From contig JAKMXF010000309.1 in NCBI GenBank assembly GCA_024704765.1, forward strand, positions 221,204-285,203: 64,000 nt of DNA, given 5' to 3'. The stretch's first letter is position 1. Every line of letters starts with the position of its first letter. The stretch comes from Oopsacas minuta. Its lineage: Eukaryota; Animalia; Porifera. Positions 1 through 64,000 of the stretch are shown piece after piece. The position numbers were made by a program, and so were the translations under genes. The notes under the pieces are model-generated. The model saw only the letters and a program-made list of their open reading frames with translations. It made no database searches and was not told where the DNA came from.

Positions 1-390
1 ATTCAGGAGTGGATCGATTCATCATGGCGATAAATACGTGTTTTTCCAAATCTAGCAAAAAATTGCTTATTCAAGAGATTTTTCGTAGAATACCCCACTT
101 ATAAAGGTTAGTTTCTATGGAAATGAATAAAGCTGTACCAAAAATCCCATTTATAGAGACCTCACTCATAGAGGTTACACTGTAACTAGATCGTTTACAT
201 TTTGTAGGAGTTCAAATTACCGACTGTAATTTCAAAAGTCAGAAATAAATTTTTGGCGAATACAAATTTTTGAAGACCCCTCAGAAATTTCAAATAATTC
301 ACAAATTACGTAGTTTTTACCGATAATTCGTAAATATAACACAATACACGTCAGAGATAGTAATAATACATAGAGTATAAGCTTATCAAT

Positions 391-780
391 TCAATCTTGT
401 GGATGTGTAGAATAATACTCGATCCATTCATCTAGCCATTCCTGTTGTATCGGTAACAATTCCAGTGTTTTCGGGTGTGGTGGCATGTTCCGTTCATGTA
501 GAGTACCTCCTACAGCCCATGGAGCTATGTACGGCTGTGGATGTTGGTATTTGAAGAACTCACCCTCTGCTTTTTTAAGAATTGACTTGGCTAATCGTGG
601 GTCTTTTACGTCTTTAAATTGATCGAATACTACTCGTAGTCTAACTGCATTATCTCTCCATTTATTACGGTCCATGTCCCATGATAGAATATGGTTTAGA
701 CTTTTGCGGTAAAGACGTGTTACGCGTTGTCTGTGACTAATCACTTTCTCTAAAGGACCCCAGATGGTGTATTGGGTCAT
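391..780 (-). CDS. NDUFB9: NADH:ubiquinone oxidoreductase subunit B9 (B22, LYR family), single exon
   Basis: 129-aa ORF; HRQRVTRLYRKSL (LYR-type), EFFKYQHPQPYIAP and GGTLHER match the NDUFB9 signature. Confidence 0.93.
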   Translation of the reverse strand: MTQYTIWGPLEKVISHRQRVTRLYRKSLNHILSWDMDRNKWRDNAVRLRVVFDQFKDVKDPRLAKSILKKAEGEFFKYQHPQPYIAPWAVGGTLHERNMPPHPKTLELLPIQQEWLDEWIEYYSTHPQD

Positions 781-1034
781 TGTACAGCTTTATATCACTG
801 ATTGCTAATTATTTGGAAATAACAAAAGGTTGTATTAATCAGCTATTTAACCATGGAATCCCAGCTATATTTTATCAGTTAATAACCATGGATGGCGGAT
901 TTAGTTTACCTTCTTTTTTGGATGTTGTTTTTGGTCATTTTGAGGCACTCCTCGATTCCTTGGAGGGAAATTTACATACTTACCAACATCCCGTTTTTTT
1001 GAAACCACAATTCGAAGATATTCTTACCCTCAGT

Positions 1035-1150
1035 CAGTGGCGGCGCTAGCCAGCTGCTACTGCTGTGGTACAGGTTATTAAACTGGGGTATACTTAAATT
1101 AATGTAATGAGGTGGGGCACAGGCCTTATCTCCACTCAGGGCCGCCTCTG
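1035..1150. mobile_element. hAT-type MITE
   Basis: TIR CAGTGGCGGC / GCCGCCTCTG (1 mismatch), flanked on both sides by an exact 8-bp TSD CCCTCAGT (1027-1034 and 1151-1158). Confidence 0.8.
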
Positions 1151-1233
1151 CCCTCAGTGCCACATACGTATATATTAAAGTTGCATAAATCAAGTGAGCG
1201 TATAATAATGAGTAACGTTAACATTAGTAAAAT

Positions 1234-4200
1234 CTAATGTTCTTTTGGCATATCTTTCTGTGTATTAGATCTTGCACCAGAAACAATATTTTGACGCCTT
1301 TTATTAATTTCATGAAAGATGCTAGCCTCACTCAAATCAATAAGATCCTTACTTCTTGTCAACGAGAAATTCGTATCTAAAACATCACAATTTCCTGCGG
1401 TTTCTAACAACTTTTCTCGGAGAATGTTTTGCGCATCGTTGACATGTTCACTGATCAAATTATTTTGAATTACTTGCTTTTCTAATTGTTTAGCGTGTTC
1501 AGAAACTTTGTCCAAATTTGTGAGTCTATCTGCTTCCGCAATTAAATTATTCCCAGCTTTCTTGACCTCAGCATTGGCAATGGCAATATCCGTTTCATGG
1601 ATGTTTTCAGTGAAAATTCTCGGTACCTCTAACGCACTTTTTAACACTTTATTATGCTGGAAATCGAGTTTATCTGATTCTAAATTTGCTTTGAATTGGA
1701 ATTGATTCAAAGCTGATTCGTTTTCATAAGCTAATTGTTGTTCAAGTGCTAATTTTCGCGATTCTATATCCAATTGCCATACTTCCATTTCCGCAAGTGC
1801 GGTTTTTGTCTCTTCATCTCTCGCTAGAATCCGTGTATTCAATTCTTTCTCTAGTTTACCAACTTCATTCGCCTTTTGCGTCAACATATGATCCATAAAC
1901 TTCCCTCTGACGTCATCCAATACATGTAATTCTTTGATTTTCAATTCGCGGTTCAGAGCCTGAATTCGTTTTCTCTGTGCATTCACCTTTTCATCTTCCA
2001 ATCTTAAAAGTCCTTTCCTATGCTCTTCCGCGTCGATAAGTTGTTGTTGTTGGCTCGCCCAGGCTTCTAATTGCGCTTTTCGTCGCTGACGTAATTGCTC
2101 AAGTTCCATAGAAGACTGTCTATTCTGTAAATACAACATTTCTTCGTCGCGAATTCTCTGCCGTTCGCGTTTTTGGTAATCAACAATGAAAATTGGATAT
2201 TTATCGAACACAGGATATGTTGGTGAGGACAATGCATTGAATTTAGTAAGGTTTTTGACCGGGCAGATTTGTGATGGGGTTGCTAGTTTAATTCGGTACG
2301 CTTCTTTAATTATTTTTATCGCAGGAACTGTATTTTTCTGGTTCAATAATATTTCAATCGCTTCAATACTGTCGCATTTCATAATAGCTCCTCTCATAGA
2401 GTTTAGAAATGATATGGCTATGTAGAGAATAAATCCTGGAGGCTGACTGAAAATATTATCCCAAATGCGAAGCCAATTTTCTCGATCGAAAACTTCCGAA
2501 AAAACTGTTTTTAAAAGTGGCCAAGCATACTGTTGACTTGTTATTTTATACGTTAACAAATGTTTGAGTAAGCTAGTGTCATGGTGAGCCAATAGGTTTT
2601 CTGTCAAGGCAAGAATGTTGATTGGGGGATTGGGGAAAAATTCGAACCATAAATATGCCCAGTTCAATAGAAGTGTAGCTGAAACTTCGAAAGCTAAGAG
2701 AGGATTGTTTTGATAAAGTTTGACAAATGGGAACACAAATTCTGGGAGATAGTCGATCTCCGCGAAAAGCGGTGTCCAATGGGAGAGTGCATTGACACAT
2801 TTTTCAAGTGCCCGCTGCAATTTTAGGCTTTTTAATGGGCATTTCACATGTAAATCCTTCCAAGCTTCATGTGGGCCTTTCTCAACTAACACAGAATATG
2901 CTTGTCGATTTTCAGGCAGTTTTAGGATATGTTTCCAAATAAACATTCGATACTTTTCTGGATATTCACCGAATTCTTTCACGATTTGAATCAACCTTTT
3001 AGAGTCTAAATTGATTCCATAACCTTGCGTATCTTGTTCATTACATTCTATATTCTCTTTAACCTTCCAAATATCTAATTCTCTCGTTTTTTCCTTGTCT
3101 TTCGAGGTTTTTTCAGAATTTTCTCTGACTTTTTGTATCACAATTTTTTTCTTTTCGAGTATAGTTTCCATATCGTAGATTCTGACAATGCCAGATTCCA
3201 TAATACAGAGACAATATACGCCATCTGGACTCAATACAAAACGTAGAATATTTTCATAACAATTTTCGTTACCAATTGGATCACGAAAAAATAACTCAGT
3301 AACAATCTCACTTGTGATAATATTAATCACACGCAAACGACCATCTTGTCCTAAAAGTACAAGAAAACTACTCGAACCACCGTCAAAATTCCGCGCCAAA
3401 AATTCCATACTTTTCACAGCAGATATTCCATGTTTTGTTGGCAATTCAAGTAACTTGATCAACTGTTGATTCTCTAATTTCCAAATGTATAAATAAGGAT
3501 CTCGACCAGCCCCAGCTAATAACTTGCCATCACGGGAAACAGCAATATAACGTAGTTTTGGGTTACGTGAAGCATCTTGTATCAATGGTGGGAGTTGTAT
3601 TTTGTATTGATGCTCAAATGATAAGCTATGCCATGTGTGTATTGAATCGTCACGAAAGCATGTGAATATTAGTGTGGAGATTGGTATGTAAAACGCGGTT
3701 TTTAGACCCACACCTTCCCCACCACTAAGCGAGCGAACTTTTGAGTATGTACGGAGATCCCATACCGTACAGAATTGACTTGTAGTTGCTAGCAGGTAAC
3801 AACCAGATGGGTGTAGTGAAAGTGATTGAATTGTGATTTTATCCTTACGGCCAAGTTGAGCGACAAATTTCGCATCTGCTATAGAATATACACGAAGTGA
3901 ACAGTCACTCAATGCAACATACAATTCACTATCTGAAATATGGTTCCATAACAATGCAGTGCAAGTTGATGGTGTAGAAGCGAATAGAAAGTAACGATTT
4001 TGTACCATTGAGAACAAATAAATCTTATTGGATTGATCTGCAATACAAAACTCATCTCCTGTGCTATTAAATGTTGCGTAGAGGAAATTGGGGTTGGAAC
4101 ATAGGCGAGTATGAGTTGGTATATATTCTGTATTGATAGATGGTAATGAGAGGGAAATCCCATTTGAAGGAGCACTGTTTTTGCCTTGACAGATGACAAA

Positions 4201-4335
4201 TAACAAGCCGTGTGTGTCAGGATATACTGTTGGTTTGTTTGAAGATCGATTGATTGTGTGAGGCAATAATCTGTGTGGTTTTTCATGCGTAGAACCTGGT
4301 TGTACATGAACTATTGAACAAGAAGGCTGTGACAT
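1234..4335 (-). CDS. TBC1D31: TBC1 domain family member 31 (WD40 + TBC + coiled coil), intronless
   Basis: About 1030-aa ORF (first ATG at 4335; the track start is a TTG); N-terminal WD40 repeats, TBC region FGEYPEKYRMFIWKHILKLPEN...YLPEFVFPFVKL...WFEFFPNPPINIL, C-terminal coiled coil. Confidence 0.92.
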   Translation of the reverse strand: MSQPSCSIVHVQPGSTHEKPHRLLPHTINRSSNKPTVYPDTHGLLFVICQGKNSAPSNGISLSLPSINTEYIPTHTRLCSNPNFLYATFNSTGDEFCIADQSNKIYLFSMVQNRYFLFASTPSTCTALLWNHISDSELYVALSDCSLRVYSIADAKFVAQLGRKDKITIQSLSLHPSGCYLLATTSQFCTVWDLRTYSKVRSLSGGEGVGLKTAFYIPISTLIFTCFRDDSIHTWHSLSFEHQYKIQLPPLIQDASRNPKLRYIAVSRDGKLLAGAGRDPYLYIWKLENQQLIKLLELPTKHGISAVKSMEFLARNFDGGSSSFLVLLGQDGRLRVINIITSEIVTELFFRDPIGNENCYENILRFVLSPDGVYCLCIMESGIVRIYDMETILEKKKIVIQKVRENSEKTSKDKEKTRELDIWKVKENIECNEQDTQGYGINLDSKRLIQIVKEFGEYPEKYRMFIWKHILKLPENRQAYSVLVEKGPHEAWKDLHVKCPLKSLKLQRALEKCVNALSHWTPLFAEIDYLPEFVFPFVKLYQNNPLLAFEVSATLLLNWAYLWFEFFPNPPINILALTENLLAHHDTSLLKHLLTYKITSQQYAWPLLKTVFSEVFDRENWLRIWDNIFSQPPGFILYIAISFLNSMRGAIMKCDSIEAIEILLNQKNTVPAIKIIKEAYRIKLATPSQICPVKNLTKFNALSSPTYPVFDKYPIFIVDYQKRERQRIRDEEMLYLQNRQSSMELEQLRQRRKAQLEAWASQQQQLIDAEEHRKGLLRLEDEKVNAQRKRIQALNRELKIKELHVLDDVRGKFMDHMLTQKANEVGKLEKELNTRILARDEETKTALAEMEVWQLDIESRKLALEQQLAYENESALNQFQFKANLESDKLDFQHNKVLKSALEVPRIFTENIHETDIAIANAEVKKAGNNLIAEADRLTNLDKVSEHAKQLEKQVIQNNLISEHVNDAQNILREKLLETAGNCDVLDTNFSLTRSKDLIDLSEASIFHEINKRRQNIVSGARSNTQKDMPKEH

Positions 4336-4449
4336 GCTAGAATTCAATATATAATTATGGTTGTATATAAATTATATGTAGCGAACCCATAAGTCATAGA
4401 TTATAAATTTCTACTGGACCTTTAGCACGAGATACACAAAATAAATATT

Positions 4450-4585
4450 CAGTCAACTCCAGTTATATCGAAGTCTTAAATTGTACAAATATGCACCCCA
4501 AACCGTAAAAGTAACATACACTTCATTAGTTACATCGAAGTAATTATCGTGGTACCTTGAGCTTTGATATAACGAGAGTTGACTG
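4450..4585. mobile_element. MITE family A (TIR CAGTCAACTC...GAGTTGACTG, TA target; Tc1/mariner-pogo type)
   Basis: Inverted termini CAGTCAACTCCAGTTATATC / GATATAACGAGAGTTGACTG followed by TA. Related copies at about 15198-15359, 17267-17425, 21681-21941, 22445-22566, 31561-31698, 34577-34734, 37622-37768, 50892-51050, 51427, 53399 and 54797. Confidence 0.85.
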
Positions 4586-4645
4586 TAGTATATAACATCT
4601 AGCAAAAGTTTTATTGATTCAAAAACATATTTGGAACATATACAA

Positions 4646-5937
4646 ATGTCTGTATCTGATCTTGAAACGTGTACCTATGCATACGAGGGGAAACTAGATG
4701 ATCTAACACAGTTCCTAACACAGAAACCCGAATTCCTAAACAAGAGAGATAGCAATGAGAGAGCTCCTATACATTGGGCTTGTTCTTCAGGAAACACTGA
4801 TATAGTCAAGATGCTGTTGGGTAAAGATGCTGAGATTAATGAGAAAGACGATTCTGGTAAATTAATATAGTAGATTTCTACAGAAGCAATCATGCAGATA
4901 TTTTGCAAAAATTCCATTCATTTATTTTTCAAAAAAATAAGATGGTTACCCATTTATTTGACAAATTGTACATGCTAAAAGCAGACCTTGAAGTGATTCC
5001 TATCGATTACAATTTCGATCACCACTAATCCTGGCTAAAAGTTATGTAATAAATCTGTATTATACTTTTACGTAGGTTGGACACCATTAATGATTGCCTC
5101 ATCAGCTGGCCATATAGATATAGCAGATATTCTAATTAAGAACAAATGTGAAGTGAATGAATCAAACCACACAGGACTTACAGCACTACACTACGCTGTT
5201 TCAAAGGATAATATTAATATTACTAAGATGCTAATAGCTAGTGATGCTGATATTAATGCTAGAGATAAGTATGGGAATACTACGCTACATAGAGCTGTTT
5301 CTATTGAGAAGACTGCAATGGTAGAGTTGTTGATTGAGGCTGGAGTTGGCTTGGATATACAGGTGATTTATTTTTTCAATCAATGCAAATAGTGTTCGAA
5401 GAAAATTACCTCCTACAGGGAGATACCCTATTTCGCATAAACGATGTGTATCCGCGTGGACTATTGACACCAAATTGGTACATACGGAATATTAAGTATA
5501 TAATTTTGGGGTGGAGATTTGCAACTGGGTATTAATTTTGTAAAAAGCCTTAAAATTGCTCACACTACAGGAAATGTCCAGACAAATATGCTCCACCATA
5601 CTACAAAAGGATAGGGAAGGTGGGCATGACGTGATCTTCCGATTATCCTAGTTGCGCTTGTGATCACCCCCTCCCAATTTTTGTCAGTATTCCTGCTTTT
5701 CGGACTGCACATATCTCGTCGAAATATTAAAAAACGGAATTTCGTCGCTTCGTGGAAGGCCAGAGTATGTAAATAATTTATTAATCTTACTAATCTAAGG
5801 ATACAAGAGGTAACACTGCACTACACATAGCTTGTGAGATAATGAATCAAGGATTAATACAACTGTTGATAGCATCTGGAGCAGACAAGGAAGTGAAGAA
5901 TAAAGAAGGAAAAACAGCTGTTCAGCTATTACACTAG
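4646..5937 (+). CDS. PSMD10: Gankyrin-like ankyrin-repeat protein (26S proteasome chaperone); exons 4646-4856, 5076-5362, 5800-5937
   Basis: Spliced ORF reads continuously across GT-AG introns; ankyrin repeats APIHWACSSG, GWTPLMIASSAG, GLTALHYAVSK, GNTTLHRAVS, GNTALHIACE. Confidence 0.8.
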
Positions 5938-6373
5938 TTTGTACTTAGAAATGAATATTAGAATTCGTTAATTGAATTATTAGTGAAGTTGAAAATAATC
6001 TGGTATTTTTTCGGTCAGGTTTTCCATTACCTGATCCGGCTGGTTAGTTAAATCTATATTACGCATTCATTAAGCCTATGGAAAAAATTTTCGTGAAATC
6101 GTGATTTGAAAATTTTTGTAAGGCGAACTTCCAAAGTATCCTTTCTTCTGAAAAAATTGCCAAATTGCAAATTTCGTCGAACTTCCAAATATCTAACATG
6201 TAGATGCGGGTATAAAAAGTGGCTACTTAGATGTACTACAAAGAATTGAATCAAGGGGAAAGAAATTGAAGCACACCACATTTAGCTCATAATTGAAAAC
6301 GCTAAATTCATAATATTATTGCTGATATTGTATACATTTATCGTCACCATAACATGGAAGAAATAGGATAATA

Positions 6374-9300
6374 TTAAAACAGTGTTAACTCTCCAATTAG
6401 GTCTTTCTGTGAAATAGTTTTTACAGAAATTCTGGACCGAAAATCTGTTGTAATTGAGCAGACCAAATGGTTGAAAAATGTTTTTTCGTTCTTTTCATCA
6501 AATCTGTCGAAAGAGTGGAGATTTTCTTGAAGTTTTAAAGTCAATGATTCATAATTTGCTTGAATTAAGCTCATTACATCATCACTCGTTAATGAGGACT
6601 TTTGATTATCCAAAGAATATTTGTCAATTTTCGGCACAAAGTACCGAACAATTGCGAGTAAATTCTGTAAGCTATCTTTTAACTTTGGAACATTTTCTAC
6701 ATACTCCACCGGACGTTTTTTCAGCACTTCGTCAATCTTTTCGAACGCATTATTTTCGCGAATTATTTCATAAAATAATTCGTCATATATTTTCGGTGAA
6801 GACAAAAATGTATCACCGTAGGTAATGAACATATTGAAAATAACCAGAATCCTATCCATAATCAACATTATATCCATTCGCGAAATGAGATAGTTTTCAT
6901 GGGATAATAAAAACCGCATCATTGTGAAGAGTGAAAACCACAAATTCGACCATTGATAGAACATGCGAATACAATTCCTGTTTTGGAAACAAATTAAGCG
7001 ATGAATAACACCCAAACATTTCAAGCATAAATCTAAATTCAAACTTTTCCTCAACTGCCCACGGATAAATTCCGACATCAAATCAAGTATGTGACCGGCT
7101 AGTGGTAAATTCTGAAGATTTTCATTGGCAGGAAACGGAATCGGAGACACCATATGCGGTTGTTTATAGAGTTTTACAGGGAAAGGGAGATTACGATCAT
7201 GTAGGATTGTTCCAGCATAATGATCTTCAGCTAAACATATTAAAATTGTTAAACAAAGCCTTGCACGCTCTGACCAATCATAAACATTATTAATCTGGAG
7301 AAACACAAGAGAAGAATACGTAAGGAAAGTGCCCATTAAGTTGACAGGTGCTTGTGTCGCAGTATTGTCAGTTATTGGTGTAGTTGGGACCGAGTTTGAC
7401 TCGGAGCGCGAAACAGATTGCATGAGGTTGTGGAATACGGCTTCTACTGCTGGACCCTGCATGCCGAATAGTGTATGCGTATGCATTAAGGCATCATTTG
7501 TACTGGTTAGTATAGATATAAAGTTCCTATTCAGATGGACAGCTTCGTACATTGCTAATAATACTGCATCGTTTGTTTTGGAGGAGAAGGAAGGTCCTTG
7601 TACTTGTATGATGTCATCTCTTTGCTGGCCTGGAACGAAACTGCCAATGTAGTTACCTGGATATTGAAGGAAAATTTTTAATCTGTGTTTTTATCAAAAA
7701 CATGCAAAAATACAGAAAAATATTATTAGAGAAAAATTTGAAAATCAAGGCATTTTGAGATTGAATTCAGGACAAAAGTATATAGTGAGTTGGAAAGGTT
7801 ATGTTTGCATGTGATAAGACAGCAGGTAAGCAGTGTTGCCAGATCAAGAACACTGTTCATAGATTTTGCTTTACATGTAATTTTGACCTATGCCAAGAAC
7901 TTGGCATGAACCAAAACTATGCATGAACTTTTCAAGTTGTAAAGCTAATAAATTCATTTGTTTTGATTGTACCTAATCTTGACATAACTCCAGAAGATTG
8001 CTGTCTTTTCTCAAACATTTTCTCTTCAAGAGAAATATGTTCTTTCAGTGCAGAAGAAATGACACAGCCCAGCCCATTAAGAGTTAGAATATCGTCTAGC
8101 AAACTGAACTTTATCACGTATGGATGTGATGAAGCATTCTTTTTATAGCTAAGAAGTAGAGTTAGTATTAATACTGAATCATATCCGTGTTTGTCTGTGA
8201 GATCAGCTCGTGCCAGGATTTGCTAGAAACAGAAAATATTGAAATACAGAAAAGCATCAACAAGGTTTGGCAAATATTGAAATCGGTTGAAATCTCTGAT
8301 ACAAGAACATCTGTTCATATTTCCAAAAGTAAGAAAATATCGAGGAAATCTGGAAAATACCGTAAAATATTGAAAATTTCGGAAAGAACATCGAAAAGTT
8401 TTGATCTTTTTGTAGATTTCGAAATTTCAATAGCTTCTCGCTAGTACCGATATTTTCGATATTTCTTCACTTCCTACATATTGGTACAAAATGTTCCCCA
8501 AATAGTAGGCACATACATATATTTATGCTTCCAATCAATTTCCTTATATACCTTCAACGGCTCAAACACAGAAGTACTCATGAAAAATGGCAACATAGCG
8601 TTATCATTAACATCCTGTTCAGCTGTCAACATCAACAACATTAGTTTAAGACATAAGTTCTTGAGAGAGATAGGATATTCATCTGTTAGAATCCTACTCA
8701 TATTTTTAATCAAATTCTTCATAGCATCCTCATTATCAGGTGTGAAAAGTAAACTTAGAGGATCACTGGTGGATTCTGCTATTTTTTTCTTGAATGAATC
8801 TCGTATTAGAATACAGAGGGTTTGTAAAGCATTGAATGCTCGGATATGATGTTGAGCTAAACAAGAGAAATAAACATTTTCCTAATTCTTAGTTCAAATT
8901 TTGGCACCGACACAGGGCCTCTGCTTCACTGAATAAAGTTATGTCTGATAATGGGAAATACGTATACAAAAGCCTTTCTAACAAACATAGGCTCCTCGGA
9001 GTCTGAGTGGGAACAGATGGCATCATGCCTATTTGTATTATGGCGGATTCGAATCTGGGTGTACCAACCCAAAATGGCCTACTATGCTGACAAGAGAAAA
9101 CTCTCTATTATGACTATTTCTGACCTTTCCCGGATTAGGAATTTTAAAACAAGTGAAGGATTAAAATTCCGTGTCCATATCCAATTGATGTATATGAGCA
9201 CATTAACTCGTCTACAAACTCCAATCCAAAGAACCTAACCTATCGAAATATACATACGAAAAATCTTACTTGATTCCAGTTTTGAGGAATGTAGAGCTTC

Positions 9301-9663
9301 AACTGAATGCTGAAACAACATCTGCAACACATACTTAATCTCAATCAGCCTCTCCCAAGGAGTGTGATTAATCAAATTCTCCAAATGAGTTGGGTTAGCT
9401 TTGAGAAGGAAGAATTCATCCCAAAAACTTGTTTTACCTAAAACTGGATCCTCACCTCTAAACCAATCATCGTATATGGTAACTATTTTCTCACAAATTA
9501 GTTTAATTGGTGGTTGTATTGGAGGTGTAGGGTCATCATTACTGGTATTATGTTTCTGTTTGTTACTTGGTGTTAATGGCTTGTTAGTTGGTAGAGTGAT
9601 ACTGTGTCCTATAAGTTCGTCTCTGTTCTCACTTTCAGGCAATCGGGAATATACTAACGACAT
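6374..9663 (-). CDS. ARMH3: Armadillo-like helical domain protein 3 (C10orf76/UPF0668), multi-exon
   Basis: EKIVTIYDDWFRGEDP...FWDEFFLLKAN, SLKNLCLKLML, LYEAVHLNRNF, FNMFITYGDTFL...YDELFYEIIR, LTLKLQENL. Confidence 0.88.
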
Positions 9664-9833
9664 ACTCTAATAACAAGTAAGTAAATGAACTTACTTTTCT
9701 TCCATTGGATTATTTGCAAAGTTATATCATTATTAACAACCAAGTATACTTAAATCAATGTAAAATAGTACATCAAAGGTTCAATAAGATAAAAATTCAA
9801 AATATTAGAAAGTATTTGTCAAAAATTTTTTAT

Positions 9834-12800
9834 CTATTTACTAAAAACATGAAGTCGATAATGAGATTCCAGGTCCTTAATAACCTCGTCCTCAGTAAGA
9901 TTACTCCAATTTTCTTGAATGTAAGGATTCGATTGAATTTTAAAATGCTCAACAAAATCTTTCTCAAATTGACAAAGGACCCAGTGCCAATACTTAGAGT
10001 CAATAGCATCTTCACCCAGAATTTTCCAAGATCTAAATCTTGAATTAACTCTCCTGTAATGAATGAATTCATATAGCAGATCGTTGTAATAGAACCTTCC
10101 TCTATCTCTGAGATTCGTAGTGCACTCATTGTAACATATTTGATTGGTATATCTATCACGCCAGCCGCTGACTCCCTGTGGACGATGAAAGGTACCACAG
10201 TAGTGTTTATGATCACCACACGATAATTGACAAAGTTCATTACAAAATGGACACAGCTCTTCACATTCGAGGATAGAATCTGTAATTCTTTTATATAGAA
10301 AAGTTTCCAATTTAAGAGTGTCAGTAATCCATATTAACCAGTCGGTATCGTTCGCCATTCGTCGCAATTCTTTTGCAAATAGGCCAGAGAATTGCTGATA
10401 ATTTGAAATCGTGTAAAGGTCTAATACATCTAAGTCATTGTATGTAACATCCCGAACTTTACACTTGATTTGCGTATAGAAGGACTCTTTGAACCTGATT
10501 AACATATCTGCATTGGGGCTGCTCTCGTCATCTGGACATGCATGTGAACATTCAGAAATGAAAAAGTCAATCAGAATCTCGACATTCTTACTGATATTAT
10601 TTACAACCTTCTCCATTATATCATTTCTTTTTGAGTAAGTGGTAAGGGTATTCTGAATATTCTGAGATAAATAATTAATTGGATGATAAATATATGATAA
10701 ATAATTATTAAAGTTTTTATCGCGAGCTAAATCCTTTAGAATAGTAAGAATCAGAGAAGGTCTGTCTGAATATGTGATAATATTCTTTGAGTCATTCATA
10801 AATGCTGAAAGAAATTCCCGAGAGACACTATCAGCTAACCCATTTTTCAATCCAGAGAATACAATTTTAGCAAGTTCAAGAGCACAAAGATATTCTGATT
10901 CGATACCTTCACACAGTTTACTGAAAGTTCTTCTTAGTATTTCCTCCAAATATTCAAATTTTAGATCAAGACTTGTTCTTGAAAGAAATTCGTCTTGGAT
11001 TTTTTGAAGCATTGGGATAGCTTTACAACAATTGAAAAATATCATATCATAAATAAAATCAGTTGTAAGTTCTAGGGGCTGTTGAGAAACTTGTTGTTGA
11101 GTAGAATTATGTTTACTCAAAATTTGGTGACAAATATCAATAATAATTAGGAAATAATTAGGGTCGTAGGGACTCTGATTCTTCAAAAGAGTTGACAAAT
11201 AATCGTCAATTTTCCTTTCACATTCAGAACTCAAAATACTCAATATAATTTTAAATTGGGCATTGCCAACGTCTTCCTTTGATTCCTTAGAAAAGATCGA
11301 TCGAATATATCCAATGCCCAATCTTACCTTTGACACCATATCGTGAAGATAATAGTATGAATTAGATGTATTTTGAGGTTGTAAACTCGATAAATGTTGG
11401 AACTTTCCATTTCCAATATTAACAAATTCATCGCAATTAGAAAGAATCATTTGTTTGTCAGCTAGCACATTCATTGCTTTTATCAAAGGGGAATCGATAT
11501 AAGCCTTCTGCAGGTCTCTACTTATGTCACATAATTCCACTTTTTCAACCTGGATTTCTGATTTCCACTCATCCCAAATAGAATTAAATCTTGACTCAAC
11601 AAGAGATTTGTCACTTAATGATTCTCCTTTTTCTATAGTCTCTGTAAATAATTGATGTACTTTTAATAAAATTTCTTTACGAGATCTGACAAAATTTTCA
11701 TCCATTTTTTTCTTATTTTTTTGAAGTTTGTAGATTGAATTTAAATCTTCTTCCATTTTGTTGGTATGTTTTTCCCGCTTACATTGAAAGTAATTTTCAG
11801 TATTACCCTTCCATTGAGAATAAACTTCTACATTGTCATGAACAACAAAATAATTTTGTAGTAGATCTTCCTGAGTAGTAATTCCAATTGAAGGAGTTAA
11901 TTTTTCTTGCTGTAAATTTGAAACTAAGTTGGCACGAATCTCATCTAGCTCATCAAAATCAGCATTGAAGAGTTGGTTTATAGATTCTGATTTTGATTTA
12001 TTAAATAATTGAATATATGAAGAATGCCAAGAGGAAATTCTACGATCCAGTTCGAACCTTGAAGTGACTTCAAGGGCATTTTTATAAGAAAAGATAAAAT
12101 TCTCTTCCAGAACAGATTTCCAGAGGGCCTCAAGTTTTATCGACCAATTCATGACTGTTTGAAACTTTTTATTTGGAGTGTTGACAAAACAAGTTAGTAT
12201 ATATTGTCTGAGATTCGCTGCCTTCTTTGAATATCCAATGGAAACTTTATTCAATGGAGGTTCGCCTTCGAACAAACCTGGAAAATAGAAAACTTCTTCA
12301 TTTAGATTGAATTCGATTACGTCAGTGAATTGCTTGTAAAATAAGTTCTTATTTTCTTGTTGTGCTGCACATTCAGTCATCTTATCTAATGTCTTAATCA
12401 GATTACTTCTTGCAGTTAGAAGATTAGTATGGGCATGGGTATCAGGCACATTCTGATGCACAAACATACATCTTGGTTTGATATATGATTCTTTCATTCG
12501 AATGAATGCAAATATGATAATTTGTAAAATGTCCTGAACTTCACCATGTCCCTCTCCATATAAATTGATAATAGTCATATCTCCAAGGCCTATCGCAATA
12601 GTGGCAAGTTCATTGTCTCGCCTATAAGAAGAATCGATTGATAATTCTGGTGCTCGTAGTCCTTCAGTATCAAGTAGGACGAGGTAATCATATCCCAGTT
12701 TAGTGCGAAGCATAGATTCAATTGGAATTAATTGCATGAATATACCGCGTGTACAGCGACCGGAAGAAACAGGAAACTTAGCCCCAAACATAGTATTAAG

Positions 12801-14744
12801 GAGTGTAGACTTTCCTGTGCTCTGAGTTCCTAGGATTGAGCAGACGAAAATTTTACTATCGTATCCAATAATTAATGCCAAACTGTCCAAAACAGAAGTA
12901 ACCCAACTCAGAGCAACATGATTCGCATCACCATCAATTATCTCGAAGGCCTGTCCTTCAATTAATAGATGAGCCACTATATTATTCAAATTTTCTAAAT
13001 TGAAATTTAACGCTCTATTAAGATTGAAAATACTTTTTCTCGAAAAGACTTTATGAGCCTCAAATGCTTGACCCAACTCACGGAAAATATGTTCTATACC
13101 AAACGAAGATTCGGCAATATTCTTTGCTGCTCTTACAAGATTTTGTTTGCTTTGCTTTTTGATTTCGTTTCTTTCTTCAATACTCAATTCGGATTCAAAT
13201 TTTGTGTTGTAACTTAAATTTTGCCATTTACTATATTCTGCGTATAAGGACGGAAGATGTTCCCTCGATAAAGAGTTAAAATCATTACTCAACAAGTTCC
13301 AAATTGTATAAAACTCACCTTTAGGACTTCCGAAAGTTTTACAATGTTGAATAACATCTACAAAGATGGGAGATGGATTTTGTAAATATATAAATTGATT
13401 TTGACGAGCTTTGTTCATCTCCTGTTTTATAGTTTCTTGAGATTTTGAAATACCGACTTTATGAGAATCGCGGTTTGCTTCAGCCCAAAGCAACCAAGAA
13501 TCACCCTGAAGTGGTAGCATTGATTGTTTAGCTAATGCAAGCGGCTCAGATTCTTCTGAGTCAGTTGCTAGATTGCTCAAAATTGTTTGTATTATTTTGT
13601 CAACTACACTTTGACAATCTTGAATATTATCTTCATCTGTATCAATATAAATAGACTTTGTTTTAGCAATTTCTGTACAGTCTTCTAAATTAATCTTAAT
13701 TATAGGGACCTTCATTAGCATTGAAGAAATACTAATCGCAATCTCATTGATATCTTCGCCTAAACTAGTTTTATTCAGAAGTATAACATTATCACTTGGA
13801 GTTTCCAGAATATCAGGAAGAGTTGGTTCAAAAGTTAATTGTGAAATTTCACTCTGATAAAGTAGGAAGACAGATTTTCGGGCATATTCATTATGGAAAC
13901 TGATAAGAAATTCGGAAAGATGTTGATTACATTGACTAATCGGGACGAGAATGTATATAAGAGTAGACACTGAAGAAATGAAATCAAGCTGTTTTCGATA
14001 ATCCAATGCATTCCCTCTTAAATTCAACATCATACAGGGTTCTGGAAATATGAATTTGGAAAAGTGCGGTTCATTATCAAATTTCGGAAGCAGCCAAGCA
14101 ATTTCAACAGTTCCATCAAGAAAAAATCTCCTTTTCACATTTCCAAGTTGATTTCTATGAAAGAAATAATCAGGTATTCCAATAATTTGATTTAACATTT
14201 CGGATTTCTGACTTTTTCCACATTCACCAACTCGAATGAATGAAATTATTGGAAGATTTTCCTCAGTAACGGAGAATGATTTACCAGCATGATCTTGATC
14301 AATGTAATCTTTGTATAGCGTCTTAAGGGCAAAATGATAAAAAGTAGGCCGTTGAGGAGAAAGATGAGAAGCAATTAAAGGAAGAGATAGCTGACATTTA
14401 GATACTTGTGTGACGAAGGTTTGACGAAATATTGGAGTGCATTGAAAGAATAAATATAAAAATATATCCATAGGATGTACTAGATCACAAGTATTATCCT
14501 GCGAATGAAACTTGACCATATCCAATATTTTAACTATGCCTTGGCTTGGTGTATGAGGATTCACGTTTCTAGGAAATTGCCTACTGGTACAATCAAGCAT
14601 CATTATTTTATCTAACATGAACTTTGGTAGATCTTGAAGAGAAGTTATTTCTTGTTGGGGAAGTGTGGATGAGATTGTGATGGCATCTCGCAGAGAAATC
14701 ACGGGTGGGCGTAAAATTTCAAGATGTTTGCAAAAATCTTCCAT
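9834..14744 (-). CDS. Very large inducible GTPase (VLIG/GVIN1-URGCP family); coding region in one exon, about 1636 aa
   Basis: G1 ILGTQSTGKSTLLNTMFG, G2 VSSGRCTRG, G3 LLDTEGL, G4-like FVHQNV, DNELAT; N-terminal URGCP-like region; C-terminal CPFC...HRPQG cysteine-rich motif. Confidence 0.9.
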   Translation of the reverse strand: MEDFCKHLEILRPPVISLRDAITISSTLPQQEITSLQDLPKFMLDKIMMLDCTSRQFPRNVNPHTPSQGIVKILDMVKFHSQDNTCDLVHPMDIFLYLFFQCTPIFRQTFVTQVSKCQLSLPLIASHLSPQRPTFYHFALKTLYKDYIDQDHAGKSFSVTEENLPIISFIRVGECGKSQKSEMLNQIIGIPDYFFHRNQLGNVKRRFFLDGTVEIAWLLPKFDNEPHFSKFIFPEPCMMLNLRGNALDYRKQLDFISSVSTLIYILVPISQCNQHLSEFLISFHNEYARKSVFLLYQSEISQLTFEPTLPDILETPSDNVILLNKTSLGEDINEIAISISSMLMKVPIIKINLEDCTEIAKTKSIYIDTDEDNIQDCQSVVDKIIQTILSNLATDSEESEPLALAKQSMLPLQGDSWLLWAEANRDSHKVGISKSQETIKQEMNKARQNQFIYLQNPSPIFVDVIQHCKTFGSPKGEFYTIWNLLSNDFNSLSREHLPSLYAEYSKWQNLSYNTKFESELSIEERNEIKKQSKQNLVRAAKNIAESSFGIEHIFRELGQAFEAHKVFSRKSIFNLNRALNFNLENLNNIVAHLLIEGQAFEIIDGDANHVALSWVTSVLDSLALIIGYDSKIFVCSILGTQSTGKSTLLNTMFGAKFPVSSGRCTRGIFMQLIPIESMLRTKLGYDYLVLLDTEGLRAPELSIDSSYRRDNELATIAIGLGDMTIINLYGEGHGEVQDILQIIIFAFIRMKESYIKPRCMFVHQNVPDTHAHTNLLTARSNLIKTLDKMTECAAQQENKNLFYKQFTDVIEFNLNEEVFYFPGLFEGEPPLNKVSIGYSKKAANLRQYILTCFVNTPNKKFQTVMNWSIKLEALWKSVLEENFIFSYKNALEVTSRFELDRRISSWHSSYIQLFNKSKSESINQLFNADFDELDEIRANLVSNLQQEKLTPSIGITTQEDLLQNYFVVHDNVEVYSQWKGNTENYFQCKREKHTNKMEEDLNSIYKLQKNKKKMDENFVRSRKEILLKVHQLFTETIEKGESLSDKSLVESRFNSIWDEWKSEIQVEKVELCDISRDLQKAYIDSPLIKAMNVLADKQMILSNCDEFVNIGNGKFQHLSSLQPQNTSNSYYYLHDMVSKVRLGIGYIRSIFSKESKEDVGNAQFKIILSILSSECERKIDDYLSTLLKNQSPYDPNYFLIIIDICHQILSKHNSTQQQVSQQPLELTTDFIYDMIFFNCCKAIPMLQKIQDEFLSRTSLDLKFEYLEEILRRTFSKLCEGIESEYLCALELAKIVFSGLKNGLADSVSREFLSAFMNDSKNIITYSDRPSLILTILKDLARDKNFNNYLSYIYHPINYLSQNIQNTLTTYSKRNDIMEKVVNNISKNVEILIDFFISECSHACPDDESSPNADMLIRFKESFYTQIKCKVRDVTYNDLDVLDLYTISNYQQFSGLFAKELRRMANDTDWLIWITDTLKLETFLYKRITDSILECEELCPFCNELCQLSCGDHKHYCGTFHRPQGVSGWRDRYTNQICYNECTTNLRDRGRFYYNDLLYEFIHYRRVNSRFRSWKILGEDAIDSKYWHWVLCQFEKDFVEHFKIQSNPYIQENWSNLTEDEVIKDLESHYRLHVFSK

Positions 14745-15422
14745 GATAATCAACTATCATCTAAGTAATATACACAATGAGAACTTTGACATTGAGATGT
14801 AAACAAGAAAAATAAATTTAAATAGTAAATAGACATTACCTGGCAGTAGGGGTCCTCACTTAGGTGAGAGAAGCGTTATCAAGAATCGGAAAACTGGTAA
14901 ATTTATATCGCAAAACAATAGTTTACACTTAATAGACCATTGTTTGAGATCTAAATTCTCAGTAAACATTTATCAAACAAAAAGTAAAAATCAAACTATT
15001 TATACTGATTTGGAACATCAAAGTACCTGTGTCTTTAGATGTACATATACATATAAAATTCTTTTTGTAAAATAACTTGGGTAACTATACTGGATCAGTT
15101 CATGTAATTTATGATAATCGAAAATCCAAACATAAAAGACATAATTACCTCATAAATGATGAAATCGACTTGTGAATATTTATTGAAAATATACGTACAG
15201 TCAACTCGCGTTATATCAAACACGGATACATTGAAATACCCGCTTATATCGAAGTCTGAAATTGTACAAATATAGTCCCAAACCGTCAAAGTAACATAAT
15301 TGTCATATTTGAAGTAATAATCGCGGTCCTTTGGGCTTCGATATAACGGTAGCTGACTTCATAAATTAGTGTAATCCTAAATATATTCAAACTTGTTTGA
15401 ACGATGACAAATACAAACATAA

Positions 15423-16349
15423 TCAGTTAGATTCAGAGCCTGACGAATAATCTAATTTCAGTAATCCTTTAGAATTAGTATTCACAGATTTTGGTGTTTC
15501 TTTAATTGTGCCAGAGATTCTAGGCTTCAAATTGGCTGTCTGTCTTTTTGTTACAAAAGTTTGAAGTTTTGATTTATAAGTTTTCTTGGAAATTTCCTCT
15601 GATTTTAACCCAAACTCTTCAGTGAAACAACGTTTTTCATCTGGAAGCAGATCAGATTCGATTTTCCGTTTCTTCATATTATCATTTTCAACATCACCAT
15701 CTTTAGGATTACCCTCAATAAGTTTGGTCACGGTTTCTTTCTTCAGCGCACCGAAATATTTGCTAACCAATTTCTCATCTTCAATTTCATCGAGTGTAAT
15801 ACCATTTTTCTCTACCACAGTATAACCTTCTATAATCTGTCCTACATTAACCTGCTCCAATCTACTATTTTGATCTTTTATTCCCTCCAGAGCATCAAGG
15901 ATATCAATTTCCTGTTTACTCTCTTTCGTACGTCGTTCTAATGCCAACATTGGATTCTCAGCCTCCTCGTTTTCTTTCAATCTCTCATCCTCTTCTGCTG
16001 CCATTATAGCCAGCCGTTCTGCTTGAAAATTTCTCATTGCACCGTTTTCACATACATAATCTGTGTTTTTTGGATCTGTCTTAAATGTTATTTCAGAAAT
16101 ACATCGTGTACAGCGAATATAAAACCGGTATATACGAATTCCTAGATACTCTTGGTCCCAAACGGTCTCTTTTCGAGCGTTAAACTTTTTACCTTTGTAA
16201 ATATATTCACCACAGGTTGTACAACGCATTGAGAAAGGTGCCATTAGACGGACGACATATTGACGGTCTTTTGGTAGGATTAATTTTGGGATATTTGCTG
16301 GATCGAAATCAGGAGGATAATATTTGTTCAGAACCTTACGTTCACCCAT
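15423..16349 (-). CDS. YJU2: Splicing factor YJU2 (CCDC94), intronless
   Basis: [17 protein letters not shown]...[21 protein letters not shown]...RFYIRCTRC zinc-binding signature. Confidence 0.96.
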
Positions 16350-16419
16350 TACTTGCTAAATAATATCTACTATGATAAATATGTGAGTAAACGTAGGTAG
16401 ATGAAGGTGTTAAATAATG

Positions 16420-16540
16420 CAGTGGTTCCCAACCTGAGGTACATGAAGCCCTTGGTAGTCCATGGAAGCGGACGACAGCAAGGGGTTCACAGAATGTGTA
16501 AAAATTGTTCCGTGGGGGTAATAAAGGTTGGGAAGCGCTG
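16420..16540. mobile_element. hAT-type MITE
   Basis: TIR CAGTGGTTCCCAACC / GGTTGGGAAGCGCTG; 8-bp TSD AAATAATG / AACTAATG (7 of 8 match). Confidence 0.75.
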
Positions 16541-16926
16541 AACTAATGGAATATTGCAATTATGAACAAAAAATGATACAAATTTTGAGATTGTATTTCT
16601 GAGATTGTGTGACACTGTCCCCCGGCTTGACATTGTGGATCATTAGGAATTATAGGACTTATGTCGAAATAGACCTCCAAACAGTGACGTTACTGCTGGA
16701 GGGTAAATATGAGCGTAATAGTAAATTCGCAAAATAAATGGTATTAGAATTGGGGCAGAGTCATTTGGTAGTCTTTGTATGGACTTGAAAAGTCCTAGAA
16801 ACAAATCGCGAAATGATATAATAATTGCACACAGAAAACTGAAGACAAAATACGTAAACTAAGCGATAATATAAACTTACACATAAATAACTATTATCAC
16901 AATTAGTAATTATAAATTGAAATTCT

Positions 16927-17199
16927 TCAATCTTTGTAATCAGGTCTGACACTCAACTCGTCTTTATATATTGGATTACCACCACGTCCTGGTACATCCC
17001 AAAACTTGACTACAGTGTGTGGCTTAATTCGTTCCCATGGGTGAGGATTAGATTTGTGGTTGAGAACAACTTCTGGATTACGGATACCAATTCGTACCAA
17101 TGCTATGCCAGCAAGGGAAAGGCCAGCTACCACAAAGCCTACTAACGGCCAAAGTGGTGTGTGATGGCGGATAACCTGCATCGTATGTCTTACACTCAT
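16927..17199 (-). CDS. NDUFA4: NDUFA4/COXFA4-like cytochrome c oxidase subunit, paralogue 1 (90 aa)
   Basis: H-x-PLWPLV, one TM helix, NPEV...PWERI...KF...RPDY matches the B12D/NDUFA4 family; ATG at 17199. Confidence 0.85.
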   Translation of the reverse strand: MSVRHTMQVIRHHTPLWPLVGFVVAGLSLAGIALVRIGIRNPEVVLNHKSNPHPWERIKPHTVVKFWDVPGRGGNPIYKDELSVRPDYKD

Positions 17200-17266
17200 C
17201 GTTAATATGCTAAATCGCTTTGGAAAAGTTTTGTTAAATATTTTAATAGTGTGTTGGCATGTAATA

Positions 17267-17425
17267 CAGTCAACTCCAGTTATATAGAAGCTCAATAATT
17301 ACTTTGATATGACCGGTGAAATATTCGCTACTTTAACGGTTTGGGGCCGTTATTTGTACAATTTCATAATTTGATATAAGCGGGTATTCTGATATATTCG
17401 TGTTCGATGTAACGGGAGTTGACTG
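17267..17425. mobile_element. MITE family A between the two NDUFA4 genes
   Basis: TA-CAGTCAACTCCAGTTATAT...GGGAGTTGACTG-TA. Confidence 0.88.
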
Positions 17426-17659
17426 TATAATTTATTCAGGAAGTTCAGAATATGGCACAACACGAATAAGCGTATTATTCTTCCAGAAATTACTGATTTC
17501 CAAGATGTACGAAATTATCCGCGGAAATATTTCGCAAACTAAATGAATTTCAAAAGCCGATCAACCAATCAATTCACATTTCACCTCAAACACACAGCAC
17601 AATATTTGTATAAACTATCACGAATGGAAAAATATCGTATAAACATCTATCAATTAATT

Positions 17660-17932
17660 ATGGAAATTGTTCGCGTTGCAGCTAAAACAATCAAAAACCA
17701 TTCTCCTCTCTGGCCATTAGTTGTAATAACAGTTACTGGGTTATCAATGGGTGGATTCTCTATAGTCAGAATTGGCTTGACACACCCTGAAGTAGCTTTT
17801 GACCGGAAAAAGGAAACAAGACCCTGGGAGAGGATAAAGCCCGGGACCGTTGTAAAGTTCTTCGATCCACTCGACAGGAAAAGTGGGAAATGCAAAGACG
17901 AGGGCATTAAAAGGCCAGATTATAAGGCATAG
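17660..17932 (+). CDS. NDUFA4: NDUFA4/COXFA4-like subunit, paralogue 2 (90 aa)
   Basis: KNHSPLWPLV, TM helix, HPEV...PWERIKP...KF...RPDYK; about half of residues identical to paralogue 1; an in-frame upstream ATG also exists. Confidence 0.85.
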   Translation: MEIVRVAAKTIKNHSPLWPLVVITVTGLSMGGFSIVRIGLTHPEVAFDRKKETRPWERIKPGTVVKFFDPLDRKSGKCKDEGIKRPDYKA

Positions 17933-18489
17933 TTTAGTGTTTGTTAATATGGTTATAATCATCTCGCCCATATTTCGTGAGAATTATGTGTGTGTTGTAG
18001 CTTTTCATTATTGAATTAGTCAGGGAGATAAATAAGAAAATATTATAAGCACCGTTGTAGTACGCGTATTAAATAAGTAAATATAGTCAACATCTGGTAA
18101 CTCGAATACCCGTTAACTTGAACATTCGTGATCTCGAACGAATTATACTTTTAGTACTTATCGCATCCGTTAACTAGAACAGACTTGTTTTCCCCTGAGG
18201 GTTGGAGTTATGATGTTAACTGAATTCCAGTTATTGGGCGAAAATTACCTGGAAATTGAGTGGATCGTTTTATCACCCCCATTTATAACGGTCTAAAAGC
18301 ACCAGTGTAATTTATGGAACTAGTGCGAAAAGCACTTATTGTTATAGAAGACAACATGAACTACATTTTCGCATTTTAGACATTTCAAAATAACCGAAAG
18401 TTATCGAGATGTAGTCACTCTCGGTAGCGCCACCATTAATATATAATAGAAGCCCTGAATAATATTAATAAATAATAGTAGCTAATAAC

Positions 18490-18686
18490 TCAAGGTCGCC
18501 ACAGATGTAATTGTCCATCAGAAGTATATGTAGCTATAATATTTTGGTGAGGATGATGTGTTATACCCAGTACATGGTTACTTTCTATGACGTCATTTGA
18601 TTGATCTGGGTTGGTTACTATGTCTGGTGTTCCTAGCGGTTGTTTAACTGGTTCTAGAAATACAGAATAATGGTAAATATGAAAAT

Positions 18687-18720
<34 letters not shown>

Positions 18721-21570
18721 ATGTGTATATATACACTCATTTTCCGTTATATTTTGCCGGATATAAGAACATTGCATGTCGGTTATAAGAACATTACCTG
18801 GAAATCGGTTGCCATATACCTCTATATAAGGTATCCACTTATTGTATAATTGCGAAAAATTAGGATCGATGTATTGAAGGGGGAATATTCGAGAGAGGAG
18901 TCTATTAATATTAGCCCCTGAGAGAGGGATTATTCGATCTGGTCAATTAATAAAATACCTTTGCTTGTTGTGCTTGTATCCATAGGGACACCATCAACTC
19001 CTGTATCTTTAACTTTACCTATATTCTCTATTACAGTCAGTGTATGCTCTAATCTCCCAGTACTTGTACTGAAACAGTATAATACGTTATCTTCTCCTAC
19101 ACAGTATATCCATTCTCCTTGTGGACTCAAACAAGAGCATGTGAATTCACCTTTTCTCCTTTTACCTGTGAATATGAGAATGTTAAATTGAGTATAGGTT
19201 TCCTCCCGATAGATAAAACAAGGCCAAAGGAATATACCGAATATTATTTTTTCACGCTATTCCCTATTCCACCCAAAAAATCCATACACACATTCTATCC
19301 ATATCACAAACAATAATTTACTCTAACCAGAGCTGAAAGACTTGACAGTCATTCCCTGTAGGTTCATAACAGCTACCACATTAGTTCTGCTACACACTAC
19401 ATACTGATCTGAAGTTCTAGGCAGCATCATTATACTATTTATAGCCATCTCTACGCCTGTAGGACCAAGTGGACCTGTAGGGGAACATAGTATCAAAGAC
19501 AACCAAATATTAAATAATATGTTGTAGTCTATATATTTCTCATTATAATTGTCTGTAAACACTATTTTACCTTTGAACTGAGCTATGCACTCAGTAGTCT
19601 TAAAACTCCACATACGTACAGTACCATCTAATCCACAAGATATTACATTATGGGAATCTGGTAGGAAACATGCTGTGCTGACTGAACTTGTATGACCTTT
19701 GAACTCTTTTATTGCTTTACCAGATCTTAAACCATGGATACGAATTGTCTTGTCAGATGAAGTGGAGAGGATTTGGCTTGAATCTCGACTGAAGGTGAGA
19801 TGGAGGGTTGGACCAAAATGCGCGCGTTCGAATCTTCGCAGACACTGTCCAGTTTGTATCTATAAGGATTCTGAATAATACGAATTTTCAATAATTTCAA
19901 GGGCTTCATGTTAAAGTCCACCCGAAAATATCCAGAAATATAGCAAAAAATAGAACAAATTCCAGCGATTTCAAAATTTCCTTGGATAAGATCTGGAAAT
20001 GTTCATAATGCCGAAAATTCTTAATAGACAATTCTAGACAAGAAATTATCAAAAACAAACCTTCCAAACTTTGATTTTTCCATCTTTACTACCAGTAGCC
20101 AGCATTTCACTATCTCGTGAGAAATCCAGACACAATACACTATCCTCCATTAACATATAATTATCCTGACTTTGAAACTTCAGATCTTTACGTAATTTCC
20201 CTGTAGTAAAATTCCAAACTTCTACAAATCCATCAGCTGATCCCGTAACTAGATATTGACCATCCGGGGAGAATAAGGCTACTTCTGGATGAGAAGTTTT
20301 GCTGAATTTTATTAGCTTGTTGAGTTGGGTTGGACATTTGTCTTCCTCCATGCCCTTATAAGGAAATAATGGTTAAAGTAAAAGCAAGGCACGTATTTAT
20401 GAGATATTTTTCAGCTACACATGATGTACATCTAAGAATGCGGGCGGGCGGAAGTTCATTGTCATTAGGGTATCTCATTATTTTATGACGTTATCATATA
20501 CAAAGTGGACAATTCATGAAAAATAGCTTACCTTGATAGCAGCTTTCCCTCTAAACACATCAATATTAGAACCAGGAGGTAATAGTCCTTGATGTTGTTG
20601 CCATTTTATTGACTGGGCGAGTAGAGCTAATAAACGACTTGGTGGCACTACAGATACTTCTCCAGCAAGCTCTTGAGCTATGATATTCCTTCTCTTCTCT
20701 TTGCTACCTCCGTCTGGGTATGCCTCTCTTGGATCGAAAAAGGTTCGACCTAAGAAACAAGGTGTGAAATATGATTAATCACCAAAAAGGTGTGAGAGTT
20801 TAAAATACAATCAGGGTCCTTATTATCAACATCCTCCTATAATGAACCAGGCCAGTGGCACCAATCTATTAATTCCCATAGAATTTCTATGAAATTAAGA
20901 ATGACTTGCCAAAGTTTCCGGGATTCCTGGATTTTCGCGAGTTTCCACTTCATATCAGGGGAAATATTTGAAATATAGGAAAATTTGGTATTTTTTGCTA
21001 TATGTCTGGATATTTTCTGGTGGAATAGGGGAAATAACGTGAAATCCGAAATATTTAGAAATGTGTGTGCCTATTTTACCAAATAATAGCCTCAAATTGC
21101 TATTTTTGGATGTAAAACTTTGAATTCAGGTAATTAGCTAATAAATTGCCGGAAATTAGGATGGTAAGTATTCTATGATAGTAATTATAACTAGAATTCC
21201 AATTACCCAATAACGTTTCCAAGTGTAAATACTTCTCCGGTTGCTGCTGTTTCAACATTAACATCGGATCAGTATTCCTTAACAAACTCCTCGCAGCGCC
21301 AAGTTCTCTCAATTCAATCAATTCCAATACAATTTGTTCATATAAAGTGATAAGCTTATTATCAGGCAATTTCAATGATTGAATCGCTAAAAGAACTGTG
21401 TCCCAATGTCCATGGTTAATTTCTGATACAAAACTCTCTATAGAGTCTACTGTATTCAAAGTTACTGACGTCTCCTCTTGTAAGGTCGCGAGAGATCGCA
21501 TTAGGTTATTTTCTTTCAGGAATTGCTGTATTAATCGTATGACGTCACTAGCTTCTATCTCTATTGACAT
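18490..21570 (-). CDS. SMU1: WD40 splicing factor SMU1, multi-exon
   Basis: [23 protein letters not shown] (LisH/CTLH), [44 protein letters not shown], terminal DGQLHLWRP. Confidence 0.97.
18689..18719. repeat. (GT)n microsatellite in a SMU1 intron
   Basis: About 15 uninterrupted GT units. Confidence 0.97.
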
Positions 21571-21761
21571 TTTGTTTGTTGAAGTGAAACGCTAAGTTTG
21601 GAATTTGATAGGAGAAATACATTAATTCAAAAGTTGAAAATATTTGGAACTCTTTTCAAGATAAATTTCTAGTGTACGATTACTCCCGCTATTTCGAATT
21701 ACTACCAGCTTCTATCAAAGTCTGATATTGTAAAATATGCCCAAACAGTCAAAGTAGCACA

Positions 21762-21876
21762 CAGCAGACTCCGTTTAATATGGTAACATCGGGACCAGGA
21801 AATTTTGACCCGATTAAGTGTTCTGTTTCTGGCGCGAGCCGATTAACCGGTTGTTCTATTGAGCAGAGTCTACCGC
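21762..21876. mobile_element. MITE (CAGTAGACTC-type TIR) nested inside a family A MITE
   Basis: Inner termini CAGCAGACTC / GAGTCTACCG split the outer element, whose halves rejoin to match the 4450 and 15198 copies. Confidence 0.7.
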
Positions 21877-22085
21877 ATTTCTTCGATTACATCGAGTAAT
21901 TATCGCGGTCCCTTTAGCTTCGGAATGACGGGAGTTTATTGTATATTGTAAAAGATAAATGTAACAAAACATCTTCCTAAAAACTGCTGAAATAATACTA
22001 AAAATATATCTCACACAAAAATATACTAGCACACTGGGAGAAATACAATTCGTGAATTTGCTAATCCGAAAAATATGCAAATTTT

Positions 22086-25000
22086 CTAATTCTCACTAAA
22101 CGACATACTATCTCGAAATGATAATAATCGGCTTTTCCCAGTGCCGCGCTCATCTACAGACAATTGCAATGCGCTATCGCATACTGCTTCCATCTGTATC
22201 AGTGACTCGGATATATAATCGTAGAATCGATCTACATTAGTTCTTCCTGATTCATTGAAAGCAGATAAATGAAAGGTTAAACCCACATCAGCTTGAAAGA
22301 AATAAGCTACACCATATCCGTGTTTTGTTACCGGACCAAATCCACCTCCCATTGCTGATGTATCTGGGCGGGCTTTGTAGTCCAGGCCAATTTGACTGGG
22401 AACCTGTAAGGCAAAAATTGTCAAAATAAAATAGGAAATAAATACAGATACCTCCAGCTTTATCGAACTCAAGGCTTCGATATAACAGATGACATATATG
22501 TTACTTATATTTGTACAGTTTCAGATTTTGATATTTTTCCATGTTCGATATACCGAGAGTTGACTGTAAGTTGTTAAGGCAAATTTTTTATGGGTTTGCT
22601 GAAAACCTACCCATAATTATTGCAATGGTGTTTTCTAATCAAAGTTCTTTAACACAGTGAAACCTCTACAAACTGGGTCTGTTGAAATTTTGAAACTGTG
22701 AATTTCTAGAAACGGTTTCATATTCCTATATATAATGGACCTCAAAATACGGGGCAGCATTTTCCGGCGTCCAGCACCCCTTTTGTGGAGGTAAGACTGT
22801 AAATGAAATACTGAAATTCCAAAAATCTGTGACGTCACTCAAAACACTGTAAATGGACTAAACTTACTTGGCTTGAAGAAAGTTTAAAAGGAATACTCAT
22901 AGCTCTGGTCAAAAACTCAGAATTTTCTCCTTTCAATTTACTAGTAATATACAATGCCAATAAATGTCTGTCTATTCCTTGTCCAACCATAGCCTTCTTC
23001 ATTGATAGATTATGTGTGTGTCCTGCTTTCGATAGAAGTTTGTATACTTCATAGGAATCTATTACGTCATCCATCATTGCTAGTACAAATTGACATGAAT
23101 CTTCTGTTACCGATCTAGAAATAAACTCAAAATGTGTTTAGAAATTTTTGCTTGCCCAACCCAGAGGTTTCACGTCTCATGCAGGGGGAAATTTAAATCT
23201 TCAATATAATTTCGGTATTACCCCCATAGGCTTCACTTAATCGAGTCACTACGTCCTTGCCACAATTATCCTGTGTTAACTGAATACCAAATTGATTCAA
23301 CTAACCTTATAGTGTCAGTACGTCCATGTTTGAATAATCTTGTCAATGCTGATTCGTATGTTAAAGTGAATTCCTTTTGGTCTTTATAGTAAGCTAATTG
23401 TAATGCCATTTGTATGAAAGCATCTGGACTCAATTTTAACTGCTTAACACGAATTTTACCGAATTTATCGAAAATGCCTAATTTCAATTGGAGAGATTTG
23501 ATGTAACTTGATGTGAGTGCTGCCTGTATTAGTATTTTATCCTTCATCTAAATAATATTTGGAAATTCAAATACCAATTTTCGGGAATTTGGGTTACATT
23601 ACGCTTGAAAGACCCAAAAAATATGTAGGAGATTCAACAATCTATTCTGGTACATCGTAAGTTGAAAATATGAATCTTTTCGGTGAATTTGAGCATATTA
23701 CAACGAATTATACGAGAAATAATAATTTCAAATTTTCTTGAAAATCCATTGAAATGATGGAAATATAAAATAACATTAATATTTGGTATGACGTAGCGAA
23801 AATTTGAAATATTTGTCAATACTTAGCATAATTTCAATCGATTATATAGAATTTTCCCTCGAAAATTGCTAAAATGCAACAAACCTCATCATTGATTTCC
23901 CACTCTAATTTCGTGAAAACAGCCGGATTAGGATCAGAATCATCGTTAATATAACCTTGCTCATTGTAACGTTTTTTCACACGATTAACCAATTTCTTAT
24001 CCACCCATAAAGGGACTGGAAAGTTTGTTCCTACGAAATAATCCATATCAGTAGCTGTAACACATTCAGTGAATTGAACATAAGGAGGAGCTTCGGATGT
24101 TGTATGTTCAATCGTCATTCCATATAAACCAGTTTTGAATACAATAAAATTAATGGATTTATCCATCCATAAGTTATAGCCATTTCCGTGTAAAACTGAA
24201 GCTGCGTATGTTGATATGTGATCTGTGTCTGTTTGGGGATAGTAAGGATTCTTTTCCGAGCCCAGAATGAACTGTGGCAACTAGATAGTAAATGTAGGGT
24301 CAATACAATTACAGTGCAGCATTTGAATTTGTGTGAGAAAATTCAAAAAAAGAGATTTAGATACTTCCAGCATCACTTTGAAATTTTCAAAAAGGTGTGA
24401 AAATATGATTAATCACCAAAAGTGTGAAAATTTCACTTTAGAGAATAATTTCATACATCGGGGTGCAAAGCTCCACGCTGGTACCCAATTTTCATGTTAA
24501 TCGGACTGCTAGATTTCGCATGGCCGCGCGGACGGACGTCGCACATCGTCCATGCCATTGGGACATCTCCCTACAGGAGCTGAACTAAAAATCTTTCCCC
24601 ACCTTTCCAATGTATCTTTCCTCTGGGTCTAGAACAACTACAAATGCACACTCATCAATAAATCTCATATTTTCTTTATTTTGTCCGCTTGACAAATAAT
24701 TCTCTCTGAATTCAGCCCAAACTCCCCTGTCACCAGCTGTAAATGAAGGAAGCCTCTCTTCAGATTCACTCACTGGTGATTTATCAGCTAGAATTGTAAG
24801 GAAGGTCTTTTCAAGTTGTTTGGGAGATACAAGTTTCCCATTTTGGTAACAATCGACTTTATAGTATCTATATAATGCATTATATTACTACAGTAATCCT
24901 CGTTTATATGAACACGGTAAATAAGTAACTGTAGAATACGAATTTCGAGCCTCCACAAAGGAATTCGCTGGATTTCCGGGAATTCCCAGTTTCCACAGGT

Positions 25001-26328
25001 ACTGTTTGTGGAATTTGCACTGCACCGTATATATTGCAAGTCATATCGCGAAAAACCGCATAGGAAGAATTATCCGAGTTTGACTGTATTTCAACTTACC
25101 TTCCTTGATTATAAACCACAACATAACCATTCTCCCTACCAGGATAGAACTCCAAACGGTCTATTGGACCCTTACAGGGGCATCGATTAAGATTATACAC
25201 TCTCCTGTATTGCTCGCTACAGAGCGGGACATTAGTGCCTGGCACACATAAAGGAGGGAAGTCTCCGTTTTGAAGTTTGTCTCTATAAAACATATGTAGA
25301 TGAGATATAGAAGCAGCTCTACTAGCTTGTCTGAAGTTCTGTGGGGTTAGAAATGGACAGAATAAGGCTACTGATAGGTTTATCATTATCCCGGGGTTAG
25401 GACTTGTATCATCATTTGGAGTCAATGAACGACGGCCAGCTGGGGAAATAAATTGAGATTAATGAATATAATGGAAGTATTTGGGATCTTATGGAAACTA
25501 AGTGGTATATAGACCCCCATGGGATTTCGTCTTAGTTCAAACGTTACGTAACGCAAAATTCTCTGTATATTGAAATACTGGAAATTGTCAAGAAAATTGT
25601 CGGCAATTTCTAAAAGAGGTTGATAGGTATGTGGCCTTTGAAATGCTATTTCTGGATATATTTTCCAAAAGTGTTTGTCATGAGAAATGAGATCCACAAT
25701 ATAAACACAATTGGATAAAATTATGGACGTTTTACAATTGTATATATTTAGAATATTCGTTACCTGCTAAATAAACAAAATTCTCCCAATACTCGCTGAG
25801 ATAATTCTCTGTTGATTTATGACGTTTTACGAGTTCTTTTTGTAATTCCAAACCTTGTCCTTGTAAAAATTCGCGAGCCAGTTCTTCATGTTTAGCATAT
25901 TCTTCTTTACTTAAGATTGGCAGAACTGAGGTCAAATAATTCGAAATTGTAGTGTCCAATTTTGGGAGCGGTAATTTCGGTAAAAAATCTTGAAAATCAT
26001 ACAATTTCCGGTTTGAACCATTCAGTAAAATTTTTGTACAAATCCTCCAAAGTTTTGTATTGAATGATGGTGATTTTGGGTTGTCAAATATCCAATTTGT
26101 GTGAGACAATATTTTACGTAAAAGAAATCGTAAAAGCAGAATATTCGCGTACCAAATACACAGGCAAAAAATAAAAATAATAAAAATGTGTGTCAGAATT
26201 GTAAAAGATTTCTGTGAATCGTCTGTGATGAAAATCGGTAAATGCCATGAATATGGTGTTGCGTATATAGTTATAGTTATGAGAAACAAAAATAGAAGAT
26301 GGTATGGTGATGACGGATATATGTTCAT
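22086..26328 (-). CDS. CPT1: Carnitine O-palmitoyltransferase 1-like (choline/carnitine acyltransferase family), multi-exon
   Basis: Two N-terminal TM segments; [14 protein letters not shown]; catalytic EH; [15 protein letters not shown]; TYES.LTRLF..GRTDTIR; GIDRHL; long-chain-type GGGFGPV..GYGV. Confidence 0.85.
22655..22799. mobile_element. MITE family C (TIR CAGTGTAACCTCCACAA)
   Basis: CAGTGAAACCTCTACAAA...TTTGTGGAGGTAAGACTG-TA; related copies at 43893-44055, 49701-49778, about 24951-25022, and short internally deleted copies in GRHPR intron 1. Confidence 0.8.
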
Positions 26329-26883
26329 TTCCTAATTCTTTATTGAAAGAAAATTATTGAATTTAAAAAGGAATATGTTCTTTGTATGGAGCTACATGGT
26401 AACGGAATGTCCATAATGGAATGCATTGGAACCACATCACACATACAGTTAAGAGGAACAAATTCCAAACTAGTAAATGTTAAAAGGAAATACAGTATTT
26501 GGGAAAATACATGACGTATTTCCATTGAAAGAGCAATTGCATAATGTAAACTGCATCAATTTGTGTATACAGATAAATGGGGAAGAAGATTCGTGTAAAA
26601 CTTCCACTAATAACAAGTTTGCGTAATACCAAGGGATATCGTGGAAATGCTATGTAACCACCACCAACCGGGTCTGTGGAACGGGAGAGCATTTTCGGTG
26701 CCCTGGCACCACGTTTATGGAGGTGAAACTGTATATGACTTCATGTGCAATAGTAGTAACCCCGTGTATGGAATATTGTCCAAACATCCATGGTGTTTTG
26801 TCCACAAGACTTCAAAACTGACTCAAATATATACACATACTTAATAGCCAGCATATTAATATTAGCTAAATTCAAATTATATA

Positions 26884-28195
26884 CAGGGTGACACATAAAT
26901 ACTGTTACAAATATAAATGGGCTGAAAACAAAAACTATTGGAGCGATCGTTCTAATATTCTAAATTATGTTTAGATATACTATAGGGTTGAAGATTAAGA
27001 GAGTATTACTCAAGTATATCGCCTTTTTCCTTAATGCAGCTCTTCAGATGGACGATGAAGGAGTCTACACTGGCACACACATACTCATCCGGAATCTTTG
27101 ACCACTCTCGTAATAATGTACTCTTAAGAACCTCAACTGAACGATGGAGTGTAGCGTTAACCCTCTCCTCCAATATGGACCATATAGAGAAGTCGAGGAG
27201 GTTAAGGTCTGGCGAACAAGGTGGCCACTCTTCGGAAGAAATGACCCCCGGAAAATTGGTCTTGCACCACTTTTGAGTGGCTTTAGCCTTGTCAGCTGGG
27301 GCAGAATCTTGCTGGAATACCCATAGGTCGTTTCCAAAATGTGATTGTGCCCAAGGCTTCAAAACATTCTCAAGAATTGATTCCCGATAAACCGATTGGT
27401 TGATTTTCACACCTTTGGGGATAAATATCAAAGGTGTCCGACCAGTTGCAGTAACCCCGGCCCATACCATCACTGAAGCTGGTTTCTGCGTTCGAGAGAC
27501 CCGGAAAGTAGATTCAGGCAAAGTACTCTTATCGGTGGCTAAAATCCTATGATTTTGCTTGTTTAGGACCTGCTGAACCGTAAATAATTTCTCATCAGAG
27601 AAAAGGATCTGCTTGTGTCGACCATTGGTGAAATGTGGAAGCATGGCCTTGCATCTTTCCAACCTCATACTTTTATTTTTGGCTGTGAGGAGTTGTCTTT
27701 ATTTCATTTTGTACTCTTTCATGCCCAAATCATTACAAACAAGCCTCCGCATCGATTCCCTGTTTGTATTTGTTTCAATGGCCATTTTTCGGATACTTCG
27801 GGCGGGATTTCGTTTAATCCGTTGTAGCACCCTCTTGGTCAAAGAAATTGTCCGTGCAGTACGTGGACGGCCAGGTCGTGGTCGGTCTAACACGTCTCCT
27901 GTATCAACAAACCGTGACAAAGTTCGCGAAATAAACATCCTATTGTAACTGAGCAAAGAGGCATTTTCACTTCTGCATTTTCTGGCCTTGAATAACTCAA
28001 TAACAGCTGAACGACGAGTCTCCATTTCAAAATGTTGAAATTATAAAACTTCTAAGTGAGATATAGCTGGCGTGATTTATTGAGATAAAATAGATATGTA
28101 GTACAATATATTGGATAAGTTTCAACGCTATTGAATTATATTCATCTACAGTATGGTAGTTTTAAAAGTTGTAACAGTATTTATGTGTCACCCTG
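26884..28195 (-). mobile_element. Full-length Tc1/mariner superfamily transposon, DD37D (maT) type, with frameshifted transposase (28025-27006)
   Basis: Perfect 27-bp TIR CAGGGTGACACATAAATACTGTTACAA; TA TSD on both sides; HTH region RPGRPRT; FSDEKLF, QQDSAP and SPDLNLLD with 37 residues between the second and third Asp; 1-bp frameshift at about 27700. Confidence 0.95.
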
Positions 28196-28697
28196 TAGTA
28201 TTGAATGAAGCCATATCAAAAAGTAATATGCATAGATTCAACATGAATAAACAAGGTATTGTATTATTAATTAATGTTTTATCAACACGCAGTAATTAAA
28301 CAGACTGTCAATTAGCTATTTATTAATTAAAATACTTAGAGAACAGCTTTACCCCTTATACCCATATAATCGAATTATGATAATGAATGCTCAAGTGCAG
28401 ACAACAATACTGAAGATTTAGAAATATGGCCCATATGGTATCATGGTATGCGCTTCTTAGTACATTGATGATGTGTTCTATAGAGCTAATGGGTGACTTT
28501 ATATATTCTTTGAAATCATGTGTGTACCTATAAGGTCGAATTCATTTGCTTATAAATGTTGAGTTCTTGTTATTATAAGAATTATCTAATATAGAGAAGT
28601 TTACCTTATAAATAGGGATTTGTAATTGATAGCTGATGTAAGTCCTTATTGAATATTGGCCAAAACGATAAAAGGAGATTTTCATATTATATTTGAA

Positions 28698-29822
28698 ATG
28701 GACACAGACAACGAATTGTTTAGATTGGAATCTGCTGCGTACTTGACGAGGGCATTTTTCGCGATTTTCGGAGTTATTTTAACCGCGATTGTGGTGTTTG
28801 TAGGATGTTGTTTCAGGACAGCTTGTAAAGGGAAAGTTTTTCTAACATATTCACTTGCTGTTTGCGATTTTATAATCGCGATTTTCTGGTGTTTAATTGC
28901 GGTTATTGGCGAAACATTTTCCCTGCACAAATATAGTTCTTTCGATGCTACAATCGTTGCAATGACTATAACAATAGTAGTCACCGCATTGAAATTTACT
29001 TCGTATCTTCTTGTTACTACTTACTGCGTGAATTCTGCGATGAAAATCCGCGAAATTTACACAAATCAAGGAAGAGAAATGGGAGCTGGTGATCGTAGGA
29101 AAAGATACAGGCAATCACGGATCAGAATTTGGTTATCAATTTCTATCATTTTCCCGCTTATTTATGGAGTAATTTGGTTGACATTGACATTGGCATCTTT
29201 CCACGATTTCGCGAAATATAACTCTGAAATAAAAGCATATAACATTTCGCCAGGAATATTCGGGTATACAGTTAGTATTGATAAAAATCCTTTTCAATTT
29301 GATTGGGATTTGCTATGGTTGGATTTACAAATCGTGTCATTATTCCTTGTCAACATTTTCCTCGTGGTCATGCTCATATTCAATGCGATTATCTACATGT
29401 ATATTGCATGTCATATCGCGAAAAACCGCGGACTATACCTGTTAGACAGACATGATTACAAGTTAGCTTGTTTCCTCGCTTTAGGCAAAACGCTGTTTAT
29501 AATAATCGAAGAAATCACTTTATTAATGGCAACTATTGCCTATTGTATTAGCACTGAGAGTTTCTCAAATCACAAATTCGACCCTGACAACGAAGTATAT
29601 GTTATTTTCTTAATTCTTCTCCTTCCATTCGGCGTAATACAAGGACTACAAGGAGCAATACATGTAATCTTCTATGGAGTTTTCAAATCTGGATTCACGA
29701 GTGCAATCAAGACTTACCATAGAACTCAACATTTCGTACGTGATCATGTAATTAGGCCACGAGTAAGTACAAGAAATATATCACAGGAAAGTGATGCTCT
29801 CGTTCACTCAACAACAAATTGA
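28698..29822 (+). CDS. Seven-transmembrane receptor, cAMP-receptor-like/GPR143/GPR157-type, intronless
   Basis: About 374 aa with 7 hydrophobic segments; TM2 SLAVCD; TM7 GLQGAIHVIFYG; no DRY or NPxxY. Family assignment is tentative. Confidence 0.7.
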   Translation: MDTDNELFRLESAAYLTRAFFAIFGVILTAIVVFVGCCFRTACKGKVFLTYSLAVCDFIIAIFWCLIAVIGETFSLHKYSSFDATIVAMTITIVVTALKFTSYLLVTTYCVNSAMKIREIYTNQGREMGAGDRRKRYRQSRIRIWLSISIIFPLIYGVIWLTLTLASFHDFAKYNSEIKAYNISPGIFGYTVSIDKNPFQFDWDLLWLDLQIVSLFLVNIFLVVMLIFNAIIYMYIACHIAKNRGLYLLDRHDYKLACFLALGKTLFIIIEEITLLMATIAYCISTESFSNHKFDPDNEVYVIFLILLLPFGVIQGLQGAIHVIFYGVFKSGFTSAIKTYHRTQHFVRDHVIRPRVSTRNISQESDALVHSTTN

Positions 29823-30461
29823 TAACGAGTATTATCACAAATTATCCTCTCTCTAATTCCTATATATTTTTAACTATAATTGTTTGAATGTATTCAATAA
29901 TATTTTGTTTTGAGATATTTCGACAGTAAGGGCACACCGGATCTCTATTACGGGCTATAGAGGGGAGTCAATAGAATATGTGAAAACGTGTACACGGGTC
30001 AATAGGGTTGGGAACCGATGTATGTTTAGGCATAAAATAATTCAGGTGTTTTTAACTTTTTATGCTATGACACACACTGCCTTACTCATAGATTGGGCAT
30101 TTTCATGAACTTTGAGCCTACGGTGGTAACCTTCACAAACGGCTGTCAGAAAATACTCCAGTTTCAGCCAAGTTCCCAGTTTGTGGCGGTTCATTTATGT
30201 GAGGCTATGTTGGCATGAATATTTGAATGATCACGTTGTTCTCATACACTCGCAACCCTCCAACTCTCAAAATAAAAATATAATGCATAATTACTTATAT
30301 AATACCAAATTCTATACACACATATAACACTAATGGTATACTTGATTACATTAGTGTTATAAGGAAATGTTATCCAATCAATTCAAATAATGATAAAATC
30401 AAAGAATTAGTGTATTAACATAGTAAGTGATATATTTCGAGTGACGTCACATGGCTATTAA

Positions 30462-31473
30462 TTAAGAAGTGAAATTAAAATCGAATTCAGCCTTGTGGTG
30501 CATTACCAAGCGATTCTGTACAAAATAGAATGAATCTGATTTTGTGAGGTAGGGGTTTTTAATCATTTGAGCTTTTAAGTCGACTTGGAGTGCAGGAACC
30601 TCGTATATCTGGTCACAAGAATTTCGACTATTTGGCATACAGAATGGGAACAAAAATTCGAATTCTTTCAATGGGTCTATATCGAAATAATGTTTTTCAA
30701 CCATTCGGAAACATTTCACGGCTTCGTTACCAATTTTAAAGTCGATTGTTGCTCCTATATGTTTCATTTCAAGGAAGGAAGGAGGTAACTGGAAACGAAT
30801 AAAACGACCAAAAGATGGGTCAGTTGATAGACTGGATGCTGTTGGATAGTTTAATATCTCTTCTTCACTGAGTTTTATGTTGAGAATTTGTTTGTTTGTT
30901 TCTTCATCACGGAGACAGAATCTGAAGGAAATAACTAAATTAGTATACGCATAAAACACAAATTACAATTTTAGTCATAGAAATTGACTCATCCAAGAAT
31001 AATACAGTACAAATGCGTATACTAAAGCCCACTCGCAAAATATAAAAATACGGAGAAAACTTACTTCTCCAACTGTTAGTAACTGTAAACAAAATAACAG
31101 ACAGTACAATAATGATATAGGGATTTATCCAGGTGCTATGAGCCCATCCAAATATATGAATTATGACGAAAGATAGGAAGGGTAAATTACAGAAATAATG
31201 TTTACAATATTTGCATGAAATTACAGGTTTCCACGAACCGGGATAATTCCCGTATCTCATGTTAATTATTCTCCAAATTTCTTACCTTGTAAAGAAAATC
31301 CCAAAAATGTTAGCATCTCTAGACACGAGATAATCAGAAGTTGGCTCTTTCAATTGCTGAATATCTTCAACTGTAATGAAAGATTTATTCTTTAAATACT
31401 CTTCATAACTCGATTGTGGCGTTTTTTTATCAGATCTACGAGCTGAGTTTCCGGAGCTTATCTCACTGTTCAT
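30462..31473 (-). CDS. UNC119: UNC119 myristoyl-binding cargo chaperone; exons 31473-31286 and 30921-30462
   Basis: ANIFGIFFTRFCLRD, GRFIRFQLPPSFL, FRMVEKHYF, FLFPFCMPNSRNSCDQIY, SDSFYFVQNRLVMHHKA. Confidence 0.93.
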
Positions 31474-32672
31474 TTTCAATAAAGAACACTAAACTATGTA
31501 TTCACATGAGAAAATAACGATGAAATAACTGTCTCTATGATCTTAGTCCTTGGTTAAGTATAGTGTAATCCAGTTATATCGAAGCTCAAGGGACTGCGAA
31601 AATTATTTCGATCCAACTGATGGAATTTATGTTACTTTGACGGTTTGTGGAATTTAAAAGCGAGTATATCCGTGTTCGCTTTAACGGGAGTTGACTTTAA
31701 AAGTTAGAGATGGTTCAGGAAATCAGGTCATTATTCAAAAATTGGTATTTTCCAAATTTGGTATCATATTTCTTTGAATTTCTTAAAAAACCCCTTTGTT
31801 GGTAAAGTTGGTCCATACAGCTAATATACGTCAAATATGATCATATTTGACGAAGTAAATATTCGAAAATTTTCATTCGATTCCACGACAATTTTAGCAA
31901 GAAATGATCAACATAAGAGTAACTAATTAATTAAGCTATCTGATGAATTAATAAAGAGACCAGAAGGATTAACGTGACCTAATTACATCGTATAAACTTC
32001 TATACTGATCATAATCAAATTTATTAAAATATTAGCTTATCATTCTAAAGAATTATATGCTTTAAATATTTATTTAGAAGTTACAACAGGACATATATGC
32101 GATCGAATTCAGTGCTATGTTCCTTTGTTTTAGGAAGCTTTATGGCCTGCTTCGTAGTATGGGTTTAACGTGACAAATGTATGTTGTGTGATTTGAAATT
32201 ATCCATAATCAGTAAATAGTGGTAGGATAAGATTTGAATGAGTTAAAAGGATTATTGAGAAAACTTAAAGTTGTAAAGTGCTGGCCTATTACCCAGATCC
32301 AACTGTATATCACACAAATATATTTAAAATCTGTAATTACAATTGTCTACAAACTTTTTGTTTATTTGTACTTCCATGAATCACTCATCAGTTCCGAAAG
32401 AAATTTATTTACATAAATTCCCTGAACAGCACCAATAAATTTCGCATTTCACAATGGCAGCAGAGTGAACGAACTTTACCATATGCTTTAGAATGGTTGG
32501 TTTCCTTATAATATATATAAGAATGCATAAACTGCGAATCCTATTGATGAAATATCACTGTAGCCATAGACTAACGTGGATTGCTTCCTAAAGAAAGTAC
32601 ATTGAGATAATCGATAGAATAGGCAAAGTTTATAATTTACTATTTAAATCAGCGAATTGTCAGCGAAAATCT

Positions 32673-33608
32673 ATGAAAATAATGGTTAGTTTAGGTGATA
32701 ATAATCAGAATGGGAATAATGGTGCTGGACAATTTTTCCGCGAAAGCGACGGAGACTATAACCCCCCACTTCCAGCGTATGATATCCCGAAAAATAACAG
32801 ATCGAGACATCCGCGGTCCGCTTTATGTCATCCTTACCACCATTCAACCCACCATACCACAAGGACAACATTAGAATCAAACTCCAACTCTCTAATGCCA
32901 ACAAACTCGATAAAATATCGCCATATTTTCACATGCTATTTTACTATAGCAGAAATTCTAATCGTACTACTATTCGTGATAGCTTGTTTCGTGGATATTC
33001 TCGTGTTTGACTCTGAGCAACGAGAAGACGAGCAAGACAATATAATTGCAATAGATAAATTCAGTATATACTCTATTGTCCATATAATCTTGTGGTGTCT
33101 TGTGGGTGTGTTTGACAGGCTAATTCAATGGCAACATCAGATTATTCGACGTAGAGGATACCTTAGATTTTATATCAAGTTAAGGAATATTAGACGTGTT
33201 CCATTCGGTGTGTTTTCAACAGGAAATGCGACGCTTGTGCTTCTATTCGCTACGAGAAAACAGCTTGAAGCTGCCATTCAGTATACACCATTCAAATTCA
33301 ATTACTGCATGTTGATACTGGTTGGAGTTGAGCTCATATTAACTCTACCGGTATTATTATATTATATAATTATAACGATGCGATTTAATTGTAAAAGGCC
33401 TTCTCCTGATGCGACGGTTAGTAGTTCAAGCCAATCAGTTCTCCCTTTCTCTTCTCCACCACCAGATCTTGGTTTCAACACGGATACTGATACACATAAT
33501 GTTGAGGAGTTATTGGACAAACAAGCTGACATGATTCGATATTTACAATTTCATAATGCAAACCTTGGTAGGAAAATAATGGAACTTCAAAATCAGAACA
33601 GACATTAA
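32673..33608 (+). CDS. TMEM192: Lysosomal transmembrane protein 192, intronless
   Basis: 4 TM segments; IRRRGYLRFY, STGNA, RFNCKRPSPD, and C-terminal LLDKQADMIRYLQFHNANLGRKIMEL. Confidence 0.88.
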   Translation: MKIMVSLGDNNQNGNNGAGQFFRESDGDYNPPLPAYDIPKNNRSRHPRSALCHPYHHSTHHTTRTTLESNSNSLMPTNSIKYRHIFTCYFTIAEILIVLLFVIACFVDILVFDSEQREDEQDNIIAIDKFSIYSIVHIILWCLVGVFDRLIQWQHQIIRRRGYLRFYIKLRNIRRVPFGVFSTGNATLVLLFATRKQLEAAIQYTPFKFNYCMLILVGVELILTLPVLLYYIIITMRFNCKRPSPDATVSSSSQSVLPFSSPPPDLGFNTDTDTHNVEELLDKQADMIRYLQFHNANLGRKIMELQNQNRH

Positions 33609-34985
33609 TGTTGGAAACAAAAACACTCGTATAAACTGTCATAATGTATTTTAAAACACGGTTGATCTATTTGTATGTAAAATATGCATGCATACGTTGT
33701 AATTATTGTATATAAATTGTTAATACATTTGTAAACATTATTGAAAAATATATTTGATCATTATATTCGGTAGACTCCGCTTAATCGGGTCAAAATGACC
33801 TGGTCCCGATGTGACCCTATCAATTGTGTCTAAATACATGCTAGGGCCAGCAGTTCACAGCCTGGGGTAAATGGACCCTTGGTGGTCCATAGGATGTCAA
33901 ACTTTATATTGCAGTGTATGGGAGGAGTCCACAGAATTTGTGAAATTTTGTATAGGGAATGATGGGAAAATGTTGGCAACTGCCGTACTAGGCATTTCGA
34001 TGGGATGTAGCATTTGTATATTAGCATGGCATACCCAAAATATATATACAGATGTGGCAAGGTGGGTACGTATAAGCGAAACAACTGAAATTTTCGTATC
34101 ACTTATTTAGAGTGAATTACATGATTTTGTTCCAAGAGAGTTGTTCTATAGAAATGTGTCAAAATGCCAGAGGCAATGTGCGAATATTCGTCAATACAAT
34201 TCATATAGAAATTTCAAAATATTCAAAAGAAATTTAATTCAATTTTCTCATAAACAATTATCGATAAAATTTGAATTACAAGATTTCTAGAATACTTACA
34301 TACAAATCTATATAACCAACGGAGATATTAAATGCTCTCTCTTATACTAAGAATCCATTAGAATAAAAGATATGCAACAGACTGGATGTTATATTTATTC
34401 AAATTAGATAGAGAAACCGTTAAATACGTATAATTCCTATGAATAAGCCGTAGGATATATCAAACAATTATTTAGAATTTAATATTATAGGACATGTGTG
34501 ATTTCGAATACTTAATTCATATGGCTCAAAAGCGGAAAATACTAGGATCTGAGGAATTACCAAAAAAACGTAAATACAGTCAATTCCCGTTAGATCGAAG
34601 TTCAAGGGATCGTGATAACTTCGATATAACCGATAGAATTCAAGTCATTTGATCGTTAGGGATCATATTTGCTAAATTTTCGATATATGCGGGTATACCG
34701 GTATATCCGTGTTCGGTATAACGGGAGGGGACGTAGAAACTTGGAACGTTGTATCAACACAAGTGTAGCGCCTTTCAATAAATTTGCTTTATCTATGCTA
34801 GATTCTCCCGTGACAAAAGTCGATACTCTTATCTGTGCATCCCCAGGTCAATACATTGACATATATATACTTGTATCATAAATAGAATATAACACTCACT
34901 GAGTAAATAACATAGTCAACACACAAATAAAGTCAAATACAAACTATAACACAAACAATTCATTATTTGTTAATATTTTGGTATC

Positions 34986-35423
34986 TCAAGTTGACATCAC
35001 CATCTTTACGAAATCCTCGTAATTGACTTGACCCTGACTATCTTCAATTCCAGTCAAAAGTGAATCGACTTCCTCATCCGATAATTTCTCACCTAAACTA
35101 GTCAAAACGTGACGTAATTCCGCACTGCTTATTGTACCGTTACCGTCCTTATCGAATACACGTAATCCTTCTATGAAATCTTCCATAGTCCCTTGAGTTT
35201 TCTTCTGCTTTTGGGACCGGCAAATTGGGAGAAATTCCTCGTAGGTTAGTCGCCGTGTCCCGTGGGGATCAATCTCGTTTACGATTTTCTTTATCTCGGC
35301 TTCGGTAGGGTTCAGGCCTAGAGCGCGTAGGACATCACCTAGTTGTGTGGAATCTATTTTAGAATCTCCTTTCTTGTCGAAGAGGAGGAACGCGTCTTTT
35401 GATTCAATATCACGATCGTCCAT
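34986..35423 (-). CDS. Myosin essential (alkali) light chain, MYL6-like, intronless
   Basis: [68 protein letters not shown]. Confidence 0.92.
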
Positions 35424-35841
35424 TTTTTGCTAGATAAAATTGAAAACATCAGAAATTTGTTATTTGTAGGAATTTGAAATCAGCAGGTAATCAGGTGCAA
35501 CTATCTGAATTACCATATAAGGAAATAATCGAACAATAATCGAGAAAACCTTATTCTTATAATTCACAAGCAACTTATAATAATTTGATTAGTTAAGAAG
35601 CATTATCAGGTTTTGAGCTATTAAAGCTTTCGAAATGGTGAAACATAATATACCTCCACAAACGGGAAAGTATTTTCGGCGTCCCTGTAAAACCAAGTCA
35701 TGAAAAGATGGGAGGGGATCTGAATATTTCCAGAAGCAATATATGTATGGAATGAAGGACAAATATACTCATCGCTCAGTAAAATGGAAAATTCAAGTGA
35801 ATATGAATAGGCATCGAATGTCTACTGATATAATATAGTCA

Positions 35842-35867
35842 GTGTGTGTGTGTGTGTGTGCGTGTGT
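35842..35867. repeat. (GT)n microsatellite
   Basis: GT run with one interruption. Confidence 0.9.
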
Positions 35868-36305
35868 ATGGTTGTGTATGGTTTTATATATGGCATAGCT
35901 AAAACAATAAAACATGAAAACTAGAACCATGGTTCTCAAAAGAAATTCAACAAAACAGAGCCTGTTAATGCGAAATCTTAAGATGACCACGAATTAATGC
36001 AAATTTGAACCTCACACTTGCCAAGAGTCAAACCTCGAAGGATTCTGGGATTATCTCGGAATGTCACGTCTTGTCCAAGGGAAAGATTTGAAGATTCTAG
36101 GAAAATTTGCTAGTTTTTACAATATTTCTGCATATTTTCGGCTGTAATATCGGGGAAAACGAGAAATCAAGGGAAGGGTATTCGGCATTAAAATCCTAGC
36201 AAATCGGTGATATGTTACCATATTAATTTCGGCGAAAATTGTTAAGCAAGATATAGCAACTATTTATATACGTCATGACAAAAATACAATTACCATATAA
36301 TTACA

Positions 36306-37568
36306 CTAACAATGAAGGAATTTCTGCTTCATTAATTTCTTTAGGTTCAAATTCGCAGCACCTTCAATTTCTGTTATTCGCTGACAACAAACATTCTCCT
36401 TGCCTACCTCATTCAAATCTAACACTTTGACTAGACAAAATCGGCCTTGCCGAATTCTATAGGAATTCGGCTTGAGGCAGAACTTTGAAATTCGTGAATT
36501 CAATCTTTCTATATTATTTATTTCGGAATTTAAGTCATAATTCAGATTTGATTTGAGTTTTTCGAATTTATCAAGCATTCTCTGATATAAAAGCCAATCA
36601 ATATAACTCCATTCTATTATAAGATCTTGTTGTTGTTCTGTTAATTCATCTTTGCTATTATTCTTTACTGCTGAGTTTATTTGGAAATAAGCTACGTCAC
36701 TATAATCTAGTTGGAACATTTTCCTGAAAATCGCCATTGACTCAATAAAGTGTTCTGCTATAAATACGAATTCAACTTCTCTATCTACTCTTTCTAAGAA
36801 TTTATCGATTTCTTGTTGGTAAATTGAACTTTGAAGAATTTCTTTACGACCAACTCCACCCGGGATTTTGTAATCTAAGAGACCGAAAACTTGAGATTGC
36901 TGGTTCCATGTAACATATTCTCTTGGGCTATCAGCCAATTTGAAATATTTTGGAAAATCAAAATACTTCCTTGAAATTTTCAATGGATTTTTAATAAAAT
37001 CCTTGAAACTTATTCGTTTCTCTTTCAGCGTGCCTGCAACATCCATATAATTCATATAAGACATCAATTGATTGATCGGATTTCTTACGCTAGCAAATAT
37101 CCTGGTGCCTCTTGGCATAGTTTTTTCAAGTAGCCCTTTCCCCTCATATCTACTATGAATTGTACTCAGATTGTATGTCTTACCACACGAGGGTATCAAT
37201 GGTCTGTTCAATGAGGTATCTAAATGTGAGTATGGGAAAATTTGGTTTTGATTTACATCTTGTGGTTCGACAAATGTCAAACCATGCTTCAAACCATAGC
37301 GATATAATATATTCGAAAGGGTTGTACTCGCTGCTTTGTATGATTTGATGAGATAGAAATTTTGTATATTCTCTCCAGTAGATTTCTCACATTGTAAGAA
37401 AGATTTGAATTCTGATTCTATTTCTTCGTCATTTAATACTGTTTGTTTTATAGCAATTGTAATAGGAAATTCTTCTTTTTCATATATATATTTGTGGAAT
37501 TTTACAATCGCAAAAATTATGAAGAGTAGTCCACATATTAATACAGTATATCTCTTTGTTCTATACAT
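36306..37568 (-). CDS. Galactose-3-O-sulfotransferase-like, copy 1 (type II membrane), intronless
   Basis: N-terminal TM; 5'-PSB-like KSYKAASTTLSNILYRYG; 3'-PB-like VRNPINQLMSY; FVFIAEHFIESM, IDWLLY. Confidence 0.88.
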   Translation of the reverse strand: MYRTKRYTVLICGLLFIIFAIVKFHKYIYEKEEFPITIAIKQTVLNDEEIESEFKSFLQCEKSTGENIQNFYLIKSYKAASTTLSNILYRYGLKHGLTFVEPQDVNQNQIFPYSHLDTSLNRPLIPSCGKTYNLSTIHSRYEGKGLLEKTMPRGTRIFASVRNPINQLMSYMNYMDVAGTLKEKRISFKDFIKNPLKISRKYFDFPKYFKLADSPREYVTWNQQSQVFGLLDYKIPGGVGRKEILQSSIYQQEIDKFLERVDREVEFVFIAEHFIESMAIFRKMFQLDYSDVAYFQINSAVKNNSKDELTEQQQDLIIEWSYIDWLLYQRMLDKFEKLKSNLNYDLNSEINNIERLNSRISKFCLKPNSYRIRQGRFCLVKVLDLNEVGKENVCCQRITEIEGAANLNLKKLMKQKFLHC

Positions 37569-38621
37569 CAGAAATATATCCTAATTCTTATGTACAAAGA
37601 AATGCAATGTAAACTCACGTACAGTAAACTACCGTTATATCGAATCTCATAGGGCCGCGATAATCACTTCGATAAAAACAACATATGGTACTTTGACGTT
37701 TGGGGGCCATATTTGTACAATTTAAGACTGCGATATAAACGGGTATTCGATACAACGGGGAGTTGAATTTATACACTTGATTATATTAGCGTATAATTAT
37801 TGTTAATATTTTGCAGATGAGCATTTATTGCTCAGTTTCCTATAAAATCATGGATGAGAAACAAGTAAATGAATTAAATAGCCTAATACAGTAGAACTTC
37901 GTTAGTACGAACACGGTTAACACGAATTTCCTGGACAATATGAACAGATATGTACACAAATCGGCTCCCTATATTAGTTTTCAATTGATATTACTCCAAA
38001 TAAGAAGTAGAAATTTCGAAGGTCACCTCCTGTATTCGATTCCGACAATATTAGCAAGAAATGATCAACATAAGAATAATTACAACTATCTTGGCGTCTA
38101 AGAATTCATCACATTCGTTCAGAAATTTCTTTTTATATTATTTCAGCTGTATAATGCTTAACTCACGATATACATACATATTTTCATATCATTCTATACT
38201 TTGGTTTATAAGAACATGTAGATATTTATGGCAAATGGAGAAGATGAACATGTAATTATTCATGCATACAATGAATCCTTTGGATATGCAATTGTTTTAG
38301 AATTTACTTTTCCAAAAGTTAGTTTACGGTGGATCTAGTGGCGTTGAGTGGCTTTGAATAGGGGGTGGTGTTTTGTCAGAAATTGCCCATTAGTTATTTA
38401 ACCATGGATGGCAGATCTATATTATGTTATGCCGGAATTTCCAGTCCTATTGTATATACAAGGAATGCCTCAAAATGACTTTAAAATATTCAATCTGAAT
38501 GAACAAATACGGATATGGGCGCTATAGGTCATCAGCACAGTTTCAAAGTGAAAACCATGGTGAATTATAGCGATTTGAATTGTTGAAATTATAATGAATT
38601 ATATATCAAATACAGACAAAA

Positions 38622-39875
38622 TTAACAATGGGCTGAGCTCTCTTTCATTAATTCCTTCAGAATACGGTTAATCTCCCATTCTTGTTGTGTTATTCTCTTA
38701 CAACATACATTCTTCTGCCCTTCTTTGCTTAAATCTAACAGTTTTATAGGGCAAAATTCTCCTTGTACAATTTTGTAGTGATTTGGTGTAGTGCAAAAAT
38801 CTAAAATTCTTGCACTCGTCCTTTCAATAATATCAACTTCGTAATTTAAGTCATAATTCAGATTTGATTTGAGTTTTTCGAATTTATCAAGCATTCTCTG
38901 ATATAAAAGCCAATCAATATAACTCCATTCTATTATAAGATCTTGTTGTTGTTCTGTTAATTCATCTTTGCTATTATTCTTTACTGCTGAGTTTATTTGG
39001 AAATGAGCTACGTCACTATAATCTAGTTGGAACATTTTCCTGAAAATCGCCATTGACTCAATAAAGTGTTCTGCTATAAATACGAATTCAACTTCTCTAT
39101 CTACTCTTTCTAAGAATTTATCGATTTCTTGTTGGTAAATCACATTTTCTAGAATTTGTTTACGACCAACTCCAGCAGGTATTTTATAATCATAGAGACC
39201 GAAAACCTGAGATTGCTGGTTCCACATGGAAAATTCAGTTGGACTATCAGATAATTTGAAATATTTTGGGAACCATAAATATTTTCTCGAGTACATCAAT
39301 GGGTCTTTAATAAACTTGTTGATGTTTATGCCCTTCCTCTTTAGAATAGCTGCAACATCCATATAATTAAAAAATGATATCAGTTGACTGATCGGATTTC
39401 TTACACTACCAAATATTCTCGTGCCTTTTGGCATAGTTTTTTCAAGTAACTCCTTCCCTTCATATCTACTATGAATTGTACTCAGATTGTATGTCTTACC
39501 ACACGAGGGTATCAGTGGGTACTTCGAAACAGTGTCCAAATGTGAGTATGGAAATATTTGGTTCGTTTTTAACGAATTTGGTTCTACAAAAGACAAACCA
39601 TGCTTCAAGCCATAACGATATAACACATTAGAGAGTGTGCTACTCGCTGCCTTGTAAGTTTTTACGAGATAGAAATTTTGTATATTCTCTCCAGTAGATT
39701 TCTCACATTCTAAGAAAGATTCGAATTCTGATTCTATTATTTCATTTGGTGTTTTTCGATTTACAGCAATTGTAACAGGAAATTCTTCAATTTTATTTTT
39801 GCTTAAATATACAATCGCGAATATTATCATCACACACATTAATAAGATAAAAATACATCTTTTTCGCCTATACAT
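38622..39875 (-). CDS. Galactose-3-O-sulfotransferase-like, copy 2
   Basis: Same motifs (KTYKAASST, VRNP); tandem paralogue. Confidence 0.88.
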   Translation of the reverse strand: MYRRKRCIFILLMCVMIIFAIVYLSKNKIEEFPVTIAVNRKTPNEIIESEFESFLECEKSTGENIQNFYLVKTYKAASSTLSNVLYRYGLKHGLSFVEPNSLKTNQIFPYSHLDTVSKYPLIPSCGKTYNLSTIHSRYEGKELLEKTMPKGTRIFGSVRNPISQLISFFNYMDVAAILKRKGININKFIKDPLMYSRKYLWFPKYFKLSDSPTEFSMWNQQSQVFGLYDYKIPAGVGRKQILENVIYQQEIDKFLERVDREVEFVFIAEHFIESMAIFRKMFQLDYSDVAHFQINSAVKNNSKDELTEQQQDLIIEWSYIDWLLYQRMLDKFEKLKSNLNYDLNYEVDIIERTSARILDFCTTPNHYKIVQGEFCPIKLLDLSKEGQKNVCCKRITQQEWEINRILKELMKESSAHC

Positions 39876-40073
39876 CAGGAATATCCTAAATGAATCCCTA
39901 ATTAAAATAACTTATAAGAACATGTTTGCTACCCTCAAGGGTGTACTTATAAGCAATAACCATTATAAGTTGGAACAACATCCAAGGCTTCTCAACCACG
40001 CGAAACAATACAATGGGGTCTCTTATTATTATACATACATTTTAAGAAAGAAAAATACAAGAATTTACAAGAA

Positions 40074-41348
40074 TTAACAATGGGCTGAGCTCTCTTTCAT
40101 TAATTCCTTCAGAATACGGTTAATCTCCCATTCTTGTTGTGTTATTCTCTTACAACATACATTCTTCTGCCCTTCTTTGCTTAAATCTAACAGTTTTATA
40201 GGGCAAAATTCTCCTTGTACAATTTTGTAGTGATTTGGTGTAGTGCAAAAATCTAAAATTCTTGCACTCGTCCTTTCAATAATATCAACTTCGTAATTTA
40301 AGTCATAATTCAGATTTGATTTGAGTTTTTCGAATTTATCAAGCATTCTCTGATATAAAAGCCAATCAATATAACTCCATTCTATTATAAGATCTTGTTG
40401 TTGTTCTGTTAATTCATCTTTGCTATGATTCTTTACTGCTGAGTTTATTTCAAAATAAGCTACGTCACTATAATCTAGTTGGAACATTTTCCTGAAAATC
40501 GCCATTGACTCAATAAAGTGTTCTGCTATAAATACGAATTCAACTTCTCTATCTACTCTTTCTAAGAATTTATCGATTTCTTGTTGGTAAATTGAACTTT
40601 GAAGAATTTCTTTACGACCAACTCCAGCAGGTATTTTATAATCATAGAGACCGAAAACTTGAGATTGCTGGTTCCAGAAAACTAAATTCAACGGCCTATT
40701 CAAAACCTTCATTTCGTTTGGGAAATCTAAATATTTTCTAGAATATTCCAAAGGGTTTTCAATGAAATGATCGAAAGTAATTCCATTCTTCTTAAGTGTG
40801 TCTCCGAATCGCAGATAATTGTAAGACGATTGTAGTTGACTGATCGGATTTCTTACACTACCAAATATTCTCGTGCCTTTTGGCATAGTTTTTTCAAGTA
40901 ACTCCTTCCCTTCATATCTACTATGAATTGTACTCAGATTGTATGTTTTACCACACGAGGGTATTAATGGGTACTTCGAAACAGTGTCCAAATGTGAAAA
41001 TGGAAATATTTGGTTCGTTTGTAACGAATTTGGTTCTACAAAAGACAAACCATGCTTCAACCCATAACGATATAACACATTAGAGAGTGTGCTACTCGCT
41101 GCTTTGTATGATTTGATGAGATAGAAATTTTGTATATTCTCTCCAGTAGAATTCTCACATTTTAAGAAAGATCTGAATTCTGATTCTATTTGATTTTTTG
41201 TTGAATTTTTCGTTGTTGCGAAAATGTGAGAAATTTCATGTAATTCTTTATAATAAACTTTGACCTCTCGTATACTAATAATAACTACAATCACAAAAAT
41301 AAAAGTTATTAAGACAAATTTGATCGCATTTTTCTTTGGTTTAAACAT
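40074..41348 (-). CDS. Galactose-3-O-sulfotransferase-like, copy 3
   Basis: Same motifs; the last ~355 nt are identical to copy 2. Confidence 0.88.
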   Translation of the reverse strand: MFKPKKNAIKFVLITFIFVIVVIISIREVKVYYKELHEISHIFATTKNSTKNQIESEFRSFLKCENSTGENIQNFYLIKSYKAASSTLSNVLYRYGLKHGLSFVEPNSLQTNQIFPFSHLDTVSKYPLIPSCGKTYNLSTIHSRYEGKELLEKTMPKGTRIFGSVRNPISQLQSSYNYLRFGDTLKKNGITFDHFIENPLEYSRKYLDFPNEMKVLNRPLNLVFWNQQSQVFGLYDYKIPAGVGRKEILQSSIYQQEIDKFLERVDREVEFVFIAEHFIESMAIFRKMFQLDYSDVAYFEINSAVKNHSKDELTEQQQDLIIEWSYIDWLLYQRMLDKFEKLKSNLNYDLNYEVDIIERTSARILDFCTTPNHYKIVQGEFCPIKLLDLSKEGQKNVCCKRITQQEWEINRILKELMKESSAHC

Positions 41349-41781
41349 TTATTTGCAGATACACTTATTGACTACTTATACTTCTCAAGATGTTTGTGAC
41401 TATATTGTAGGAAAACAATAATTCGAAATTCAAATGAAACCTATATTTATCATCTGGATTTGGCGGTTTTATGAATGCTATTGGTGTGTAGGGTATCTTA
41501 TCACAATATTGAATGTAGCGAGGCCGAATAATATAGTTGACTGTATGAGCTTCAGATTAATGAATCTATTTTTATAATATATCCCTTGTTGCCTGGAAAA
41601 TTAACCGGAATACTTATATGGTATAAGAAATTATGTAATTGTAACTGCGAATTTCTTGTAAAATTTTTGTAACAGTATTTCCAAAAAATGATAGAAATAC
41701 AATTAGAAATATAATTCAAGTGTACGTACTTGCTCTATGTAATGACAAACTAATAAGAAAACTATAATTTATGAAAAGCAA

Positions 41782-44372
41782 TCAATCTTCATCTGAACCG
41801 GCCATTCTCGTGTGTTTTGCCTTAGGTTCATCTTCATTTCTACTACGTTTCCCCAGAGCAACCTTTTCATCATCTTCTTCACCGGTTTTCTTCTGGAATG
41901 ATCTAAATCCTCCTCGGCCCCTTCGACCACCGCCACGATTCGACCGACCACCCCATTTTCCACGACCACCACCACGAGAAAGCCCGCCCATTTTCTGTCG
42001 CTTGCCCATGGAACTTATACACTGACATATACGTACCCAATCTTTTTGTTCATCTTCTCCATCTAATATTTTATATTTTATCATAGACTCTCCAAACTTT
42101 ATAGTATCTTCTTCAGATCCTATTGCGTCTACTGCCCCGTTTTCTGCATTGAACATGACGACACAATCCTCATCTCCTATCTTCATATCTACAAACCTGA
42201 CCTTATCTCTTCCGAAATGATCTTTAATATTTTCCCTACGTGTCGTGTTTGGTAAACCTTCAAGTTTGAGTAGAGCGCCTATAAATTGAAGGTAAAATAA
42301 ATTTGATAGTGAAACTATAGTTATGTGGGAGATATCCAAAATGGGAATTTCATGTGTCAGGGTTTCATACAGAGGGGATTCCCCACACAGCCGGATCCTC
42401 CCCCAAGAAATCCTAAAGATTAACACTGAATATTAGGTGTTATGACAACAGTAACAATATGAATGATAGTTATGAAATTATGATTCTTTCCCCTCAGCAA
42501 AAAATCCTGTACCTTGAGTGTTAGAACCATATTTTTGTAGAAAATTTTGTATCGTGGCCAACCTAAATCGACCCTTTTGTTCAGTTTGTTGATATTCGGC
42601 TACCCCTCGCCATTTTGATCAAGCTTGGCCAAAATGGCTATAGAACTTCAACTTGACGAAAAATGACTCAAAATATCTCTGTGGACAGTGTGGACAAGTT
42701 TGGTCATCCAAAATATATACTAAAAATCTAAAATTTAATAATGTATCTGTGAAGTTGGAATGTTTTATCACAGCTTGAAAAAGTAACGACAAAATAAATC
42801 GAGTGTCTTTGTGATGTATTGATGAAATTACCTTAAGCGTGTAACCTCGTTAAACGAATTCTCGGATAAGACGAACAAATATTCACATAAAATGAGGTCC
42901 CTATAATCATTATTCAATTGTAACTACTCTGTATAAAGGACACATTTGACAGTCCGTTGGTGTTCGAATTACGAAGTTCAATTGTACCTTTAAGAAATGG
43001 AATATCATGTTGAACTTTCTCTCTCAATTGCTCAGATTTTTCAATACGCTGTTTCTTTTTATATTCTTGATGTTCAATAGCCTTTTTCTCCAAATAATCT
43101 TTCTTCATTAATCGAATAAGTTCTGTGTCTTTATAGCTAATTGTGTCGTCTTTCACAAAGTCAGTTGCGACAGATTCTTCAGCAAATTCTATGAAAACTG
43201 AGCCTTTGAATGTCTTCTTGTCTTCAAAGGCAAAAATATAAAATTGTGAATTTGCATTGTGAATGTTATCAGTCCAGTCGTATCGCTTCTATCTTAAATT
43301 CCTATGGCCCATATTCGTATCTATGTAGGTCACTGTATTAAGTAGAGGCAATGCGAATGTGAGAACTTACTTTGAAATGTTCTCATTTAATCAAATTGAT
43401 CTTGCCAAAAGTTTCAAAAAAACTTTCCAGTTCATCAATAGTACTCTCTAAAGGAAATCCCTTAGCATATATCGATTTAGAATGATCGAAAAATGCAAAT
43501 TCAGACGTTTCAGGCAATGGGGTAATCCTCCGTATTTTCGTATTATCTTCAAATACTTCAAGTAAACCAGATGTACTTTGTCTCAAAGCTGTAGCTATGA
43601 AGGGAATGTCTGTACTTAACTTCTTGAGACGATTGAAGTTGAGTATATTCTCTAATGCTACCCAACCAGCTTCATTACCTAACAAAATTATATTAAAAAT
43701 TGTATATATCAATTTAAAACACAGATTTTCACGCTTATATGCACACCCGATCGTAATTGTCTTTGTATTATGAATTTTCAGTATTCACCCCCCCGTTTTA
43801 TTAATGAACCTTAATTCTAAAGTATATTTAAATTTCGAAATATTCAAACTGTGCCGACAGCCAAAATTGGAGGCACTATCTATCTTAAATAACAGTGTAA
43901 CCTCCACAATCGGGGCCTGTGGAAACGGAAATTCTGGAAACGTAGTGAACGTAAATAGAATGAGAGTACCATTAAATGGCCCTCAACAAACGGGAAGTTT
44001 GGCAGAAACAGGGTAGCTCGGTGTCACTGACATTCCGTTTGTGGAGGTTACACTGCTTTTGATCAGTATTGGACAATTTCAAATTGGAGGAAGTGAAAAA
44101 ATCCAAAAACATATGAGAACCTAAAGGATTACGGCGACTGTAAAATATTGAATTATCTATAATTTAAAATCACCTTCTTCATGAAGTATCCTCAATAAGT
44201 ACTTGTCTCTAGGAAGATTCTTATCTCCAAAATAGAATTCAATTTGTTTGATAATCTTAGCTTCTAAATCTGGATCTTTAGCTTGAGTATCTTCTGTACT
44301 AATTCCTGTAGAATCTGGTATTTCTATTTTGTCGGTTTGTTGTTCTGTTGTATCAGGTTGTGCCGTTGCCAT
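41782..44372 (-). CDS. SSB: La autoantigen (La motif + RRM1 + RRM2 + basic/RG-rich tail), multi-exon
   Basis: KIIKQIEFYFGDKNLPRDKYL, FNRLKKL, SIYAKGFP, FKGSVFIEF, second RRM and basic tail. Confidence 0.9.
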
Positions 44373-44417
44373 AGTAACGCTAAATTCGTGAATTTACCAT
44401 ATATAATCATATAAATA

Positions 44418-44558
44418 CAGTGGATGCCGGTTATAAGAACATGCCGGATATAAGCACCATCCTCTGGAAATGTTTCTCATATATTCCTGTATATTTATAT
44501 CGGTTATAAGAACATGTATTACTACTCCCAAGGGGGTTCTTAAAACCGGTATCAACTG
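44418..44558. mobile_element. MITE family B (TA-CAGT..GGTTATAAG type)
   Basis: CAGTGGATGCCGGTTATAAGAAC...AAAACCGGTATCAACTG; related copy at 45415-45562 with TA flanks; fragments near 18760, 39910 and 59520. Confidence 0.75.
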
Positions 44559-44706
44559 TGATAGGAAAACAACATAGTTTCCCCGAGACCAACTTGCCCA
44601 ATACCTTGTTTTTCATCAACAGCCATTAGGACATCTCCCTTGTACTGAAATAACTGGAACACACAAACCGTTGTTCCATAAATTAAGGAGGAATACTTTA
44701 ACACTT

Positions 44707-47700
44707 TTAAACGGAAACATTAATAATTTTAATATCATCAAAAGGCTTGAATGTTTTCGGATGAACTTTGACCTTTGAAATACTCACAACAACATCCATA
44801 CCCTTTCTAACACGACCAAACATAGTGTGCTTCATGTCTAACCATGGACAGGGAACTACAGTTATGAAAAACTGAGATGCATTTGTGTTTGGACCGGAAT
44901 TTGCCATGCTAAGCATGTAAGGTTGTTCATGTTTTAAAGTTGGATGGAATTCATCTCCAAACTCTTCTTCCCAGATTGATTCTCCACCTGTGCCATCACC
45001 TACAGGTAAATGTGGATATAAAGAGCATTTGAGTAGCAAGATAACAGCCAAGTTTCGTGCGAGAAAATATGAACATAGAAAGTACATTTTGTATGGTGAA
45101 CAGTGGGCATAATAGCAAATTCGTGTACACTAGCAAGGGAAATTCATGCAAAATATGATTTTGGTCCCAAAATTAGGTCATTTACATACCTAATGGATCT
45201 CCAGTCTGTATCATGAATTGATCAATAACACGATGAAATATAACATTATTGTAATAACCATTCTTTGAATGAACTGTAAAATTCTCAACTGATTTAGGGC
45301 ATTTGTCTGCAAATAGTTCAAGATGAATATCACCTGAAAAATTAAATCAAAGAATAAGTCAATATAATGGTATTCGTCTATAGTATACTTGTCAACCCTC
45401 AGCAAATTCCCGTACAGTCGTTGTGACTTATAAGAACACCGGTTATATATTATAAGAACCATCCTCTGGAAAACGATTCTCATAAACTCTTGTAGAATTC
45501 ATAGCTGCTATAAGAACAAATTTTCCTAGTCCCAAGGGTGTACTTATAAGCGATAACCACTGTATTAACAAGGAAATTCATACAAATTACGATGTGCTAT
45601 AGGCGAATTCCACTGTATCTCAAAGAAATGCGATTTATGCTAATTTCGAGATTCCTAAGAAACAGACCCATGCTTGTATGTAATATAGCAGATTTCGCTA
45701 TTCTCAATCCTTTCGCATCTAAATTCGTCTCTAACGCTAAGATCTGTTCTTCTCTTGATGGCCTCTCATTATACACATCTCTATCATGCTCATCTGCGGA
45801 AATTGACACTGGTTCTCTGTCAGTAAACAGAAAAAATCTGTTAGACTTCGCAGATGTAGCTATTAAAGTTGGATCAGGTGATTCAGGTTTGAGTGATGGG
45901 TTGTCAGAAAGTGTCATTTCAAGGGTCAAAGCTGTTTTATGTTTCGTAGGAATACCTATTAAATTGATTAATCATATGATAAATCATGTAGCTATACTCT
46001 AGATTTGAAAATGACAAAACTAGAATCTAACACTACTTTGATTCCGAATTTCGCTATTTCAAGTCATTTGTAAACAATAATTCATATAAAAAAATAGAGG
46101 CACGAAGTGCCGAGTTACATGCGAATACAGAGTGTTCGCAAGCCGAGCAGCGCGAGCAAGCGAAATTGCTCGTTAATTATTAATTATCAGAGGTGCAAAA
46201 CCCCAATCAAAATATATATGTGTGTGTACTAATTTAATGTAAATCGGGCTGTTAGATTTCGCACGGCCGCGAAGATGGCCAGAACGGAAGTAAGGACGTC
46301 GCACACCGTCCATGCTATTAGGACATTTCCCTATAGGCCAAGTGGCCCGAACAACCGTGGCTCTATTAAACGGAGTCTACTGTAGATATACATACCTTGA
46401 TATAAACAGATATCAATAAATCGCATTCCTTCATCTTTCCCGAACACTTTAATACAAGTACCTGACCCTACATGTACAACCTTAATACCCAGAATACATG
46501 TGTATATGAGGAGAGTATTTGTTTCATCAAAAATAGCTCTCCAATCGTGAATTTCGTTTGTCCGTTCTAATTCCTTCTCGACAGCAATTCTCCGCCTCAA
46601 TTCCATATCTTGTAAATAGTTCTCCTGTTTCGTTGGTTCAGTCTTCTCGTTTATATTAGCTTGATGCTGTTTGTAATAGTCAATTGATTCGTCAAGGATG
46701 AATTTAAGTTTTCCTAAAAATCAAAAGTTGCATTTAGCTGGTATTATACCTGCTAACCCTCCTGGGATTCACACACGATCAAGGAGAAAGTTATTTTTGC
46801 TATATTTCTGGATATTTACTGATGTGGAATAGGGGGGGGCAAGATTGAAATCCCAGAAAATTGTGAAAAGGGTTGGTAAGTATATTGTATGTGTATTTTG
46901 AAAGTTATGATCTTATGGCCATTTCCATTAGGCTATTGTTGTAGGAAACTTGATTCATTTCCACTGCCCGCATCAAGTTTACCTGCAGCATGAATATTGT
47001 TAAAATATGATCATTTTCTTAATGGAATTAAAATTACACAATATATTTACTAAATAACGAGTGAATAGTATGATTTTATCTTCACAGACCTCCTTTAACA
47101 TAGTTCGAAGTAGATTCATGAACTGTCGACTTTGTATTATGATAACGCCAGAAAATAATGAGATAATACTAACTAAGTACAGCGGCTATGCGTAGTATAA
47201 TTATTCTAACCTGTTAATGTATTGAAAACTCTAATCTTCTTATCAGAAGCAGTGAGGGAAAACATCAATCCATTCGGAGAAAAGCATATTTGATAAGGTT
47301 TAGTTTTAGCCTTGAAAAGTTCATACAAATCAGTGTCTGTTTTGTAAAGAAATTTCACCCTTTCTTTAGGGAAATAACACTGTGCATCTGTCCATTGCCA
47401 ATATTCAATCATACCAATTTGATCGCAAGAAATTACAAAATCAAAATTTGCAACAAAATCCATTATAACGACTGGATTCATGTGTTTATTCTCAATTATC
47501 TGAAACTCCTGTTTTTTATCACCTAGAGCTTCGATTATGTAAATATTAGGCGAATTCTTGTCAGAAACTGCGAGAAGGAATTTCGCAGAAGTACCATGGC
47601 CTTTGGTTAGCCAGCAGCAGGTATTTACTGCGAAATCTAGCAGGAACATATTAATCAAATCAAAACTGATTATTTCGAATATTTTAACAGCATTATCCGC

Positions 47701-48243
47701 TCCAATTGTGCATAAGAACATGCCATCACTTGTTATCTTCATATCAATAATATTACCTAGAAATAAACACAAATATCATTACTACATGCTTACAAAACTC
47801 TCGCAATTTGGCAATGAGTATTTCTAGTGCTCTTAATTACGAAATATTGTACCTTGGTGTGCTAGAAAATCTTTGACAAACTCTATAGAACTAGCTTGTT
47901 TTTTCCAGAATTTAACATGACCATCTTTACTACCAGTTATAAGAAAATCAGTTTTACAAGCAAACTTAACATTACACACAGACTCTTTATGCATGTAAGA
48001 TCTTTCATATATTTTACTGTCAGGAAGCGCGGATAAATTGTTTAGAATATTAGGTGTTACTTTTCGTTTGTCTGATTTAATATTTGGTTGGGGATCTTGT
48101 TGTTGAAGTGTAATTGGTATTGATGGACCTATTTCATTGGATTCGGTGCCTATTTTCGTGCGCTTTCTCTCACCTTCTTCGGGAGATTCAATTTGTTCAT
48201 CTTGGATTTCTTCTATCGGTCTTTTGGCAATCGAATCAGACAT
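44707..48243 (-). CDS. PPWD1: Peptidylprolyl isomerase domain and WD repeat protein 1, multi-exon
   Basis: [46 protein letters not shown], cyclophilin [10 protein letters not shown]...[17 protein letters not shown]. Confidence 0.96.
46098..46340. repeat. Interspersed repeat fragment(s) in a PPWD1 intron
   Basis: 46246-46337 (GCTGTTAGATTTCGCACGGCCGCG...GGACGTCGCAC...CCATGCTATTAGGACAT) is shared with about 24500-24575; 46098-46175 has a GAGCA...TGCTC hairpin resembling a Helitron-type end. Confidence 0.5.
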
Positions 48244-48766
48244 AATTAACTGAATACAAAAGAATTTAGAAACGCTACAGTAGACTATCCCTGAATTATT
48301 ACGAGATTTTACAAAATCGAGGGATTACTTTAAGAATGAAAAAGAAGATTTGCAAATTTCGGTTCATTTTTCCCCAAAACTGCCAGTAACTGCTAATTAT
48401 AGATGTAAAACTTGGAAATTTCACGAAAATCTCGATATTTAGCAGATACAATTCCGAAAAATGAGAAGGCACACAAATTCTTTTTCTAAAGCGCAAGCAA
48501 CAAGGTTCAAGACCCATCGAACGTGGTTCTGTCATTTAGAACCAGGCCTTGAGTTGTCGGAGTGGGAATTTAGACTTCGCTATCGCCGCCGACAGTACCC
48601 ACAGCCAAATTCAAAACAAAAGGATAAAGCATGCGAATAATTTGTTAAGAAGCACAAATTCGCATTCCTAATTTCGTATTAAAGAAAATCTACTGCACAC
48701 TAGACGAATAATATATACACATTACTCTCAAACTCAAAAACAAGGCCACTAAACCAAGTTTAAGTA

Positions 48767-50617
48767 TCAGTTCCTCTGTTCCTCTGAATCTTGCCCTCCA
48801 AAACTGAAATACACTAAGCTACTGGTGCTCTGTTGTGAAGATTTTCTTTTCATCGAAGGAGACCCTTCATCTTCCATAGAATCCATCATTTTTTTCTTGA
48901 TTGCATCCGGCCAGTTTTTCGGTTGTTGACGCTTCACTTGACCGTCCCATTCAATATCCACTAGCCCACCCTTCTCGCATATATTGTTCTTGACACGATT
49001 CGCGAAATCTATCGACTTTTCGCCCGGTAAGCGACGCGATAATGGAAGATATTTTACAGTGCAGACAATTGCCCAACTTGTCATTAGCATTAAAACGTAG
49101 AGTAAAAATCCCTGACGAGATGAATTCCAAAATGGATCTGAAAACGCGAGATTATATTTTATACATGCTGGATAAATCGGAGCTCCAACTTCGAATGAAC
49201 CTTTCTTAAACATGAAAACTGCTGTATTATTTATACAAGTTCCTTCTGGGAAGATTAGTATCGGATTTGAATTAGGTTTCTCAGAATGTTCGCGTAGACG
49301 TTGTGTTACTTTTAAACGATCACTCAACTCAAACCTGGAAAATTGAAAGTTTAGAAATACTCGGAAATTGATATATTTCCAACTGTTAGCGTAGCTCCAA
49401 TGGGGAGTTGCCTTAATAGCATGCATGGACTGTGTGCGAAGTCCTTATGCGCTGTCGTAAGAAATTTAGAGGCCCAATTGACATGATTGCTACATGAGTA
49501 AGTTTCGGGGGGTAGATTTGCAAATGGAATATGAATATGAACCCATAACTTTTTGGTCATTAATCATATTTTCACACCTTTCTATGTATTATTCAAAAGT
49601 ATGTTAGAAATTTTTCGTATATGCATGAAAATTACGAAAAATGATAGTTTTCTTATAAAAATTTACAAATTCGTTTGGATTTTTATGACATTGGAAAGAA
49701 CAGTAAAACCTCCACAAACGCCAAACGAGGGCGTCAGGAACGTCGAAAAATACAACCGCGTTTGTGGAAGTTTCACTGTATTTACAAATATTCGCTTACC
49801 TGTTAAACCAGACATGCGAGATAGGTTGCCCAATACTAACTGCCCATTGTAGCAGCCCGAAGAATCCTCCTTGTGATTGTCCAACCATAGAATAAACGTT
49901 ATCAAAACTCAAAACCATTACATCTAATGGTGTAGTATGGTTCGCTACACAAATTGACCCATTTTTCGGACGATTACCAATCGCTTCAAAAGTCAAATGT
50001 CCTGTGAACGCACGTATGAACAAACGTCCTGTTATCAATGTTGCGGTATTTTTCAGGTATAAATACATATCCTGTGGGATTTTATCATAAGCCAGGGCCA
50101 ACAATCCATACGAAGCAATCAACCACAGAAAGCCTGTGATTCCAATCATAAGGCGAACAGGGAATAGTAAAAAATAACGAAAACACATTCCTATAGACCA
50201 TAACACCTTCAAACCGATTCCACTCTGTTCGTGTTTAACTTGATTTCTACTCATTAAATTCCAATACTGAAATGGTTGAGTAGTGAAACGTTCTGTGACG
50301 TCATCGGTAACTATAGACTGTATACCGTTTTTAATCAAATTTAAAACATCTTGCAATTCAGAATCGGCTTGGATTGTGTTGTAGGACCGTACGCGAGGTA
50401 TTTTAACTTCTTGGACAATCAGCTGATCTTTGTTTATATGGAATAGCATACGAAGGCCTTTTATGTACAGACTTATTGACCATGATGATAGATAGGGAGT
50501 TATTTGTATGACGTAAAGATATATTACAATTCGAAACCATAATGATAGTATTCCATTGAAATTTGGTAGGACACTTGAAAAGAATTCCATTATTGATACT
50601 AGTCCTGTTGTCCACAT
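48767..50617 (-). CDS. GPAT3: ER glycerol-3-phosphate acyltransferase GPAT3/4-like; 2 coding exons (about 50617-49800 and 49338-48767)
   Basis: Acyltransferase motifs VANHTTPLD, HVWFNR, ILIFPEGTCINNT, FKKGSFE, FWNS, MTSWAIVC; GPAT3 and GPAT4 cannot be distinguished. Confidence 0.88.
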
Positions 50618-51597
50618 TTTGAGTCGTTACATAGTATTCTAATTGAAACTGTAAAGATAAAAGTTGGGGAATTGAAGACGAACACATATTTGCACTAAAT
50701 CTGATCTTTACAATGGCAATTCAATTGGTATTACTCGGGGTAATACGATTACGCTTTGACTACCCGTTGGGGTTTGTATTCGTATTAACGAAGTTCCACT
50801 GTAATATTATTACCTTTCATATACTGTGTGAGAATACAGTCACGGTCGCTAAATGTGAACACATACAGATGCATTTGATAATTCGTTATTATAGTTAACT
50901 CCCATTGTATCGAACTTCAAGGGACCCCAATAATTACTTCCAAATGACCGATTAAAAATATGGTTTGGGACCATATTTGTATACTTTAAGTCTTCGATAA
51001 AAAATCGGGTATTTCAATACATCCGTGTTTGATATAACTGGAGTTGACTGTAGATAGGAAAACTCGTATTATTAACGAATATTTATACAAAAGTTTATCA
51101 AAATTGATAGAAAAATGTTGAAATTTAATATCTTGAGAAATTGTGATGATTGAAAGAAATATGAAACGCTAAAGGAAGTCTGTTCAGAATGATTGGTGAA
51201 TTTATACAAGAGGTCAAATTTTGATATTGTATAGAATTTCGGAAACATTGTGATAGCACAAAGACATAAATTCAAGCGTAGTCATCTATAATGTTACGCC
51301 TTTAATTTTGGAGCAAATTCTGTTGTCTAGATTTAATCAAATGTTTCAAACAACACGAATTTAATTCAGCATGTAATTGCCCAAAGGAGGTATTTGTAAA
51401 AGCATTTTACTGTGCCGACAATACTACAGTCAACTCCAGTTAAAGTGAAGCTCAAGGGACCATGAGTATTACTTCGATATAACCGATGAAACTTGTCAAT
51501 TTGAAGGTTTGGAACCGTATCTTAGTACAATTTCATATCAGCTGATTTATGATATAAACTAGAAAACATTCAATTAACAGTTACCATTTCTAAAACT

Positions 51598-53338
51598 CTA
51601 TAAGTGAGATAAATCAATAGGTGTTTGCATTACACCTTCATTAATTCCACTCAATAGATTCTTAACAGCTAAAATGGCCAAATTATTCCTACTTTCAAAC
51701 TCTGCACTTGCAATATGAGGCGTAATTACACAGTTATCCAACTGGTAAAGAGGATGGAAGGGAGGTAAGGGCTCTGGTGTTGTAACGTCAATACCAGCTG
51801 CTAGGATTTTCTTATTTACAAGAGCTTCGTATAAATCATCTTGGTTTACAACGGGACCGCGACTAACGTTGATAAAGATAGCAGTTGATTTCATTTGTGA
51901 GAAAACATTTTTATCAAATAAGTTTCTGGTTTCTGACGTCAGCGGACAAAGTGCGAGAATAAAATCCGAGTTTCTGAGAAGTGTTGGTAAATCTGTTTTT
52001 TCCAAAATACCCAGCGCCTAAACAAGAACAAATTCATCAAGGAATTAGTCTAGATATTCCTTCCAGTTCGTATACTAGTATAGCTAGTGGTAGTATACAC
52101 TGATCATTATAAACAACAGTTTCTTCATAATTCAATGTAGGTCCCACCTTCCCCTGTACACAATAGAAACCTTTTGGAGGCTCTGTTAGATCGGCCATAT
52201 TCGTGTATGTCTCGTATTTATGACCAGTCAATACTTTACATAGTAAAAGTGTTCTGACGTCGTATGAACCTACAGTGTACTCGTGAGATTTTGAGGAATT
52301 GGTGGCAAGGTATATCCCATGACCGAATCGTGTCCATTTATGAACAACCGATGAATTTGTTATAAAGACGGTTTGGGACCATATTCGTACAATTACAGAC
52401 TTCGATATGAGGGTTCGGCCCCGTGCGGGCCTTTCGATATTTATCCATGCTGGGGGAAGAAATAATTATAAATTCCAACATGTTCTTATAACTAGCATTT
52501 AATATACAGGAATATATGAGAACGTTTCCAGAGAAAAAATTACCTTTTCAAACTCAGGTTTCGGAGTATTTGCGATATACAGAATTCTTCCAACTCCAAA
52601 TCCTATCAACCTCCTTGCAACAGCTTGACCTATTTGACCCAATCCGACTATTCCAACTGTACTCCGATTAAGAGAGGGTCCACACATCCATAGGGGGTGC
52701 CATGGTGGCCAATCCCCCTTTTGCGCACGAGCAACACCCTCAACTATCCGTCTACTAACACTTAACAGTAGACCAATAGTGAAGTCAGCACATGCATCAG
52801 TTAGTACACCTGGTGCATTAGCTACCTGTATTGAATATTTCTTACAAGTTGTAAGGTCAATATGATCCGTTCCTACTGACATAGTTGATATCATCTAATA
52901 GATAGAGAGGGAAATATTGAATTTGTGTGTAGAGAAATATGTGAATAATTCCGCAAATCAGTTTATGTAAGAATAGGGATGTACCGGATTTTCACATTTA
53001 GTGTGAAACGAAATGTTCGAGAAATTGAATACAGTGTACGACACACCATTGTGGAGGTTACACTGTATCCTCCACAATGGCCGTCCAAAACTTACTTTTA
53101 GATTAGGCCCTGCATTTTCAATAACTTTCTTATCCACTTGATCAGGAATCAAGCATAACAATACATCAATTCCTACTACACTCTCTAACAACTCCTTATA
53201 TGGAATATGTTCTTCTGAATCTCTCACAATCAGATTGAAATTAGAATTTTGAGATTTCAATAGTTTCCATGCTGGTTCTGGTAATCTTCTCGTGAGAAAT
53301 GCTGTATATTTCTTTGTCGGTGTAGCTTGACCATCCAT
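51598..53338 (-). CDS. GRHPR: Glyoxylate/hydroxypyruvate reductase, intact copy B; exons 53338-53096, 52894-52544, 52017-51598 (about 337 aa)
   Basis: All phase-0 GT-AG junctions read through; STMSVGTDHID, GIVGLGQIG (Rossmann), FINVSRG, AGIDVTTPEP, TPHIAS. Confidence 0.92.
52037..52346 (-). pseudogene. 5'-truncated copy of the PARP-like ART gene inside GRHPR-B intron 2
   Basis: Matches 54121-54427; the start, the LFHGT motif and upstream DNA are removed by a deletion of about 415 bp; the 3' flank is shortened by 114 bp. Confidence 0.9.
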
Positions 53339-53543
53339 AGATTACTAGACTCACTAAAAATAGCTTATTTTCCTATGTGAAAATTGCCGACAATACTACA
53401 GTCAACTCCAGTTAAAGTGAAGCTCAAGGGACCATGAGTATTACTTCGATATAACCGATGAAACTTGTCAATTTGAAGGTTTGGAACCGTATTAGCATAA
53501 TTTCATATCAGCTGATTTATGATATAAACTAGAAAACATTCAA

Positions 53544-56063
53544 TTAACAGTTACCATTTCTAAAACTGTATAAGTGAGATAAATCAATAGGTGTTTGCAT
53601 TGCACCTTCATTAATTCCACTCAATAGATTCTTAACAGCTAAAATGGCCAAATTATTCCTACTTTCAAACTCTGCACATGCAATATGAGGCGTAATTACA
53701 CAGTTATCCAACTGGTAAAGAGGATGAAAGGGAGGTGAGGGCTCTGGTGTTGTGACGTCAATACCAGCTGCTAGGATTTTCTTATTTACAAGAGCTTCGT
53801 ATAAATCATCTTGGTTTACAACGGGACCGCGACTAACGTTGATAAAGATAGCAGTTGATTTCATTTGTGAGAAAACATTTTTATCAAATAAGTTTCTGGT
53901 TTCTGACGTCAGCGGACAAAGTGCGAGAATAAAATCCGAATTTCTGAGGAGTGTTGGTAAATCTGTTTTTTCCAAAATACCCAGCGCCTAAACAAGAAAT
54001 ACCTATAACACCTTTAATGCGTTTAATAATATTCATCAATAAGGAAAGCGTAAATATTTAAAATAGAATATCTTATATCAATATTATCAATACACAGCAT
54101 AAAATTCAAGAACAAATTCATCAAGGAATTAGTCTAGATATTCCTTCCAGTTCGTATACTAGTATAGCTAGTGGTAGTATACACTGATCATTATAAACAA
54201 CAGTTTCTTCATAATTCAATGTAGGTCCCACCTTCCCCTGTACACAATGGAAACCTTTTGGAGGCTCTGTTAGATCAGCCATATTCGTGTATGTCTCGTA
54301 TTTATGGCCAGTCAATACTTTACATAGTAAAAGTGTTCTGACGTCGTATGAACCTACAGTGTACTCGTGAGATTTTGAGGAATTGGTGGCAAGGTATATC
54401 CCATGACCGAATCGTGTCCATTTATGGACAGATCCACTCTTATCAAGCTTAAAACCAACTTTAGAAATCGAGCATACACCACAGTCTTTTGAATCACAGA
54501 GTTTTTTAGTTTTTACAATATCGCATTTTACTGTTGTGCCATGGAATAATAGTTCTTCATATTGACCATATGGCCCTAATGTTCTTCTGTATTCTTCGAA
54601 ACCTTTGAGTAAATTATGTGATGGCTCAATGTTAAAACAAGCTTGTAGTATTGGATTTCTCTCTTTCTTCTTTGTGAATGTAGAGTAGAACATTTCTTCT
54701 GCTTTAGTAGAATGAATGAAATGGATTGAAGGTGTTTGTAACATGCTATTTATGTTTAAAGTAATACGTAAATATGAAAATAAATGAAATTTGTTACAGT
54801 CAACTCCAGTTATATCGAGGCCCCGATAATTAGTTCGGTATGCCGATGAATTTGTTATAAAGACGGTTTGGGACCATATTCGTACAATTACAGACTTCGA
54901 TATGAGGGTTCGGCCCCGTGCGGGCCTTTCGCTATATATCCATGCTGGGGGAAGAAATAATTATAAATTCCAACATGTTCTTATAACCAACATTTAATAT
55001 ACAGGAATATATGAGAACGTTTCCAGAAGATTATAAACATGTTCTTAATACGGTCGGACATTTACTGTATACCCAGCAAATGAATAAGAGTATGATAAAT
55101 CATTTGGTATTTTCGAATATAACAAGCTCAGACAGCCAAGGGGTGTCCACATCGTAGTTGTACATGACAACATCGGAGACTCTAGTCTGTATCTTCATAG
55201 CTTGTATCAATCGTATACAAATTATCAAGCAGAACATTAATAAATAAAATGAAGGATGATATGGGTAGTTTTAAATAGAAAATATTGCACAACTGTTTCG
55301 GAGTATTTGCGATATACAGAATTCTTCCAACTCCAAATCCTATCAACCTCCCTTGCAACAGCTTGACCTATTTGACCCAATCCGAATATTCCAACTGTAC
55401 TCCGATTAAGAGAGGGCCCACACGTCCATGCTGGCCAATCCCCGTTTTCGCAAGAGCAACACCCTCAACTATCCGTCTACTAACACTTAACAGTAGACCA
55501 ATAGTGAAGTCAGCACATGCATCAGTTAGTACACCTGGTGCATTAGCTACCTGTATTGAATATTTCTTACAAGTTGTAAGGTCAATATGATCTGTTCCTA
55601 CTGACATAGTTGATATCATCTAATAGATAGAGAGGGAAGTATTGAATTTATGTGTAGAGAAATATGTGAATAATTCCGCAAATCAGTTTATGTAAGAATA
55701 GGGATGTACCGGATTTTCACATTTAGTGTGAAACGAAATGTTCGAGAAATTGAATACAGTGTACGGCACACCATTGTGGAGGTTACACTGTATCCTCCAC
55801 AATGGCCATCCAAAACTTACTTTTAGATTAGGCCCTGCATTTTCAATAACTTTCTTATCCACTTGATCAGGAATCAAGCATAACAATACATCAATTCCTA
55901 CTACACTCTCTAACAACTCCTTATATGGAATATGTTCTTCTGAATCTCTCACAATCAGATTGAAATTAGAATTTTGAGATTTCAATAGTTTCCATGCTGG
56001 TTCTGGTAATCTTCTCGTGAGAAATGCTGTATATTTCTTTGTCGGTGTAGCTTGACCATCCAT
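53544..56063 (-). pseudogene. GRHPR: GRHPR copy A: exon 1 intact, exon 2 disabled, exon 3 lost its stop codon
   Basis: Exon 2 has a 1-bp deletion, a 12-bp deletion and a premature TAG; the exon-2 donor is replaced by about 265 bp of unrelated DNA; the terminal TAG became TAC; HIAS became HIAC. Confidence 0.88.
54121..54744 (-). CDS. Stand-alone PARP-like (H-Y-E) ADP-ribosyltransferase domain, 207 aa, intronless, nested on the same strand in GRHPR intron 2
   Basis: LFHGT, FGHGIYLATNSSKSHEY, LLLCKVLTG, LNYEETVVY; C-x8-C-x4-C-x2-C insert after HGT. Confidence 0.85.
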   Translation of the reverse strand: MLQTPSIHFIHSTKAEEMFYSTFTKKKERNPILQACFNIEPSHNLLKGFEEYRRTLGPYGQYEELLFHGTTVKCDIVKTKKLCDSKDCGVCSISKVGFKLDKSGSVHKWTRFGHGIYLATNSSKSHEYTVGSYDVRTLLLCKVLTGHKYETYTNMADLTEPPKGFHCVQGKVGPTLNYEETVVYNDQCILPLAILVYELEGISRLIP

Positions 56064-56190
56064 AGATTACTAGACTCACTAAAAATAGCTTATTTTCCTG
56101 TTTGAAAGTCAATGGGATTTATTACAAACCCATATTGTTTGTAAAATCTCATCTAATAAAACAAAAATATCTCAAATTCATGACAAAACG

Positions 56191-57399
56191 ATGCGTCGTG
56201 GAAGAGGTGGAGGATTTGGGTTATTTCTACTGGGAGGTGAGATATTTCGCGTGGGAGTCAACACAATACGACCTGTAACTCTACTCACAATCTTTCTCAT
56301 GGTATTTTGTTATTTACAACCAAACTGGAGATATAATCGATTTTCATGGCCAAGATTAGATGAAGTTTGTATCAGTGTTGAAAGTACTGTCTATCGAAAT
56401 CAATGGAAACGTTTACTATTTTCTGCGGTTTTTCACGCTGATGACATGCATCTATACTACAATATGGTTTCATTTCTTTGGAAAAGTCGGCAATTGGAAA
56501 GGAAATTTGGCTCGAATTTCTACGCGTTTCTCCTGATAGCCCTAACGATTGCAACACACGCTATGTATATCGGGATTAGCATATTATTAGCTGAATACTA
56601 TTCATATGAATATGCGTACCATTGCGCTGTGGGATTTTCGGGAGTCATTTTCGCATTGAAAGTAATTTTAGATAGTTTCACGCCAAATGCGACATCAAAT
56701 GTTATGGGCATATTTTACTTACCCATAAGGTATGCATCTTGGTTTGAGCTAATATTGATTTCTATTTTAGTGCCGAATGCATCATTTGTCGGTCATTTAT
56801 CTGGTATTTTGGTTGGTGTGTTCTCGATTTGGTTGTATAAAACTTGTATACGAAGAAGGAATTATTATTTCGGTCGGTCAGATAGATTAGGTAATGGAGA
56901 AGAAGATCTAGAATTGAGGAGAATACGAGCTGAAAGATTAAATCAAGAAAGGGATAATGAAAGGAAACGAATCGATAAATTAGGTAAAATTTTTATAAGT
57001 TGCCCAAAGGATTTGGGGAGTATTACCATATCATGTAAAAGTTCATAGATTTTAGCTTTGGCATGGATTGTCCGCAAGTCACTTGGCCAGAAACAGAACT
57101 ATGCAAATAGTGTTAAATAACTCCGGTTAATCAGGTCAAAATGGCCAGACTTGGCACTATTAAGCGAGTCTATTGTGTTCTAATTTCATTTATCTCTTCG
57201 TTTAGAAAAGGAAATGATTGAACAGGCAAAGCAAAGATCTTTAGAAGATGTAAGGAACCTTTTGCCAGACCCAGTTATACGAGATAATCCACCTTCTCAA
57301 GAAAATAAAACTTTTATTGATCCAGATAAAGAATTGAATTCAGAAATTGCTGAACGAGAAGCGATGAGAGCTGCGAGATTGGCTAAATTCCAGAAATAA
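56191..57399 (+). CDS. RHBDD1: Rhomboid protease RHBDL4; exons 56191-56983 and 57206-57399
   Basis: HLYYNM, catalytic GFSG, GHLSG; C-terminal UIM-like MIEQAKQRSL and VCP-binding-like AMRAARLAKF. Confidence 0.9.
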
Positions 57400-57841
57400 G
57401 AATGGGGAAATAAAAATATGGGATTGGTTTGGGTATTTGTATTTAGAAGTGTAAACATTTTATAAAAATGCTACTTTTCAAAATTCCATTTTAACTAAAG
57501 AGGCGAACACTTGACAAAAATAGTCCGCCTATATGCTTATTGGATATTTAACCATGGATGGTGGATTTATGACATACAAATCCCAATCCAACCAAGCGAG
57601 GAGTGCCTCAGAATGACCTACAACAATTTCAAAGCATATAAAAGAATTCCACCATTCATGGTTAAAAATCTAATAACAATAGTGGAGGGACCAATTTCGC
57701 CCTGGTGTATATAAAATTAGCTTTGTGTTTGAACAAAATATTGATTTGTTAAGTTACAGCCTACATTTACTAAAAAATCTGTCATCATATACAATAGTAC
57801 CATCAATTATATACCTTGTGAGTGCTTTTTGGTGGCAAAAG

Positions 57842-60800
57842 TTACCAAGTTTGTTCATCTCCATTTTGTGAATCAGAATCAGAATCTTGAGTTGACAGAC
57901 TTATACTTGCTACAGCTTTTAATAAAGAGGCGTGCGCGCCGTCACTCAACGAAGCACTCGGATTAATATTCAATTTGTCATTTTTTGTCGAGCGGAGCTT
58001 TACACCACTTCGGATTATCTTCATCATAGAATCGTGTGGATTTGAGGGTTTCAATGTTGATTCCATGTCTTGAGGCAGGGCTTTTCGTGCGTGTATTATA
58101 TCATTTAGTTTTTGTGATGTTTTACTGGTTGCATTTTCAATGATTTCAGTTGGTAAATCTGGTGGTGGATCTGGTATTTTGTATTTTGACGGTTCATCTT
58201 TGTTTTGTGAAGGTTTTGGGGTGTTACTCACTTGTTTTTGTTTACCTATGTTCCTTTGTGTACTATTATTCTTGTTGTTACGGATTGCACGTGGTTGGAG
58301 TTTTTTAACACCAGTGGGCCTTGCATCGATATTGGACGAATTTGTTGATATCGAGAGACTTGAATCTATATTTGGGTAACGGTGAGCCATTGAGGGAGTA
58401 ATGTTGAGCTTTTGGAGGCGTGAAGTTGATTGTGAAGGTGAAGATTCTTGAGGTTGCTGTTGGTGTCTTGTTCTCTTATTCTTAGTGTCGAGTATAGTGC
58501 CTTTACGTTGAGATGGTGGTAGGTAGCTAGAAATGACGTAATAATAATATGCAGTGATTGCACCAGTATTGACAAATCAAGAACAAAGTATTAGATATTT
58601 TGACAGGACTTTGGGCATTTGCCATGAACTTTAACTTTGACATTTGGCATGGACATGGCATGAACTTTGTACATGTAGACACATCACTGGCAAAACTGGA
58701 CTGCACAGACAAATTTGGTTATAAAATGAATATGCTGGTATATGAAAATAACCAAATTTCAGACGCGAACAAAGTTTCGGCATTTCTTACGCTGAAAGGG
58801 ATTCAATATCTCACGAACCGCTGAAAATTACTTAGAACCAAGTGGTCCGCTTTAAGAAATACAATTTGGGTGCCGTTACAGCACAATAGCCACATTCTTG
58901 ATATAAACCGTTAGCTATACCTTGGAGGTAACTTTTTCACATCTTTTGGGTTATCAGAAATCTTCTGTTTAACACGTTGTATAGTCTTGACTCTCTCTTT
59001 CTTAATTCTATCGTATTTATTAGCTGCTGTCTTGCTGTTAGCATCTTTACGCTTTTGAATAACCAATTCGGAGTAGAAGCTATCTTCTAATACAGATTGT
59101 ACTTTAGTAGCTGCTGATGATACATCTTTGCCTGAATAAGAGGAAAAGCTCAAAAGTTCATAATTCAAAGATCAGGAGGGAACAAGGCACATGCAGGCTC
59201 TGAACTCTCACGATTTCGGGTCTACACTTACCACAAAATCTTTGGTCTTTTCATAGAAAACTAATACTAAATACGATATAATTGAGATTTTTCACGGATC
59301 TCACAATTTTGAAATTACAGGTTAAAAGCCCTGCACGCGGGCAGAGATTGTATAGTGCCCTAGATGGATGGATTTGGAATTTGGAAAATATTTCACATGA
59401 CAACACATACAGAGTCGTCTCCTATTGATTTGATCAGTATCGGGGACTTTGTTACAATAAGGGGAGATCCCTTTATTAATTATTTTTTTGTAGTACATAT
59501 TTACTTTCAAGATCTTGCCAGATATAAGTACCATCCTCTGGAAAACGGTTCTCATATTCCTGTATATTTATTTTTCTTAAAAAGCACAATACTAATATAA
59601 GCTTACCAGCTTCAGTCTGAGCAGTATTTACTAATCTCTGTTTCGTTCTAAGCCTTGCTTTCTTTCTTCCCAAATTATCCATCTTCTTTCTAATCAACTC
59701 TTGAGCTTCTCTGTCATTTTCAAACAAAATAATCCTATGTTTATACATGTTTTCTTGCTCAGCGATTAACCTAAGTTTGATATCAATTAGTTGAGATTCT
59801 ATAGTGAAAACGATTGTTTCTTTTCTCTTTAAACGTTCTGAAAAGTCTTCTGTTTCCTCCATGGATACAATAGTAAGTATGTTCCGTTCTTTCGCATCCT
59901 AGACAATTAATATATGAATTTACTTAGAAATGAAGCGTTTTAGAAGGATAATTATTGGAAAGAATAGACGACATGTTCTTCTAAGTACAGTACAACCCTA
60001 TCAATCGATTTTTACTGTCTTCTCAGACCATAATATACAGTGGGTCTCGCTTATAAGAGTTTTTGGTTATGTAAGTGGGGCAATCGCGATCTCAAGGGGA
60101 GAGCAAATGTCTCCCACGCCCTGCACTGTCCGCACAAATCACGAAATTTTGTAAATCTCGCTGTCTGCGCAGATCACGTATATATTTTAGTAGTGTATAC
60201 TGTGTGACGTCAATATAGGAGCGTGCAATAAACAAACCTGTAAACAATCAATTTGTATAGATAGAAGGTTAATTAGCATATTATTAAGCTTAGCTTCCAA
60301 TTTCTGAAATCTCAGCTCTGCTCTCTCATTCCATACTCCAGTACACACTTCCTTATCAAGTCTACTTTGTTCTAGCTGTGATTCTACCAACTGAGCTAGT
60401 TCTTGTATGTGATAGATAGTCAGTTCATGGATACGAGCACTAGCCTTGAGAACCTATAGTAATATACCTTATCAATTAATGATTGAGTATGATTATTCCC
60501 CTCGTATATTCCCGTATGTACCAGGCGTAATACATACTAACATTCCTTTACTATCGAAATTGGGCCTTTTTGGCCCGCAAAATGTATGAGAAAATAAGCA
60601 AAACTCCCCCTGGGAGGTCACTACTATTCATTATAGATACAAATATTGCGCTCGAGACATATATCGAATTAGGTCACTATGAGACACTCCTCGAGATATT
60701 GGAGTGGGGATTTGCCATGGATTAGTGCAGCGGTTCCCAATCTTTTTCAGATCCTGTGGATCGGTTGGGTAACGGCAGGATTATTGGAATACAATGGAAC

Positions 60801-62074
60801 GAAATGTCGAATTCCCCGACATTCTATGACCAAATTCCGTCAATGCTACCCAACACATACTTCTTCCTCTTCTGCTCTCTCCCTCTCACACATTTCCATA
60901 AAATCCTCATCACTCAATTCACCAGCAATACTAGGATCAGATAATTCAGCTCTCAACCTATCTCTCTCTACCATACTGATATTATAATCATCTTCAAAAG
61001 GTTGTGATTCATACAAAAACATTTCTGACAACGCATGTTCTAAGTAATAATATGTTTCATCAAGTTCACTGTAGAATTCTAATAGTTCTTCTATTGTACG
61101 AATGTCTACAGATTGTTTCTTCTGTTCAAGTGTGTGTAGATTTGACCTGTATTTCTTGATGTTAGATTGATACGTGTTTCTATCAAAAGTATAGAATAAA
61201 TATAAACACTGTAGTGCTATTTCCTATTGTGGACTGGGAATATTCGCACAAATCTGTGAACTTTGATATGACCAATTGATATAAGCTTAGCATGAATTCT
61301 TGAAAGTATATGGCATTAACTTTGACCTTATACCATTGGCCAACACTGAGCTATATTAAAAATAGTTTGAACCCACCTATTCAATTCACTAAAACATTCT
61401 TCATATTTCTCCAATCTATTCTCATCACTACTACATTCATTGTTCTGACTTGAATTGTGTTCAGAATCCGCGAAAATAATCTCCATAAACAAATCGGAGG
61501 GACAGAATTGATATAAACTTGTGTAATACTCCTCTAATTCGCGGCAATTATCACTTGGCTCCCAATTTGAGCCTGATATATATGACCACAGGCCATACGT
61601 TGGGAAAGATAGACTTGGAAAATTTGGAAATAATTTCAGTTCGTCTTCAACTTCAATTCTAACATCACCATACAATTCTTGTAGGATTTTATGTCCATTC
61701 TCCATTCTCTCAATCGATAATTGTTCAGTTTGTACATTTAGAACCTCAAATTGCTGTGAAATTTCGCGATTTTGAGAACTATTTTTTAACCTAGGTTGTA
61801 ACTTTGAATTCTTTTTATCATTCAATTCTACTTTTCTACAGTTTAAGATGTACAGTTTTGGATCGGAAGTTGCATCAACTTCGAATTTATAAGAGTATTG
61901 ATTGAGGTGTAAAATTTCGGTAGAATTAGGAGATTGTACTTGTAACTGTCCAGGAATTAAACTCGGAAAATTGTCTCTAATCGCTACCCATTCATCATCA
62001 GCAGTGACGACATCATGATCAGTACTGATAGGTAGGGAATGGAAATTGTGTTCTTGAGTTAATGACTTAAACAT
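57842..62074 (-). CDS. WHAMM/JMY-like Arp2/3 nucleation-promoting factor, about 6 exons
   Basis: N-terminal EWVAIR..F and FP...GLW motifs; LLEFY..LDETY...YESQPFED; long coiled coil; short proline patch; WH2-like SMMKIIRSGVKLRST; amphipathic SLLKAVASI; acidic end DSDSDSQNGDEQTW. Confidence 0.72.
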
Positions 62075-62195
62075 ATCTGAAAGAAGTGTAATAAGTAACA
62101 AAGCAGCGGTTCCTACCCACAGACGGCAGCAGGGGGTCCATAGGATCTCAAAAATTGTATTGCCGTATATGGGAAGGAGTTCATTAGTATAGAGA

Positions 62196-63647
62196 TTAGA
62201 ACCGTGGCATTAAGGACTGGAAAGTATTATGGATTAGAGACGAAAGGAATAGTAAAGTAAGGGAAAGATTCATTACTGGAAACACGACAAAATATTTAGT
62301 GGAAAAACTAAGAAAAAATGTAGAAAAATGGATAACATAAAGTAGTAAATATCTAAGAGTATTAGAATATCTGTAGACATTCTTATTAGCTCGACTCACA
62401 ACAATAATTCTATCTTTATCATCTGCTGTAATTCCTGATGGTTCAGGAATAGAGATTTTGTGGATACATTCATATTCACAATTGAAAATACGAATAGAAC
62501 TAGAATCATTATCTGAGAATAGAATATTATCAGAATTGTCTAGAAAGAAGAACAAGGGACGTTCCACTTGCTGTCCTTCTCCTCTAGAAATGATTGAAGT
62601 AAATAGAACAAACAAAATGTGACAATTCACACTTTTAGAGAATTCTCCTTTCTGTGAGATTCTTTTAAAACAAATAAGAGGGGAGTATATTGGTTTACTC
62701 CATTTGAAGTAATATAAAGCAGATAGAATTACAATAAGAACAGTTATTAAAGTGATATGGAATAATCTATCATGGAAAATTTCTTCAGGTAAAAACCTCC
62801 AATTAACCGTCCATTTGTATAAGAATATTCGATTAAACTGAAAAGCACGGCTCATATAATTCACAGGGTAGGTCAGTAAGAAAGGGAGACCTAATATAAG
62901 CTGAGTAACAGCACAAACGGACAAGTAACAAACCGTACGAATCGGTGAATTGAACTGCAGCAATAGTACCAATAATCCAGGCGCGAAAAGTAACACATTC
63001 ATCTTAACAGACACACCTAAACTATATACTACACATCCTAACAACCATCTGTTAGATAGGAATGCATAAACAGCTGAGTAAAGAAATAGCATTGCAATCG
63101 TATCATTAAATAACCTTAGAATGTAAATTGAATGAATTCGATAAGCAGTACAACTTAGTAGCAAATACATGTACGGGGGAAGATCAGTGCTTTTCAAGTA
63201 AATGCGAAATATGACAACTAAATTTATGAGGTATATTCCGGCGAAAATATACTGTACTAGAGGTATAATACGTCCGCAATCTGTGATACTATAAAGCACA
63301 GAAAATATATAAACAAATCCAGCTGGGTATACTAAAGGACCTGTCGAACCGTTTAACTTAGCATAATCCAATGTGCCATTGATAAAACCTTCTACTTCGT
63401 GCATATAAGCTTCCCAATCTATTTCTGTATACTTCACATGATTTATCACTAGGATATTTAGTATTAACTCGATTGGCAGTAGGATAGCACAGGTCAGCCA
63501 TGAGAAAGAGGGAGAATATATGAGATCTTGGAGAAGAAAATTCTCATCGATTCCTATGTAGTTTTTGATGGAAGAGATTATGTTGAGTGCTTTTGGAGAT
63601 TTAGTGCTGGGTGTATTCTTGGTTCTGCGGGTATTACGTTTATGCAT
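62196..63647 (-). CDS. ALG3: ALG3 alpha-1,3-mannosyltransferase (residues 1 to about 351) fused in frame to an NHL-repeat fragment and a frameshifted tail
   Basis: YTEIDWEAYM, GPLVYPAGF, RIHSIYILRLFND, SVKMNVLL, YKWTVNWRF; similarity stops at LFTS and the conserved RSLHYQF region is absent. Confidence 0.85.
   Translation of the reverse strand: MHKRNTRRTKNTPSTKSPKALNIISSIKNYIGIDENFLLQDLIYSPSFSWLTCAILLPIELILNILVINHVKYTEIDWEAYMHEVEGFINGTLDYAKLNGSTGPLVYPAGFVYIFSVLYSITDCGRIIPLVQYIFAGIYLINLVVIFRIYLKSTDLPPYMYLLLSCTAYRIHSIYILRLFNDTIAMLFLYSAVYAFLSNRWLLGCVVYSLGVSVKMNVLLFAPGLLVLLLQFNSPIRTVCYLSVCAVTQLILGLPFLLTYPVNYMSRAFQFNRIFLYKWTVNWRFLPEEIFHDRLFHITLITVLIVILSALYYFKWSKPIYSPLICFKRISQKGEFSKSVNCHILFVLFTSIISRGEGQQVERPLFFFLDNSDNILFSDNDSSSIRIFNCEYECIHKISIPEPSGITADDKDRIIVVSRANKNVYRYSNTLRYLLLYVIHFSTFFLSFSTKYFVVFPVMNLSLTLLFLSSLIHNTFQSLMPRF
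62362..62597 (-). other. 3'-terminal fragment of an NHL/beta-propeller repeat gene
   Basis: SIISRGEGQQVERPLFFFLDNSDNILFSD...IRIFN...PSGITADDKDRIIVVS; the -1 frame ends TGT CTA CAG ATA TTC TAA (CLQIF*), a typical NHL C-terminus. Confidence 0.72.
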
Positions 63648-64000
63648 TGAGAATTAAAATCTTCTAATATGTGAAAATATAATTTATAAGAAGTTATTCT
63701 TATCTCCTGTCAAAATGGGCCACAGAATTAAATGAATACGAAATTTAAGGAAAATTATAAACAATAATTGTACACGAAAGGGGTTAATTGTACACAGAAG
63801 GGGTTAAGCAGAGCCTACCCTCTATTGTTAGCTTCAGATAAATAATAAATATTCGGTAATATTCAAATTAATTGACAACAATATTAACCCAAATATTCAA
63901 TAGAAATTTGCATTAAAATTTCAATAGAAATTGCATTACAGTATTAATTCAATACAAATACTATACCGTTACTATAGTAACATATATAGTGCAGGTGTTG

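Follow-up and report, generated by a model that had tools for sequence, protein, structure and literature searches.

Probable tandem duplication and complementary degeneration of a GRHPR gene with intronic passengers in Oopsacas minuta

The window analysed here is a stretch of 64,000 nucleotides of Oopsacas minuta DNA in which a GRHPR locus, together with sequences nested in its second intron, occurs twice. The two units lie in tandem on the minus strand and are 98.2% identical (36 substitutions in 1970 aligned nt of a gapped alignment). Alignment of the units to each other and tblastn of the exons and the nested ART gene define their content. Unit A (53385–56099), the upstream copy, contains GRHPR remnants, a box C/D snoRNA and an intact ART, while unit B (51413–53374), the downstream copy, contains an intact GRHPR and a 3′ fragment of ART, without the snoRNA. 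The junction between them (53375–53384) consists of approximately 10 nt outside the aligned repeat and resembles 51391–51400 in the left flank. The 3′ flank common to both units is identical over 108 nt. Unit A adjoins the native promoter region and has as its divergent neighbour a rhomboid-domain gene on the plus strand (56191–57048), whose ATG lies 127 nt from that of GRHPR-A. Relatives have the same neighbour, and the two genes probably have a bidirectional promoter region in common.

The intact host gene in unit B consists of exon 1 (53096–53338, 81 codons), exon 2 (52544–52894, 117 codons, with an intact GxGxxG motif and a GT donor) and exon 3 (51598–52017, 139 codons followed by TAG), all on the minus strand. 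Phase 0 splicing at GT-AG borders yields an open frame of 337 aa with zero internal stops. The catalytic and NAD-binding domains of 2-hydroxyacid dehydrogenases (PF00389 and PF02826) match exons 1–3, and exon 3 alone retrieves the human GRHPR structures 2gcg/2h1s with an E value of 4.8e-40, the next family following at 1e-25. By sequence similarity, the host is assigned to the D-isomer-specific 2-hydroxyacid dehydrogenase family, with GRHPR as its nearest solved relative. Between the junction and exon 1, the native 5′ flank measures no more than 36 nt, and an AG lies 15 nt before the ATG. Expression of GRHPR-B from so little native upstream sequence is not accounted for by the explanation preferred below and counts against it.

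ART (54121–54744, minus strand) is a single-exon gene of 207 aa that corresponds to a stand-alone PARP catalytic domain. Residues 19–193 match PF00644 (E 6.7e-15; 55.6 bits, cut-off 26.7), and the nearest folds to its Atlas model (pTM 0.88) are PARP domains. Y117 and E180 align to the positions of the tankyrase GIYFA motif and the catalytic Glu, H68 was located within FHGT from the sequence, and all three residues are kept in six orthologues. The product is consequently a predicted PARP-type ADP-ribosyltransferase with the H-Y-E triad present. Its orthologues are 74–84% identical, and omega values of 0.03–0.10 among relatives indicate strong purifying selection. A Trinity transcriptome of Vazella pourtalesii (EukProt EP00800) contains the orthologue as a complete ORF. 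The fragment in unit B (52037–52342, minus strand) comprises codons 106–207 (102 codons) and the stop. Start codon and catalytic His are missing from it, and one H-to-Y change in it is derived.

A second passenger is found in host intron 2 of unit A, upstream of ART. This element (55120–55207, minus strand) matches Rfam family RF00333 (snoZ157/R69/R10, clan CL00063) with 36.5 bits (E 7e-5), which falls short of the gathering score of 55. Across the window and the relatives, scores range from 35.2 to 38.2 bits against the same threshold, with E values of 1.6e-4 to 1.8e-3 in the relatives. Alignment and folding identify a C box (AUGAAGA or AUGAUGA), a D box (CUGA) and a terminal stem of 4–5 bp with one A-U to G-U change, and two guide stretches match the Rfam consensus. 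In an alignment of five taxa, 61 columns are invariant and the rest of the intron is unalignable. The element is best described as a predicted box C/D snoRNA resembling RF00333, membership in that family being unproven. One copy is present in the 64-kb window, and one at each of the related loci L001–L004 and L009/L010, always between the exon-2 donor and ART.

Three segments of the unit A intron are absent from unit B. The first (53993–54106) is a 114-bp segment from the interval that separates the ART stop from the host acceptor. Two ATTAAA hexamers are contained in it, and the corresponding deletion in B is bounded by CAAGAA repeats at 53993 and 54107. The second (54427–54842) measures 416 bp. 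It contains ART codons 1–105 (the 5′ two-fifths of the ORF), the 51 nt that precede them and the head of a SINE/MITE-like repeat, and is replaced in B by 5 nt of filler. The third (55027–55294) is a 267-bp intron segment with the snoRNA, whose counterpart in B is 26 nt (52532–52557) made up of the exon-2 end and donor. An earlier note, made from the letters of the window, had described the intact GRHPR of B, the intact 207-aa ART of A and their damaged counterparts, and all of these are present in the window sequence, as is the 114-bp deletion that it placed between the two CAAGAA repeats. Its catalogue of parts included two of the B deletions but missed the intronic snoRNA and the third, 267-bp deletion.

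The lesions of GRHPR-A lie in its exons. Exon 1 (55821–56063) is identical to that of B, and the longer comparison of 53084–53374 with 55809–56099 also gives zero differences (Poisson P of approximately 0.003–0.006). The exon 2 remnant (55295–55619) lacks one nt near 55439 and 12 nt equivalent to 52688–52699 of B, has one additional nt at 55350, and contains a TAG in the shifted frame at 55370–55368. Its last 14 nt and the GT donor are gone. The exon 3 remnant (53544–53987) has TAC in place of the TAG stop at 53568, which extends the frame by 8 codons, as well as L282S and S302C at positions invariant in relatives. The Rossmann motif GLGQIG is out of frame in this copy and in frame in B.

Some of these lesions vary between read sets. 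The unit A allele of read sets X2 and X3 has neither the +1 nor the −1 change, its donor is intact, its exon 2 is open and GLGQIG is in frame; in the contigs, 27 additional nt link 55295 with an intact end of exon 2. No contig of X1, a run whose sequence is elsewhere an exact match to the window, covers the +1 site at 55350. Because X2 and X3 come from the same sample and their allele of A has exon 2 open and the donor preserved, the worst unit A lesions are polymorphic or very recent. Unit A of the window is itself a mosaic, being B-like at 55351–55402 and similar to the other A allele at 55417–55460. According to the assembly paper, each library was derived from a different adult, short-read polishing was applied, and the tools were SPAdes, SSPACE, pilon and GapFiller (PMC10280926). 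Mixed libraries and polishing can produce mosaics of near-identical copies. The claim that exactly one working copy of each gene remains applies to the assembled haplotype, but not to the other A allele, in which exon 2 is open.

The same observations raise the question of whether the duplication is real. A and B could be alleles, or sequences of different individuals, stitched together by a hybrid short- and long-read assembler. An identity of 98% is within the range of allelic divergence, the libraries come from separate adults, and the unit A alleles of X1 and X2/X3 differ. In X1, moreover, a contig crosses the left unit boundary at 51413 without a break and the junction bins have about one quarter of the flank depth, which suggests that the duplication is possibly heterozygous or polymorphic among the sequenced animals. 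No contig spans the B-to-A junction (53374–53385) among the k-mer contigs listed. Nevertheless, such an artefact is improbable. In X2 and X3, the shared segments are covered at approximately 2.2–2.6 times the flank and the unit-specific ones at 1.4–1.6 times, and the A and B types of exon 2 are both present, each with at least flank depth; alleles predict 0.5 and 1 times. Contigs of these sets begin or stop exactly at 51413, 53374 and 56070 (k−1 before 56099), so that both unit ends have two different continuations. The junction has approximately 10 nt of its own and no run of N. Finally, allelic copies would imply one haplotype without a working GRHPR and another without ART and the snoRNA, all of which are strongly conserved in every relative. 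The duplication would be very young (about 1.8% divergence) and in part polymorphic.

Five other presumed glass-sponge taxa carry a same-strand ART in GRHPR intron 2, with both genes intact. In unit A and at L001, L002, L003a, L004 and L009/L010, the whole of the nested ART is contained in one host intron and is on the host strand. Gene order in the window (rhomboid, GRHPR, acyltransferase, WD40, cyclophilin) is that of the relatives, which supports orthology of the loci. The earlier note had set a test beforehand, namely that relatives should carry one GRHPR with an intact nested ART, and such a locus, with ART on the host strand in intron 2, was found at L001, L002, L004 and the Vazella loci L009/L010. 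Since the five related loci combine B-like GRHPR exons and stop codon with an A-like intron containing the snoRNA and a full ART, the polarity of every lesion can be read by comparison. Synonymous sites are saturated among the taxa with the nested state, which marks the arrangement as ancient and stable on comparative sequence grounds. Of the eight nonsynonymous differences between A and B, seven are derived in A and none in B, the eighth being unpolarisable (binomial P of approximately 0.008). The seven changes affect positions at which six relatives agree fully or by majority. This distribution shows purifying selection on GRHPR in unit B.

The alignment and the lesions together bear out the view of the earlier note that a host and nested unit was recently duplicated in tandem and then decayed in a complementary manner. 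Its further claim was that duplication resolved a conflict inherent in nesting. If same-strand nesting were costly, with 3′-end formation of ART opposing splicing of the host, selection would have favoured separation of the genes. The ART stop lies 121–384 nt from the host acceptor in all taxa compared, and cleavage and polyadenylation there would compete with intron removal in each transcript. Three of three deletions in B remove passenger sequence and all lesions of A are in host exons. The surviving host copy is also the one without the native promoter, unlike the expectation from chance alone, and a second lineage, L003, likewise has a GRHPR copy free of passengers. However, the nested state has persisted to synonymous saturation in five other taxa with intact genes and strong constraint on ART, which indicates that any cost was long tolerated. 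Under neutrality, once one redundant gene copy has gone, the next loss is expected to strike the opposite unit in half of the cases, which makes reciprocal loss an outcome of about 50%. The older tandem copy in L003 lacks both passengers, yet the two L003 copies of GRHPR are intact and the passenger-free one evolves faster (dN to outgroups of 0.26–0.32, compared with 0.21–0.25 for the ART-hosting copy). The better conserved copy there is the ART host, a polarity opposite to that of the window. The PAS hexamer is not conserved across the ART 3′ flanks of the compared taxa, which leaves the assumed intronic 3′ end unproven. Resolution of a conflict is consequently unsupported, and a cost of nesting as the driving force is unlikely. 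The description of the locus as gene un-nesting is also only partly apt. The loss is complementary, but ART and the snoRNA still lie between the exons of the decayed host unit, within which ART remains structurally nested, and unit A must probably be transcribed for the snoRNA to be made.

The tandem could also function as one enlarged transcription unit, in which the native promoter upstream of A reads through both units and yields GRHPR mRNA. Exon 1 of A would be spliced to exon 2 of B, or spliced-leader trans-splicing would take place at the AG 15 nt before the ATG of B, and ART and the snoRNA would stay intronic passengers of the enlarged gene. Several features are consistent with this arrangement: the coding sequence of B is under purifying selection despite its 36 nt of native 5′ flank, exon 1 and its 5′ flank are the same in A and B over approximately 290 nt where 5–6 differences are expected, and the lost exon-2 donor of A favours exon skipping. 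Spliced-leader trans-splicing has been reported in a glass sponge (PMC10282587). An AG precedes the ART ATG by 1–7 nt in 6/6 taxa, and the GRHPR ATG by a few nt up to a few tens at every locus compared. Even so, AG dinucleotides are common in AT-rich sequence. The 3′ flank of A equals that of B over its 108 nt, so poly(A) signals should end many transcripts before B, and trans-splicing in Aphrocallistes vastus was confined to about 4% of the long cDNA reads (PMC10282587). A single enlarged unit has, on balance, a low probability.

The explanation that is probably correct is ordinary complementary degeneration after head-to-tail copying of a host with its passengers. The ancestral unit would have measured approximately 2.7 kb and contained GRHPR exon 1, exon 2, an intron with the snoRNA and ART, and exon 3. 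After copying, each unit would have dropped what the other retains. Unit B kept the GRHPR coding sequence, and three separate deletions in its intron 2 took away about 294 nt with the snoRNA, 416 nt with the 5′ part of ART and 114 nt of ART 3′ flank. The intron now measures 526 nt, compared with about 1.35 kb before. Unit A kept the snoRNA and ART beside the native promoter region while its GRHPR frame decayed. This decay would have started with a substitution cluster and the loss of 12 nt from the conserved WPPWHPLWMCG loop. The frameshifts and a deletion of about 50 nt that took the exon-2 end and donor would have followed later, in the assembled haplotype. Unit A would be kept as the predicted transcribed carrier of the snoRNA and ART. 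A selective conflict would not be needed, as the process amounts to ordinary degeneration of redundant parts.

The locus can be compared with several known systems. As in duplication-degeneration-complementation, a redundant unit is resolved by complementary loss through simple deletions, frameshifts and point lesions, and the retained GRHPR copy here is under purifying selection; the parts, however, are separate nested genes rather than regulatory subfunctions of one gene. UHG and GAS5 are non-coding snoRNA host genes. Unit A resembles them as a predicted spliced unit whose coding capacity is gone and which has a conserved intronic box C/D snoRNA, but differs in that its intron also carries an intact protein-coding ART. 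The vertebrate LRRTM/alpha-catenin (CTNNA) pairs were duplicated in the nested state and then lost the host or the nested gene differentially, leaving un-nested descendants (PMC3933685). The duplicated nested pair and its differential loss are common to both cases. In vertebrates, however, the duplications were ancient whole-genome events with lesions that can no longer be read (PMC3933685), whereas the window holds a local 2.7-kb tandem with both decayed partners visible and the snoRNA as a third party. The Aphrocallistes vastus genome is compact, with approximately 12% nested genes, many conserved nestings and extensive microsynteny (PMC10282587). The present locus, with the same synteny across six taxa, fits this description. 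Duplication and partition of a nested locus are not described in the passages of that paper covered by a term search (PMC10282587). The locus would represent a clean, readable example of a known process, with no new mechanism.

Two head-to-tail copies of the GRHPR locus lie on the minus strand of the window, unit B at 51413-53374 and unit A at 53385-56099, with about 10 nt (53375-53384) outside both. In a gapped alignment, they differ by 36 substitutions over 1970 aligned nucleotides (98.2% identity). GRHPR intron 2 holds two passengers, a box C/D snoRNA and a gene for a PARP-type ADP-ribosyltransferase (ART), and the locus is now partitioned, with the enzyme in unit B and the passengers in unit A. 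The GRHPR gene of unit B has three exons (53338-53096, 52894-52544, and 52017-51598), GT-AG introns that are all in phase 0, and a product of 337 aa free of internal stops. The Pfam domains of this product are those of D-2-hydroxyacid dehydrogenases, and with exon 3 as the only query, human GRHPR structures come up at E 4.8e-40, far ahead of other families. The copy in unit A carries a 1-nt deletion near 55439, a 12-nt deletion in the conserved WPPWHPLWMCG loop, a 1-nt insertion at 55350, after which the shifted reading frame contains a TAG, the loss of the final 14 nt of exon 2 together with the donor, and a stop codon changed from TAG to TAC.

The substitutions follow the same division. The GRHPR coding sequences of the two units differ at 15 positions, including 8 nonsynonymous ones. 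At seven of these eight, A is derived and B keeps the invariant or majority residue of six relatives; none is derived in B, and polarity is not assignable for the remaining one (binomial P ~0.008). Because the nonsynonymous changes polarise to A, GRHPR has been constrained in B and unconstrained in A. Three segments are present only in unit A: 114 bp at 53993-54106, with CAAGAA at either side; 416 bp at 54427-54842; and 267 bp at 55027-55294, the B counterpart of which is 26 nt made up of the exon 2 end and the GT donor. All three deletions in B hit passengers, removing the snoRNA, the 5′ part of ART, and ART 3′ flank. ART is represented in B by codons 106-207 only, and the single nonsynonymous difference in the part common to both units is derived in B. 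In unit A, ART is an intact ORF of 207 aa (54744-54121), a stand-alone PARP catalytic domain (PF00644, E 6.7e-15) with residues H68, Y117, and E180 all in place. The earlier note, a reading of the sequence alone, had described a duplicated nested pair with reciprocal pruning, and this description proved right in each item checked by alignment, ORFs, and lesions.

The second passenger came from an Rfam scan of the region, which returned a single match, at 55207-55120 (88 nt) on the gene strand, within the 267-bp segment specific to A. The family hit is snoZ157/R69/R10, of the box C/D class; at 36.5 bits (E 7e-5), the score falls short of the gathering score of 55. The match occurs once in each related locus, always between the GRHPR exon-2 donor and ART. 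Across species, the C box, the D box, and both guide stretches are invariant, while the rest of the intron is unalignable. Allowing up to three mismatches to the 17-nt core, the window contains no further copy. From this conservation, the element is read as a real and conserved intronic box C/D snoRNA whose membership in snoZ157/R69/R10 is not established. Intronic box C/D snoRNAs of animals are usually made from transcribed, spliced host introns. By analogy, unit A is presumably still transcribed, and probably spliced, for snoRNA release.

The ancestral arrangement can be read from related assemblies. The loci L001, L002, L003, L004, and L009/L010 (the last from Vazella pourtalesii) share one order: a divergent rhomboid gene, GRHPR exon 1, exon 2, snoRNA, ART, and exon 3. 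Downstream of GRHPR, they carry acyltransferase, WD40, and cyclophilin genes, as does the window, and a sixth assembly has the same gene order, known from gene calls alone. The GRHPR and ART ORFs are intact in all relatives whose DNA was examined, and the single GRHPR with an intact nested ART that the earlier note had expected in relatives was found in L001, L002, L004, and L009/L010. Six other assemblies have ART orthologues, 74-84% identical. Among these is an ART encoded on Vazella metagenome scaffolds, whose sequence is the same as that of a complete ORF in the transcriptome of Vazella pourtalesii, a glass sponge (EukProt). Omega for ART is 0.03-0.10 where dS is estimable, and dS is saturated in most pairs. 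The nesting is thus old and stable, since the order is conserved, the ORFs are intact, and ART combines a low omega with saturated dS. These comparisons polarise the lesions of both units: the GRHPR exons, donor, and stop of B type are ancestral, as is the A-like intron content.

Whether A and B represent two units or two alleles was assessed with k=31 k-mer contigs from four sequencing runs aligned to the window. Searches for RNA runs turned up only runs of unspecified kind from one sample, plus one relative; run X5, from a close relative, differs by ~4%. The contigs were taken as DNA because introns and intergenic DNA are evenly covered, without intron-skipping joints. None of the contigs listed spans the unit junction 53374/53385. 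Run X1 matches the window exactly, including the A-specific segments and the donor-deletion junction 55294/55295; it has no contigs over the +1 site, a contig that is unbroken at the left unit boundary, and low depth near the junction. Runs X2 and X3 carry the sample label of X1, yet show scattered differences from the window, including in the unique flank. Their contigs break exactly at 51413, 53374, and 56070, and their depth relative to the flank is ~2.2-2.6x in segments common to the units and ~1.4-1.6x in unit-specific segments. For X2 and X3, two units per genome fits better, because alleles would yield half the depth ratios seen.

These two runs also contain a different form of unit A. 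Alongside the B-type exon 2 with its deletion junction, they include a contig running from the A-only intron segment through 27 extra nucleotides into an intact exon-2 end and donor. When the X2/X3 variants are applied to A exon 2, both frameshifts vanish, the frame is open, and GxGxxG is intact, leaving the 12-nt in-frame deletion and four derived residues. The worst lesions of A are therefore specific to the assembled haplotype. The window's unit A is B-like at 55351-55402 and resembles the other A allele at 55417-55460, a pattern suggesting either local conversion or repair, or a mosaic made by polishing. For Oopsacas minuta, every library was made from a separate adult, and short reads were used to polish the hybrid assembly (PMC10280926). 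Different adults would explain the different A alleles among runs, which is cause for caution.

The best-supported account of the partition is that a young tandem duplicate underwent ordinary complementary degeneration. In this mechanism, the reciprocal pattern would need no conflict between the genes, because once one redundant component is gone, there is an even chance that the next loss hits the other unit. The earlier note had instead proposed that duplication resolved a conflict of same-strand nesting. This proposal is not borne out: host, snoRNA, and ART have long been stable together in all relatives, and the polarity in L003 is opposite, both of which speak against nesting being strongly costly. 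Directly downstream of its first GRHPR, L003 carries another intact copy (10055-12929), whose intron 2 lacks the snoRNA and shows no trace of ART even at E 10. The two L003 copies are 96% identical in exon 2, 94% in exon 3, and only 70% in exon 1, a contrast that suggests a partial gene conversion or mosaic origin of the second. Their introns are unalignable, with dS of 0.28 and omega of 0.38 between the copies. The passenger-free copy is the faster-diverging one against all outgroups. The L003 tandem resembles the window in having the passengers on the upstream copy; unlike in the window, both of its GRHPR ORFs are intact. The claim of un-nesting goes too far: the enzyme and the passengers are now partitioned, but ART and the snoRNA still lie between exon 1 and exon 3 of A. 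The ART stop is 133 nt upstream of the host acceptor in A and 19 nt in B, against 121-384 nt in relatives. AATAAA/ATTAAA in the ART 3′ flank is not conserved, being found only in the window and in the first GRHPR copy of L003 among the relatives compared, so the separate intronic 3′ end of ART claimed earlier is putative.

The origin of ART was considered separately. Acquisition from fungi by horizontal transfer was prompted by the fall in identity from 74% to ~40% in Agaricomycetes in the first protein search; it was set aside, as stand-alone PARP-domain proteins occur across fungi, arthropods, chordates, and cnidarians (Atlas search) and more distant paralogues are present in other sponge-type assemblies (L005/L006). 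ART has zero matches in NCBIfam. In L005/L006, from another assembly, three to four stand-alone PARP-domain ORFs, ~42-44% identical to the window ART, are clustered outside GRHPR (1860-2327, 8001-8582, 10177-10722, 14179-14414, and 10859-11506) and adjoin a gene for a NADAR domain, a family linked to ADP-ribose removal. Within an insert of its catalytic domain, ART has four cysteines, C74, C83, C88, and C91 (54496-54522, residues 74-92), kept in all six orthologues and presumably reminiscent of the tankyrase catalytic-domain zinc site. An AG lies 1, 4, 4, 4, 4, or 7 nt 5′ of the ART ATG in six taxa (window 54745-54750; L001, L002, L003, L004, and L009), a distance equal to 1 modulo 3 in all six; it could be a cis- or trans-splice acceptor, or chance in AT-rich sequence.

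A SINE/MITE-like repeat family, starting with ACAGTCAACTCCAGTTA and containing GGTTTGGGACCATAT internally, is found at 51426-51520, 53398-53492, 54796-54950, 52348-52455, and, inverted, 50900-51051, with further heads at 4449, 4570, 15197, 17266, 17410, 31682, and 34576. The head motif has 11 matches in the window against 0.01 expected, and read depth on the repeat is 10-20x that of the flank. One copy stops 51 nt short of the ART ATG on its 5′ side, and each duplicated unit has one just within its left end. Intron 1 of GRHPR contains in both units (53046-53080 and 55771-55805) a perfect 35-nt hairpin with 12-nt arms, CCATTGTGGAGG and CCTCCACAATGG, and an 11-nt loop, where contigs of several runs stop or diverge (loose ends 55776, 55793, and 53067); the hairpin may belong to a dispersed element.

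GRHPR-B has only 36 nt of native upstream sequence. Exon 1 with this 36-nt 5′ flank (53084-53374 and 55809-56099) shows no A/B differences over ~290 nt, where 5-6 are expected and the units differ by 1.8% elsewhere (P ~0.003-0.006), reflecting either continued constraint on both first exons or recent homogenisation. The ATGs of GRHPR-A and the divergent rhomboid-domain gene are 127 nt apart (56064-56190), and the duplication breakpoint falls 36 nt into the promoter region that they probably have in common. Possible routes of GRHPR-B expression are read-through from A, with A exon 1 spliced to B exon 2, and spliced-leader trans-splicing, which one source reports from a glass sponge (PMC10282587). 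A speculative and rather improbable extension is that unit A has become a non-coding host, keeping promoter, exon 1, and splice sites for an rRNA-guide snoRNA and ART, while the same promoter drives the promoter-less GRHPR-B by read-through followed by A exon 1-B exon 2 splicing or spliced-leader trans-splicing. If true, a snoRNA host gene and an operon-like two-gene transcription unit would have arisen from one tandem duplication, a dual birth caught mid-process and still polymorphic in an early-branching animal.

In vertebrates, LRRTM/alpha-catenin is a documented case of nested pairs that were duplicated and then lost differentially (PMC3933685), and the GRHPR/ART locus is a fresh instance of that process, neither a new mechanism nor a new kind of system. 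It differs in being unusually legible, in having a snoRNA as third party, and in its intermediate allele. Nested genes are common, and unusually so in glass sponges, which one study describes as rich in conserved nested genes (PMC10282587), but the loss of such arrangements is seldom witnessed, as the traces of old events can no longer be read. Here the junction, the three deletions of B, and the frameshifts, donor loss, and stop loss of A can still be read, an intermediate stage survives in the other A allele, and the ancestral state is set by five outgroups. The locus thereby offers a system for studying any host cost of same-strand nesting, how a gene copy with 36 nt of upstream sequence is kept expressed, and the fate of an intronic snoRNA once its host ceases coding.
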